From positions 55,804 to 119,803 of the forward strand of contig MU619263.1 in assembly GCA_025201805.1 (NCBI GenBank): DNA of 64,000 nt, in the 5' to 3' direction. The DNA comes from Parasitella parasitica NRRL 2501. Its lineage: Eukaryota > Fungi > Mucoromycota. The stretch's first letter is position 1. Every line of letters starts with the position of its first letter. Shown one piece after another: positions 1 to 64,000 of the stretch. The translations under genes and the position numbers were made by a program. The notes beneath the pieces are model-generated. The model did not search any database. It had not been told where the DNA came from and saw only the letters and a list, made by a program, of their open reading frames with translations.

Positions 1-691
1 ACCCTTCAGCGTTTGATAGTTGTTTAATTCTTGGCATTTGCTTGCGATCTTGATCCATTGGTTAATATGCTGAGCCCTAACAGATGCTTCTTGCGGCAGT
101 AAAATGGAATGCTCAATCATGCGAGTTACATAGTTGAAGAAATCCGATGATGCCACTACTCGAGGATGAGGTGTTTTCGGAGCGTGAGAGAGTAGCGCTT
201 GTGGTGGGATTGCTAGAAAGATGGCAGACTCGATTCTTGTCAGCTGATATGCGACCAGTCCCGGTTCAAAGTAAAGGATTGTAGGGATGGTGGCGGCACA
301 CATATATAAAGTTCGTACACGATTCAGGGTGTGCTTGGCTTCCGCAACATAGGGGTTGTATTGAGAAATAGCAGCATTCAACTTTTCTTCGTTTTCTTTG
401 TCGTAGCTGTTGTCGCTACTCATTCGTCTTTTCTGTGCACGGAGATCTTTCAATGCTAGTTCAAGCTCGTCCAGCTTTACCTGTAATACAGCGTGTGTCG
501 TGAGAAGAGGGGGTATAGGGACAAGAGGAATATGGCCTCCCACAATGCCTGAACTGTTTGGTGGAGTCAAGCTGTCACTGTTGTTTGTTTGTGCTGGAAC
601 AAGGTTTAAAGCATCAATTTCACCATCAGGCACGGCTTCATTGTGGTTGGTTGAAATAATTTGGTATGAGTTGGATCGGGTATGTTGATGC

Positions 692-726
<35 letters not shown>

Positions 727-968
727 GGTGTCATTGCCTATTCCGAGAGAAAAGACATTCATTGTTAGTTGACATCTTTTTTTTTTCAAACTTTTTTCTT
801 ACCACTGCCCGGTAAAGTTCGTTTCACTGGGGGAATCGGAGGGATTGCTTTGGTTAGACAAGCGGTGGATGGTTTGGGTGGCAAGACCGGCTTGCTCACA
901 TGAGACGGTTTAGGTGGAAGTGGAGGAGGTGCGATTTTATTTGCGGCAGTAGGTGAGTGATGATCCAT
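1..968 (-). CDS. RasGEF (CDC25-type guanine nucleotide exchange factor), 5' part; 3' end runs off the window
   Basis: ATG at 968 (MDHHSPT..., Pro-rich PPPLPPKP). Intron 738-802 (GTAAG...CTAAC...TAG). Exon 2 has polyQ then LVAYQLTRIESAIFLAIPPQ...FFNYVTRMIEHSIL...RAQHINQWIKIASKCQELNNYQTLK, the RasGEF catalytic-domain pattern. Confidence 0.85.
692..724. repeat. (TGT)n microsatellite encoding polyQ in the RasGEF
   Basis: Direct reading of the sequence; CAA codons on the minus strand. Confidence 0.9.
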
Positions 969-2351
969 AATCTTTTCAACATGGTCAATACATGAACGCA
1001 GTATCGATAATAACACTGCTGTGTTTTGTGGTTTTGAAACAATCGCTGTGTTAGCAAAACTGGGTTAGCGCCAAATGTTACTGATGCGTATTAATGATAC
1101 TAACAGCAATGAACAAATTTCACGTCAAATAGTGGCTTTATAGCGTACTGAGCCGTAGCCAAAAATGCATTGTACGCATCCTATAATAGAGAAATCAGTA
1201 ATGTTGCCCCGCATCCAAGATGCCTGCTGAAGACCTTACTTTTATTTGACCATTCTCAAATTGCTCAAATCCCAAATCTAAAGAAGACTGTGGGTCATGC
1301 ATGTGTAAATCAATTGCGAAGGTTTTGCTGTGATGGTGTAAATAGTGTAGGAATCAGGTTGTCCAGCAACAAGGTATCGAAAGAATGCAGAAAAAGACAA
1401 ACAAGAAGAAAAAGAAAGGAAAGAAATGGAAGGATGTCTTGACAATAATAAGAATAAAGGTGCCAGATCCTGGTTACCATGATTGGGTCTTTATTAAATC
1501 CTCTTTGAGGCTCCGAACAGATTAAACAATTTGTTTACTGCTATCAGATTTGTGTTGCGTATCAGACTTCCCCCCTCATTGTTTGCTCATTCAAAGAACA
1601 CTTAACAAGCCTTTTTCACTCCTATAAAACAGTTGATAACGTTTTCGATCGCATGATAATTAGTACACTTTATTTTTATTTTTATATATGCCAGCTTGTT
1701 CTTAATCTTTCTCAAGGATTCGGAAGCCCCTTGATTTCATTCTTTGGTACCACGTCAAATATAATGTTATATTTTGTGCGCAAAATAAACAATGCTTATG
1801 CTGCCGAATGGCTTTCCAAATATTTCAATTTTGCTGATTTTTAATCATGGGTATTAGTTAGTCAAATAGGTAGTGCAAAGACTATATGATTCAAATGTAA
1901 AGCTTTTTTTTTTTTTTTTTTTTTTTGCAAGAGCTCAGATAGAATCTCGTGTGTGTGTACCATTTGACCAAACCATATGTTGACTATTATTATAAGCCGA
2001 AACCATGGTTTTTAGACGTATACAGAAACTAATAAGGGGTGATGATATCTTAAATTAACAGCAACATGTTATCAATATAAATAAAAGCGAAACATTTCGT
2101 ATTGAGCTGACAATCATCGACTGCACTTTTATTTTATAGCTAAAGAATACATCAAGCATGCAAAAATGCATACATATATGATTATTGACATGCCTAAATC
2201 GAATATCATTAACCTGCTCTTGCCTTATTCGAGGACCATTTTAATGGATTTATTTAGCTCTACACAATATAGACTCAATAATTTGAATCATAATACCTTC
2301 ACTGTATGCCCCCCCCCCCTTTAATCAATGTATCTCATCCGTTTCTCTCTG

Positions 2352-2382
<31 letters not shown>

Positions 2383-2859
2383 AAAATTCAAATGCTATGT
2401 TGACAACCTAATAATAGTGCACATTGCAGTTGCATATCTTAATCATATACCGTATTTTGCGACGATATACTTGGTCAAATCAAAACCTCAAGTACATATT
2501 TTTAAAGTTAAAAGATAAAATCATTTCAATTGCGATTTTGAATAACTATGTTCAATGCATTCCAGTAAATTTTTCAAGTGCTGAGCAGAGGACAAAGTCA
2601 TCAGTCAATCAAACCAATCAAATCGACTAGACACACACACACACAGAATTCTAAATTACGTGAAAGTCTTTAATATACCATGGCATGATTTCAAATGATT
2701 GTCATTTCCAAAATTTTACCTTATCTGCTAATGAATAAGGCTCTTTCTTTCAGTGTTGTGCTCAACCAATGGTTAGTCGTAGTTGCCTATCTATTGAGGT
2801 CTTGGTAATTAGCCCAGTTTTATTCATATATAAAGATTCATCCGACGCAGACACAGTAA

Positions 2860-4560
2860 AAAAAGTGTGTGGTGGCAGTCAAAACCACCGTGGAGTCCAC
2901 ATGGTAGCCAAATCATACACAAGCTTTGTATGAGCTACTGAACATAACCAACACACTAGTAACACACAGATTCCTTTTCAAAAGCGCTTGTTCCTGAAGG
3001 AATCAGAAAAAGACTTTAATTTTGACTTGAGCGACTACATAAGAAAAGAGTTTATTGTAGATGTCTTCTTCAGCCTCATCGTTAGAAACAATAGACCTCG
3101 AAGTCTTCTGGGTAGAACCTCGAACTTTAGATCGTTGACTTTAAAACGTAGAGCCCTATTGTAGAAGTGCAAGCTATACATCAATCACGGCAGTAAATGC
3201 TTAGCACAAAAATCCAAACCGCATACGTTATCAATATCAAGGCTCATTTTGGGAATAGACAAAGCGCTATTCTTAACAAGCTTTACAAGACCAAGGAACT
3301 GGCTACCGAACTAAGTGAAAATTCGAAGAAAAAAGGTGCAGACAAAAAAGCCTTGAACAAGGCTTTTAGGGAAAAAGTGTACAATCCTTGTAACCGAGTG
3401 AAAAGCGCCGTTGAAAAGAAGGAGATTCCAGACGCTACTATCTTAGACACTTCTGCAAGAGCAAAGGTCAAAGCCATACTACAGTCATACCCAACAACTA
3501 CAACTTAGAAAAGGACTCCATATTTTACAACGTAAAATCCAATCCCCAATACCACTACAAGGCATTTATGAAAATAGCTGAACTCTGCGGTTCAGAGGGG
3601 TTGTGCCAATTTTCTTGTTATCCTTTATGAACCACGTTCATTCCTTGTTATATGATTTTCGACTACCAAGATTATTCATTGTAAAATCCTAAAGAACAAG
3701 GCAGCACCAAAAATTGGCGACAATTCTTAAACCTGGGGCTCTATAGCCGATACAAACAGCAAGACTTTCAACAAACAAAGCATAAGCAAGTCAATGCGTT
3801 TTGAGGGTACTATCGAGACAGATGGTGCGGGTGTGTCTATAATCAAGCAAAACGCGCCTACAAATAGAAAAGCGCCACAATCCAAGAGACAAAGCGTGAG
3901 GATTCTGAAGATATTGTAAGATACATGGAAATTCTGACTCGGGAAGAGTTAAATGAAACCAAGAGTAAGTGTGTCTTGGTGGATCCCGGAAGATGCAACC
4001 CAGTTTACTGTATAAAAGAGACAAGCACTGCGCAGAATAAGCTGGTCATGACTTACACAATGATAACTAGAACAAAGCCTTCGAGGCATTTCGGAATTCT
4101 ACAAAGAAGATCAAGCCTGCCTTTGTCCAGTCATCAGAAGCAAAAATTCGCAAAGACCAGGTCATCCTCTATCAAGATTGAAGAATACAAAATGAATATC
4201 AAGACGAGAGCTTCCGGTTGAAAAGTATCTGCTCATATTATGGAAATGAAACATTGATACTTGAGGCATTTATTCGTTGCAAGGATCAAGGGAGGCACTT
4301 CCCTCAGCCCGGCCAATCTACTGATTTTGATATGTACGCTACTTACCTGGATCTGATGATTAATCAGAGTCATATATTAGAAAGTTTGGATGAAGATGAA
4401 AAGGCAAAGTTACTTGAGATTGTAGCAAAAATGACCAAGGAAAATAGGGATCAAAGCAGCAGGCAAGCCAAACGTTACGAAAGCTACAAGCTTTGCCGTT
4501 TCGCAAAGTGAAGTTCTCTTCCCAAATATATCGAACAAAGAGAGACGCATGCTTGACATA
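2860..4560 (+). pseudogene. Degenerate, 3'-truncated Fanzor1 (eukaryotic TnpB-like RuvC nuclease) transposon gene
   Basis: Frameshifted/stop-ridden frames join to give VAVKTTVESTW*..ALYELLNITNTLVTH..F..K..FLKE...NFDL (N-terminus), KIQTAYVINIKAHFGN, TTFIPCYM, MRFEGTIETDGAGVSIIKQN (from 3794), KCVLVDPGR (RuvC-I Asp codon 3982-3984), YYGNET..YATYLDLMINQSHI, KLQALPFRKVKFSSQIY. This order matches Mucorales Fanzor1 proteins as I know them. RuvC-II/Zn-finger/RuvC-III not seen. Ends approximate. Confidence 0.8.
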
Positions 4561-5300
4561 TTTTTCTCAACTTCATATCTCAAAAGAAATCCCTTGTTTA
4601 AAGATTATTTCACATCATGACAACATATTTAGTCGAAGAAGCAAATAACGCAGCTGTTCTAAATAAATCGAATGTACCATATTTTGTGTCGCATCGCAAT
4701 CTCAACTGATTAGGATAAAATATTGTATTTTGCATTAATTCATGGTTTTCAAACGTTGATAACTACTGATGTAATCAATACATTGACCAAGTTATCGCAA
4801 GCTATTCCGCATAAAACAACTATGGTAGACGTAAAGCATATACGGTATCGAGCATTATATTGCCCTTTTATGCGATTAGAATCATAAAAAAAAAGATGTT
4901 TTTTTCTTTAGATTTTGTTTTGAAATATACACACCATGTGAATAGTTTCTGACCTGAAATACGTTGTTTCCATCACATCAATAGGACATTTTATCCTATA
5001 CCAAAATTTATTATGCCATATAGAACAATAGAATCTATAGAAAAGGGGAAACTGTTGCACTACACTAAGAAAAAAAGGAGGAGACTGATCTAATAGGCTA
5101 TTGTTGTTACTCCAATTGATGTTTTTGCATGCTTGTCATAGCTATAAAAACCTTGGTAAGATCACCAACTTCCTAAATTAGCTTTCACATTCAGAAAAAG
5201 TGGCCGTGTGCGTAAAAACCAAAATGCATATATATATGAGGTAGTTATATTCACTTTCTTTATTGTATATTAGCATATACAGCTTCTTTTATTTGAAAAT

Positions 5301-7003
5301 ATGGATGAGAAAGAAGAGATCAAGTACATAGAGCTTACCAATGAAAAGAATCAGCAACTCCATGCCAATTTCGCTGAAAACGATAGCAGTAATGAACCTA
5401 AATTGGTCAAATCCCCTGAAGAAGTTGTCTTTCTTCGCAAGTTGAATTGGACTCTTTTACCATTAATTTTCCTTATAATTTTCATTCAAGTATACATATT
5501 TAATTATCCCAGAAAACTGAATTACTGCTAATCTATCTGTATAGTTTTGCGATAAATCTGCATTGACGGTGGCCGCAGTTTTGGGCATAATTGAAGACAC
5601 TGGCATGAGTGGCAGTCAATACAGTTGGTTAGGCTCCATCTTTTATCTAGGTTATTTGGTTTGTCAGGTACAAAATCTTTTTAGTTTTGAAAAAAGCTGC
5701 GACACATTAATTGTATTCATATTGTCAGGTACCAAATAACTACTTGATCCAAAGACTCCCAATTGGCCGATATCTGGGCTGTGTATTGATCATCTGGGGT
5801 TGTGTGATGGGTGCTACTGGTGCCTGTAATACTTTTGGCGAGTTGCTTGCACTGAGATTCTTACTTGGTCTTTTTGAAGGTGTCACTTATCCTTGCATCT
5901 ATATCTTACTGAATACTTTGTATCGTAAATCTGAGCAATCCAGATGCTGGGGATTTGTTCATGTAGGTACAGGCATGGGCACAGTCTTGGGAGTTGTCAT
6001 TGCATACGGCCTTGCACATTTAGATGGTGTTCGTGGCCTTCGAGGCTGGCGTTGGTAACTAATTTGTTTGATAACCATCCCAAATTTTTTTACTCACTCT
6101 ATTCATGTAGGGGCTATATTGTCTTTGGTATTGCTACTGTCGTTATTGGCGCACTCACCTTTTTCTTCCTGGTAGATGACACTCATCATAAACTTTTAAG
6201 ACTTACTGAAAAAGAAAAAGAGATTGTGGAAGAAAGATCAAAAGACAATTGCGTTGTCAGAAACAAAGAGATCAAAAGAGATCAAATGTGGGAAGCTGTT
6301 AAAGAACCTCGTCTATGGATCTTGTTTCTAGTCTTTTTGCTGAATAGTCTACAAAATGGCGGTCTGATTACGTTCAGCACACTGCTGGTCAAAGGCCTGG
6401 GTTTCTCTGTGAGTTTATAAACATCTCAGAGTAACACACAAAATATCCGATACTAACATCCTCCAGTCGCTTAATTCTATTATTCTTCAAATACCCAATG
6501 GTGCTGCAGGGGCCATCTTTGCTATGGTTTCCGTAATGATTGCTCACAAGGTCCAACGAAATACATTTATAGCCATCGGCACAGCGATCATCTCATTGTT
6601 GGGCTGCATTTTGCTAGCCGTTGTTCCTGGTACACCTAAGCTGGTTGGTCTCTATCTCAGTTGGGCAATGACAGGCACTGGTTCCCTTGCTTTGACTCTT
6701 GTTACTAACAATGTGTCTGGTTACACTAAAAAGGTCTTTTATAATGCAGTTCTAATTGTAGGACAAACCTTTGGCAACTTTATTGGCCCTCTCCTCATGG
6801 TAGAGCACCAAGCGCCAACCTATTCAGGCGGTATTATTGCTTTTTGCCTTGCCAATGCTGTCATAGTTGTTCTGCTAATTACCCTTTATATTATGATGAA
6901 GAGAGAAAATAAGCGTCGCCTTGCCAATCCTTCAGATACCAAGACAGATGTTTATTTGGATTTGACGGATAATCAAGATAAAAACTTTATATATAAATTA
7001 TGA
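5301..7003 (+). CDS. MFS transporter, anion:cation symporter family (Dal5/allantoate permease-like), multi-exon
   Basis: RKLNWTLLP, DKSAL..AAVLGI, QYSWLGSIFYLGY, LRFLLGLFEG, LRGWRW, NNVSGYTKK and C-terminal DLTD.QDKNFIYKL; short GT-AG introns link the ORF fragments. Confidence 0.9.
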
Positions 7004-7572
7004 TCTCAAGAGTCTATAAATCTCTTTAACAAAAATTGTGAATTTCTCCAAATAAAGAATCGAACGAGTATGGATGGCAGAATTTTGTTACTAATCTTAT
7101 CAAACAAAATATTTTTTTGTTGTACCGTAGAGGCTTTCTCTGAGATACTACTCTACGGTTAGTATCCAAGATATGAGGTTTAGTTGCCCAAAAATGAGTC
7201 TATTCAAGAGCAAATTACTAGCTAGGTGCGACATCTAATAATGCACAGAATTAATTTTATTATATTTTGAAAGATATTAATGAAAAAGCATCTCATAAAG
7301 AGGGCTAGCATGAAGAAAGGTGAAATGAAATCAAGTCTTTCGAGTAGATCCAACCATTGAGTTTTGTTTGAATCAAATAAATCTGCAAATTACACCACCA
7401 ACTATGTTCTTAATCTGTGCTGTGCAATGCTCATTTGCGCCATGTTATCATGTTACACCCGGGCCGGGACTGGACACTAGAACAAATGTAATAAAATCTC
7501 AATGCGGCCCCTTCAAACCAGCGTCGCTTCTTTTCATCTACCTACTTTTCACTTCACCAACACATCAGCACC

Positions 7573-8586
7573 ATGACGTCTGTAGCAGATATTTTTGAAG
7601 ATTATGTAGAAAGTAAGAGCCATTATTATCAGCAAGTTTATGAAAACCAATCGAGTAATATTAGGTTTACAAAATTTGCCGTCAGAGATTGATCAAAATA
7701 TGCACGAGTTACGTAGTATGGACGAAGAATTTCAACGTATTGTGTACATGTGTAGATGAGTTAAACGGGTTATTTTGAAACTGAAAAGACGTTTTCAATG
7801 ATAGGGTTCAGGGAAATCTACTCAAAGCACCGACGTTCATACGCAAAACTATGTAGAGCTGCCAGCAACACCTCGGCCTCAACTGCTGCTTCTCCAACAA
7901 CCCCTACTCCTACTACGAGTTTAAGCTCTGCTCGTCTGCAACTAGAAAAAGACTATAAATTGGCTGTACAAAAGCAAGACCAAAAAATTAATTTAACCAA
8001 ACGAATGTATGATTTAGTTACTCGACATATTGAACGCATCGATTCTCAAATGGCCAAAAGCGATATCAGTGATATGGAATGGATGGGAGGAGCAACCAGA
8101 AAGAACTTGGCAGAAGATACAAGCTGGATATTTGATCGTAAAAGACCTTCTCCTCAGGGAGCCATTTCTGTTAGAAAGAGGTTTGTATATGCAATTGAGA
8201 GTCATGGCTAAATTTCGATAAATTGAATTGCTTGTAATTCTACTATAGTAGAACCCTCCATTCGTCCAGACCAAATCCAGCAATAGAGCAAAATGGAGCA
8301 CTTCCAGAAATTGATATTGATCCAAATGAACCAAAATACTGCTACTGCAACCAGGTCTCATTTGGGGATATGGTCGCTTGTGATGGAGATAACGTAAAAC
8401 TTACGAATGCGTACATTTTTATGCCATATGCTGACATTTTTGTGTTTATAGTGTGAAAAAGAATGGTTTCATTACCCCTGTGTTGGATTAGCTGAACCAC
8501 CAGTTGGAAAATGGTATTGCGATGATTGTTCAGCAGAAGAAGGATACAGGAAGAAACTGAAGCGTTTCACTGAAGAAATGTTCTGA
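7573..8586 (+). CDS. ING-family PHD-finger chromatin protein (Yng2/ING3-5-like)
   Basis: [39 protein letters not shown]-terminal domain; C-terminal [52 protein letters not shown]; 4 introns. Confidence 0.9.
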
Positions 8587-8694
8587 GTAAAGAATACCCC
8601 CCCCCTCTCTCTCTCAATATATATCTATTGACAATTTTGTATATATATTATATATCATAATAAAAAACAAATCTAAATATTCTATTGTAAACCT

Positions 8695-10469
8695 CTACTG
8701 CTTGTTTTTCCCATTTTTATCTTGGTCTTGATCCTTTTTCTTGTTTTTTTCATCCTCATCATGGCAGATTTTGCCCTTGATTTTGCCAAATGCATTTTTA
8801 AAAAAACCACCTCCACCTTCTCCCTCTTTCATATCCTTTTTACTGTCATTATCAGGTTCATTTTCAGTTGATGGGGATGGTGGTGGTGTATCAGGTGCAA
8901 CGCGAATCGGAGGTTCTTGTTTTGGTCGATAGTCTTGATCAACTAATGCTGCATATTCTTGGATGATTTCCTTTTGCTTCCCCTTTAATGACCTAGGGAA
9001 CTCTACCTTGAGCGTGACGATTTGATCGCCTCGAGCTGAAGTACCGAGTCTTTGAATACCTCGACCTCTTAGAGCAATGTTGTCGCCTGGTTGTGCTCCC
9101 GAGGGAACCTTCACATCAACATCTCCATCGACGGTAGGAATACGAATACGGCCTCCCAGCATGGCTTTGTAGAAAGGAATCTTTGCATCAACAAAAATAT
9201 CTGAATCTTGTCTGCGGAATGTTTTGGATGCTTGAATATTCAATGTGACGAATAAATCGCCACTAGGGCCTTGTCCCTTCAAAGGCGCATCGCCCTCGCC
9301 ACGGATTTGAATTCTGGAGTTCTGATCTAGACCTGGAGGTACTTCGACTTTAACTGTCTTTCGCTCTCTTACTCGGCCCATGCTATTACAAGATGCACAG
9401 CCACAGCCAGGAGGGATGGATGATCCAGCACCGCCGCATGTTTGACAGGCAGTTTGCATATGGTAGCCGCCCATCATGATGGTTTGCACACCAGAACCAT
9501 GACATGTTTGACAAGTCTGCTTCTTTTTCCCTTCCCCTAAACCACTGCCGTGACATGTATCGCAGGTTGACACTTTATTGACTTGCACAAATTTAGTTGC
9601 ACCTTTTACAGCTTCCATAAACGTCAATGTCAGCGGTATTTGCAAATCGTCCCCAGGCGTAGGTCTATTATGGAAAGGATCTGCACCACCACCAGCTCTG
9701 CCTCCAAATCCGCCACCAAAGAATTGACTAAAGATGTCATTAGGGTCGAATCCACCAGGAAATCCACTTCCACCGCCTCCAAATCCGCCGTAGGGATTGC
9801 CTCCTCCCGGCGCACCGCCTTCAAATCCATGGCCAAACTGATCATACTGCTGGCGCTTTTGCTCATCTGATAAAATTTCGTATGCTTCTTGAATTTGGAC
9901 AAACTTTTCGCGGGCGTCTTTGTCTTTATTTGTATCAGGGTGGTATTTCTTTGCCAGCTAAATCATGATGTGTTAGTAAAATTATGCATGAATAGATATG
10001 CGATGCAAATAGTTACGCCGTAGTAAGCCTTCTTGATCTCACTTGCAGTTGAGCTCTTCTTGACGCCCAAAACATCGTAAGGATCCTTCTTTGCCGCTGC
10101 TGTAGGTGCTATTACGATCCCAAAGAATTAACTTACATTGACATACCCTGGTATGGCATTCTTATTGTGTTACCTGTTGCGTGAATACATCTCTAAAATA
10201 CAGCGTTAAGGTCTGTCTTCATTTTCGACTGAAATTGTGTCATTTACCTTTTGATAAACGTGGTTGACACCGCCTCCTAAAGCAACATGTCCGTCTAATT
10301 ATTGGTATTAAAATTATGCTTCATGACCATTCACTGTGCCTTATGTACCTCTTCTGATAGTGCTTATCAAGCGCTTCGTCAATGGCTTGCTGGCAAATCG
10401 CTGCTTTGGCTTCAAAGCTTTTGATATGGTAAAAAATGTAGCTCTACCTATATTAAAAGTCGAAGCCAT
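8695..10469 (-). CDS. MDJ1: Mitochondrial class I DnaJ/Hsp40 co-chaperone
   Basis: Basic presequence-like N-terminus, J-domain KDPYDVLGV...YHPD, G/F-rich linker, CxxCxGxG zinc-finger repeats, DnaJ C-terminal domain; 4 short introns in the 5' part. Confidence 0.9.
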
Positions 10470-10621
10470 AATGAAGGAATAGGGTGAAGAAAGAGAAAAA
10501 ATTTCGGAGAAACAAGCTCTAGAAACAGGGGAGCTAAATATAATGTCTTAGCAGACTCTGAAGCACAAAAAAAAACAAGGAGCAAACGACATCGGGATTT
10601 ATTTAACATAAAAGACAAAAT

Positions 10622-13283
10622 TTAATGATTACTCTGAACAAACTGATTACTACTGTCGTCGTCAGTATCAGACTCTGACAGCTCATTTTCATCCAGTTCA
10701 GTCAATGGCTGAAGAACGTCAAATTCGTATCCTCCCGGTCCAAGCTGTCTGTCTTGGGTTGTCATGGTGACAGGTGGTTTCCATCCTTGGCGCTTGTAGA
10801 GATAGAGCCCTGTTGCTACTCCAAGAATAGCAAATGATCCCACAACACTATACACTGTCGTCAAATAGCTATGGTCGTCTTTTGATTGCCCGGCTTCGGT
10901 CTCGACTTGGTCGTTTTCTTTGGCAGCGGTTTCAGTATCAGTTGCTGTAGCAGCAGGCGACTTGGGCTTGGGAGATTTACTGCTTTTGATACGAGTTGGT
11001 CTTGATGGAGTATCGTCCAACGGTGTGGTAATCGGCTTTATAGTGGAGGAAGTAGGCGTGATGGGGACTTCGTGTTCATTGTCGTCATGAAAGCCGATGG
11101 TCGAATGGATAGGTGTTCCCTCAAATGCCGGATCTTGCTCTCCAAATAATGTCAATGTCCAATTCAACATGAAGCCCCTTGATTCCGGACTATCAACATC
11201 ATAGACGTTGAGTGTCCAATTCCCAACAGGGTTCTCTTCCCTATGATAGATGTCAATGCCAAAAAAAAAAAAGTGCTTGCATCCTTTATCTCTCGCTTAC
11301 CAATGCTTCACCGTCATAAATTTCCAGTTTTTCATACCCCCTTCATGTGTATCCAAATTGCGTCTAGTTGCCAATTCCGACTTGACGTGATTAGGACTCT
11401 CCAGGTCAATGACAATATTGCCACGTCTCTCATGTTCAATGTTTACGGTTGCTGTAATGTGCTCCAATCGAAGCAGACCGGCTGCCTTGATCATCTCCTC
11501 AGTGACCAAAACCGTATTTTTCAAGGCTCTTCTAGTTTTTAGGCCCGTAGAATCAGGAATTGCTCTCTTTTTCACTGGGCTGGGCAGTTCTAGCCATGTT
11601 TGTTGGTTTACCAGTTCGAACGTCTTTGCTGCTTCGACCAATGCATAAGCATCCAGTTTACCATATCCAAATCTATGGTTGTATAGTCTTCCGGAAGGCA
11701 GTTTTTTCCAGTCGCTGTCGTTTGTATTAACAGGCACTGCTGTTTGAACACACAGGTGTTGTAAATCTCGCCAGGTTAATTCAGGTCGAACAGATAATAC
11801 CAGCGCAAAAATACCAACTGCGTTGGGTGCAGCAGCCGATGTGCCACCGTGTCGATCAGAACAGCTGTTTTCGCCCACATCTGTGGTGTGCTGTTTGTTT
11901 GTTTATAACATCACAAAAAAAAAAGGGGAGGGGGAGGAGGAGGATTAATTAAAGTTTACAACGAAATGTCTTCCAAACTTACAATAAATTGGCCACCACC
12001 ACTCGAATAAGTTACTACCAGTTGAGCCGAGCAGCTCTCAGAGTAAGGAGGATGTTCATTTCTATGGTCAATGGCTCCCACAGTGATCGTATAGATGCTG
12101 TTGGTATATCCATCAAAATTGCAGTTATCACCAGACACTGCACCATTACCTGTGGCAAATACATAAATCGATCCTTTCCCCCCTCGGCCCTTTTTGATAC
12201 CGTTGACAAAGGCATCTGCCAAAATACCGTTTGGTGCTTCCATTGTTTGGCCATTGTCTGGCGGTCCCCATGAGCAGGAGAAAATCATGTTCTTTTGATA
12301 CTCATAATTGAGTGCAATCGCTTCATCTGCATCAGTCAAATCGCCTGATAAAATACGTATGCCAGCCACTTTTGCTTCATATGCAATACCCATTCCACAC
12401 ACATCGTTCTTTACAGCAGCTATCTGTCCAGCACACCGAGTTCCATGGCTATCATCCCATAACTTTGGTGTAGGTAAAGACTCATGATCGTTGAAATCGT
12501 AGGAGCCTTCTGCATACTAACAGACGTTCCTAATAAGCATCGGGTTTCCTCGGTTTTTCCTTCGTCGTACTTACAAAATTATCCGCAAGATCTTTACTTT
12601 TGTAATCTAAACCATCATCCAGAATCGCTATATTAATGCCTTTACCAGCGATGCCTAACATTGCCACGAAATATATAAGCTATGGTTGAGAACTCGCGAA
12701 CTGTGAAACCAACCTTGCTTCCAGACTCCTGTTACATTGATATCATTGCCTGGAGTTTCTGTGTTGATCTATATGTATACAAGTTAGGACCATGTATTAC
12801 ACGCAATTAAAGTTTGTCAGTTACCAAATGCCATTGCTGAGGAAACCAGGGATCTGCGATACTTAAGGTCTTTTGTGCGTCGATCAGTTGTTTGTCTGCG
12901 GGTATTGGCCCACGTTTTGAACGTCGTTTTAAGGCCTGTTTTTCTATAGTCTTCACCTTCTGCCAGTGGTGAGAAGTGCCGTCTCGTTTTGCAAGTGAAT
13001 GATACTTGAGTTTATCAAAATTGGCCAATACAGGATCATCTCTCTTCAAGCTTTGAGGAGAACTGACCATGAACCAAGTCTCTAGTTCGCCCACACTTCC
13101 TTCAAACCTCACCTGAAGCTGTTGAGCAATATGCTTTGCTGACTCTAGGCTGCCTTCAGCAGAGGGTATATTCAGTGTATAGTAATCCCGATTAAGGTCT
13201 CTTTTCCCCATATATTTTTGAGCTTGTGCCGGAGTAAAAGTAGCAAACAACGCCACTGCTGTAAGGCTGAAAAGGTGAACCAT
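10622..13283 (-). CDS. KEX2: Kexin-family subtilisin-like proprotein convertase
   Basis: Signal peptide, prodomain ending KRRSKR, catalytic motifs LDDGLD, HGTRCAG, CSWGP, NCNFDGY, HGGTSAAAP, P-domain, S/T-rich linker, TM helix and cytosolic YEFDVL tail. Confidence 0.95.
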
Positions 13284-14091
13284 GATATTACACTCTAATA
13301 TGAAAAAGAAAAAGCCAAGGAAAAAAGGAAGAAAAAGAAAGATAGGGGCAGCTATAAAAAATGAAAACCTTCTTATTAAGGTAAAATCCAGTTTTCGCTA
13401 CTGATTGAGACCCAACAGCGACGCACAATTTATCAATCCGACCATGTACGAAAACAAAATACGCAAATCAAAGAGTTGCTTTAAAATGTGTTAGATCGGA
13501 AAGGCTGTCAACCTAGCCGCTGCTGGTGCAATTGTCAGACAATGTCGCTTGCAATCATTCTCGTGGACAAAAGCAGGCAGACCAACATTTACGTTTCTTT
13601 CGCTCACGGTATGGGAAAACAGAACGACGATCAATTAGGGCAATCTACCTGCGCTTGAAAATAAACATCTTTCATTGTTTGCGTGAAATATGTACATACC
13701 ATGTTCTTCATCATGGCCACCATTTACTTCTAATTAATAAATCACTTGATTGCTCCAAATATTTCTATGATTGCGAAAAGATGCAGCTACACGGTTGTAA
13801 AGTATAGCCGAAAAGAGTACTCTTTTTGATCATCTTTGTATGAAGTGAACACGTATATTACTCATCCAACAAATTTAAGAGATGATAGTACATGGGAAAA
13901 ATAATGCATATATGCAAACGACTCTTTCAAGAAAAGTGAAAAGACCTTTTGTCATCTACTAAGTGTCATGAACTTGTAAATAAAGTAGAACCCGACTAGG
14001 ATGTTTTCTGATACAAAACATTTCATGACTCATTCTATTTATTACCAGAATTACTGGCGACGATTAACCTTAGATCGACCGACCAGGAATG

Positions 14092-14168
14092 GTTGCCGTA
14101 ACAACTGTGCTGAAATGATGGGCAATATTTAACATCAGGTCCGATCCAGGAACGGTTGTCATGACAAC
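14092..14168. promoter_or_regulatory. Two RFX X-box-like palindromes in the divergent KEX2/CYC8 promoter
   Basis: GTTGCCGTAACAAC (14092-14105) and the perfect palindrome GTTGTCATGACAAC (14155-14168); each is preceded by CCAGGAA(T/C)G; 63 bp period. Confidence 0.55.
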
Positions 14169-14751
14169 GTAGTCAAAAAGTGGTAGCCATGAATACACCA
14201 AATATTACCAAAGATTGTTTCAAATTTATGCTGGTAGTAGTGTTTGACCTGTAAATTCTCGCTTCTTTAACCATTTTATGTTTTAGGACGACCTACAAAT
14301 GCTGCAATCAATGTGCCAAGACCATGTAAAAAAAAATTACAGTTGAGCACAAGTATGTAAGAAATTCATTTGCAACTGAATTTTCTTTATTAAATTGGGC
14401 TTTTGTTGTATATTTTCGTTTAAGCTATGCCTTTTTATTATAATATTTTTATTGATGATAAATGCAACTAACAATGTATGAGAACATTTTACTCATCATT
14501 TTAGTAGCTATTAAACTTTGACAAGATCAAACTCGAGCCCTGATAACCTTATGTGATATTGAATCAGATCGCGATAACTTATAGTCGCCGCCAATTTTTT
14601 TTTAAAATGAATTCTTCTTTCTTCTCTTTCGGCTTTCTTCACTTTTTCCTTTTTCTTCGCTTTCTATTGTTAACATCACCTTAAAACATCCCCTCCCCCC
14701 AAATCGCACATTCAGTAAACAGTAGCGCAAAATTAATATAGCCATAGCAAT

Positions 14752-16642
14752 ATGAATGCAAGCAACAGCGACATGCATTCGCAACAACCTGCGAATACAA
14801 TGCAGAAATTGGCCTTTGTGAATGAGCAAACTTGGATAACTTTTGGTAAGGCCAAAAACACACTGATCAATTTTATAAGGTTTTTAACTGCAAATTGCAG
14901 GAAATCTGGCCGAAATGATGGGTGATCACGACAAGGCCATAAGCAGCTATGAATCAGCTCTTCGACATAACCCTTACTCTATCCATGCGTTGTCTCAAGT
15001 CGCATCAATTTATCGTGCAAAGGAACAATTTGACAGAGTAATATATGATGCACAGCTTTTAAACGTACACTGCGCTAACTATCCTACAGGCAGTAGAATA
15101 TTTTAAGCGAGTTTTAGCAATCCAAGACAGCCATGGCGACACTTGGGCAGGATTAGGGCATTGCTATTTGATGTCTGACAATCTCCAAGAAGCCTACCAG
15201 GCTTATCAACAAGCACTGTATCATCTACAAAATCCCAAAGACCCGAAGCTATGGTATGGGATTGGCATTTTATACGACCGCTATGGTTCATTGGAACATG
15301 CTGAAGAAGCCTTTTCGGCTGTGATGAAGATGGACCCATACTTTGAGAAATCAAATGAGGTCTATTTCAGGCTGGGTATTATTTACAAGCAACAGCGCAA
15401 GTTTGATCCATCATTACAGGTGAGTGCTGTTTGAAAATCGCAGGATGTCTGTTTAATTAAGGCGCACAATAGTATTTTCAACATGTGCTGCAACATCCAC
15501 CCAGCCCTCTAACTGAATCAGACATTTGGTTCCAAATAGGCCATGTCCATGAGCAAAGGAATGAGGTATGTATAGTCTTGGCTGCAGTATAAACTCACCG
15601 TTAACTCTTAATAGTACGACGCTGCAAAAGAGGCATATGAGCATGTGTTATCCGAGAATCCGGATCATGCAAAAGTCTTGCAGCAACTTGGATGGCTCTA
15701 CCACCAGCCTGATACCTCCTTCACTAATCAGAAGCTGGCAGCAGACTTCTTGACAAAATCAATAAGCGCTGATAGCGCAGATGCCCAATCGTGGTATCTT
15801 TTGGGGCGATGTTATATGGCAGAACAAAATTACACCAAGGCCTATGAGTCATATCAACAGGCTGTGTATCGAGACGCCCGTAATCCCACATTTTGGTGCT
15901 CAATAGGCGTATTGTATTACCAAATCAACCAGTACAGAGACGCATTGGACGCTTATAGCAGAGCTATTCGCTTAAACCCTTATATTAGTGAAGTTTGGTA
16001 TGACTTGGGGACTTTATACGAGTCATGCAATAATCAAGTGCAGGATGCGTTGGATGCGTATCAACGTGCGGCTGAACTGGATCCTAATAACGCTCACATT
16101 CAGCAGCGTATTGATTTGCTAAGGAAGCCTGTGAGTGGAAGCGCAGCGCCAGTGCCACAGGATGTAATTAATCCTGGCCAATATGTTCAACATGCGCCTG
16201 GAAGCAGCAGCATGCTTCCTTATGGACAGGTAAGAGCAGTAGTACTGAGTTTGGTTGGTCTAATAACTGACATGATTTTCTCGTTCAGGGACCAAGACAG
16301 GCTCAACATAAGCAACCAGATAACCGTGATATTGCTGAACCTGGACGAGAATTACCAGGTTTATCCGATAATACTGCAAGATCACCCAAGCAGCTGCATA
16401 TTCCTGATATCAACGGTCGAAGATCATCTTTATCGCCACCATCATCTGCCAGTGCCCACATGAACCCAATGGTCATCAATTCCGCCGCAAAAGAAGAGCC
16501 CATCTCACCCAAACCATCCATTGTGAACAGTAACACTGCAGACGAGGAAATGCGAGAGGCTCCGTCTCATCAGCAAGAAGTATTTGCTGCTGTGAAATCA
16601 GAAGATGAAGAGATGAATGATGGCCAAGTAACGGGAAAATAA
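14752..16642 (+). CDS. CYC8: General transcriptional corepressor Cyc8/Ssn6 (TPR repeats)
   Basis: NEQTWITFG, DPKLWYGIGILYDRYGSLEHAEEAF, AQSWYLLGRCYM, AVYRDARNPTFWCSIGVLYYQINQYRDALDAYSRAIRLNPYISEVWYDLGTLYESCNNQ; 5 introns. Confidence 0.95.
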
Positions 16643-16770
16643 ATAGATACTATGTATTATATATAAATATATATATATACTTTTTATTTTATTGTCGTAT
16701 AATCTACTGTACAAAAAGGATGAGTTGTTGAGGATTGTTGTTGCTGTAATAACTGAGTTCTTGAGATGTT

Positions 16771-17413
16771 CTATTCTTTAGTGACGCCATGCTGCTTGAT
16801 AATGTTGGCTTCATAAGGATGCTCACTTCCTGCAAATATCTTTAAGCGGTCCAGACGCACTTGGCGAAGCTTATTCTTCGGTAGCATGCCAGACACTGCT
16901 TTGCGAAGAGGCTACAAGTGTTTTTGGCGTCAATGCCATTTCGCTTCACAAAAAAAAAAAAAAAAAAAAAGATTCATTTCTTTACCTCTGTTGCATCTTT
17001 TGCCTGCAAATTCTCAAATGTGATTTCCTTTAGTCCACCGGGGTGCATGGTATGGTGGCGATATAGCTTCTGCTCGGCTTTTTTTCCTGAAACCAAGATA
17101 TCCTTTGCGTTCAAAACAACGACATAATCCCCACAATCAGCTAAACCACACACACACACACACACGAACAAAACTGTCAATAAATCCTTCTATCTGCAGT
17201 CAACATTAACTTACCAGCAGGGTCGTAGATAGGCTTGTGCTTTCCCATCAAAGTAGTTGCGATATTGGTTGCTAAACGGCCCATCACTCTTTGTTTGGCA
17301 TCAACAACATGCCATACACGAGCATAGGCAAGAGCAGTCTGGAATCAGCAATAATGTTAGCAGTGCGATCCATGAAGGTTGTATTATCTTACATTTCCAA
17401 TAGCTTGAGACAT
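16771..17413 (-). CDS. MRPL23: Mitochondrial ribosomal protein uL13m
   Basis: Spliced product [56 protein letters not shown]...[13 protein letters not shown]...[12 protein letters not shown]; 3 introns. Confidence 0.93.
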
Positions 17414-18081
17414 AATGTATATGATATAGTCAATGTAGACAGGGACAGAAGAAACAAGGGTTTTCTCTATTGGATAACCCCCCAACTGAAAATGTCAAAA
17501 GTTTCGAGCTTGTCGTGACCATCAACGTGACCACATTACACCACCATTGATACGGTACTGTATAGTAAATAGGTTAGATGTGGCATCTGCACTGGAGAAC
17601 AGGTTATTCGTATTTCCAGACAGTTTTCTATCCTGAGCATTGGAACCAGATGGCTTTTTTTTAGGCGATTATCATAATACGCTTAAAGAGACTTCAATTT
17701 GCTTTTTAATCCAATTGTAAGGCTTCTATTGCAAGCGTGCTTGAAAGGCCTATTAGATGGGCAATGAGTACTCGAACAGTCGTTCTGTACAAAGCAGGAC
17801 ACTCAATTTGACGGGATGGGTCAAATAAAACCGGATTTTATACAAAATTTCATGTTAAATGATACTAGCTAGCGTATTCAGTACTCAAATATCGATGCAC
17901 ATATGTTGCTTTTCAACAATTGTAATAATACAGTGCACGATCTTTAACATTTAACGGTGATGCTCTTAATTATCAACTTGATTGGAAGTCATTTTGCTTT
18001 GTAAACCTGACATTAAAAAAAAACATTATTATAGCAATCGAGAAGAGAGGGTATATTTTTTTTTAATACATGGTTTTTATT

Positions 18082-18618
18082 TTAGATTTTGCTTTCAGTT
18101 GCCTTCTTCAAGCGGTCCTTTGCAATCAACATCATGTCAGTGATTCCTATATAAAGCTCCTTGTCACGGTCATTGGCAGCCATGCGCTCCTTGATGATGG
18201 GGATTATTTGATTACGAGGACGTCCATTTACAAACACAACAAATTTAAATCCATATTGATCTTCGTATTGCTGGTTGAGTTTAGCCAGCTCGGCATTGAC
18301 TGCTTCGTCTTGGGCTGATACTTGACCCGAATGTGATGTGTAGCCTTGCTCTTTGAGTGAGTTGGCAGAGAGGCCAACCTTGGAGGCACCAATGCGAGGA
18401 TGAGCGTTCATAACCTCTAATTTCTCTTGCTGTGTGAGATCGGTTCCTAAACAAACCTTCTCGGCATAGTCAATCAGTTGGATATAAGAAGAGAAGGGAC
18501 GAGCATCTAACAAACGCTTGGCGAGAGGAGGCGCTGTCTCGAAAAGAGTGTTAACAGCCTGCACAAAATTCTCGGGCGTTTCCTTGTTCAATTGCTCAAT
18601 AGAGGGAATTGAAGCCAT
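18082..18618 (-). CDS. OHCU decarboxylase (urate/purine catabolism)
   Basis: LFET.P, NAHPRIG, SLKEQ, LNQQYEDQYGFKFVVFVNGR and I..DRL motifs. Confidence 0.9.
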   Translation of the reverse strand: MASIPSIEQLNKETPENFVQAVNTLFETAPPLAKRLLDARPFSSYIQLIDYAEKVCLGTDLTQQEKLEVMNAHPRIGASKVGLSANSLKEQGYTSHSGQVSAQDEAVNAELAKLNQQYEDQYGFKFVVFVNGRPRNQIIPIIKERMAANDRDKELYIGITDMMLIAKDRLKKATESKI

Positions 18619-18835
18619 TTTTATATAATGTGTATGAAAAAGAAAAGAAATGCGATCTTGAATGTTTAAGAGTTAATTTATAGCTACGAGCTGTACTACA
18701 CCCGCCAAGTTCGGATAAACTTTTGGCTTGTCATAAGAGCTTGCTACAACTTTTTATTACTGATTTATTAACATTAGCTCCTGATGCCCATTCACCACTT
18801 AAAAATCAGTTTGGTTTGCTCTATAATTTCAGCAG

Positions 18836-19495
18836 CTAATTCAAAATAGATCGCAGTGCACAAGTGTCAGGTATCCCCTTTTCAGCTAAAAGTTTAAAAG
18901 CGACCCTGATGCAATCTTTGTCCTTGTACTTGTCAACAGCAGAAAGTTCGTCATAAGGTTTATGCTGATTTACAGACCAGTCTGTTATTTCATTTCGAGA
19001 CATCCAAGCTTCATGAACCATATTAGCTAATTTTTCGATATCGAGATTTTTTGCACTATTAGGATCAACTGGTTTTGTAAAATCAAACTCTTTTTCATAA
19101 GTAAGGACAAGATAAACGATATTTTCAGCACTTTCAAGGTTCTCTTTTTGCCAATCTGAAGGTAGATCTTTAAACTTAGTCTTTTGAATATCAACGATAC
19201 CGAGCCTGGAAACGTTTTTTACGTCAAACGGTCTCCCCTCTTTCGCAGCCTTCTCCATCTCCCTTTGACGATTTTTCTTGAACGTCTCCTCAGCAACTTT
19301 TTGCTCCCAGGTAACATTTTTATTTTCATCGGGTGCATAGTTTTCTGGGTTGGTTCCAAGTTGCTTGGCAATCCACTTCATGTCCTTTGTCGTCTTTTCA
19401 CGAGACTCGTACCCGGAAGTCTCCTGCCATTCTGAATGCATTTTGCTAGCGATTTCAAAAATAAAGTTATTAAGGATGATATTAGCTTGAAACAT
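18836..19495 (-). CDS. Intronless stand-alone protein with two RyR-like repeats (bacterial/viral type)
   Basis: Repeat 1 IASKMHSEW...VDIQKTKFKDLPSDWQKENLESA; repeat 2 LANMVHEAWMSRN...HKPYDELSAVDKYKDKDCI, fitting the RyR (PF02026) pattern LA..H..W...PYDELSE.EK..D. TATAAAAA at 19552-19545, 50 nt upstream of the ATG. Confidence 0.7.
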   Translation of the reverse strand: MFQANIILNNFIFEIASKMHSEWQETSGYESREKTTKDMKWIAKQLGTNPENYAPDENKNVTWEQKVAEETFKKNRQREMEKAAKEGRPFDVKNVSRLGIVDIQKTKFKDLPSDWQKENLESAENIVYLVLTYEKEFDFTKPVDPNSAKNLDIEKLANMVHEAWMSRNEITDWSVNQHKPYDELSAVDKYKDKDCIRVAFKLLAEKGIPDTCALRSILN

Positions 19496-20925
19496 GAATT
19501 AAACCAAAGTATTTTTACCAAAGCACCAAAGCACTGAAGCACCCTTTTTATAGTTGAGCCGTCCCATTGTGTTCCTGATGGACTCATTGTTGTATTGAAT
19601 GAATGAGCCCCAATCTATACTTAGGTACGTTGGGCCGTCGTATTGTCATTCTATATTTATGGATGAAACGTATTTCAAATAAACGTTTAATCAAATATGT
19701 TGAAAAAGTTGCGTCAGAAAAGAAATGTGTTTTTTTGACAGTTTGCATTATTGATACCTAAAATGACAGTACATTCTGTTTAGGATACAGATCAAATCTT
19801 AGCGGTAATGTATTATACTCTGTATAATACATCATAAAGCGAGCATGAGTAGAAATGCGTAGAATGGAATGACTTTATTTAGACATGGCAAAGAGACATA
19901 AGTGGTGCCATTGAATGGCGGATCTTTGTCCCAGTACAAAGTGGTGATATCCTATGACATTTGGTTCCTGAGGTCGGTGTTAAATCCTGATGAATGTTCT
20001 TCCATCAAAGCTACTAGGAACAACATCCTATCCTTTATACGTATCTATGCTCTTGTCTTACTGGTAACTCGGAAACTCTTATCCACCAAGCTCCTAGGGA
20101 TTGGTTCAAGGGGTACCCAATTATCCCTCATCCTAGATCATGGTCCTATTGCTGCGGCACTGTCAAATAACTATAAATACCTTCAAAAAACATACACTAG
20201 TTTAAATCTTCATTCAATCTTGGAATAGCAAAATAAATATATTCAGTTCTAATTGTATTTTTCTGGCTATATTTTGTTATTCTAAACACATTCGACTAAT
20301 ATGTGCTGCTACGTTGCAATTATGGTTGAACGTCGAATCAAGGGGAACTTTTTATTGTCATTATTTGACGGATCTATTTACAGAATATCTGCTTTAAAGA
20401 TAATATTTGCCCTGATTTAAAGCGACACAATAAATTATCTATTCTCAAGGAAAACAAAATGCCAAGGCGGAAAGCCATGAATCAAAATTAATGAACTCAG
20501 TGTTAAATGAAAAGGCACAAACTCCAAAATTTTAAAAAGCAGGTAGTATTCGTTACTTTGTTCAAATGCACGCATACTTTTTTGATCGTGGGTATTGGTC
20601 TCATTTTCAAGAGTGCAAAGCTATATACTCAAATCAAGTACAAACCAGTTTGTCATCCCTAGTATTTGCTAAGCTTACATAATATTATCTCTTCAAATCA
20701 GTATTTCTTGATTGAGATCCTCCAAACAATCAAATAGAAATCACATTCCGGTATTAGAAATCAAAGATGCTGCTTTGGCACACAATTAGTACCTCTGGGG
20801 CATGCAACAAGTTTACCCTAAGAATGCCGTGTATTCAAAATTACATCACAAGCTGTAAAAAAACAAAAATTCATGATTGTGTATATTTAAAAATTGAAAT
20901 CAAAAGTAATTTTTATTGCAAACAG

Positions 20926-23900
20926 CTACTCTTCATCTTCATCCATCGATTCATCCTCCTCTTCACTACTTTCACCCTGAGCAACCTCCAGGTCTATATC
21001 CAGCTCTTGATCACAGCCGTTGTAGCTGTCAGACATTAGATACACCTTCATTGTATGCTGGCCAGCCTTGGGAGCCACAAAATCAAGTTTCACTTGCAAT
21101 TTACGCTGTAATGTCACCCTCTTAATAGCCAGCAATGTCTTTGTTTCAGGATCGCCGATAACAATCCACCAGCCTTCATCCTTCTCCTTGGGGAAGAAGG
21201 GTGCGATAACAGGTCCAATGTCATGTTCTTCCTCATCATCATCTTCACGTTCGAGCTGAACTCTAACATTTACGATGCCCCCTGCAGACACAGATTCTTT
21301 ATCGGCAACCTCAAACCCAACTTCAACACTAGGGTATCTATTGACGAAGCGAACTACCTCACGCAATTTGCGTTGATCCATACGGAGACAATCGTTACGC
21401 TTATCCTCATCCAATTCCATAATATCAAACACAGACTCAACTTCATTGGCTTCAAAGCGCTTGATAACTTCACTGGTGAAATAAGGAATCTGCTTGAGAG
21501 GTGAATCGCGATCCCACATGGCTTGGACAGACATCTGTGACAACTCCATAGCAGCTAAAGCAGGCGACAACCAGCCATTGGAAGAGATGACATCCACACA
21601 GGCCTGTAAAAGAGGAATCACCTTTTCAACAATGACGTTTTGATCAGATTGAAGGTCTGGGGGTAATTGGACACGAGAGAAATGCGCTTGTAGCAAAATG
21701 TTGGTCTTGATTCTCGGTGTGTTAAATTTGGGCGTTGCTAACTTGGCAGGCACACGATCATAGATTCGCTTCAACACCGCCTCCTCATGATGACGAATGG
21801 GGATGTTGTCAAACTCTGTTGCAGAAGACACGATTTCCAAAAGACCTCTGAGCTTGGTAGTGTTTTTCAAACTGACACTAAACATATCCACAGTCGTATA
21901 GTTGATATTGTAGTAAGCAGCAATCATACCTAAATTGAGAGGGCTGATATCCATCTCATCTTCAATGGTGATACATTTGGTTTCCTCCAGATCCGTAAGA
22001 GTGGTTTCAACAAGCTCTGAAAGATGGTCAGACAAATGACGATGCGAAGTACCTTGCAGACCGTAGTAATTGGGGTTGTGTGCCATACGCCTGTACAAGA
22101 ACGTCCAAGTGAGATAATCGACCGCATCTTGCTTATTTTCAATAGTCTTGGTAACAATTTCAGCGTTGAAATGGTCGTGTAAGAGCTGATCTAGATGAGA
22201 CTCAACAGGCAGAGCTTCATACAGGAACTTCTTGTAGAATTCCTTCTTGTTAGGTTGACACATCAAGACACATTTACCAGTTTCGTCGACATTAGGACGG
22301 CATGCACGACCCATCATTTGTAAGACATCGGTAATGGGGTAGTCAGCATAGCGATGCTCTTTGCCCTCAAAGTATTGTGTGCCCATGATAACGACCATAT
22401 GAGAATGGAGAGTAAGGCCCCAACAAGTATCACGAGAGGCAATGACAACTTGAATAGCACCCGTCTCGTAAAGTTGCTCGACAATCTTCTTGTCCTGCTT
22501 GGAAAGTGCCTCGTGATAGAAGCCGATACCGTGCTGCAGAGTCTCAACCAAAGATTTGTCCTGCACACGATCCAACAAGGATTGGATTTCCTCCAATTTG
22601 CAGTGCAAGAATTGATGAGGCTTGTCATCGGCAACACAGTACGTGATCAGATCAACAGCTGTCAATTTGCATTGCTTTCTAGACGGCACAAACACGATAG
22701 AAGGCTTGTTGTTGGCGTAAGCAGTGATCGCAAGGTAAGTGGGCTTTGCCATAGCGATCATGAGCGAAGCAAAATGAGGAACATTGTAGCTTTGAATATG
22801 GATTTCCAAGGGAACAGGACGCACAGAAGGATGGAAATTGAACACGGTCTGAGAGGTTGCACCAATCCATTCACCTAAATCACGAGCATTAGCAAGAGAA
22901 GTGCCCATAGCAACAATACGAATCGCCTTTTGGGTTTGAGAGGCTATATAACGCATTCTTGACACAATTACTTCGTAGGTTGGGCCAAGGTCACCGCCAA
23001 TCATATGAACTTCGTCAGCAATGAAAAGATCCACATTCTGGACATTCTTTCTTTGCTTCCAACGGCGAGAGATGACATCCCATTGAGTCGGGGTAGAGCA
23101 AATAATATCACCACGCTCCAACAGCCTCAAATCAGCACTAGTTTCGCCAGTCAATGCAACGACTACTTTGTTGAGTTTACCAAACTTTTCAGCCCATTCC
23201 GCAACACGCTCATCAACTAATTCTTGGTAAGGAGCAATGTAGATAGCACGTGCATCGCTTGTCTGGTTCCATAGATGGAGAAGAGCAAATTCTGCACAGA
23301 TTGTTTTGCCAGAGCCAGTGGGAGCACCAATAAAGGCATTCTCATTAGTGGTGTACAAGGCATTGAAAACTTGAGTCTGCACAGGATTGAAGTGGTTGAT
23401 CCAAGCAGAGTAGAGTTTTTCATATTCAGGGTTGTTCAAACCAGAGATGGGCAATGGTTGGAGATCATGCAGTTCCGTGTGAGGCGCATACTTTTCTGGC
23501 AGAATCAAGTGCTTGAAAGACACAGGCAGCTTGGTTTCACAATGCAACCATCGATCAGCAACAATGGTGACATAGTAGTTGGGAGGCAGGGGCTCAAAGA
23601 GAGGCACCGTAAACGACACCAAATGCTCTTCTTCCGCATATCTTTGCTTCAGGACGAAATAATCATGATGCAAAATATGCTCACCATCGACATCCTCAAC
23701 CAAAATCCAGAACGCTTCAGCCAAGCCATGCACTTTTTCGTCCCATTGGAAATCAGGAGTGATAGTCAGTTCCACCTTGAGCAAAGAGCGAGTAACAGGC
23801 TGTACATGAGCTTGGAGATCCAGCTTGGGGAATTGATGAACAAATTTGTGTAAATTGCGGCCCGCCTTTGGTTGACCGATGAGCTCACCAAGTTCTTGTG

Positions 23901-26900
23901 GATTCAAGTCAAAGTATCTCTCCCAAGGGAACTCCTTGCGTTCCAAACGGCGAACAATATCCTGCGGCATAGCTTTGAACTGGCGCAAGGGAGACATGGG
24001 CAACCACATGCGCTTCTCCACCATTTTGCACAGATTCAAAGCCTTCTTGGTCAATTGAGCCCAACCACGTTTCAAACAGATTTCAAACATGGCGCGGATA
24101 ATACGGCCAGCGCTCTGGGTAACATAAACCATGTCAGACGTCAAAGCAAAGCCATCCAGTTTGAGTTGAGATATGTAAGCTTGCAACAAAACGTTGATTT
24201 TGGCTGTGGGTTCTTCAAGACTCTCCTTTACGGGCACAGGCACACGTTCAAGCAGCTTTTGTAATTCCATCTTTTCCTCCTCGCGAACAGGGATATATTT
24301 GAATTCGTCAGAGAGTGCAAAGACGCGGAAAAGCTCGATTTCGCTCATCATGGGGCGCAAGTGTTGGTTGTAAGTAGACATGGAGTGATGCGTGACATAA
24401 TAATGAGAGGCAATGCGACCCAGTTCAGTCACCTGGAAACGGCCAGACTTTTTGTCATACTTGATGAGGTTGCACTTGTCCAAGACTGAAGCTGCTGAAT
24501 GGATCAGATCAACGCGCTTTTGCTCTAAATGAGGATCGTCTTCGATGTCGTCTTGAGAAATATTGTACAGTGAGGGGTTGCGAAGCATACGAACATAAAG
24601 ATATGTGTAACCCAGCCATTGAACAGCTTCATCACGGTTTCTGATAGATCCTAGCACAATTTCAGCATTGAGGTTGTCTGCCAAACGAGAAACAAATTGA
24701 GATTCGATAGGAAGCTGTGTGTTCAAAAGCGACAAGTAATACTGCAATTCTGAATGAGCAGTAATGATGATACCCTCGCCATACGTATCGAATTGTGGAC
24801 GACCAGCACGACCCAACATTTGGAGGACATCTTGAGGAGAGAGCTCAACCCAGCGACCCTTTTCTGGCGAATATATTTGCGTCCCCTTGATGATAACAGC
24901 ATGAGCAGGTAAATTAACACCCCAAGCAAGAGTAGCCGTGGAGCAAAGCACCTTGATATGACCATCAGCAAACAGCTCTTCTACAAGCGTTCGGTCAGCA
25001 CGAGTCATGCCAGCATGATGAATAGCAAAGCCATAAGGCAAAAGGTCTTGTAGGTTAGCGTCCTTGACAGTAGCAGCTTCTGATTGCAAAATTTCACGAC
25101 TAGCAGAATCTTGCTTCAAGAAGCGAGTAATTGTATCCTTGTCCAAAGCCATGTCACGAAGAGTCTTTGCAGTCTTGGCAGTCTCCTTGCGAGAATGAGC
25201 AAACACAAGCACCTGATTCTCTTCCCTTTGATCAATTTGTTCAATCACCTTTTCATAGCACACTTCATTCATAGTTTGGAAACGCTTGATGGCCTTCTTC
25301 TCAGTGATGCCGATGAATTGCTGTTTCAGGGGACAAGGGCGGAAAGAGCTGTCAAAATGGAACAATCCAGTTTTGTTGTTAACACGCAAGAAAGCTGCAA
25401 CGTCGACGTAGTTGGGTAAAGTAGCTGACAGACCAACAAGACGCACAAGCTCTTGAGTTTGCTCCATGTTGCGAATAGTACGTGAGATGATACTCTCCAG
25501 GACGGGTCCACGATCGTCATGCAACAAGTGAATTTCATCAATGATGATAAGGCGTACTAGAGACGTATAACTACGATCAGTGGCTTTGCGAGTAATGACA
25601 TCCCATTTCTCTGGCGTTGTAACAATGATTTGTGTTTCGGCAATCTGTTGCTTGGTAAGTTGTCGATCACCAGTTAGCTCGGCAACACTGATACCATAAG
25701 GCTTGAGACGTTGGCTAAAGTTGCCAACCATTTCAGCAACCAGGGCCTTCATTGGGGCGATGTATACAATTTTGAATGCATCCAAATCAATCAAACCAGT
25801 TTCAGGGTCGCGATTTTTACCCATCTCATGCAGAATAGTAAGCATCGCAACGTTGGTTTTACCAGCACCAGTAGGAGCACACAACAAAAGATTCTCATCA
25901 CTGCCAAAAGCAGTAGGGTAGAGTCTGCTTTGGACACGATTAAGAGTGGTTGGACCAACAAAGGCCTCTTGAGCCCATTCAGGCATGGATTTGATTGGCA
26001 CGAGCTTCTCCCCAGTAGCAAATTGCTCGGGTTTGGGTGCAGGTACATGAATCTCCTCATAGCCCTTCTTGGAGCGTTTAAAAGACCCGTCGGGAAGTTT
26101 GACCTTTTTGTTGGACATGAGGTGAGAGCCTTGCTCAAAGGCGAGATCGTCTAAATCAATTAGTTGACGTGGGGCAACCGTAGTGCCTGGTGTAATTGTC
26201 ACTGTAGTGGGCAGTTGTCCACGGCTGCGATTAGTGACTGATTCCTCCTTATCAATCTCCATAGCTGTATCAACAACTCCCTTTCTTTCCAGCGCTTCAC
26301 CACGGCGTTGACGATCGCCACTAAGGATACGCAAGATCCAGCTCAAATTTCTGTCCTCCATTTCTTTTTCTACAGCAGTTTTATCCGCACCATCTACACG
26401 AGCAAGACGTGTACACCAGTAGATGAGGTCGCGGTTCTTGGTGAGGATTCGAACGAGGTCAAATTTATCATAGTCAAACAAGCCCATCAATTCGTTTTCG
26501 CAATCACGAATATCAATCTTTTCAGATCCCAGAATGTCGAATGCCTGTACAGTTTTTTCTTGAGCAGTGTGCGCATCAGGGTACTGAGCAGCAATCTGGC
26601 GCTGAAGCCAGAAGGCATCAATGTCATGTGGAAAAATGGAATCATCATCTTGAGAAGAATCCGCTTTCTTGTGTGCTTTTTTCTTGCCCTTTTCTTGTCC
26701 AGGAAGAACTGTTTTGAAGCCATCCTCTTCGTCTGTTGACTCAGGCTCTTCCTCGTCTTCAGCAGCTGGAGCAGCGGTTTCTTCATCTCCATCCTCCTCT
26801 TCGTCGTCTTTCATTTCATATTGATCGTCTTCTTCTTCTTCATCGTCATCGTCATCAAAGACAACAGCAACACCAAGTTCATCATCAATTTCCCCGACTT

Positions 26901-27519
26901 TATCGCCGTTTTCATCGATATCCATTGCTTCACCATCTGCTGAATAATCTGTGATTTTCTTCGACAGATTCACCAACTGCGCAAAATGTTCAGATTCAAT
27001 GTGGCCAATAACTGATTCAATTTCCTTCTTCTTGTCAAAGTCTTTGAGCGTATCCGTCTTTAGCGTTTCCAACACGTCGTCTGCAGCGCTTCTGATGACA
27101 TCGCGAGCTTGATCGCCCAAATGTTCATACACAAAAGACAGAATGTGTTCATACGCTTCGCGTGTTTCTTTGGTGCGAGGTCTGTAGTTGAGGCCTTCCC
27201 AATCTTCAGTGGCTGAAAGAACTGAAGAGTAGCCATACGCCTTACTGATGGCTTTTTCTTCCTTCTTTTTGCGTCTTTTTTCATTCGAATCATCAGAGCG
27301 TTTTGCAGCTGCCTTTTTTTTTTTCTGCTCAATATCTTTGGGTGCCTCTCTCTCTACACGTGAGCCAAATTCTTTAGGGTCGATTTTACCCCACAGTGTA
27401 TCGGGTTCTCCGGTAGGCTCTTGATCTCTACGAGGTAGTCCTTTGCGGTTTGCTTGCAAAACCAAACTGGAGGTTGCGGCATATTGATACTGATTTGCTT
27501 TAGCAAAGTTTTCAGCCAT
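20926..27519 (-). CDS. BRR2: U5 snRNP 200-kDa Ski2-like RNA helicase Brr2 (intronless, 2197 aa)
   Basis: N-terminal plug/PWI region, two helicase cassettes ([12 protein letters not shown] and [12 protein letters not shown]), each followed by a Sec63 unit ending [13 protein letters not shown]. Confidence 0.98.
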
Positions 27520-28115
27520 TTCTTATAATTAGGTGTATAAAAAAATTACAGGAAAGCTTTGATAAATAATTGCAAGCTCTACAGATAGTCATCAGGTCAA
27601 ATTAGATGTTATTTTACATGGGATTTCAACTGTACTGTACCAAGAGATTATTAGATAAAGTGAGTTGTAGCTACGAGTTCAAGTTCAAGAGAAAAAGAAA
27701 AAAAAAAAGCAATGTCTGAAAACTGCAGCTTTCGCAAGATATAGAATTATTGGGGGCGCGTCGTTGCGTCATTAATGTAGTGGCTTGCGATACATCAATA
27801 AGTGTGGCATCAGTATCACAATAGTCTAATGCTTCTAGGCCTGAGGTGGTCGTGCTCAACCCTTCGAGATGAACGACTGGCATCAAAAATGAAAGAAGAG
27901 ATAAAAAAACCCATGGAATCTGCTGTACCATTGAGTGTGGATGCTTCTGTCGAAAAAACTACAGACATACATTTGACAACTACCTTGGAAAATGGCATAA
28001 TTGGTTGGTGAAGGTATAAATATATACTAAATATTTACGCAAGCCAAGATAGAATAGCAAATAACAGTTTTGATAAAAAGGCTTTAGATGACAATATAGT
28101 ATAAGCCTAATAGAC

Positions 28116-28774
28116 TTATGCCTCTGCTTTCTTGTTGCATAGTTTTTTTATCCCATGCTGCGGCTGTTTCACCAATAAGACTTTTTAATCACTACGTGAG
28201 TTACTTTATTCTTCTTGACAAGCGCAGGATGCTCAAATTCTTTCCATACAGTATTGTCTCTTGTCTCGACCTTTGGATTAACTACGAGAGTTGCCGCTCC
28301 ACTAGCCAAACGAGATAAAAAGTAAGCACAATACTTAGATGTGCATAATTCCATGATGCGATCAGCAATTCTTCCTCCCACAGTTCGCTCAAGAATTTGT
28401 ATATTTCAAGTTACCATTGAACATAAAGTTTTCAGCCTCTATCAGTACACTTCTTTACGGAATTTTATGTAACCACTCCAAAATACCTGATCAGGGGAAG
28501 TTGATGTCAATCTTTACTGCGAGATTGTGAGCGTGTCTACGCTATCAAATGCATTATGTTCCTTGGCGTAAAATTTTTGAGCCCTCGTTTCAGATTTTTC
28601 ATGTTATTCTTGTCTTCATCCACCAACTGAAAAGGGTCGGTTATTTCTATCGTTTCTCCTGCGCCTTGCCAGTCTTTCAGCTCTAGTTTCTTCCTGTTGT
28701 CCAAAAACTGAAGCATCTGATTCTTCCGCTTGATAGCTCTTCATACCAAAGAGAAGCTGAGCGGTGTTAGCCAT
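28116..28774 (-). pseudogene. Frameshifted full-length paralogue of the ARC/NADase-like gene at 34866-35657
   Basis: Collinear fragments FGMK..ESDA..RAERLARR, VFWSGY, AENFMFNGNLKYT.LERTVGG, ASGAATLVV, VWKEFEHPALVKKNKVTHVVIK, WDKKTM and AEA-stop(TAA)GTC match the intact copy; several stops and frameshifts. Confidence 0.85.
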
Positions 28775-30059
28775 GGCTGACACTTGGTCTCTACTCAACA
28801 CCCTATATCTGTTTGGGCAGCTCTCATTCAGACATAGATTGGAGCCATTAAGGGTCTAAATAATGTCTTGTGACGAGGCCGAAAAAATCGGTTTAAAGTT
28901 TCAGGACGTGAGGTGTCGCCAAAGAAAACATTGCCTGACGAACACCATAGACAAAAAAAAAAGATCAACGATTTCAAAATGGTCAGGCCCGAAGAGACGT
29001 CTTTCGTCTTAGGGTCGTATAATAACGATGATTGGGTAGTGCCTACATCTTTGGACCATGGACTGATGGCTAAATGCGTACATCATCTGAATTATTGTTT
29101 TTTGCTGTTTATATTTGGAAGCCAATAGATAAAGAAAAACAGAAAAACAGTTCTCATAATTAAATGTTAGCACCATTGTTCGCATAAGGATTAATTGGGA
29201 ATGCACAATAAATTTGTCACACAATTTACCTTGTCGTCTGAAATCCATTAGTGTTGGGTTTTATAGATTGCGCCATGTGATAGCTGAAAGTTATAGGTCT
29301 ATTGAAATCCGGTGAAACTCTTGGACACACACTGGACCTCGGTAAAATCAAGGGGGGCAAGCTCTGAGGATATCATTGATGGACATAGTAGACCATACAA
29401 GTTCGAATAGAATTGCTTTCCATACCGATAATTTTACTTGGACAGAGAAAGCGCAAGTGAGTAGCATCTTTTATTGTTGACATATTTAGTAGAGAGGGAA
29501 GTCTGCTACTTGAAAGCAATGTAAAAAGTCGTTTGTAGGATATTGCTCTAATAAGAGATGGGTGCTGTACGAGAGTCAGGAATAATGACCAAAATAATTT
29601 ATAAGATATAGTAGCCATAAATGATCTGGTACAAGCTTTACGAAAGGAATTTGTGGAAACAATGGTGTGAAAACCCATTTGGCCTCGTCTCGTTTATGTA
29701 GTCCAGAGTATAGCTTATATGATACCTTTTTTGCCAGAACTAGATACTAACAGAAATAATAGACTGTATGTCACTTTGGGTTAACGGCGTTGCACGCTCA
29801 ATATACCAAAATTCAGCCAGAATGAGATAATTAAGCGCTGTAGCTTTACCGACGACTGAAAAATTCGACTAGAAGTTGATCAATTTATTACGCTCATATC
29901 AATGATGGTGATATTGGCAGCATTGTACTTTTTTTTAGTTCTTCGATTTAGAATATTATGTTATGCTATGATTAGGAGTTTTTCTAAATTGGTGCTGTCG
30001 ATCTGGTATGAATTGCTGCTGTTCAATCGATATTCATAAACTATAACCATTATTTACAC

Positions 30060-31439
30060 ATGCAGTATTTAAGCTGTGTTCCATTTGAAATTCTGCTCAA
30101 GATCCTCTCTTATTTGACATTCTCAGAGAAACTAAACTTCGCAAGTTCTTGTAAAAGATTGGAGCCCTTTATTTTGAAGGTGATCTTTATGAAGATTTCA
30201 AAGTTGAAGGTGAATGAACCTTCAAAAATTTTGTCAAACATTTCCAAGAAAGCGAGCCTCATCGAAAACAAGTGCGTCGCATGGACATATTCTACAATTC
30301 ACTTTATGTAATCAAAGCTACTGATGTAATAGCTATACCAAAGCAGCTTTCTATGCTTGAAGAACTTGGCTGGAATGATACCAAATATTGTTATGAGTCT
30401 GGTGAGTCTACTGAATTTAATGACGGTGAATATGATGGATACGATCGATTTGTCAATGAACAAAATGCAAAACACTGGGAAAATATAACTATTTTTCAAG
30501 AGCCCGACAAGTATCCATTTTAACCGTTGGAACCAGCTGAGGCTATTGAGACCCTAATGCAAGTTGTTGAGACAGCAGCTTTCAAAAGCTCCTAATCAGA
30601 AGAGACTCAAATTACGCAGGGGTGTAATGACTTTGCTTGATTTAAGCCAGCCGCATTCCAATATACAGCGACTAGATATCCTTTGTTTAGATCATATGGC
30701 CATAGGAAACTCTGATGGAGAGCATAACCTTTTAGTCTCGCACAGTATTAATGGGTCGACGAAGCTTCAGATTACCAACTATTCGCAGCAATACACTGAA
30801 ACCCTACTGAATCAGATTGCTGGAAAGAACCTAGATTTGGAAATCTTGAAAATTCACCACAAGAATGAACACAATGAGACGCATGATGAAGATCCGTTGA
30901 TCAAACGTTGTTTCCCATTGCCCTCATCTCGAGACTCCGGATGTCGGCATACATTCAGAAAAGCCAATAACACCAATAATTATGGAAGCAATAGATGCAA
31001 GTAAAGCCAAATCGAAAAAGACTATGAAAAAGATTCTTCGACATTATAACCCTTTTATGCAAATTAAGAAAGCTAACTTGCATGCAAACAAAAAAAAAAA
31101 AATTCTGTTCAGATTTATTGCATCCCAAAAAAACTGAAATTGTACGGTTTTTCAAATATTTGCCCTAAACTCAAGCATTTGGAAGTGAATGGTATGCACG
31201 ATGATTTTAACTGTGCTCCAGTATTCCCTATCACTGGATTTCTGAGGAAACTTCACTGTTTGGAAACAATCACACTAGAAAAATGGAAAATTCATTTTGT
31301 ATCTATCTGTAAATTCTATAATGAAGATTGTGTCTGGTCACAGAAATTTCGAGAGTTTATGTCGTTTATTTCGAAAAAATGTCCTGAGCTACCTAAAATA
31401 AGAGTTGGCTCTAATCACAAGTTAAGTCTGCAAGATTGA
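30060..31439 (+). pseudogene. F-box (plus LRR-like) protein pseudogene
   Basis: N-terminal F-box LSCVPFEILLKILSYLTFSEKLNFASSCKRL; LRR-like segments (APNQKRLKL, CPKLKHLEV, KKCPELPKI) are split over four frames with no clean splice sites. Confidence 0.7.
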
Positions 31440-32998
31440 GTTTCTTAACCATGGCTTTGTATGTATCGCAATGAACCACCAGTATCTAGCAATAACTGAT
31501 AATCACTTAATGATGTATATAAAGGTCAATGGGTTCTTAGTCTTTAGACAATTTGTCTAGATCAATCTGTTCTCAAATATAAAACCTATGCTATCTTATG
31601 ATTGAAGCTTATGAACGTAATATATGCCATTTTATAATAAAATTATGCGTATCAAATCTCGTTGTTAGCGCTGTATATGGCAAATAAGAAATGAATTACA
31701 CAAATGATATTGCATCTGAAAATGTGAATAAGCTAACTGCTCAACTCGAGAAACATCGGCAGCTAGCATTTTTATTACCATGAACTAGTTTTTAGTCAGA
31801 AAATCAACTAGTTGCTAGATAACATTGTTTTTAAGCTACCGCACAAGCAAGTTGATGTGTCAGTAATGGCTGTATCACCAAGATTGCATACATAAATACC
31901 TTTTCATGGCTGAAGTTTTTAGATGCTTATTTCCCTCGATCTGTTGATACAAAGAGTAATAGTCGGATCGAATACACGCCCTCTTGACACACTTTTGAAG
32001 TGTCAAGTAAAAGTAAGCAATGCTTTCATTAAACAGAACAAAATATTAAAACAAAGTGATTTACATTTTTCAAATTTCGGCAAACACTAGATATACCTTC
32101 TGTACAAACTGGGTCAATATGATACAAAAACTCAAAGTATTAACGGATTGATATCAGTAACGGTATTAATAGCAAAAGTCTCAGAATAAGCTGTTGCGAA
32201 GGCAGCCGATAATTCAAAGAGTTACAATATGTAGCTTTTTTGTTATTTTATTGTCCCTCTACACTAGGCTCTCTATATGGCATATGAGTTGTGAATAATG
32301 AAATAACCTGCTACCTTGTCAGCGAGTAGATTATTACCAGAAAAATGCACCATATGTCAATTGTGAGATTAGGAAGCATGAGTGTCTAAGACGGCATCAA
32401 GTGACACATAAATGCTCAAATATACTTGCCAATGCTTTACGCGGTTATGAAAATTTATGCGTATTTTTTATTCAACGTATGAAATAACTCGACATCGTTT
32501 AAAATGAGCACGGAAAAGGTATTAATTTGATATAAGTGGATAACGCAATGGTGTTATCTGTGAAGAAGTTGCAGCAATCTTCTTACTGTGCCGTGTTTAG
32601 TATATCACATCTATGCATATATGTAGATCTTTATTATCAACGATACAAACAATATACTGATTTCAAAATAGCACAAAGCTATTCTGATGAAATTCGGGAA
32701 CTGCTCAAGCCGCCAACATTCACTTCAATATATCTTATTACTTATATTGATAGGGTATGCGTTTTAAGATATTACCAGCTATGCAAAATATATGATGGCA
32801 ATTCAAGAACCAAGGTCATATGCTGATGCCGTGCATGACAGAGAAAACGCAAGTCAGAAACAAACACTCAGATGTTCAGCTTTTTGTCATACAAACAAAC
32901 GTTGTTAGCAAATTAGTATCGCTGGTACTAAAGTATTTAACGCCTTTACAAAAGCTTTTTATCTTCTTCTTCTTCATTTATCTCTTTTTTTAAGCAAC

Positions 32999-34086
<1,088 letters not shown>

Positions 34087-34865
34087 ATTGACTCAAATCG
34101 CACTACTACATAATTACAAATAATTTTGAAAATCCTAATAAACAATAAGACACAATGACTCTAATAGGTATTTGGCTTTTCTAGTTGGATAATTTTCAGC
34201 AAATCGAGATGACACTGCACACGTTGGCATTAAAAAAAAAAAAAAAAAAAAATAAGCAGAAGTGTGTATATTAGACACAGGATACCATTTATGTCTTGAA
34301 TGTCAAAGCTTTTCATGGAGTATCGTGTACCATTGTTGGTCTCTGAGTAATTCTGATCTGTCATGTTATCATTCGAACAATCGTTGATGTAACAACGAGC
34401 AAATGATGGCAAGCCATTTTAAAAGACGTTCATAGTTGAACATTACATTGTCGATCTCTTTAATGTGCCTCTTTGTTGATAGAAATAATCAATGAGCGCA
34501 GTGATTGCTTGTGTTCAATCCCGGACGACTGCTGATACAAAAATAATTAGATGCAATCATCTCCAGCCATCGTTGATGGCATTCTTCATTCAACTAATCT
34601 TGGGTTCCGCTTCATTGTATGTGTTATCGATTCAATTGAATGCATTTGGCTCTGCAGCAAGGGCAAAACTCGATTTTGGTAGATTCAACTCAACAATGAA
34701 AGTAGCCAGACAATAACACTGCACTACATCAAATATGCCATTCCCTTTTTAATGAGTACCTTTGTTGTTTGATTCTCTATATAACAGGATTCTGACACAA
34801 AATACCTTTCTCTTTTCTAATTAAAAAACATACACAACTATTTTATTTATCAAAAACTACAGAAG

Positions 34866-35657
34866 ATGGATATCCCCTTGGCCCTCGGTTTAAAATACAT
34901 TAAAGAATTGTTTGAAGCTGAAAATTTGAACATCAATGAATCTGACTCAAATAATCCCAATGAAAACAAAGTTAAAGCCGAAAAATTGACAAGACGTATT
35001 GAGATGTTCAAAGAAAAACGATTTTTTACATTTGATGAGAATGTGACGCAAATTAACAAATGCAAGCAAGAACTGCAAAAGTTGGGCGCACGGGATTGGG
35101 AAACAACAAATGATTTAAGTATGATCCCAGTAACACAGCATATGCTGTCTATTTATTTAAAGCTGGGTGAAATACAGTCAATGGTTGATACGCTGGATGT
35201 TTCGACTATTAAAGATGGATCGATCTTCTGGAGTGGTTACAATGAAATTCCTTCAGAAAGTGCACAGAGGGCGGCCGAAAATTTCATGTACCATGGCGAT
35301 TTAAAATACACAAATCTCGAGAGAACATTTGGAGGAAGAGTTGTGAACGGCTGGGAGCCATTAAACAATTCCCAGTACTATAATGACTTCTGGTCTCTAT
35401 TATCTGAAAAATATGCAAAGTCTGCTAGTGGAACGGTAACTCTCGTTCTTTGTCCTGATACTATTATTTCGAGAGGGCGTGCTGTATGGAAACGTTACGA
35501 GCTTCCTGCGCTTGTCAAGAACAGCAAAGTAACACAGGTAGTAGTCAAGGGTCTAGATGGCAAGACTATTGAAATCTGGGACAAGAAAACTATGGAAAAG
35601 GAAAATGAGCGAAACATGGAAGAATTGAATCTGCAAAACAACACTGCAGAAGCATAA
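34866..35657 (+). CDS. Intronless cytosolic protein with an ADP-ribosyl cyclase/NADase (CD38/Tox-ARC-like) domain
   Basis: Motifs FWSG(121-124), TNLERTFGG (E152), FWSLLSEKYAKSASGTVTLVL (W176/S180), VWKRYELPAL (E212) mirror CD38 LWS, TLEDTL, FWKTVSRRFAEAA.DVVHVML and GSVEV. No signal peptide or TM helix; TATATAA about 85 nt upstream. Confidence 0.75.
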   Translation: MDIPLALGLKYIKELFEAENLNINESDSNNPNENKVKAEKLTRRIEMFKEKRFFTFDENVTQINKCKQELQKLGARDWETTNDLSMIPVTQHMLSIYLKLGEIQSMVDTLDVSTIKDGSIFWSGYNEIPSESAQRAAENFMYHGDLKYTNLERTFGGRVVNGWEPLNNSQYYNDFWSLLSEKYAKSASGTVTLVLCPDTIISRGRAVWKRYELPALVKNSKVTQVVVKGLDGKTIEIWDKKTMEKENERNMEELNLQNNTAEA

Positions 35658-35912
35658 GTCTTGATATGCTTAAAAATTATCCTGTCTCCGTACACAAGAT
35701 TGTCTAGGCTCATTCAGCCTTATTTATTTTCTCAATAAACTGAAATATATTTAGTCTAGTTAGAATGTCTATAATCAATGCATGTATCCACGCCAAACAT
35801 GATTTAGAGTTGAAATTACTATACCTTGATGGGAGGTTTTATTAAATATGAGAATTATAAAGTATGTTGCTAAAATGATTTGAAATACAATCTAATATAC
35901 AAGAGTAACTTA

Positions 35913-37816
35913 TCAATTGCTACCTTCATCTACAGCAGCCGCATTTTCCAAACGTTGTAGCCGAGCTTCTCTTCTGTTTTTTTCATCTTGCTTTTCTTTT
36001 ACCTCTTGCTCTTTTTCTTCTTCTGTCACTTGAGGTAATCCGAGCTGCTTCCGCAAAGCCATCAATTCTAGTCGCATTTGATTTTGCTTTTCATCCTTTC
36101 GTTTATTGTCGTTTTTCAGCCTTAAAATGTACTCATAAGAGTGCTGTAATAAAACAACTTTGCTCATTTGTTTGACATCTTTTTCTTTCAGGTTGCGCAA
36201 TGTATCTATGTCCAATGTGTTTTGGGTTTCTTCCTCCACCATCGCTTCAATAATCTCGGTACGCAATGAATCAAAGCTCTGCTTTAATGTATCACGCCGT
36301 TTCTGTTCGGCTGCCTTGTGTGCTGATCGACGATTTTCGATGCCGGACTGAATGGTGGTGTTGAAATCGATGCCTAAACTTTTGGCTTTGCCTTCTTTGA
36401 GGTTTTCATAGTTTGATTTCGATGTCAGTAGGGCTCGAGCAGTTTCTTCCTCGATAGTTGATAGCCGCTTGCCATTAGGATGCAGAGACGGAGAGATCAA
36501 GGGCTTCAGCGCTCTAGGAGATTGCTGTGGACGAGGCCCAACAGGAGATACAAGGTTGCTGTCATTGGGCGATAATCCGGGTGATGAAAATACGGCAGAG
36601 TGTTGAGATATGCGGCGACGCTTAGATGATTTACTGCTTGTGGTATCTTCAAGCATGGCAGCTGGAAGCACGGGCATGTTATCGACAGCAGCAGACGACG
36701 ATGATATAGCAGGTACGCTGGATGGAGAAGAGGTCACATTACTGCTTGCGCTGCCACCGCCAAGCTTCATTAGAAGTGAAGGAGTAGCAGGGGCAATAAA
36801 GTTACTATCAACAGTTGAATTGCTACTGCTTGCTTTCGCTGGCGCTTTGTTGACAAAAGATGTGTGTGGAGTTACAGGCTTCAAAGCTAGAGAACTTTCC
36901 GCCGGTTTTGTAGATTTTGGTATAGCGTAACTTCTTGGACTGCCATTAAACTGAGGACTCGACAAGGCAATCTTCTGCTGCAGGGCTTTTTTGGTATTCA
37001 TTTTCGTTGCATTCGTATTATCATAGCAAAAATTAACAAGAGGACTTGTGTAGCCATTTGTGCTTTTTAGAATGGGCGATGCTTTTGAAATAGCCGGTCT
37101 TAATTGATTGTGCATATTCCGAAGTTGTTGCTGTTGTCTCTCGATAAAAGCCAACTTTTGCTGCAATGTCGATTGATCTCCAATGGAAGGCGACGGATTC
37201 AAAGCAGGAGATGACAGTGGTGAAAATACATGCTCAGGATTGTTGCTCACACTACTATTTAATGCTTGATGATAATTACTAGTGGGCGCCATAGCTGGTG
37301 ATACTAATGGAGTGAAAAATTCCTAGACAAATATTGTTGGTGACAAACAACTCGTATACACAAACAAGGAAATACCTCTTCTTCTTGAAAACCTTCTAGT
37401 GGGTTATTTTGCACTGAATGTTGCATTGGCGTATGATAAGATTGAGTTATGTTGCTGTTGCTGCTGCTGCTGCTACTGTTCTGCGGTGTATTGTGCGATG
37501 CGATTTGTAGAGGAGACATGTTGAATTCTGGGTTGTGTCCTGAAAGTACGCTGCTATTCGTAAAGCTCCCTTCCTGAGCGTCAGGACTGAGCTGAGGCAT
37601 AGAAAATGATCCATGAGGATTTTGATGATGTGCTTGGTGCCGATGCGCTTGTAGATTATTGTCTGTATAGGCGCTGTTGTTACTATTTTCTCCAATAAAA
37701 TTGAAAAAGTCAATGTTGTCTTGCATTTGGTGCGTATTGCTACTATTGCTGTTTAATTGAAAATTCTGCTTAAATAAATTTCCATCATCCTGGAGGTCGA
37801 AAGAGCTAAAATTCAT
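35913..37816 (-). CDS. bHLH transcription factor, Pho4/NUC-1/PalcA-like phosphate regulator
   Basis: Two exons (intron 37323-37375). FTPLVSPAM, FSPLSSPAL, PATPSLLMKL, LLTSKSNYENLKEG and basic region RRSAHKAAEQKRRD, as in the NUC-1/Pho4 family. Confidence 0.8.
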
Positions 37817-38124
37817 CGTAAATTTTCAATGTAAACCAGAATGATTCCAAAGAGAAAATTGAAGAAGAAAAAAGGATTTTTTTAATCGAAATTGCAACAT
37901 CTAAGACATTGGAAGCCTGATCTCTAGTGCTTCGTTGATTGGTTCTTTTCGAGCGCCTGTGTCGGACATCTCCCTTTCATAATACACTGCAACTGCAAAA
38001 CAAAGATCCCAGAGAGCCTAACAAAAATAGCGCGCCAACGTTTTTCCTCTTCCTTTTCCTCTTCCTCTTCTTTCCTGACAAAATATTTATCTTGTTTCTG
38101 TGAAAAAAATCGTCCAAAAATATC

Positions 38125-39956
38125 ATGTCAGAAGCGTTTTTAGGGTTAAGAGTATTAGTTACGTTACAATCCGACGTAAGATTGGAGGGAACTGTATCTC
38201 ACATTGAATCGTCAGAACAACGGATGACATTAAAAGACGGTAACATATCGCTACAAGTGCTGCATCCAGCCAACGCTAAATGCATTGATTAGTAACATTG
38301 TTCTTTCTCGGTCAACCGCCGCATTACACATTTGTCTATGGTATTGTTGGTGAAGACGTCAAGGATCTTCAAATCCTATCAGCAGCGCCAAATAGCCAGA
38401 AACAGCAAACAACTGTAAATCCCAACCTGTTTCGAGATTTGGATAACCATATTCTTGAAAATTTACCACCATCTACTCCCCAACAACAGCAAGACCAATA
38501 CTCTGAAAAGGTAATAACTAGCTTACGAAACATGTGATGAACGCTTAATCACTCCAGGTTTACTTCAGATACTGACACCTGTAAAATCCATATCGAAAAG
38601 TAAAGCAAAGATGAACTTCAATATAGACATTGCATTAATAAAGTAGGATAGATCGAAAATCTAAACAACAACCACAACAACAACAACAGCAACAACAGCA
38701 ACAGCAGCAACAGCAGCAACAGCAGCAACAGCAGCAACAACAACAGCAGCATTCTTGTCGTAAAAGAAATTCTGATGGTTGGGCTGGTGAGGACGTAGAT
38801 ATTTTTCGAGAGGAGGAATTCGATTTTCAAAAGAACCTGGACATGTTTGATAAAGCAAAAGTGTTTGCCGAGATTAGAGTATGTATTTCGCCGTAGTAAC
38901 ATGATCACCCTGACTTATTTGAGACAGGAATCGGACGAAACGGCCCCAGAAGAATTGCTCGTTACTTTGAATAGATTGCCGCAAAAGAAGATCAACTTGC
39001 TACCTTCTGAGAATGTGTTGGATATTGAAAAATCCTCTTTTAATAGCGAAGATGAGGAAGAAAAGAGAGAAGAAGACGACGACGGCGAATTGGGCGACGA
39101 GAGCGATAACGATTCTCAGACTCCTGATGAATTTACAAGGAGGATCAAGCAAACGTCTCACCCATTGAAGAGAATGGGCACTAAATTCGCAAGCATTGTC
39201 ACCGCCACAGGAGGTATAGCATGTCCCTCTGTGTCTCCCTTACAAATGGCTCATGTAGAACATGAATGTGATCAAGTTTCAAGCTCATTTGGCGAGCTGG
39301 CTATTGAAAATGGCGGAAGGGGTGCCTCTCTTTTGGTTTTGCAGGCATTGAGCAAAATGGATGTTGTTTCTCCTTCCATTCTCATATTAGCTGGTAATAA
39401 CAAAAATGGTGCACTAGGTCTAGTCGCTGCTCGCCATTTAATCAACCACGGTTGCCTAGTGACAGTTTGTATAACGGCAAGAAGAGAAGACTTATGTGAT
39501 GCTGTGGTGGGGTATGAGGCTATGGCAAGTCGATTTGGTGTCATTGTCACTTTTGATACTATCGATTTAGGCGAGACAGATTTGGTAGTGGATGCCATTC
39601 TAGGTGTGGATGACAAGCTGATCGACATACAAGATCAGTCTACCTACCAAATTGTGTGCAATACAATCGAATGGACTAATCGACAAGCAAAACCCGTGCT
39701 CTCAATTGATTTCCCTAGTGGTGTTGACGCAAGTACGGGTATTCCTCATCACCCAGAGTACACTATCCACCCCAAATGGACTATTTGCTTGGGCGCACCT
39801 AAAACTGGCTGTAAATCTACAAATATTACTGGCGACCTATACCTTGTAGACATTGGTGTGCCTCGTTTATGCTGGAAGCGTGCTGGGATTAAGGGAAATA
39901 CAATCCCTTGGGGTGCCGATTTTTTAGTGGCATTACAATATGATACAATCTACTAG
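38125..39956 (+). CDS. EDC3: Enhancer of mRNA decapping Edc3 (LSm + FDF + YjeF_N)
   Basis: LSm N-terminus FLGLRVLVTLQSD..LEGTVSHI, polyQ, EFDFQKNLDMFDKAKVFAEIR FDF motif, YjeF_N domain (GNNKNGALGL.AARHL, LSIDFPSG, LYLVDIG). Confidence 0.92.
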
Positions 39957-40186
39957 TAGTACTTGTTTTGCCTAATTTATTGTGAATTTATCCCATAGAT
40001 CTTTTAGCCTTTAATTTCGTTGATCAGTGTTAACATGCAATAAAAAAAGAGAAGATTAAAAGAAAAACTATTTTAGTATTGTATGTATTCGTTTGATTTT
40101 GTTAGACTTCATTAATATCTAAGAAGCGTTGGTGAGACCAAACTTCCTGCAAATTTGCGCTATGACAAGGTTTACCCATAAGAGTA

Positions 40187-40666
40187 CAGTAGCCGCTCGA
40201 TTTAAGGCTGTTCGATATAAGGCTATTCATGATATAAGGCTACAATTTTTTTGAATTTTTTTTTTAAGCAGGGAGTTAGCCTTATTAGCCTTATTCGATA
40301 TAAGGCTGAAAATTTTCGAAATTTTAGCCTTATTTTACAGTAAATTGACGGTATTTAAATTTGTGTTGTGTTGAAAACTGAGCATTATGCTACAGATTTC
40401 GTACTTTTGCTCGATAGTGAGACGCTCTCTTGATTGTTGATTAATGCTCATAATATAATTGTTTGTCAAAATATGCTTTTTTAAGAATAAAGAAGTAAAT
40501 GGATTTGACTGGACATGTGTCAAATTAATCTAATAGCTGTAGTACCGTATCAACTATGCCGGTGACTGTTTTAAGAGTAATAGTCACATGCACGATATAA
40601 GGCTATGTTCGATATAAGGCTAAAAAAAGCTTGCAAAAAAAGTAGCCTTAAATCGAGCGACTACTG
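40187..40666. mobile_element. 480-bp non-autonomous pogo/Tigger (Tc1/mariner superfamily) element / MITE
   Basis: Terminal inverted repeats CAGTAG(C/T)CGCTCGATTTAAGGCT; TA duplications at 40185-86 and 40667-68; repeated subterminal GATATAAGGCT motifs; internal minus-strand fragment MSINQQSRERLTIEQKYEIC resembles a CENP-B/pogo N-terminal HTH. Confidence 0.9.
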
Positions 40667-42361
40667 TACCTGGGTTGCAGCTGCATGATTTTTCGACTTT
40701 GTACCACTTATACCAAAATCACTATGATGTCTCCCAAACTAATCTATTATGTTTATGGTTATTATTGATCATCAACAACAAATACTGGTGATTTCTATTG
40801 TTTTCCAGTACCCATTAATTACCAGGATTAGTCTCTACAGCAGGGCTGAAGTTTAACGCCTCACAATATTTTGAAATGCCCAAGCCAAAATACCCATGAG
40901 TGATACCATTCTCATTTTCAATAAAAACTGATGAACACCGAATACATTTGCTTAGAAGCTGTCCAGGAAGAATATAAAAAGGTTCATCTCCTATCTTTCA
41001 ATAGAAATGACATCGTGGGAAGCGACCTTCGGAAGTTGTTAGTAGCATCAATGAAGCCTTTTGAATGACATATCTTGTTGAAATTGATGCTCATCGTAAA
41101 ATGACTTGATAATTGTCTTCGAAATGTCTTGTGGGATGACTGAATGATCACTGTCAAAATTTACAAGAGTGCGAGCCGTATCAAATACTCATTAAAAGAG
41201 ATATCATCCCAACTTCTATTAACATTTCTTACGCTCCCATTGATATTAGCAATGATTTGGTGGAAATGCTGGAAAGGCAAAAATAACAATAAATAATACA
41301 ATCGTGATGCATTTCTTGAATCATACATGGTTAGTTTTGATCTTATATTTGTTGTTAGCTATCATAGCAGAGTTGGCCATCAACGAACACCTCTCCTCTA
41401 CTTCATCCTTTGCGGGCAATCAAATCATTCTTCATGTCTTTATTTGAATCAGATTGGATAGCACTTCCTAAGAGGCCCTTGATTCCTTCTCTAAAAGAAA
41501 TGTCTTAAGTGGGTTCTGCATTATCAGTAGCTTATGTTTCTACAGGACCAACATACTTTAAGCAACCAGCTTCATATGATGATACAGTAGCAGGTATCTC
41601 ATTTAAGGTAACACCACGCATCATGAAGCTATCGACTGTTGAGCGAGTAATGGTTCTATCCCTGAAGCACAAACCGGACGTATTCCAATCGTATTTATCG
41701 TGAGGAATAGTTTTCGTACCTAAATCCTTTCTGACGCTTACTGATGGATACAACTGCGTCAATATCTAAATGGGTGCTTGCATGATGGATGACTCGCGGT
41801 TTTTCTTGGTAAAAATTCGAAAATGTTAAACGTAAATTTAAAGGCAATGATAGTGATGAAAATAATTTAGGTTAAAAGGAAAATACTTGTGTTGCTTCTG
41901 AACTCTTCAGAAATGCAGGAGTCTTTGAAAATCAACCTTCATCCATTCCAAAATCTTTACTTATAGTTGACCTAAATGAGCCGACCTAATCTCCACTTGT
42001 CAGTTAATTAAAAGCAATTTAGCGTATTGATTAATGATGATGGATATAATATTTTAGTGGGTAAAAGGATATACAAAAATTAGAGTGAATAAATATAAAC
42101 TACTTTTAAAAAAATGTGCGTATTGAATATAACAAGCAAGACGCAGTTGTTGGAATTGCCTTGGACTTCTTGGCCGTCCAGATCCATTCAATAACAGTTC
42201 GAACGCAGTATGCATATTCTATACTGTTTTCGCATCTTTTACTTTCGAATCAAGTTACGAGAGAATACATAATAATTATGCTATTTACTAGCACTTTATT
42301 TCACACTTTTTTTTTTTTTGTAAGGTATAGTATAAAGGTTTGATTATAAATTGAGTCACTA

Positions 42362-43966
42362 TTAAGCAGCTAAGGTTGGTGTTTGAGTGCGAACAACTGT
42401 TACTACTACATTCTCAGTTGTGGTTGATGTGGTACCAAATACAGTTTCAAAAACAGGGTTGTACTGTGTTTGAGTTACCGTAACAAAATCGTTTACTTGA
42501 GTCAAAACGGTAGTCTTGATGGTTTGTTGCAGAATATATTTAGTCAACACTTTACCAGGACCAGTGACAGTTTCAGTAAGGGCAACAAAAGTAACAGGAG
42601 GTCCTGCTATTGTCACAATTGATCCAGGAACAGTTTGAGTGGCCCCTGCTTCTGTCAATGTTTGACCTGCTTCGGTTACCGTAGCGACATCAAATGTGAT
42701 TGTGTTGGCAATAACGGTTTCCCTCTCAGTTGTCGTTGTTGCCCTACCAACAAGTACCGTGATTTCCGTGGTCTCCGTGGCTTCTTGAGGATCGACAACT
42801 GTGATATTACGACCTTCAGTTACAGTTACTTTTGCGCCTTCAATGGTCTCTATACGGGTAATAGTGTGCTCAGGTATTGGTTCAGGCTCTTCAGACTCTG
42901 AAGAAGATGTTGGCGTTGGTATCAGCGTAGGTTTGCTAGACGTTTGGGTCGATGAAGTCTTTGGTGTAAAAGAGCTGGATGGCAATCTGGAACTCGAAGA
43001 GGACGTGCTAGAATGGGATGATATAGATGATGAAGTGGGCGTAGTTACTGGGCAATCGCTTTGTGAAATAAACACTTTAACAACCTTGTCATGCTTATGA
43101 GAGTTTTTCTTATGACTTGATTTCCAACCTGCTTTATTATTCCATTTCCAAGATCTTTCCTCGTCGTCTTCATCATCTTCATTTTCCTCAGAATAATTAT
43201 CGTCGTCCTCATCATTGTCCTCATCATCCTCATCATCCTCATCACCATCATCGTCTTCATCGTCATCATCGTCATCATCATCGTCTTGGCCATCATTTCC
43301 TTCCTTTTCTTCAGAAGAATATTTGTCAAGGTTTATACTATCACCAGTATCAATTGACCACTCAACAACTGCATTATAGTCTGTCTCATTGATGTTCTGA
43401 CTTGGATCTTGATTGCTACTCCATCTTTTAAGCAAACTAGATTGTCTTCTTGGTAAGAGACGCACTTCAGCATTTACTTGAGCTAGTAGGTGCGACCCGT
43501 TTTTGAGTTGAGGTATCAAATTGAGTACATGTTCCCCTGAATCTAAACTCAGTAGTTTCATATTCATTCTAGTAGTGTTATGAGCTCCACTTAATGTGAT
43601 GTTAAGTGGATATAAATCTAAACTTGTTTCCCCAATTTGGATGTCATGGTCATAAATGATAATTTTAGAATCATCTGGCCAAATAGGTAAGTTGAAAAGA
43701 AAATGAGAATCTGTATCTAGCTTACTTGGTCCATGATTAACAACTTGCATGATCACAGAATCTGTAAGATTCAGTAATAGGGGCTGTTCAGTGCCAATAA
43801 TAGATGACTGACGAGTTGCTACAGATGTTGAAGCAGAAGCCGAAGCTTTCATAGGATAGGAGGAGCTGCTACTGCTGTATTTATCCAGATATCTTGGTAT
43901 ATAATTTCCAAGCGCAACATGTCCAGTACAGATGAGACTGAAAAAAAGGACGCTTGATCGAACCAT
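42362..43966 (-). CDS. Predicted secreted low-complexity protein (acidic tract plus Ser/Thr- and Thr/Val-rich regions; adhesin/mucin-like)
   Basis: 534-aa intronless ORF with a hydrophobic signal peptide, a possible Kex2 site (LLKR), an about 45-residue D/E tract, an S/T/P linker and T/V/I-rich beta-prone repeats; no obvious GPI tail. Confidence 0.75.
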   Translation of the reverse strand: MVRSSVLFFSLICTGHVALGNYIPRYLDKYSSSSSSYPMKASASASTSVATRQSSIIGTEQPLLLNLTDSVIMQVVNHGPSKLDTDSHFLFNLPIWPDDSKIIIYDHDIQIGETSLDLYPLNITLSGAHNTTRMNMKLLSLDSGEHVLNLIPQLKNGSHLLAQVNAEVRLLPRRQSSLLKRWSSNQDPSQNINETDYNAVVEWSIDTGDSINLDKYSSEEKEGNDGQDDDDDDDDDEDDDGDEDDEDDEDNDEDDDNYSEENEDDEDDEERSWKWNNKAGWKSSHKKNSHKHDKVVKVFISQSDCPVTTPTSSSISSHSSTSSSSSRLPSSSFTPKTSSTQTSSKPTLIPTPTSSSESEEPEPIPEHTITRIETIEGAKVTVTEGRNITVVDPQEATETTEITVLVGRATTTTERETVIANTITFDVATVTEAGQTLTEAGATQTVPGSIVTIAGPPVTFVALTETVTGPGKVLTKYILQQTIKTTVLTQVNDFVTVTQTQYNPVFETVFGTTSTTTENVVVTVVRTQTPTLAA

Positions 43967-44271
43967 GTCTTAAATCAAAAGAAAGTTAGCCGAAACGAAA
44001 TGAAAATAATGTATTTTATATACACACAATTTGCTTATTTACGCTATAACTGTTATTTTAGAGAAGCATTCCTTCATTTTTGAATTTTTCCATCATCAAG
44101 AATGATTTTAATGCTTGCTTGGTTGTTAGTACAAATCCAAATTATTTCACATTAACAAAGTAATAAAGTGTAAGGTATAATATTTATGTATTGATCCAAC
44201 AGAATAGCAAAATGAGACTATTCAGGAACCAAATGTCTATAATGTTTATGCACAAAGTTCAAAATAAAGTT

Positions 44272-45476
44272 TTAAACTTCATTCGATACGGATTTGTGTC
44301 CTTTTCTCTTGCAACAACAGCTAACAAATTTACCAGAGCATAAAAATGCATGACGGAGACGCCGAAATGGGAAATATTGATGGAACGATTTGTTGCTCAA
44401 GATCCTATCATGTCTCATATTTTGATCCTTATCAATCAATATGCTCATACAGGCCTGTGGAAGCAGGTTAATATATACACACAGAATTTTAAATGTATTA
44501 AAACCTACAGCGACTGACATGACTACACCAAAGGTACTGCTCGCTGCAATCATAAACATGATGCACTGTTGATAGATCACTGCTTCCATCATGGGTGTCC
44601 CAGCCATGATCTGACCAGTCATCATGCCAGGTATATTAATCATGCCCATGACACTTAGTTGAGTGATTACAGGAAGTAATGCTATTCGAATGGCCTCAAC
44701 CGCCAGCGGTAATGAAGCTTCATATCTTGAAGCACCGAATGACAAACGAGTTTCGAGCATAGGAGCATGAGTACTGAATTGATCCAAACAGCGTTCTGTT
44801 GCCATCGCAACACTACTCATAGAGTTGCCCAAAAGCATGCCAATGACAGGAATAAATGTAGGTGGATCCCAAAATGGATCTACTTTTAACACATATGATG
44901 TGCCGATATAGGTAATCACTAGATTACTGATTAATAAAATAATAAACATTACTGGAAACTATTGTAAGAAGCTCTAGTGTTAACAACATACAATATCAAA
45001 ACAAGTTTAGTCTTGTATTACCATGCCCTTGAATGTTTTTTTTGTTCTGTTAAAGGCTGTTTCATAAGAGCCTAATAAGACAAAAATCACTGCAAATTTT
45101 TGTATTAGCTTATGATGACAAAAATAGATATCAATAGCTACCTGACATTGCAATCACTACGCTTATTTGTTTTGTTGCTAAAACATCATCCAAAATGAAA
45201 CCCTAAAACCATCGCAGTTTAGCAATTTATGAAGAGATAAACACAATTGCTCTCGATTCGGCATACCATTAACGACAATTGCACCACACATCTGACACCA
45301 CTTATAATCAATGAGAGTTCTAGTTTTGTTCCCAAGCATAGACTGACAATAGCTGATAAAATATCAATTTTTCAATTCACAACAAAAAAAACCAAGTCTG
45401 TACCTGCGATCAATATGGCAGTAGATGCTTCGCACACATTCCACCATGTCAATTCCGGTTGTTCAATTTCATCCAT
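44272..45476 (-). CDS. UPF0014 family membrane protein (FetB/YbbM, plant STAR2/ALS3-like)
   Basis: RCVVQLSLMG, IPVIGMLLGNSM, ETRLSFGASRYEA, GMINIPGMMTGQIMAG..PMEAVIYQ signature; several short introns; ATG at 45476. Confidence 0.88.
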
Positions 45477-47879
45477 ACTGGTTTGGAGAGACCTTTTCTT
45501 TCTACCAAGGATGCGGCTTTATTTGTAGAAAGAGAAGAAGGGGAATATATCCCATCCCACATAGCATTTTCTAATCTGATCCCCAATTTTAAGAAAAATG
45601 TCACGTTTCCATGTCGTTTGCTCTTAATCTGATCTTTTCTTAAGATTAGATTTGATTTACCAATTCCCAAGTCCTGTTTAAATTAATCAGATAAAAAACT
45701 GCAATCAAGCGAAAAATCAAATCAGATATCGGAGGGACTACAGTAATACTTTAAATCTGGAGAGGATAAAAACTATTAGGTCCAGGAAAGAGATACCAGC
45801 TCAAAGATACAGTGTAACATACCTGCACCATGTGGTCTGCTTGTTTTTTCTCTCATATGCGTCATTTGTCATTCCAATGACTTGTTTACAAAAATTAAGC
45901 TTTGTTTGTTTTTACGCATCTTCAATATTTATTACATTATGCATAACAAATTGGTGCCTGAATCTGGATTCGGATTCTTCCATGATAATGATAGAGCTGA
46001 TGATCTAAATATGCTCATCTTCTCTTTGCTTTCTAATTTTTACTGTGGCTAATATATGCCATGTAAATATTTAGTTTTTAATTAACTGCTAGTGCAATAC
46101 GTGAAATAGTCTAGGTATCCTAAGGATGATGTTTACTTAAAATATAGTCATTTTCATTGAAACGTTGTGTTATATATTTTCTATGCTTTTTATTATCCAC
46201 ACAGCTTCTTATAAAAATCAATTTGGACAGCCAAGAACATTTTTACAATCCAGTTGGTTTTTTCAATTTAGACGACAATCAGGAGCCATTTTTGCTCTAG
46301 ATACAGTAAGATATTTTAACATCGAACAAATTAGATGTTATTGGGTTAATTTGCCAACTTTTTTTTTGGGCATATAGACATTAACTCTTATTTTGACTAT
46401 TTAGGATTTTGCTACAAACCAATTCAAGAAAGATTAGAATATTGAACTACCGGAAATTATTTGGTTTGATGTCGCCAGCATACTATTTTCCTTTCGTATA
46501 ATAAATAAAACGTGTATTGATATTGTAGATTTTTTATCTATGCTTGTAAATACACCATGTAAATTAGTCGAGAGGATTCTTTTGTTATTATGTGCATACT
46601 ATAACAAAAATTTGTATGTCTTACAAAGCGTCTCCAAAGCTAACAAATTTTATCAGTAAGCTGCTTTGACCACAAGGGACTGTAGGATGCTGATATTTTC
46701 ATAATGTTTCCTTTCAAATGGTGATTGGCAATATTTCAATACTATTACATGCAAACAGTGACACCCATATCCATTATTAGAGTTTAAATTTCCTCATGAT
46801 AATAATATAATACAGATGACATCTTAGATTCACTTTACTTTAGTGGTTTCATCTCCTTGAGAAAAAAAAAAAGCAATACTGCTACCCGGTAATAGCTGCA
46901 GTTACCAGTGTAATGGCAATCAATCGAGATACATTTTCTTTGTCCAAGTATTCTAAGGCAAAATATAGAGTGTTTTTGTATTTTATACATATACTTACAA
47001 TTAACTTCTTAACTTTTTTCCTTTTTTAAAGTCAAGTCAGCGCACATCATATCTTGTCTTTATTCGACGTAGCCTAATAACAATGCATTATACATTCAAA
47101 GAGATTATTTGATCCGGGATCGATCTATAGTATTCATGGCAATCAGGAACCACCTTCGCGTTAACAACCAATCCACGTGATTTTGGAAACAATGAAAGGT
47201 CAATGGGGGAGCATTAAAAGGATATACTGACTGTTGCGTTTTTTTTCAATAAGGAGTCGATGTACAGCTTGATAGGGAGAAGCGATCAAATAGACTACAT
47301 CAAGTTACTTATATTTATATTTTGACTTGGATTGTGATGATCAAAGCCTATATATCTCAGTTTGAATGTATTGATTGAGGAGATTGCGTTGTTGCAGTTA
47401 CTAATTTTACTTGCAATTTACGGTGCAACATTAAAAATAAAAAATTGTGCGGGCATTCACTTTGTATCGTGTAAAGGGGAGATACATATGTTTTAGGACC
47501 CTTTCCTCTCTATGCATTTGTATTTTGTTTGTTGTATGATACTTATGCAAGTACATTTTATTATCTTTTGTACAACGGTCGATTGATTTGTAACTTTTTG
47601 ACAGTAGGTTGGCGGTAAATAGGATGTACATTTATATAGAGCAATTTATTGAACTAAAGGTAAATGTAATAATAAATATACGCTTATTAAGGGAGAAAAA
47701 GGCTCTCAATGCGTATACATGACTACAAAAAAAAATAAATAGGGGAAAGTCTGGAAAAAAAAAACAAAAGAAATTAGGTTGTGCTGTTAATATTAAAAGA
47801 ATGAAAATGGCAAACACTAGTACGACTAAAATAAAATAAAAAGCTAGAAGGGTGGTATAGAAAAAATGGTTGGATGATT

Positions 47880-48804
47880 TTATCGCTGTTGCTCCTCAGA
47901 AGCAGTTATTTCAGCAGCAATGGTTTTGATTCTTGTAACTAAACCATTCACCTCACCACGGCACTGGATTGCAGCATGTGTGCAGTCTTTGGTCTGCATT
48001 GCAGACTTTTCTATCTCCGTTTTCAATGCCTGCAGATGGGTCCTTACATCTTGCACAAATGCTTCCGTATTAGATCTTAACTGTCTTTTCATCAATGCTA
48101 AATGTTCAATGTGTTGGCGACGTTGCTTTAATTTCAAGCTGATTAATTCAATCATATGTTCATTCCTTTCGGTAATATAGCGTGCTTGGTCGACTAAGAC
48201 TGAATGGTCTTTTTGCAGTAAAGCAACTTCTCGCTCACAGCGTACACGGAGCTGATCAATTGAGTCCTGCAGGACATGTTGCTTGTGTTTTATTTGATTC
48301 TTCTCTTTGACTGCAATATCTCTGTCATGTTCGAGTACCTGCTCTCTTCTTCTGAGATCTTCCAATTGCCGCCTTGATGCCAATGCTTCGTCTTTTAATT
48401 GCTTCACTTTGAGCTCAAGCTGCGAGGACGATCCTTTTGTTCCATCCAAAGCCTTTTGCTTTGACTCAATCACTTGCATTATTTCTTTTATGCGAGTACG
48501 AAATACTTTGTTAGAGTTTGTGTAGTTCATGGTTTCTTTTTCGTGCTTTAGTTTTGCCTGACGAACGGCTTCAAGCTAATAAAATGCACAGACAAGTTAA
48601 TACAAGTAGTACATGTGCATTAATTACACATACTTGTGTTCTTGTTGCAACCAATTCTTTTTGGAGGAGCTCGTAATTATTGCTAAGCTGTTCAATGACT
48701 TTGTTTGATCTTGATGAATTGCTCGGCTGTGGTTGAACTATCACTGTCATTGGTGGAGTCATCAGTAGATTTGAACTGATGAATGGTTCTTGTACATGAA
48801 GCAT
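47880..48804 (-). CDS. Coiled-coil protein of unknown function (weak She3-like N-terminus)
   Basis: Two exons joined by a GTATGT...TTAG intron; continuous heptad pattern; begins SNKVIEQLSNNYELLQKEL. Confidence 0.7.
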
Positions 48805-48992
48805 TTTGTTTGTTGCAAAGAGAAAAGGAAATGAAGAATATAGGGGTAAATTATGAAAATAGAATAGAAAGGAAAAAGAAAAAGCAAGTAAAACAAAAAA
48901 GAAATCCTATAAAAATGGGCATCTTGGGGAGTCAAATAAGGGATTCATCAAGGATAGTCTGCTAATCTTGAACTCCTTGTTGTTAAGCAAAT

Positions 48993-48995
<3 letters not shown>

Positions 48996-49071
<76 letters not shown>

Positions 49072-49081
49072 NNNNNNNNNN
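48996..49081. other. Poly-T run followed by a 10-N assembly gap
   Basis: About 76 T, then N at 49072-49081. Confidence 0.97.
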
Positions 49082-49592
49082 TAGGTTTGCAGCACTAGCA
49101 TTTCATTTTTTGCTTTTACTAGGATAGCATTTACGATGTCGAATGTCAAGATGACTACTCACCAGTCTGTTTTTATTCTGATCTGGCATATTACAATAAT
49201 CACTGAACTTTGACCGCCTCCAAAAAAAAGTAAAAAAAAAAAAAGGCCATCTCATCTGCTAACTTGACTGTGAACAACCTCTTGGAAAAATGGCCAAATG
49301 CAACCAAGACGCTGCTGGACTATTTTAAACGTGCTCTTGTCTTTGATCAAGCAGTGATCTAAAAAAGACAAAGAATATCAAACAATCGGATTTCTAACCA
49401 CACCTGAGTTTCGTTGTTTTGCAGCTACGTTCGACATGCTTTATATTTCATATTCAACTCGCTCAACTTGCAATCCGATAACGTGATTTAAATAAAAGAG
49501 AGAAAGGGAGCAAGAGAATTTTTCTTTTCTGCTACAGATTATATTTATGGACACTTGGATTTTGGAATAATTTTATCTCTATTTCTGTGTAA

Positions 49593-51605
49593 ATGTCAAG
49601 TCCTTTTCATATTAGACAGAAAAATACGAGATCCCAACGTTACTTGTCCCGTTCAGTAGACACGAACTTTTTGAAGGCTTCTTCAATGGACAAAAATCAT
49701 AACAGCCTAAACCCTGAAGAATTGTCTTTTGATAGCACCCGTACAGACCTGAGTGCAAATAGCAGAGATGTGATTATTGCTGATCAATGGGTAGTATTAG
49801 GAAGAATCGGCGAAGGGTCATTTGGGGAAGTGTTTGAAGGTATGCGTAATTTGCCGTACCACAAAGCTTGTATATTCAACATACTCTGCATAGCTGAAGA
49901 CATTGACACTTTTAGACGTTATGCCATCAAGAGAGAACCGCTCAAAATGCGCCATCCTCAGCTTAAACATGAAAGCATTATCTACGATGCATTAGCCGGC
50001 GGACGTAACGTATTTCAAAAAGTTTATAAATGGCATTGACGTATTGAAATTCTCATTTTAGCTGGAATCCCTCAATGCCATTGGCATGGTCAACATGAAG
50101 GGTTTGATTGTATTGTAATCGATCTTTTGGGTCCTAATCTAAACCAATTAAAAGAGGTCACCCGAAAATTTGCAATCGATACTGTAGTCGATTTTGGTTG
50201 TCAAATGGTACTATAATCGCATAGTTTTATAAAAAAAAAAAAAAAAAAAAAAAAATGTAGTCTAATTTTGCAAGGTAATTACTAGGTATCCATCCTGGAA
50301 CATATTCACAAAAGGGGCCTCGTTTATCGAGACATCAAACCAGACAACTTTTTATTTTCGTCTAAATGTCATCTGCCTGAATCCGAGATGGTGGAGATAC
50401 CAGATGATAACGGCATGCCACATATCACATACATCAATCCTACATGCAAAGAAGTTTTCAAAAAATGGAATGAGCCGCACCCAAAGCTTTATATTGTTGA
50501 TTTTGGATTGACTACATGGTGGAGGGATCCTCGTACGGACAAGCCCTATCCTGAAGTCAAAAAGAATATGAAAAACAAGACAGGTACAGCGAGATACGCA
50601 TCCTTGAATGTGCATCGTGGCAAAACTCATTCCCGCCGTGATGATATTGAAAGTTTGGGGTATCTGTTGTTGGATTTGGTATTTGGCACGCTGCCTTGGG
50701 CAGGTATTCAAGCTCGTAACTCCCGTGCTGGTTGGGATAAAATGAAGCAGATAAAAGAAGACAATTTTATGAGCGATATATGCGCTGGCTTGCCACAAGG
50801 TTTTTTGGATTTCATTGAATATGCCAGAAAATTGAGATTTATGGAAGATCCCAACTATGAACTCTTGAGAGAGTTCTTATCTCAGTCTGTCAACAGTGGA
50901 AAATATTCAGCTATTATAAAGTCGCCATTTGGTGGTCATACTGAACGAAAATGGTTACAAGATATTGAAAGGGACTCTACTCCACTGACCCGTGCCGATA
51001 TGCCTAGACCAAATAGCAATGTGAATTCATCAAGACGCAATCATTATGAGCCACCTTCATACCACACAAATACGCCTGCACCTAGACAGAGAAGGGCGTC
51101 ATATAATTCATTTAATTATAAGCACCAGCAGCAACATGATGATGTATTTGCTATGGAAGATTTGAGCAATAATCTACCTCAAACTACAAATACACCCCCA
51201 CTACAAAGACATGATTACAACAATAGAGGTGGTAGAGGAATAAGGGGAGGGCATCATCATAGCCAACACAATGTAAATAAAAGATCAAGCCATGAATTCA
51301 ACCGCACAATACATCATGACCCTCCTACTTCTGCCGGACCATCGTCATTCCAAAAACTACTACGAAAGAATAAGAATATTCAGATAAGAGTTGGATGGAA
51401 CTCCCATAAGCATGACGAAGCTCCTTGGGAGCCTGCAACTGATTGGGAACAGCCTACAGTCGAAAAGCCAGACATCAACATTACAAATGCTACCTGGGGA
51501 GACGATAAAAACGATGAGCAATGGGGAGAACAGCAGAAGGATACATGGGGCATCGAAGAAGAAAACGGATCATGGGCTGCCACCGTTGAAAAGCCTTGGG
51601 CTTGA
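49593..51605 (+). CDS. Casein kinase I family kinase with a catalytic-domain insertion and a Trp-rich tail
   Basis: IGEGSFGEV, HPQLKHE, DLLGPNL, YRDIKPDNF, DFGL, TGTARYASLNVH, SRRDDIESLGY, LPWAGI; 3 introns. Confidence 0.93.
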
Positions 51606-52327
51606 TAAATATATAAATCAACTGTAAATTATTCACAATAAATTTTTTCCTGTTTGCTTCTGTTTGTCCTTGTAGGATCTATTTATTATTTAAAGTTTGT
51701 TTTCAAAACTAATATATTCTACATGATGATTTTGTAGAACATTGGTTTTAACCATCAAATGCATAATTTTTTATATGGTGTACCGAAAATATTGAAACGA
51801 GTAGGTAACAATTAAATAAATTATTACTATACGCGAAAGAAAGCTCATCTTTATTCAGCCAACTTTATCCATCCCAATGTAAAATCCGTTCAGGAACCTC
51901 TTCCTTTTATAGCAATTTCCAATTCAGATCCTGATGTTATGGCAGCATCACAAATCTCACTTACAATCGTAACTGTGAAAGATATTCACTATAATTATCT
52001 GCATTCCACTAATGTATCATCATTTCTAAACCGCCGAAGTCAAACGTCAAACTTGAGTTAATACTTTCCAGATCAGATCATGAATCTACAACCATGGCAT
52101 GTTGTTTACAATAGTTACAATATATTGTCCTAACTATCTAAATCTTACCGTCTAATACCTTTTATCCTCAAATCAATTGCATCAGTTCGAATAATTTATA
52201 AGCCCTCTCAATTGACTCAATAATAAACGAGGACACTTGATTAATTTTAATTACTCTTTTCAGTTAATAATTTATTTCTGATAAATCACTACTGATAACT
52301 TTCTAGATATCGATAAAGACATCTGAT

Positions 52328-52760
52328 AAAAACTTTCACCAGATACTACTACTAAGTCAATACTATGTTTTCCAAGTTAGATTTCGGTTCTACAGTTCTT
52401 TTAGCAAAAGTTATGACCAAATGTGTGAAATTATGAAAATAAGAACTGTTTTTTTGCAAATAACTTTTGATAGAGACATTGCCCAGTGAAAATTAAGTTA
52501 TGCTCACATATCGATGATCATGTCTGTTTTTATGAAACATAAAATAGGCTTATGTTGCTTTTTATCGTAGCCTATCATCGTTTATTACAATTTTTATATG
52601 GTTTGTACAATTAACTTTCTAAAAAAAATCATGCCAGATAGCGCCAAGCTAACGCTAAACTTTCTAAGTTAGATCTCGATCCTACAGTTCTTTCAGCCAA
52701 ATTTCTGATATCTCTTATTTATTCAAAACTTTTGATGGAGACATCGCCCAGTGGAAAGTT
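52328..52760. repeat. Diverged direct duplication (about 290 bp period) in intergenic DNA
   Basis: TTTC(C/T)AAGTTAGAT.TCG.T.CTACAGTTCTTT.AGC.AAA and ACTTTTGAT.GAGACAT.GCCCAGTG.AAA occur at about 52369-52494 and again at about 52661-52760. Confidence 0.75.
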
Positions 52761-53952
52761 ACCTAAATGAGCCAATAATGTATATGGTCAAAAGGTTGAT
52801 CCTATTATTGGGCTATGATCGGTTGGTCATTAATTATAATTGCTAATACCAATTATGTGATTAATTATACCTATGATCTGTTGTGATAGATGAGCTATAG
52901 TTAGGTGCCAATGATAGTAAAGTAATATAACGGTATATTTATTTGGATAGTACTAATAATTTATATGAAGGGAGAAAAGCAGATAAATTCATTAATATTC
53001 ATTTTTATCCGGTTGCTTACTGTTGAATTTACATGTGTTAGGAAATTTACCAAGGAATTGACATTTGCATGCCAGTTCATGCAATGATATCTTCTTGGAT
53101 CATTAGTATACCTCCAGCTACTTTCTTTTTTGGGTGCATTGAGAGTTGTTCAAATATTATGTACAGATAAGAAGAAAAGAAGAGCGAAATGTTGCCAATG
53201 TTGTGATGAAACTATAGTTAATCAACATCAGATTTCTACGTAATCTATAGAGCCAAATTAACTCCTTGATAAGGTATTAACTATATCAACATACGCCTTA
53301 TGGAATTACGAAAATGAGAAAGACATGTTGTGATTAACTATGATATCCACTCAAAAATATTTAATGTGCACAGATACATAATATCTATAGTATACACATG
53401 TAAGAAAAGATCGCAAAAAAGATTTGGGAAAATAGCACGCGAGATAGAGGTTCAGCCTCAAAAGTAAACAGGTTATAAATCATCCGCTTACAAAACTTGA
53501 TGTAAGTTTTATACAATTTAATCAACTGTTACCTTTTTTTTTTTCGTGCATGTTTGTAATCCCTTATTAAATCTCCACAGTCGACACAAGATTGTAGTGC
53601 AATAATAAACCAAATCAACGTACACAGCTAAATTATTGAATGATAAGGGTCACACACAACATAGCAACGCCCATATCTAAGAAGGCACAATATGATCGCA
53701 ATTGTAACTTCCTCATTAGAATTAACTGAGGCCACACATCTACTCGCCTTCGCAATATCCAATCAAAACGAACAGTATCAGTTGGTAAAATAGCGACAAA
53801 AGGTGAGCACAAACAAGAGTAACTTAATTTCAATGCCAGCGTTGAACGAAAAGGCGAGATTGATTAAATAAATATCGAGGCAAGTATTATTAGTTTTTAG
53901 ATTACCCATCTGCTTTCTCTTCTCTTTTTCTACTGTTCAGTTCTGTTCATTT

Positions 53953-55818
53953 ATGACTCTCTCTGATGATGATATGATTACAACAAAAAGTATGAACAGC
54001 AACAATAATTTAGCAGCATCAAATAGAAAGAGCAGTAGTAGTATTACTGTCTCAAATATCATGCCATCACCATCTATTGTAACAGGAAGTCCCAGAAGCA
54101 GTATTATTTCAAGCACAAGTCAATATACTAGCGGATTAACGGCTACATCAACCTTTTCTTCAATTGGGGAACGGCAGAGCAATGCCTCGACATCCAATTC
54201 ATCCGCTATCGACTTTTTGAACAACTCAATTGAAGATTTTGGTATTATCGACACACTTGATTTTGAAGATATAAATGACGAATTTCTTGGTATATATTTA
54301 TAAATAACCCTATAGTACAAGTATTTAATATAGTTATTATGTTATATATAGACCATGAGAACCTACATCGGAGCAGAGAAGCCATAATTGATAGTCTCTT
54401 CAAATCAGAAGAGGCTTACACGAAGTCGCTTGAATTAGTGATGCGTATCTTTCTGCAGCCTTTGCGAGAAGTTGCTGCTCACACATCGTTCAATTTTCTC
54501 GGAATGAAAAAAATGGTGTGCACTGAAAGAGAATTTCGATGGTTATTTGGTAACTTTGAAGAGTTGGTTCACATGCATCAATTAACATTGAAAAGTCTTC
54601 AAGAAAGGTAAAAACTGAAAAACATTTGTTCATGATGAAAAGTTTAAATCTCACTGCAACTTTGCGCAAAGATTGCGCATTTGGGGTCCAACACAAATAT
54701 TGTCAGATGTATTTCAAGCTTGGGTAACAATCAATAAAATATTACAAAAGAAAAAAAAAAACTTGACTAACCTTTGCTTCATCGCATTAGTTTCCTAATC
54801 TAGAGTGCTATTATACTTATTTGAATAACTATGCTGTCGCCTTAACAACTTATGAAAGATTAGCAAGATATCAGCCATTCAAGAAATTCATAGACGTTAG
54901 TGTAACTGCCCATGTAAAGAAAAGAAATGTAAATTAATGTGCTATGTTGACTGTTAGGCAGCACACAAGGACAAATCACTAAAAGGATCTAGTTTGCTTT
55001 CATTGATACAGCTGCCAGTTGGTTGTATTGATCGTTACGTCGATATAATTACCAAGCTGGCTGAAGCAACTCCGTCCATGCATCCTGATTATTTTGGTTT
55101 ACAAAAATGCAAATCGTGGATCCATCAATTTCAAAAGAATATTCAAGACAAGTATGTTCTCTATACATTGTTAATAGCATAATCTAAATATCCCCTAGAC
55201 TTTTGGATGCCGATAATGTAGATCAAGTTCTAATGATACATCAAGCCTTCGTCAATGCGCCGTTTAGTGTAAGAGCCGAAAGACGACTGGTGATGCAAGG
55301 CCGATTGTCACGAGTTGTACTGAATACACGATCCATAGGTGAAGAACGACATTACATGCTTTTCAGTGATTTGCTAGTGTTTGTAAGGCCTAAAATCGAC
55401 AGAGTAGCAACAAGGCTTCAGTACAAAGGCCATCTGGTTCTGGAGAGAGCTCGAGTCCGTTCTTTAACAAAAGAAGAAGCAGGTGGCATTGCTCATTGCA
55501 TTGAAATTATACCCAGTTTCTCTGGTGTCGATAATTTGAATACTACATTTATTGCCGCCCCGACAGTTCATATATTATATGTTGGATCAGATACAGAAAG
55601 GGACAATTGGGTGGCAAAGTTAGAAAAAGTCATTACAAATTTGGACAAGATAGCAGCAGTTAAGCATGGTAAGTGTGTAGTTTGGGTGATTTGATAGCCT
55701 ACTCGAATTTGACATTAAATTTACAGCACAAGCGACTAGGCGAATGATGCAGAGCAGAACCCCAAAAAGTAGCATCACCCGCCCTGTTAACTCGACTATA
55801 TCTGCTGAAAACTTTTGA
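53953..55818 (+). CDS. DH-PH RhoGEF
   Basis: REAIIDSLFKSEEAYTKSL, LFGNFEELVHMH, LLSLIQLPVGCIDRY, ATPSMHPDY, and a PH domain (RRLVMQGRL..ERHYMLFSDLLVF..ERDNWVAKL); multiple introns. Confidence 0.88.
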
Positions 55819-56017
55819 ATCATGAAAGAATCTTCTTGATTACATATACCACCCTACACATCCAAGTTTCATTGATAGTATGTTTGATCTATTTGGTCAA
55901 ACCAATCCAATATTATTCATTCCCTTCCGTTTATTTTTCCATTTGCTTTGAGCCATATATTAGCTAGCCCTTAATTAGTAACGAAGTAGAGATTAAAAAT
56001 TGGTCGTAGTAAAACAT

Positions 56018-56767
56018 TCATTCTGTATCAACATATTCTGATGCAATAATACCAAAATAGGGCACTTCATATCTTTCTAATGATGCACCGTCTAAATAAG
56101 CTCGGTACCTGACAATTTTGAAAGATTAGCAAGGCTGCAGGATAGATGAGTAAACGGAGCGCGATCTTTGAACTTACGAAAGCCAGGCCAAGAGGAAAAT
56201 ATTGAAAAAGAATAAAACCCAAGATAAAAAGGACGATACAAACAACACTATAAATTGCGCGAGCATTAAAGCTGAAAATGTTAGGGAAGACTATGAAAAA
56301 TCATCAGAATACGAGTATAGCGTTAGAGTACCAACTATTGTACAAGTTACCTGCCACGCATGAAATCTCACATAATCGTTTTGTCTCTCGAAAATTAACA
56401 ACAACAATCCTAAATTTGTAGTTTGGTTACGGCGAGAAAGGAAGAGAGATTCATGCACTATTGCTTTACCTGTTACTGGACCTAAAACATAGGCCAGGCA
56501 TGCTTCAACATCCACACGGATAGGTAATGAAGTTTCGTATTTATTGACACGTACAGCCTGTTGGCCGTCGAAAATAGAGGGACCACTAGTACTGCTTCCA
56601 GCACCATTTCCACTACCTAATAATCCTTGTTCAGCGTATGAATCCGAACCAGCCTGATATGAGCTATAAGAAGGTCGATTCGATTGTTGCTGCTGTTTTT
56701 GCTGTTTTTTGGGTGATTGAAGAGTTCTATCTTCATCTGGTGAAGGCGAGTAAGGCGCAAAGTTCAT
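56018..56767 (-). CDS. Small membrane protein, DUF4870/Tic20-like
   Basis: ACLAYVLGPVTGLLLLIFERQNDYVRFHAWQS...YRAYLDG..LERYEVPYFG; 3 introns. Confidence 0.75.
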
Positions 56768-57238
56768 AATATGCTACACGAATGGAGGAAGAAAAAAAAA
56801 AGAATGCAGTTGACCTTTGTTGAGTTTGCTGATACAATATTTAAATAGCCAACATTGATAGCTCACTCAAATGACGTCGCTACCAATACTATGTTTAGTT
56901 TATCGAAAAGTATCAGTTGAAAGCATTGTGATTAAAAATACAAGTTCAGTATATAGAGCGTATCAACAAGTTATTTGTGATTCCTCTGCTTACACTTATG
57001 AATAGGAATAAATAAATAAAAATGAAGGCGCATGAATAAATCCATTAGGGTACATATTGCGTACGATGGCTGCAAAAAAGATCAAGGTTTTCACCTGTAT
57101 TTCAGGCCAAAACTACCAGAATCTGTATACAGAATTCTTTCGTGGTTATACGCTCAAGGTCAAATGGGCTTCGCCAACAACAAGTGCATCTTCCACATGG
57201 TAATTTGACTTCGGGGACGCTGAGACGGAAACAGGAAA

Positions 57239-57244
57239 ACGCGT
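57239..57244. promoter_or_regulatory. MCB-like element (ACGCGT) upstream of POB3
   Basis: AAAACGCGTC about 70 nt upstream of the ATG; single copy, so it may be chance. Confidence 0.3.
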
Positions 57245-57309
57245 CAGATGAAAAAACGATCCAAAAACATTTTTCAACAGTTCCTTAACTAATAACAACC
57301 ATAATCAAC

Positions 57310-59181
57310 ATGTCTGATAAAAAAAACGTGGACTTCAACTCTATCTACTGTGGACTGCAACCGGATTTAGGTCGTTTTCGATTATCACAAAATGGCCTTG
57401 GCTGGAAAGGTGGCCGTGATCGAACTGTCATTGTCGCTACAGATGACTTGAAAAAAATGAGCTGGACGAGAGCTGCGAGAGGCTTTGAACTTCGAGTATT
57501 GCAAAAGGACAGCACTGTTTTAAAATTTGACGGATTCAAACCAGACGTAAGTTTGAAGAGTACTCATGTATGGCTCATTCGCTTGACATTTTCGATACTT
57601 GTGCAGGATCTGGAGGAGTTGAAAGAATCTGTGAAAGCCTTTTACAAGATCCCAATTGAAGTCAAGGAGGTGAGCGTCAAAGGCTGGAATTGGGGGAAGA
57701 CAGAATTCCAAGGTAAAAGAAACCTCATCTTGTCTTTGAAAGATACACACTGTTGTTAACGCAAAATGAAAGGTTCCAATCTCAACTTTAGTGTCACAAA
57801 CAAAACCATGTTCGAGTTGCCTCTGGCTCAGGCTATTGCTACAAACAAACCTGGTAAAAACGAAGTGGCTATCAACTTTGTTGATCCTGGCCAGCCTGCA
57901 CCGGAAGGAATCAATCCCAAGGACGTAGACGAATTGATGGACATCACTTTTTATGTGCCGGGTACTGTGGCAAAGGAAAACATAAACAACGACACAAATG
58001 CTGAAGAGGATGAAGAGGAAGAAGTCAATGCAGATATGGTGTTCTATGAGACTGTAAAGTCCAAACTGGAGCTCAGCCAAATGACAACAGAGAATATTGT
58101 ACAATTCCAGGAAGCCTTATGTTTGACTCCTCGCGGCCGTTACAATATCGACATGTACCAAGATTTTCTTCGTCTCCGTGGCAAAACCTACGATTACAAA
58201 ATTCTTTATTCAAATATCATCAAACTATTCTTGCTTTTGAAGCCGGACGAAGTGCATGTTCTATTCGTTGTATGTACATGTTTATATTTTGCAGCAATCT
58301 GACTAATTTTTACGCATCGACCTTGCTTTTTATAGATTGGGTTGGATCCTCCTCTCAGACAAGGCCAAACAAAATATCCTTTCCTTGTTTTCCAATTTGT
58401 ACGCGAAGAAGAAATTGATGTGGATCTGAACTTGGAAGATGAAGCCTTGGATGAAAAGTACGAAAACAAGCTCCAGAAACATTACGATGCCCCCACCTAT
58501 GAGGTCGTTAGCAATGTATTTAGAGCTTTAACAGGTAGAAAGGTGACAGTTCCAGGTTCTTATCGAAGCCATCATGGCGCCAATGCGTTGAAATGTTCAA
58601 TGAAAGCAAACGAAGGTTTCCTTTATCCACTGGAGAAGAGTTTGCTGTTTATCCCTAAACCCCCAACCTTTATTCCTTTGAATGACATTGGCGTGGTAAC
58701 TTTCTCTCGTGTTGGTCAGTCAGGTGGCAGTTCTCGTACATTCGATATGAAGTTTAATATGAAGAGCGGAAACGACATTCAATTCTCTAGTATCAACAGG
58801 GAAGAGTATGCCAACATCGAGGACTATTTGAAACAAAAGAAAATCAAGATCAAATCTGAAGGAAATGAGGATACTATAATGAGTTATACCGACCTTGCTG
58901 GATTAGATGATGATGAGGATGATGAGGATGATGATTATGATTCAAGAAAAAGACGCAGAACAGGAGATAACGTCCCTGCTGGTGCTGGTGCTAGTGCTGG
59001 TGCAGATGATGAAGACGAAAGCCGTAAGTATTATTCAATATTGTATATACGATAACGTCCAACTTATCTTTTTCTAGCCGATGAGGATTTTGCGCCTGAT
59101 AGTGATAGTGATGTTCCTGAAGAGTACGATTCTGATGCACAAGGATCTTCGGAAGGTGAAGAGGAAGCTGGTGATGACTAA
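57310..59181 (+). CDS. POB3: FACT complex subunit Pob3/SSRP1
   Basis: KGWNWGKTEF, LTPRGRYNIDMY, LRLRGKTYDYKI, DPPLRQGQTKYPFLV, KANEGFLYPLEK, SRTFDM, FSSINREEY and an acidic tail; 4 introns. Confidence 0.96.
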
Positions 59182-60259
59182 ACGCCTTTAACATGCAAAA
59201 TCAAAATAAAGAATTACTCTCAGTCATTATTTGAGGCTGGTAAAAGTGCTGTTCATAAAGTCCTCTTGTCGTAATATAGAAATTTTGTCAACGAGAGCCT
59301 TCCAAAGTTATGGTACGAGCTATATATTGGGTTAAAAGTTTAGCGTCACTACTTGCACAATCAATAGTTGCTTGATGTATAGTGATAAAATAGTAAAAGA
59401 GGTATTTTTCAAGGAGAAGCTTTTCTTATCATTTGCATTATACAATATGTAAAGGACCCTTTAAATGAAAATTGCCATTACAAAGCTCTATGGGCAGATA
59501 TTAAAGTGACCAGAAGACATAGGTTGGTGTTCATTACTACCTATTAGACCACTTGTTAAGCTTTGAACTTGCGCACAACAGAGTAATGAAAATAGCAACA
59601 ATCATTTAATGGTTTCTTGACATTTGCTGGCAAAGCGAGAGTTTGCAATACCTTTACAGCTTACGTTTTTGATCACCAAATGCTCTTTATTGATGACTTT
59701 CACTAAATAACATCTTATCGGGGATTCACAGATGAAAAATAGGCCACAAATGACAAAAAAGACAACATTCGCGGGGAAGACTCAATTATCATGCTAATGG
59801 AGTATTGAAGATGGTTCACTTCATTGCAGTTGCAGCTTTGATGAAATTACATCAGCCAGCATAGCTTGTTTTCTGAATATAGTACTTTGGTAACTACTAA
59901 TACGAGTGATGTCACCCAAATAAAAAAAAAAAAAAAATTGGGAAAAAAAAAAAAAAAAAAAAAAAGGAAAAAACGCACCAACCCTCCATTCACCAAAGAA
60001 AAAGGATATAAAAAAAGGGAAAGAGAACAGCTAAATAGTTTTTTTATCACAAGAAAAAGGGATAAATTTACACGGTAGTAGCTTTTCATCTTTTGTATAT
60101 TCTGTTTCTTAGCTTTTCTTTTTTTTTGCGCCAACATTTTTGCGTTTTTTTTTCCTACTTTTATCACTTTTATCTTTCTCTCTTTAGTCGAGTAGGGGAG
60201 TTTTTTTTTTAGTAATTTTTTTTTTTTGTTTATCTGGATATTACTAAATGCCTATTCAA

Positions 60260-62491
60260 ATGGTTTCTCGCTTCCGAGTTAAAAAGCTTTCGCCTAAACA
60301 TCCACTTCCTATATTTAAGGAGTCTCAGCTTCCAGACCTTATCGACCCTGCCAATCTGCAAAGGTCTGTCCCTCAAATAGAGACTGGCGTTGAGAAAGAA
60401 GAAGAAGAGGAGGTATGTTAAAGTGTGCTCTTTGTGAACATAATTAATTTTTACCCAATAAAGAGGCGCGCAGTTAATAAAAATTAACATGTGTCTCAAC
60501 TCCCTTTACTCCTTCCTCCACCTAACCCCTCTAATCACTCGTTAAATTTTAGCATGATTTACAAGCTGCTATTTCTGCTCATCAAGCGGCTGTTACGACT
60601 GGCGCTAAAATTGAAAGTTATATCCCAATTCCCGATGCATCGAAAGAAATCGACCAAAAAGAATACGAATCATTATACAAGAAAAAGTACAAGGAACCAT
60701 CCACATTGATTCGATTCTCATCAACAGTAGAAGATACCAGTGGCTGTCCCTATGTTATGGATGAATTGGACGAAACATTTTTAAATAAATATAACACAGA
60801 CCATGCAACATTATCTGAAGATGATTTTGAAAAGATGATGTATCAATTTGAATTCATCACAAAAGACAAACTACCACACATTCACTTGGTGAGTTCCTTT
60901 TTTTCTTCTTGGTTATTGCTGTATTTCCAAAACAGCTGCTTTCTGTATGCTGATTAATACATTGTACTGACATTCACCTAAATGCCATAGGATCCTGAAC
61001 ATATTCCCCATTTCCAAAATTTTATGGAATTAGTCCCAGAGTCATCATTCTTACATTCAAGAGCTACCCTCTTGAATGAAGCTACCTTTAGCTACTGGAG
61101 AAAACGGAAACAGGATCGACATGGACATGCAATCATACCAGAATTAAAGCATGAAGAATTACAAAAAAACGAAATGGACCCATATGTGTGTTTCCGTCGT
61201 CGAGAAACCAAACCTGTTCGGAAAACAAGGCGCACAGACCAACAGTCTTTAGAAAGACTTCGTAAACTGCGATCCGAAATGGAGATGGCTAGGAATTTAC
61301 TGGAGATGGTATTGAGAAGAGAAAAGATTAGAAAGGAGGGCATGGTTTTGGAACATACTGTATTTGACAAGAAATGTAAATTAAGAGAATACCAAAGGAC
61401 CCTTGGTATTAAGGAGGACGAGGATTTATTGCTGCCATCAAAGAAAAAGCGAAAGACATCTGTTGGGTCAGGGTAAGTTGGCCTTATCTCCATGTAATTT
61501 CATCTTTTATTTTTTTACCTACCAACTTTCTTTTCATGATATAGTGCTACCATCAAAATTCCTCTCCATAGACTTAAGAGAGATGATGGCCGCATTGAAA
61601 AGTCTCCTACGCAGCTAGCGATTGAAGCCGATCTGGCCAGAAAGAAACTACTAGATGCGCCATACGAAGACCTTACACAGGTGAGCTTGAAGGCTATGTC
61701 GTTATTTCATTACCTATTACTGAATCCTTCGAAAAAAAAAAAAAAAAAAAAGTGCTCTTACCAGCCATTTCCTGCACCATTGTCTACACAATTCTTTCAG
61801 CCAATGTCTAATGGCATTCGCTATAGAAAGCGTATTGGCCGTGGTGGCCGTACCTTTATTGATCGTGCTGGTTACAACAGAAATATGTCTGGTAAAGTGT
61901 GGCCGGGCACGACGATGACTGAACATCAGAGGAATTCACTGAAGCGTTTTGTGTTTGATTCTGATTCAAGCGACCAAGAATCAGATGTTGAAATAGATGA
62001 AATGCAAGACAGGTAAAGAAAAACAAAATGAAAGAAAAGGAGATCGTTAATCATTTTATTTTACCCGGCCCTTTTTTTTTTCCAGTTATCTGAGGCATAG
62101 AACGCAATTGCTATCAGAAATGGAACTTAGGAGCCTTGTCACTATACCATTCTTGACCCCAATGAATATGATGAACATTCAGGCAGCTCGTGCAAGTCAG
62201 GCAGCCGCTGCCGCCGCCGCTGCTGCTTCGTCTCAAAGGTTATCAGTTGCTACTGGCGCATCAGCACTTGATAGTAATAATAGTCCTACCAGCAGAGCTT
62301 CCTCTCCTAATGTCTCTCCCCACCAGCTAAAGAGGCAAGCCAGTAGGTCTCGAATGACGCCGCAACAAGCTGCGGTAGCTATGGCTAATGGTATGATTGC
62401 TGCTAACATGGCTGCAGTTGTAAACAACTCTTCAAGCCATAATCGAAGTGCTGTTCAAATGGCCATTGCAGCTGCTCAACAACAACAACAA

Positions 62492-62529
<38 letters not shown>

Positions 62530-62572
62530 AAGAGCAAATAATGGAAATTGCTTGCCATCATCCATTATTTAA
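60260..62572 (+). CDS. EPL1: Enhancer of polycomb-like NuA4 subunit Epl1
   Basis: FRVKKLSPKHPLPI, ETGVEKEEEEEHDLQAAI, YIPIPDA, YVMDELDETFL, YWRKRK, DPYVCFRRRETKPVRKTRRTD, RKRIGRGGRTFIDR; polyQ tail. Confidence 0.95.
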
Positions 62573-62831
62573 CCTTACCAACCATGATAATTTCTCGTTA
62601 TTTCTTTCTCCTTTCTCTGCTCCATATTTCGCCCTTGTATTGATTCTTATTAATCTTACGATCTCTTTTATAAACTTATACATACACGTAAACCTATGAA
62701 CTTATAGTCTTTTACTATTTACTATTTATTACTTGAATTTTTCGATTTATTTTATACGCTCGCTCACAATAAATTAACAACTATAATCCAGTGCCAATTT
62801 TTGTCGTGGTAGTGTTAAGTAAGTAAACCAA

Positions 62832-63128
62832 TTGGAACCTCAAGCTGCAAACGACGAGTGCATCGTATGCATCAGAAGAAGTCTGTTTACCATTGAATCC
62901 CAAAAACGCTACCGAGAGGCTCTTGGTCAGTTTGCATGCACTGCCAACACTGCCGCCAGACACACCTTTAATTCCTTGAAATCTATCTTCTTCAATGAAT
63001 TCGACAACCCACAGTTCGATTCTCTTCACTATCATCTGAACAAGTCTCTTTTTCCAAGAGATCTGGCTGTCACTGATAACGCCTTGCATGACCATTTGAA
63101 CATGACACTCAATGCTGTAGAGCTATGA
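62832..63128 (+). pseudogene. Second Fanzor1 N-terminal fragment
   Basis: YREALGQFACTANTAARHTFNSLKSIFFNEFDNPQFD aligns with HTQALYELLNITNTLVTHRFLFQKRLFLKESEKDFNFD from the 2.9-kb relic (AL, NT, H.F..K..F..E and FD conserved). Confidence 0.55.
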
Positions 63129-63631
63129 TCGCTACTAAACGACTCTAGGCTATCACTTGCTCCTATTCAAATATGCTCTACTTGCTTTTTATGAAGCTGG
63201 AAACTTGAACATGGCCTAAGTGCTCAATAACAAAAAAAAAACATTTCGAAAACAAATACACCGTGTTAAAAACTAGCTTTTTAAATGTTCTCGAACAGCG
63301 CTTCAATCAAACATGATCATAACCTTGAGTCTGTTACAATGGCACTAGTGTTCTTTAAGATATCACTCAGTGCTCATAGCCAGTATCTCACAAATGTATA
63401 TTGTTTGCTCTATATAATATCACTCTTATTTGACCAGAGAATTTTTTGTCTTAGAATTCCGTTCAGCAGATCTAAAAATCAATCTTTTAATATACTTTAA
63501 ATACCATTAACTTTTGCTGTTGATTTATATTTATTGCCGATGGACAAGAGAAACGTCGAACCTCCTAAGCCCTCAAGCTTTGTAACTAGAATTATTGGTA
63601 GATGAACAATTTGCTTTAATGCATTATAAAT

Positions 63632-64000
63632 TTACTTTTTTAGGAAGGATAATAATATGAGTGGGATGGTATACATGAAAGAAATAATAACAGTGCCTGC
63701 ATCTGATTTTTCATTCAAACTTCGATTATCTACGTTAGCTTCAATCGAGCTACTTCGTTTAGTAGTAGACTTTGTAGCTAAGTCGCAATAGACCGAAGCG
63801 CAATCAGCTGTAGGAAAACAAGCAAGACCAGATCCGCAGCCTTGGATTACCCATTTGTCGATATTGCACACGGCAATAGATTTGCCCAAACAAACCATCT
63901 TGCCGTTAGTAGAGCATTTTGCACCATCTTCAATACCAGAATCGGTAGATTTACAGGTTGAAGATGAAGCACTTTCAGCAATGTCTGTTTCGTCAGAGCT
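63632..64000 (-). CDS. 3' part of a putative GPI-anchored protein with a CBM19-like chitin-binding module
   Basis: CSTNGKMVCLGKSIAVCNIDKWVIQGCGSGLACFPTADCASVYCD resembles the Cts1-type CBM19 Cys pattern; hydrophobic C-terminal GPI-like signal; 5' end outside the window. Confidence 0.7.
   Translation of the reverse strand, partial: SSDETDIAESASSSTCKSTDSGIEDGAKCSTNGKMVCLGKSIAVCNIDKWVIQGCGSGLACFPTADCASVYCDLATKSTTKRSSSIEANVDNRSLNEKSDAGTVIISFMYTIPLILLSFLKK

What the first reader, a model, noticed from the sequence alone, without database searches (positions are those of the whole stretch)
34866..35657. Intact cytosolic CD38/Tox-ARC-like ADP-ribosyl cyclase/NADase gene in a fungus
Seen: an intronless 263-aa ORF among intron-rich neighbours, with a TATA box, an about 110-aa helical N-terminal domain and a C-terminal domain carrying FWSG, TNLERTFGG, FWSLLSEKYAKSASG.V and WKRYELPAL. 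Established: human CD38 uses W125/S126, E146 (TLEDTL), W189, S193 and catalytic E226, and bacterial polymorphic-toxin ARC domains keep this core without the disulfides. Here W122/S123, E152, W176, S180 and E212 keep the order and nearly the same spacing (W to S +4; W to catalytic E 36 vs 37). Inference: an NAD+ glycohydrolase/cyclase acting inside the cell (no signal peptide), either as an NAD-depleting cell-death/immunity effector controlled by its N-terminal domain or as a producer of cADPR-type messengers. I know of no characterised enzyme of this fold in this fungal group; the intronless, bacterial-style domain suggests horizontal acquisition.
Basis: partly seen in the sequence, partly recalled or inferred. 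Interest (0 to 1): 0.85.

Follow-up and report, generated by a model that had tools for sequence, protein, structure and literature searches.

The report
Bacterial-type NAD-destroying enzyme in mould parasite
A mould, likely the fungus-parasitising Parasitella or close kin, carries an intact CD38-like gene that most resembles bacterial toxins; it is predicted to destroy NAD+ inside cells and would plausibly reach the host fungus when the two cells fuse.

Summary
The 263-aa ORF is real. It passes Pfam's ADP-ribosyl cyclase cutoff, and its model best matches the bacterial toxins ARCtox and Tac1, then Aplysia cyclase and CD38. W122/E152/W176/E212 align with the four residues essential in ARCtox. 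Keeping E152 predicts an NAD(P)+ hydrolase, not a cADPR maker. The only full-length relatives found are two Parasitella parasitica proteins (75-78%); next come bacterial polymorphic toxins (up to 41%). The secreted ARC-like proteins of Dikarya, noted in 2012, are more distant and lack the E152 equivalent (0 of 10), but trees cannot exclude one fungal origin. The gene sits on contigs with an intron-bearing fungal gene, is syntenic in diverged strains, 90% conserved in the core, and covered in one spliced-RNA run. New here: a decayed inverted copy 6 kb away, and no immunity gene beside it. Corrections: only about 85 N-terminal residues lie outside the domain; lacking introns says little, as several neighbours do too. 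Best reading: a toxin domain taken from bacteria and kept as a cytosolic NADase for fungus-fungus conflict, perhaps delivered by cell fusion; activity and role untested.

The parts
34866..35657 (+). Intact ARC-fold gene, 263 aa (P0001)
   Evidence: orthologue begins at the same ATG in diverged runs
34866..35120 (+). Lineage-specific helical N-terminal segment, residues 1-85; no Pfam match, low model confidence
   Evidence: pLDDT 43-78; 0 families; 55 of 85 identical to P0002
35121..35600 (+). ARC domain, residues 86-245, including the pre-core helices and C-terminal extension shared with the nearest bacterial toxins
   Evidence: pLDDT mostly over 90; 119 of 132 identical to P0002 over 109-240
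35229..35231 (+). W122 = ARCtox W273
   Evidence: alignment to 9RO8; numbering from PMC12605009
35319..35321 (+). E152 = ARCtox E299 / Tac1 E516 / CD38 E146 (favours hydrolysis)
35391..35393 (+). W176 = ARCtox W323 / Tac1 W540
35499..35501 (+). E212 = catalytic Glu (ARCtox E356 / Tac1 E573 / CD38 E226)
34778..34784 (+). TATA-like heptamer 82 bp upstream of the ATG (weak)
28116..28774 (-). Decayed inverted paralogue of the ARC gene: in-frame stops, frameshifts, two deletions, W176 position changed
   Evidence: tblastn E 2e-15; DNA alignment 260 of 404 aligned bases identical from the FWSG codons to the end; inverted-repeat arms

Best explanation
This is an intact, signal-peptide-free ADP-ribosyl-cyclase-fold gene, likely taken from a bacterial polymorphic toxin, whose product is predicted to hydrolyse NAD(P)+ to ADP-ribose in the cytoplasm and most likely serves as a weapon in fungus-fungus conflict. 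Steps. SHOWN: fold, active-site set, location in fungal DNA, synteny, core conservation, a decayed duplicate. INFERRED from Tac1 and ARCtox: E212 attacks NAD(P)+ stacked on W122/W176; E152 drives hydrolysis, so the output is NAD depletion, not cADPR. INFERRED: the bacterial carrier (PAAR, RHS, haemagglutinin) and immunity gene were dropped and an 85-residue helical leader added. MOST SPECULATIVE: the host is a fusion parasite whose delimited hyphal tip merges with the host hypha, so a cytosolic enzyme made there needs no secretion signal; it would drain host NAD+ locally, while the parasite is spared by low, cell-restricted expression, the leader, or an inhibitor encoded elsewhere. Own odds: active NADase 0.85; bacterial origin separate from Dikarya 0.7; role against the host fungus 0.4.
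For: Fold: Foldseek top hits 9RO8 (E 2e-6) and 9OUF (E 5e-6); VIA Z 10.8, rmsd 3.5, 129 aligned to 9RO8, next three rows all ARC family. Four residues map onto those whose mutation abolished ARCtox toxicity; E-to-W spacing is 24 as in ARCtox and Tac1. W-S-E-W-S-E kept in 3 of 3 Parasitella-clade and 7 of 7 nearest toxin domains; second Glu in 0 of 10 Dikarya-like proteins. Profiles built without the fungal clade score P0001 at 139.5 bits (nearest 7), 75-108 (three other bacterial-type groups) and 45-68 (Dikarya-like). Only 3 proteins among 455 candidates in the word search: the query and two named P. parasitica. Core 90% against leader 65% identical to P0002, Fisher p 8e-6. Same contig as the intron-bearing bHLH gene in 2 of 4 runs and in 2 of 4 diverged runs. 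A 479-nt contig inside the ORF in a run with five spliced joints. ARCtox inhibits yeast from the cytosol. Parasitella fuses at spatially limited tip structures with one-way transfer to the host (PMC4241652). A decayed duplicate fits the gene turnover typical of conflict genes (inference).
Against: No activity data. AU tests reject neither Parasitella+Dikarya as one clade (p 0.244) nor Parasitella+nearest bacteria (p 0.463); no tree put the clade inside the nearest bacterial group, and residues 188-218 are as like Dikarya (0.39) as the nearest bacteria (0.36). Restriction to a parasite is not proven: P0018, a 57-aa fragment 44% identical, comes from an unnamed 894-nt contig; lengths 96-143 and over 461 aa were not word-searched. 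Host identity is inferred from the two named relatives. The 90% conserved core argues against fast arms-race divergence. A shared cytoplasm would expose the parasite too, and the parasite is thought to keep its host alive (recalled). Nothing here links expression to infection.
Confidence: 0.42

Rival explanations
1. A self-directed cell-death or defence NADase: held off by its leader or a partner, and switched on by non-self fusion, bacteria or virus to kill the affected hyphal compartment.
For: No signal peptide; strong core conservation; NAD-consuming TIR domains and the related HET domains figure in fungal non-self death (PMC10197012 passages); a parasite that fuses with foreign hyphae needs to wall off damage (inference).
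Against: No sensor domain (NLR, repeat, amyloid motif) found in the protein; found in essentially one genus.
Confidence: 0.28
2. A domesticated signalling or metabolic enzyme making cADPR/ADPR-type messengers, as CD38 does in animals and Nac1 may in bacteria.
For: No adjacent immunity gene, like non-toxic Nac enzymes; a stand-alone RyR-repeat-like gene lies 15 kb away, and phage RyR-domain proteins bind or cleave cADPR isomers (PMC13232231).
Against: E152 is kept, whereas Nac1 has Ala there and makes cADPR for that reason; the RyR-like gene is not adjacent and no link was shown.
Confidence: 0.15
3. A remnant of an old fungal ARC lineage, shared with the secreted Dikarya proteins and lost from most Mucoromycota, with no separate transfer.
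For: AU test does not reject a single fungal clade (p 0.244); in two 60-row trees the long Dikarya branch attached near the Parasitella clade.
Against: Every bacterial-type profile outscores both Dikarya profiles; Dikarya-like proteins begin with hydrophobic leaders and lack the second Glu; needs many losses.
Confidence: 0.15
4. Bacterial contamination or an endosymbiont fragment in the assembly, or a dying gene.
For: Bacterial best hits; a decayed copy nearby.
Against: One contig with an intron-bearing fungal gene in four runs, two of them diverged; host-like codon use (CAI 0.72, range 0.67-0.76 in eight host ORFs; GC3 0.39); frame and active site intact in P0002 and P0003.
Confidence: 0.02

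Closest known systems
Bacterial Tox-ARC toxins: Pantoea ananatis ARCtox (PDB 9RO8, PMC12605009) and Streptococcus parasanguinis Tac1 (PDB 9OUF, PMC12356396)
   Same: Compact disulfide-free ARC core; W/E/W/E active site with the same E-to-W spacing; acts in cytoplasm; predicted NAD(P)+ to ADPR.
   Different: Eukaryotic nuclear gene; no PAAR/LXG/RHS carrier; no adjacent immunity gene; private 85-aa leader; extra pre-core helices and C-terminal helix shared with a different toxin subfamily (Simiduia, Massilia and unnamed relatives).
Metazoan CD38/CD157/Aplysia cyclase (PF02267)
   Same: Fold (VIA Z 9.6-10.5) and catalytic residues.
   Different: No disulfide set (2 Cys), no signal or membrane anchor, shorter link between the second Glu and the second Trp.
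Dikarya ARC-like proteins (Zhang et al. 2012, PMC3482391; here Stygiomarasmius, Dendrothele, Agrocybe, Hypoxylon, Tephrocybe)
   Same: Fungal genes with an ARC core and catalytic Glu, of proposed bacterial origin.
   Different: They start with hydrophobic leaders and lack the second Glu (0 of 10); the two Trp are often Tyr/Phe. This gene is cytosolic, keeps the full set, and is in Mucoromycota.
Fungal surface NADases with a TNT domain (PMC7955114)
   Same: Fungal NAD(P)+ hydrolases proposed for biotic conflict.
   Different: Unrelated fold, surface-exposed and glycosylated.

Membership tests
ADP-ribosyl cyclase superfamily (PF02267) | Profile match above curated cutoff | tested here: met
   29.2 bits against 25; family profile hits 9RO8 E 1e-32, Aplysia cyclase 2e-16
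ADP-ribosyl cyclase superfamily (PF02267) | Two-lobed ARC fold | tested here: met
   Model pLDDT 81.6, pTM 0.73; Foldseek and VIA top rows all ARC
ADP-ribosyl cyclase superfamily (PF02267) | Catalytic Glu, second Glu and two Trp | tested here: met
ADP-ribosyl cyclase superfamily (PF02267) | NAD(P)+ turnover | not testable with these tools
   Needs purified protein
Tox-ARC polymorphic toxin system | C-terminal ARC toxin domain | tested here: met
   41% identical over 155 aa to P0004; nearest hits carry PAAR, RHS or haemagglutinin domains
Tox-ARC polymorphic toxin system | N-terminal trafficking domain (PAAR, RHS, LXG, CdiA) | tested here: not met
   85-aa leader, no family match
Tox-ARC polymorphic toxin system | Immunity gene directly beside the toxin | tested here: not met
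   255 bp to the convergent bHLH gene; flanking ORFs at most 74 aa; the downstream gap is shorter and diverged in other strains. An inhibitor elsewhere in the genome could not be sought
Metazoan CD38/CD157 ecto-enzymes | Disulfide-bonded ectodomain with signal or membrane anchor | tested here: not met
   2 Cys, no hydrophobic anchor; the CD38 architecture itself is recalled
Non-toxic bacterial cyclases (Nac1) | Second Glu replaced, releasing cADPR | tested here: not met
   E152 present
Dikarya secreted ARC-like proteins | Hydrophobic secretion leader and loss of the second Glu | tested here: not met
   (leaders judged by eye and hydropathy, no signal-peptide predictor)
Dikarya secreted ARC-like proteins | One clade with them | tested here: inconclusive
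   AU p 0.244; alternative p 0.463

The most novel reading that the evidence does not exclude
A fusion mycoparasite has turned a bacterial type VI-class NADase toxin into a leaderless effector and uses cell fusion itself as the delivery system, with a fungal leader or partner replacing the bacterial immunity protein; a phage-like RyR-repeat gene 15 kb away could be a second borrowed part of the same ADP-ribose chemistry (that add-on alone: under 0.1).
Probability: 0.3. Interest if true: 0.8.

Novelty: new variant of a known kind. Interest (0 to 1): 0.58.

Why it matters
Bacterial ARC toxins were first characterised in 2025, and no fungal ARC-fold enzyme turned up as characterised in the searches made here. 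This one keeps the full toxin active site, lacks both carrier and antidote, and appears confined to a genus that enters its hosts by cell fusion. It gives a concrete, testable candidate effector for fusion parasitism, and poses a clear question: how does a eukaryotic cell hold a cytosolic NADase of a class that inhibits yeast? It would also be a further, probably separate, recruitment of the CD38 fold from bacteria into eukaryotes.

Tried and rejected
No whole genome is held, so further paralogues or an inhibitor gene could not be sought. GTDB scans for the nearest bacterial loci found none confirmed (70 and 153 pattern matches); JGI metagenomes none (126 matches unconfirmed; 0 matches); viral contigs none for the ARC protein; plasmids and phages no match to P0001, three weak plasmid hits with P0008. 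Short-protein search: 0 of 26 candidates. NCBIfam, PADLOC, PHROGs: nothing meaningful. No run is on record as RNA; X7 was judged RNA from its spliced joints, and contig depth (7 against 120-375 on neighbours) cannot rank expression. Run X8 covers only conserved neighbours and X15 nothing; neither shows absence. Trees of 60, 60, 32 and 30 rows left the position open; the 60-row careful search did not finish; the 32-row tree left out all Dikarya rows. A shuffle test of segment homology is biased by prior alignment (the gappy 1-40 segment also beat all 2,000 shuffles), so it is not relied on. The single-sequence model of the RyR-like protein was unusable (pLDDT 44). Earlier scan notes: nothing returned. 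WD40 hits are repeat artefacts.

Full report
Observation. The window is fungal DNA with Mucorales-like genes (recalled from gene content and short introns). The ORF at 34866-35657 (+) gives 263 aa with all quoted motifs. It lies between a Rab-family gene and a convergent bHLH gene (the Rab label is my reading of the sequence). Pfam PF02267 scores 29.2 bits, above its cutoff of 25. The stated residues are in place, there are 2 Cys and no hydrophobic leader. The TATA-like heptamer is real but common here. Several host genes in the window are also single long ORFs, so lack of introns is not evidence of transfer.

Fold and active site. An AlphaFold2 model from a 93-row alignment has mean pLDDT 81.6; residues 91-263 are mostly over 90, residues 1-80 only 43-78. 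Foldseek ranks Pantoea ARCtox (9RO8), Tac1 (9OUF), Aplysia cyclase, CD157 and CD38 first; VIA gives Z 10.8, rmsd 3.5, 129 aligned for 9RO8 and 9.6-10.5 for the animal enzymes, against 7.0 or less for all else. In the alignment to 9RO8, W122, E152, W176 and E212 fall on W273, E299, W323 and E356, whose substitution abolished toxicity in E. coli (PMC12605009, parts 1-3 of 7 and passages read). In Tac1 the second Glu drives hydrolysis of the cADPR intermediate, and the non-toxic Nac1, which lacks it, releases cADPR (PMC12356396, passages and one section). With E152 kept, the predicted product is linear ADP-ribose. Pocket geometry was not measured.

Relatives. The word search returned 3 proteins of 455 candidates: the query, P0002 (78%, 260 aa) and P0003 (75%, 175 aa, starting at the equivalent of M86), both named Parasitella parasitica (Mucoraceae). 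The host is therefore likely Parasitella or close kin; this is inferred. An HMM search of 1.84 billion representatives gave 120 hits. Of 33 scanned, carriers included PAAR or PAAR-like, RHS, DUF6861 and haemagglutinin domains, so the unnamed ones are read as bacterial by inference. One 57-aa fragment, P0018, is 44% identical to the fungal C-terminus and of unknown source: the clade may reach beyond Parasitella. Because that library clusters at 50%, close fungal relatives would be hidden there; the word searches covered 144-461 and 30-95 aa only.

Origin. Zhang et al. 2012 listed Tox-ARC in Ascomycota and Basidiomycota and proposed a separate bacterial origin for fungi (PMC3482391 passages; PMC3417536 passage; supplements not read, and they may list further fungi). 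A search with three such proteins gave 11 hits among 7,995 scored candidates; the four named are Dikarya. These start with hydrophobic leaders and none of 10 keeps the second Glu, while 3 of 3 Parasitella-clade and 7 of 7 nearest toxin domains keep W-S-E-W-S-E. Profiles built without the fungal clade score P0001 at 139.5 bits (nearest 7, chosen as top hits, so partly circular), 108, 103 and 75 (other bacterial-type groups) and 45-68 (Dikarya-like). Trees are less helpful. The three Parasitella-clade rows always group (100/99); without Dikarya rows they side with the 19 PAAR/RHS-type rows against 10 others at 93/86; with Dikarya the backbone is open, and AU tests reject neither one fungal clade (p 0.244) nor Parasitella plus nearest bacteria (p 0.463). 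Transfer from bacteria separate from Dikarya is thus likely (about 0.7), not shown. Codon use is host-like, so any transfer is old.

Genomic reality and selection. In 2 of 4 runs laid, one contig spans the ORF and the intron-bearing bHLH gene (these runs may be the source of the window). In 2 of 4 further runs, diverged by about 13-16% in coding DNA, one contig again holds the ORF from its ATG and the bHLH gene. Against P0002 the core (109-240) is 119 of 132 identical and the leader 55 of 85 (p 8e-6). Run X7 shows five intron joints in the neighbours, no cover over 34192-35061, and a gap-free 479-nt contig at 35145-35623: the gene is probably transcribed, on one run's evidence.

Surroundings. 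No immunity-like ORF flanks the gene. A second, inverted copy lies at 28116-28774 (-): tblastn E 2e-15, 260 of 404 aligned bases identical in the C-terminal half, homology reaching into the leader, but with stops, frameshifts and deletions. With P0003 equally distant from P0001 and P0002 (102 and 105 of 132), the family appears to duplicate and lose copies.

How it likely works. P. parasitica infects other moulds by fusing spatially limited hyphal-tip structures with the host and passing organelles one way (PMC4241652, whole text). ARCtox inhibits yeast from the cytosol. A leaderless NADase fits this route: fusion replaces secretion. The unsolved part is self-protection; restricted expression, the 85-aa leader or an unlinked inhibitor are the options, none tested. 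A self-directed death or defence role is the main rival (0.28), signalling the lesser (0.15).

Print check. Ten literature searches listed no paper on an ARC-fold enzyme in Parasitella or Mucorales; the two bacterial papers contain no word starting 'fung'; the characterised fungal NADases are TNT-fold (PMC7955114 passages); a 2026 mycoparasite-effector survey has no NAD or ADP-ribos term in its main text (PMC13188720 passages). Subscription journals were not covered.

Verdict. A real, conserved member of the ARC superfamily; it works like a Tox-ARC toxin but is not a polymorphic toxin system (no carrier, no adjacent immunity gene). New variant of a known kind; interest 0.58.

Noticed in passing
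window 18836-19495 (-): Uninterrupted ORF (about 219 aa) for a stand-alone RyR-repeat-like protein: 34% identical over 97 aa to a phage protein (L001:2815-3249, Pfam RyR E 8e-5, below cutoff), weak match to an animal RyR repeat (E 0.01), Atlas neighbours bacterial. Phage RyR-domain proteins bind or cleave cADPR isomers (PMC13232231, parts 1-2 of 6 read). Possibly a second borrowed gene; no link to the ARC gene shown; distribution in fungi not searched.
   Followed up: partly
   Followed up: yes
window 30060-31439 (+): F-box gene (PF00646 above cutoff) broken into several ORFs, poorly conserved in diverged runs; introns or decay not resolved. It sits between the two ARC copies.
   Followed up: no
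P0055 (Tephrocybe rancida, 477 aa): Secreted-looking basidiomycete protein with three tandem ARC-like domains.
   Followed up: no
P0018 (57 aa, unnamed 894-nt contig): Fragment resembling the fungal clade's C-terminus at 44% identity; may mark a more distant carrier.
   Followed up: partly
run X10 on window 29500-40500: Differences are almost all C>T and G>A (1,209 of 1,212), as a bisulfite-treated library would give.
   Followed up: no
L001:2815-3249 and L002:2824-4389: Phage RyR-repeat-like genes, each next to a small ferritin/Dps-like ORF (my reading of the sequence).
   Followed up: no
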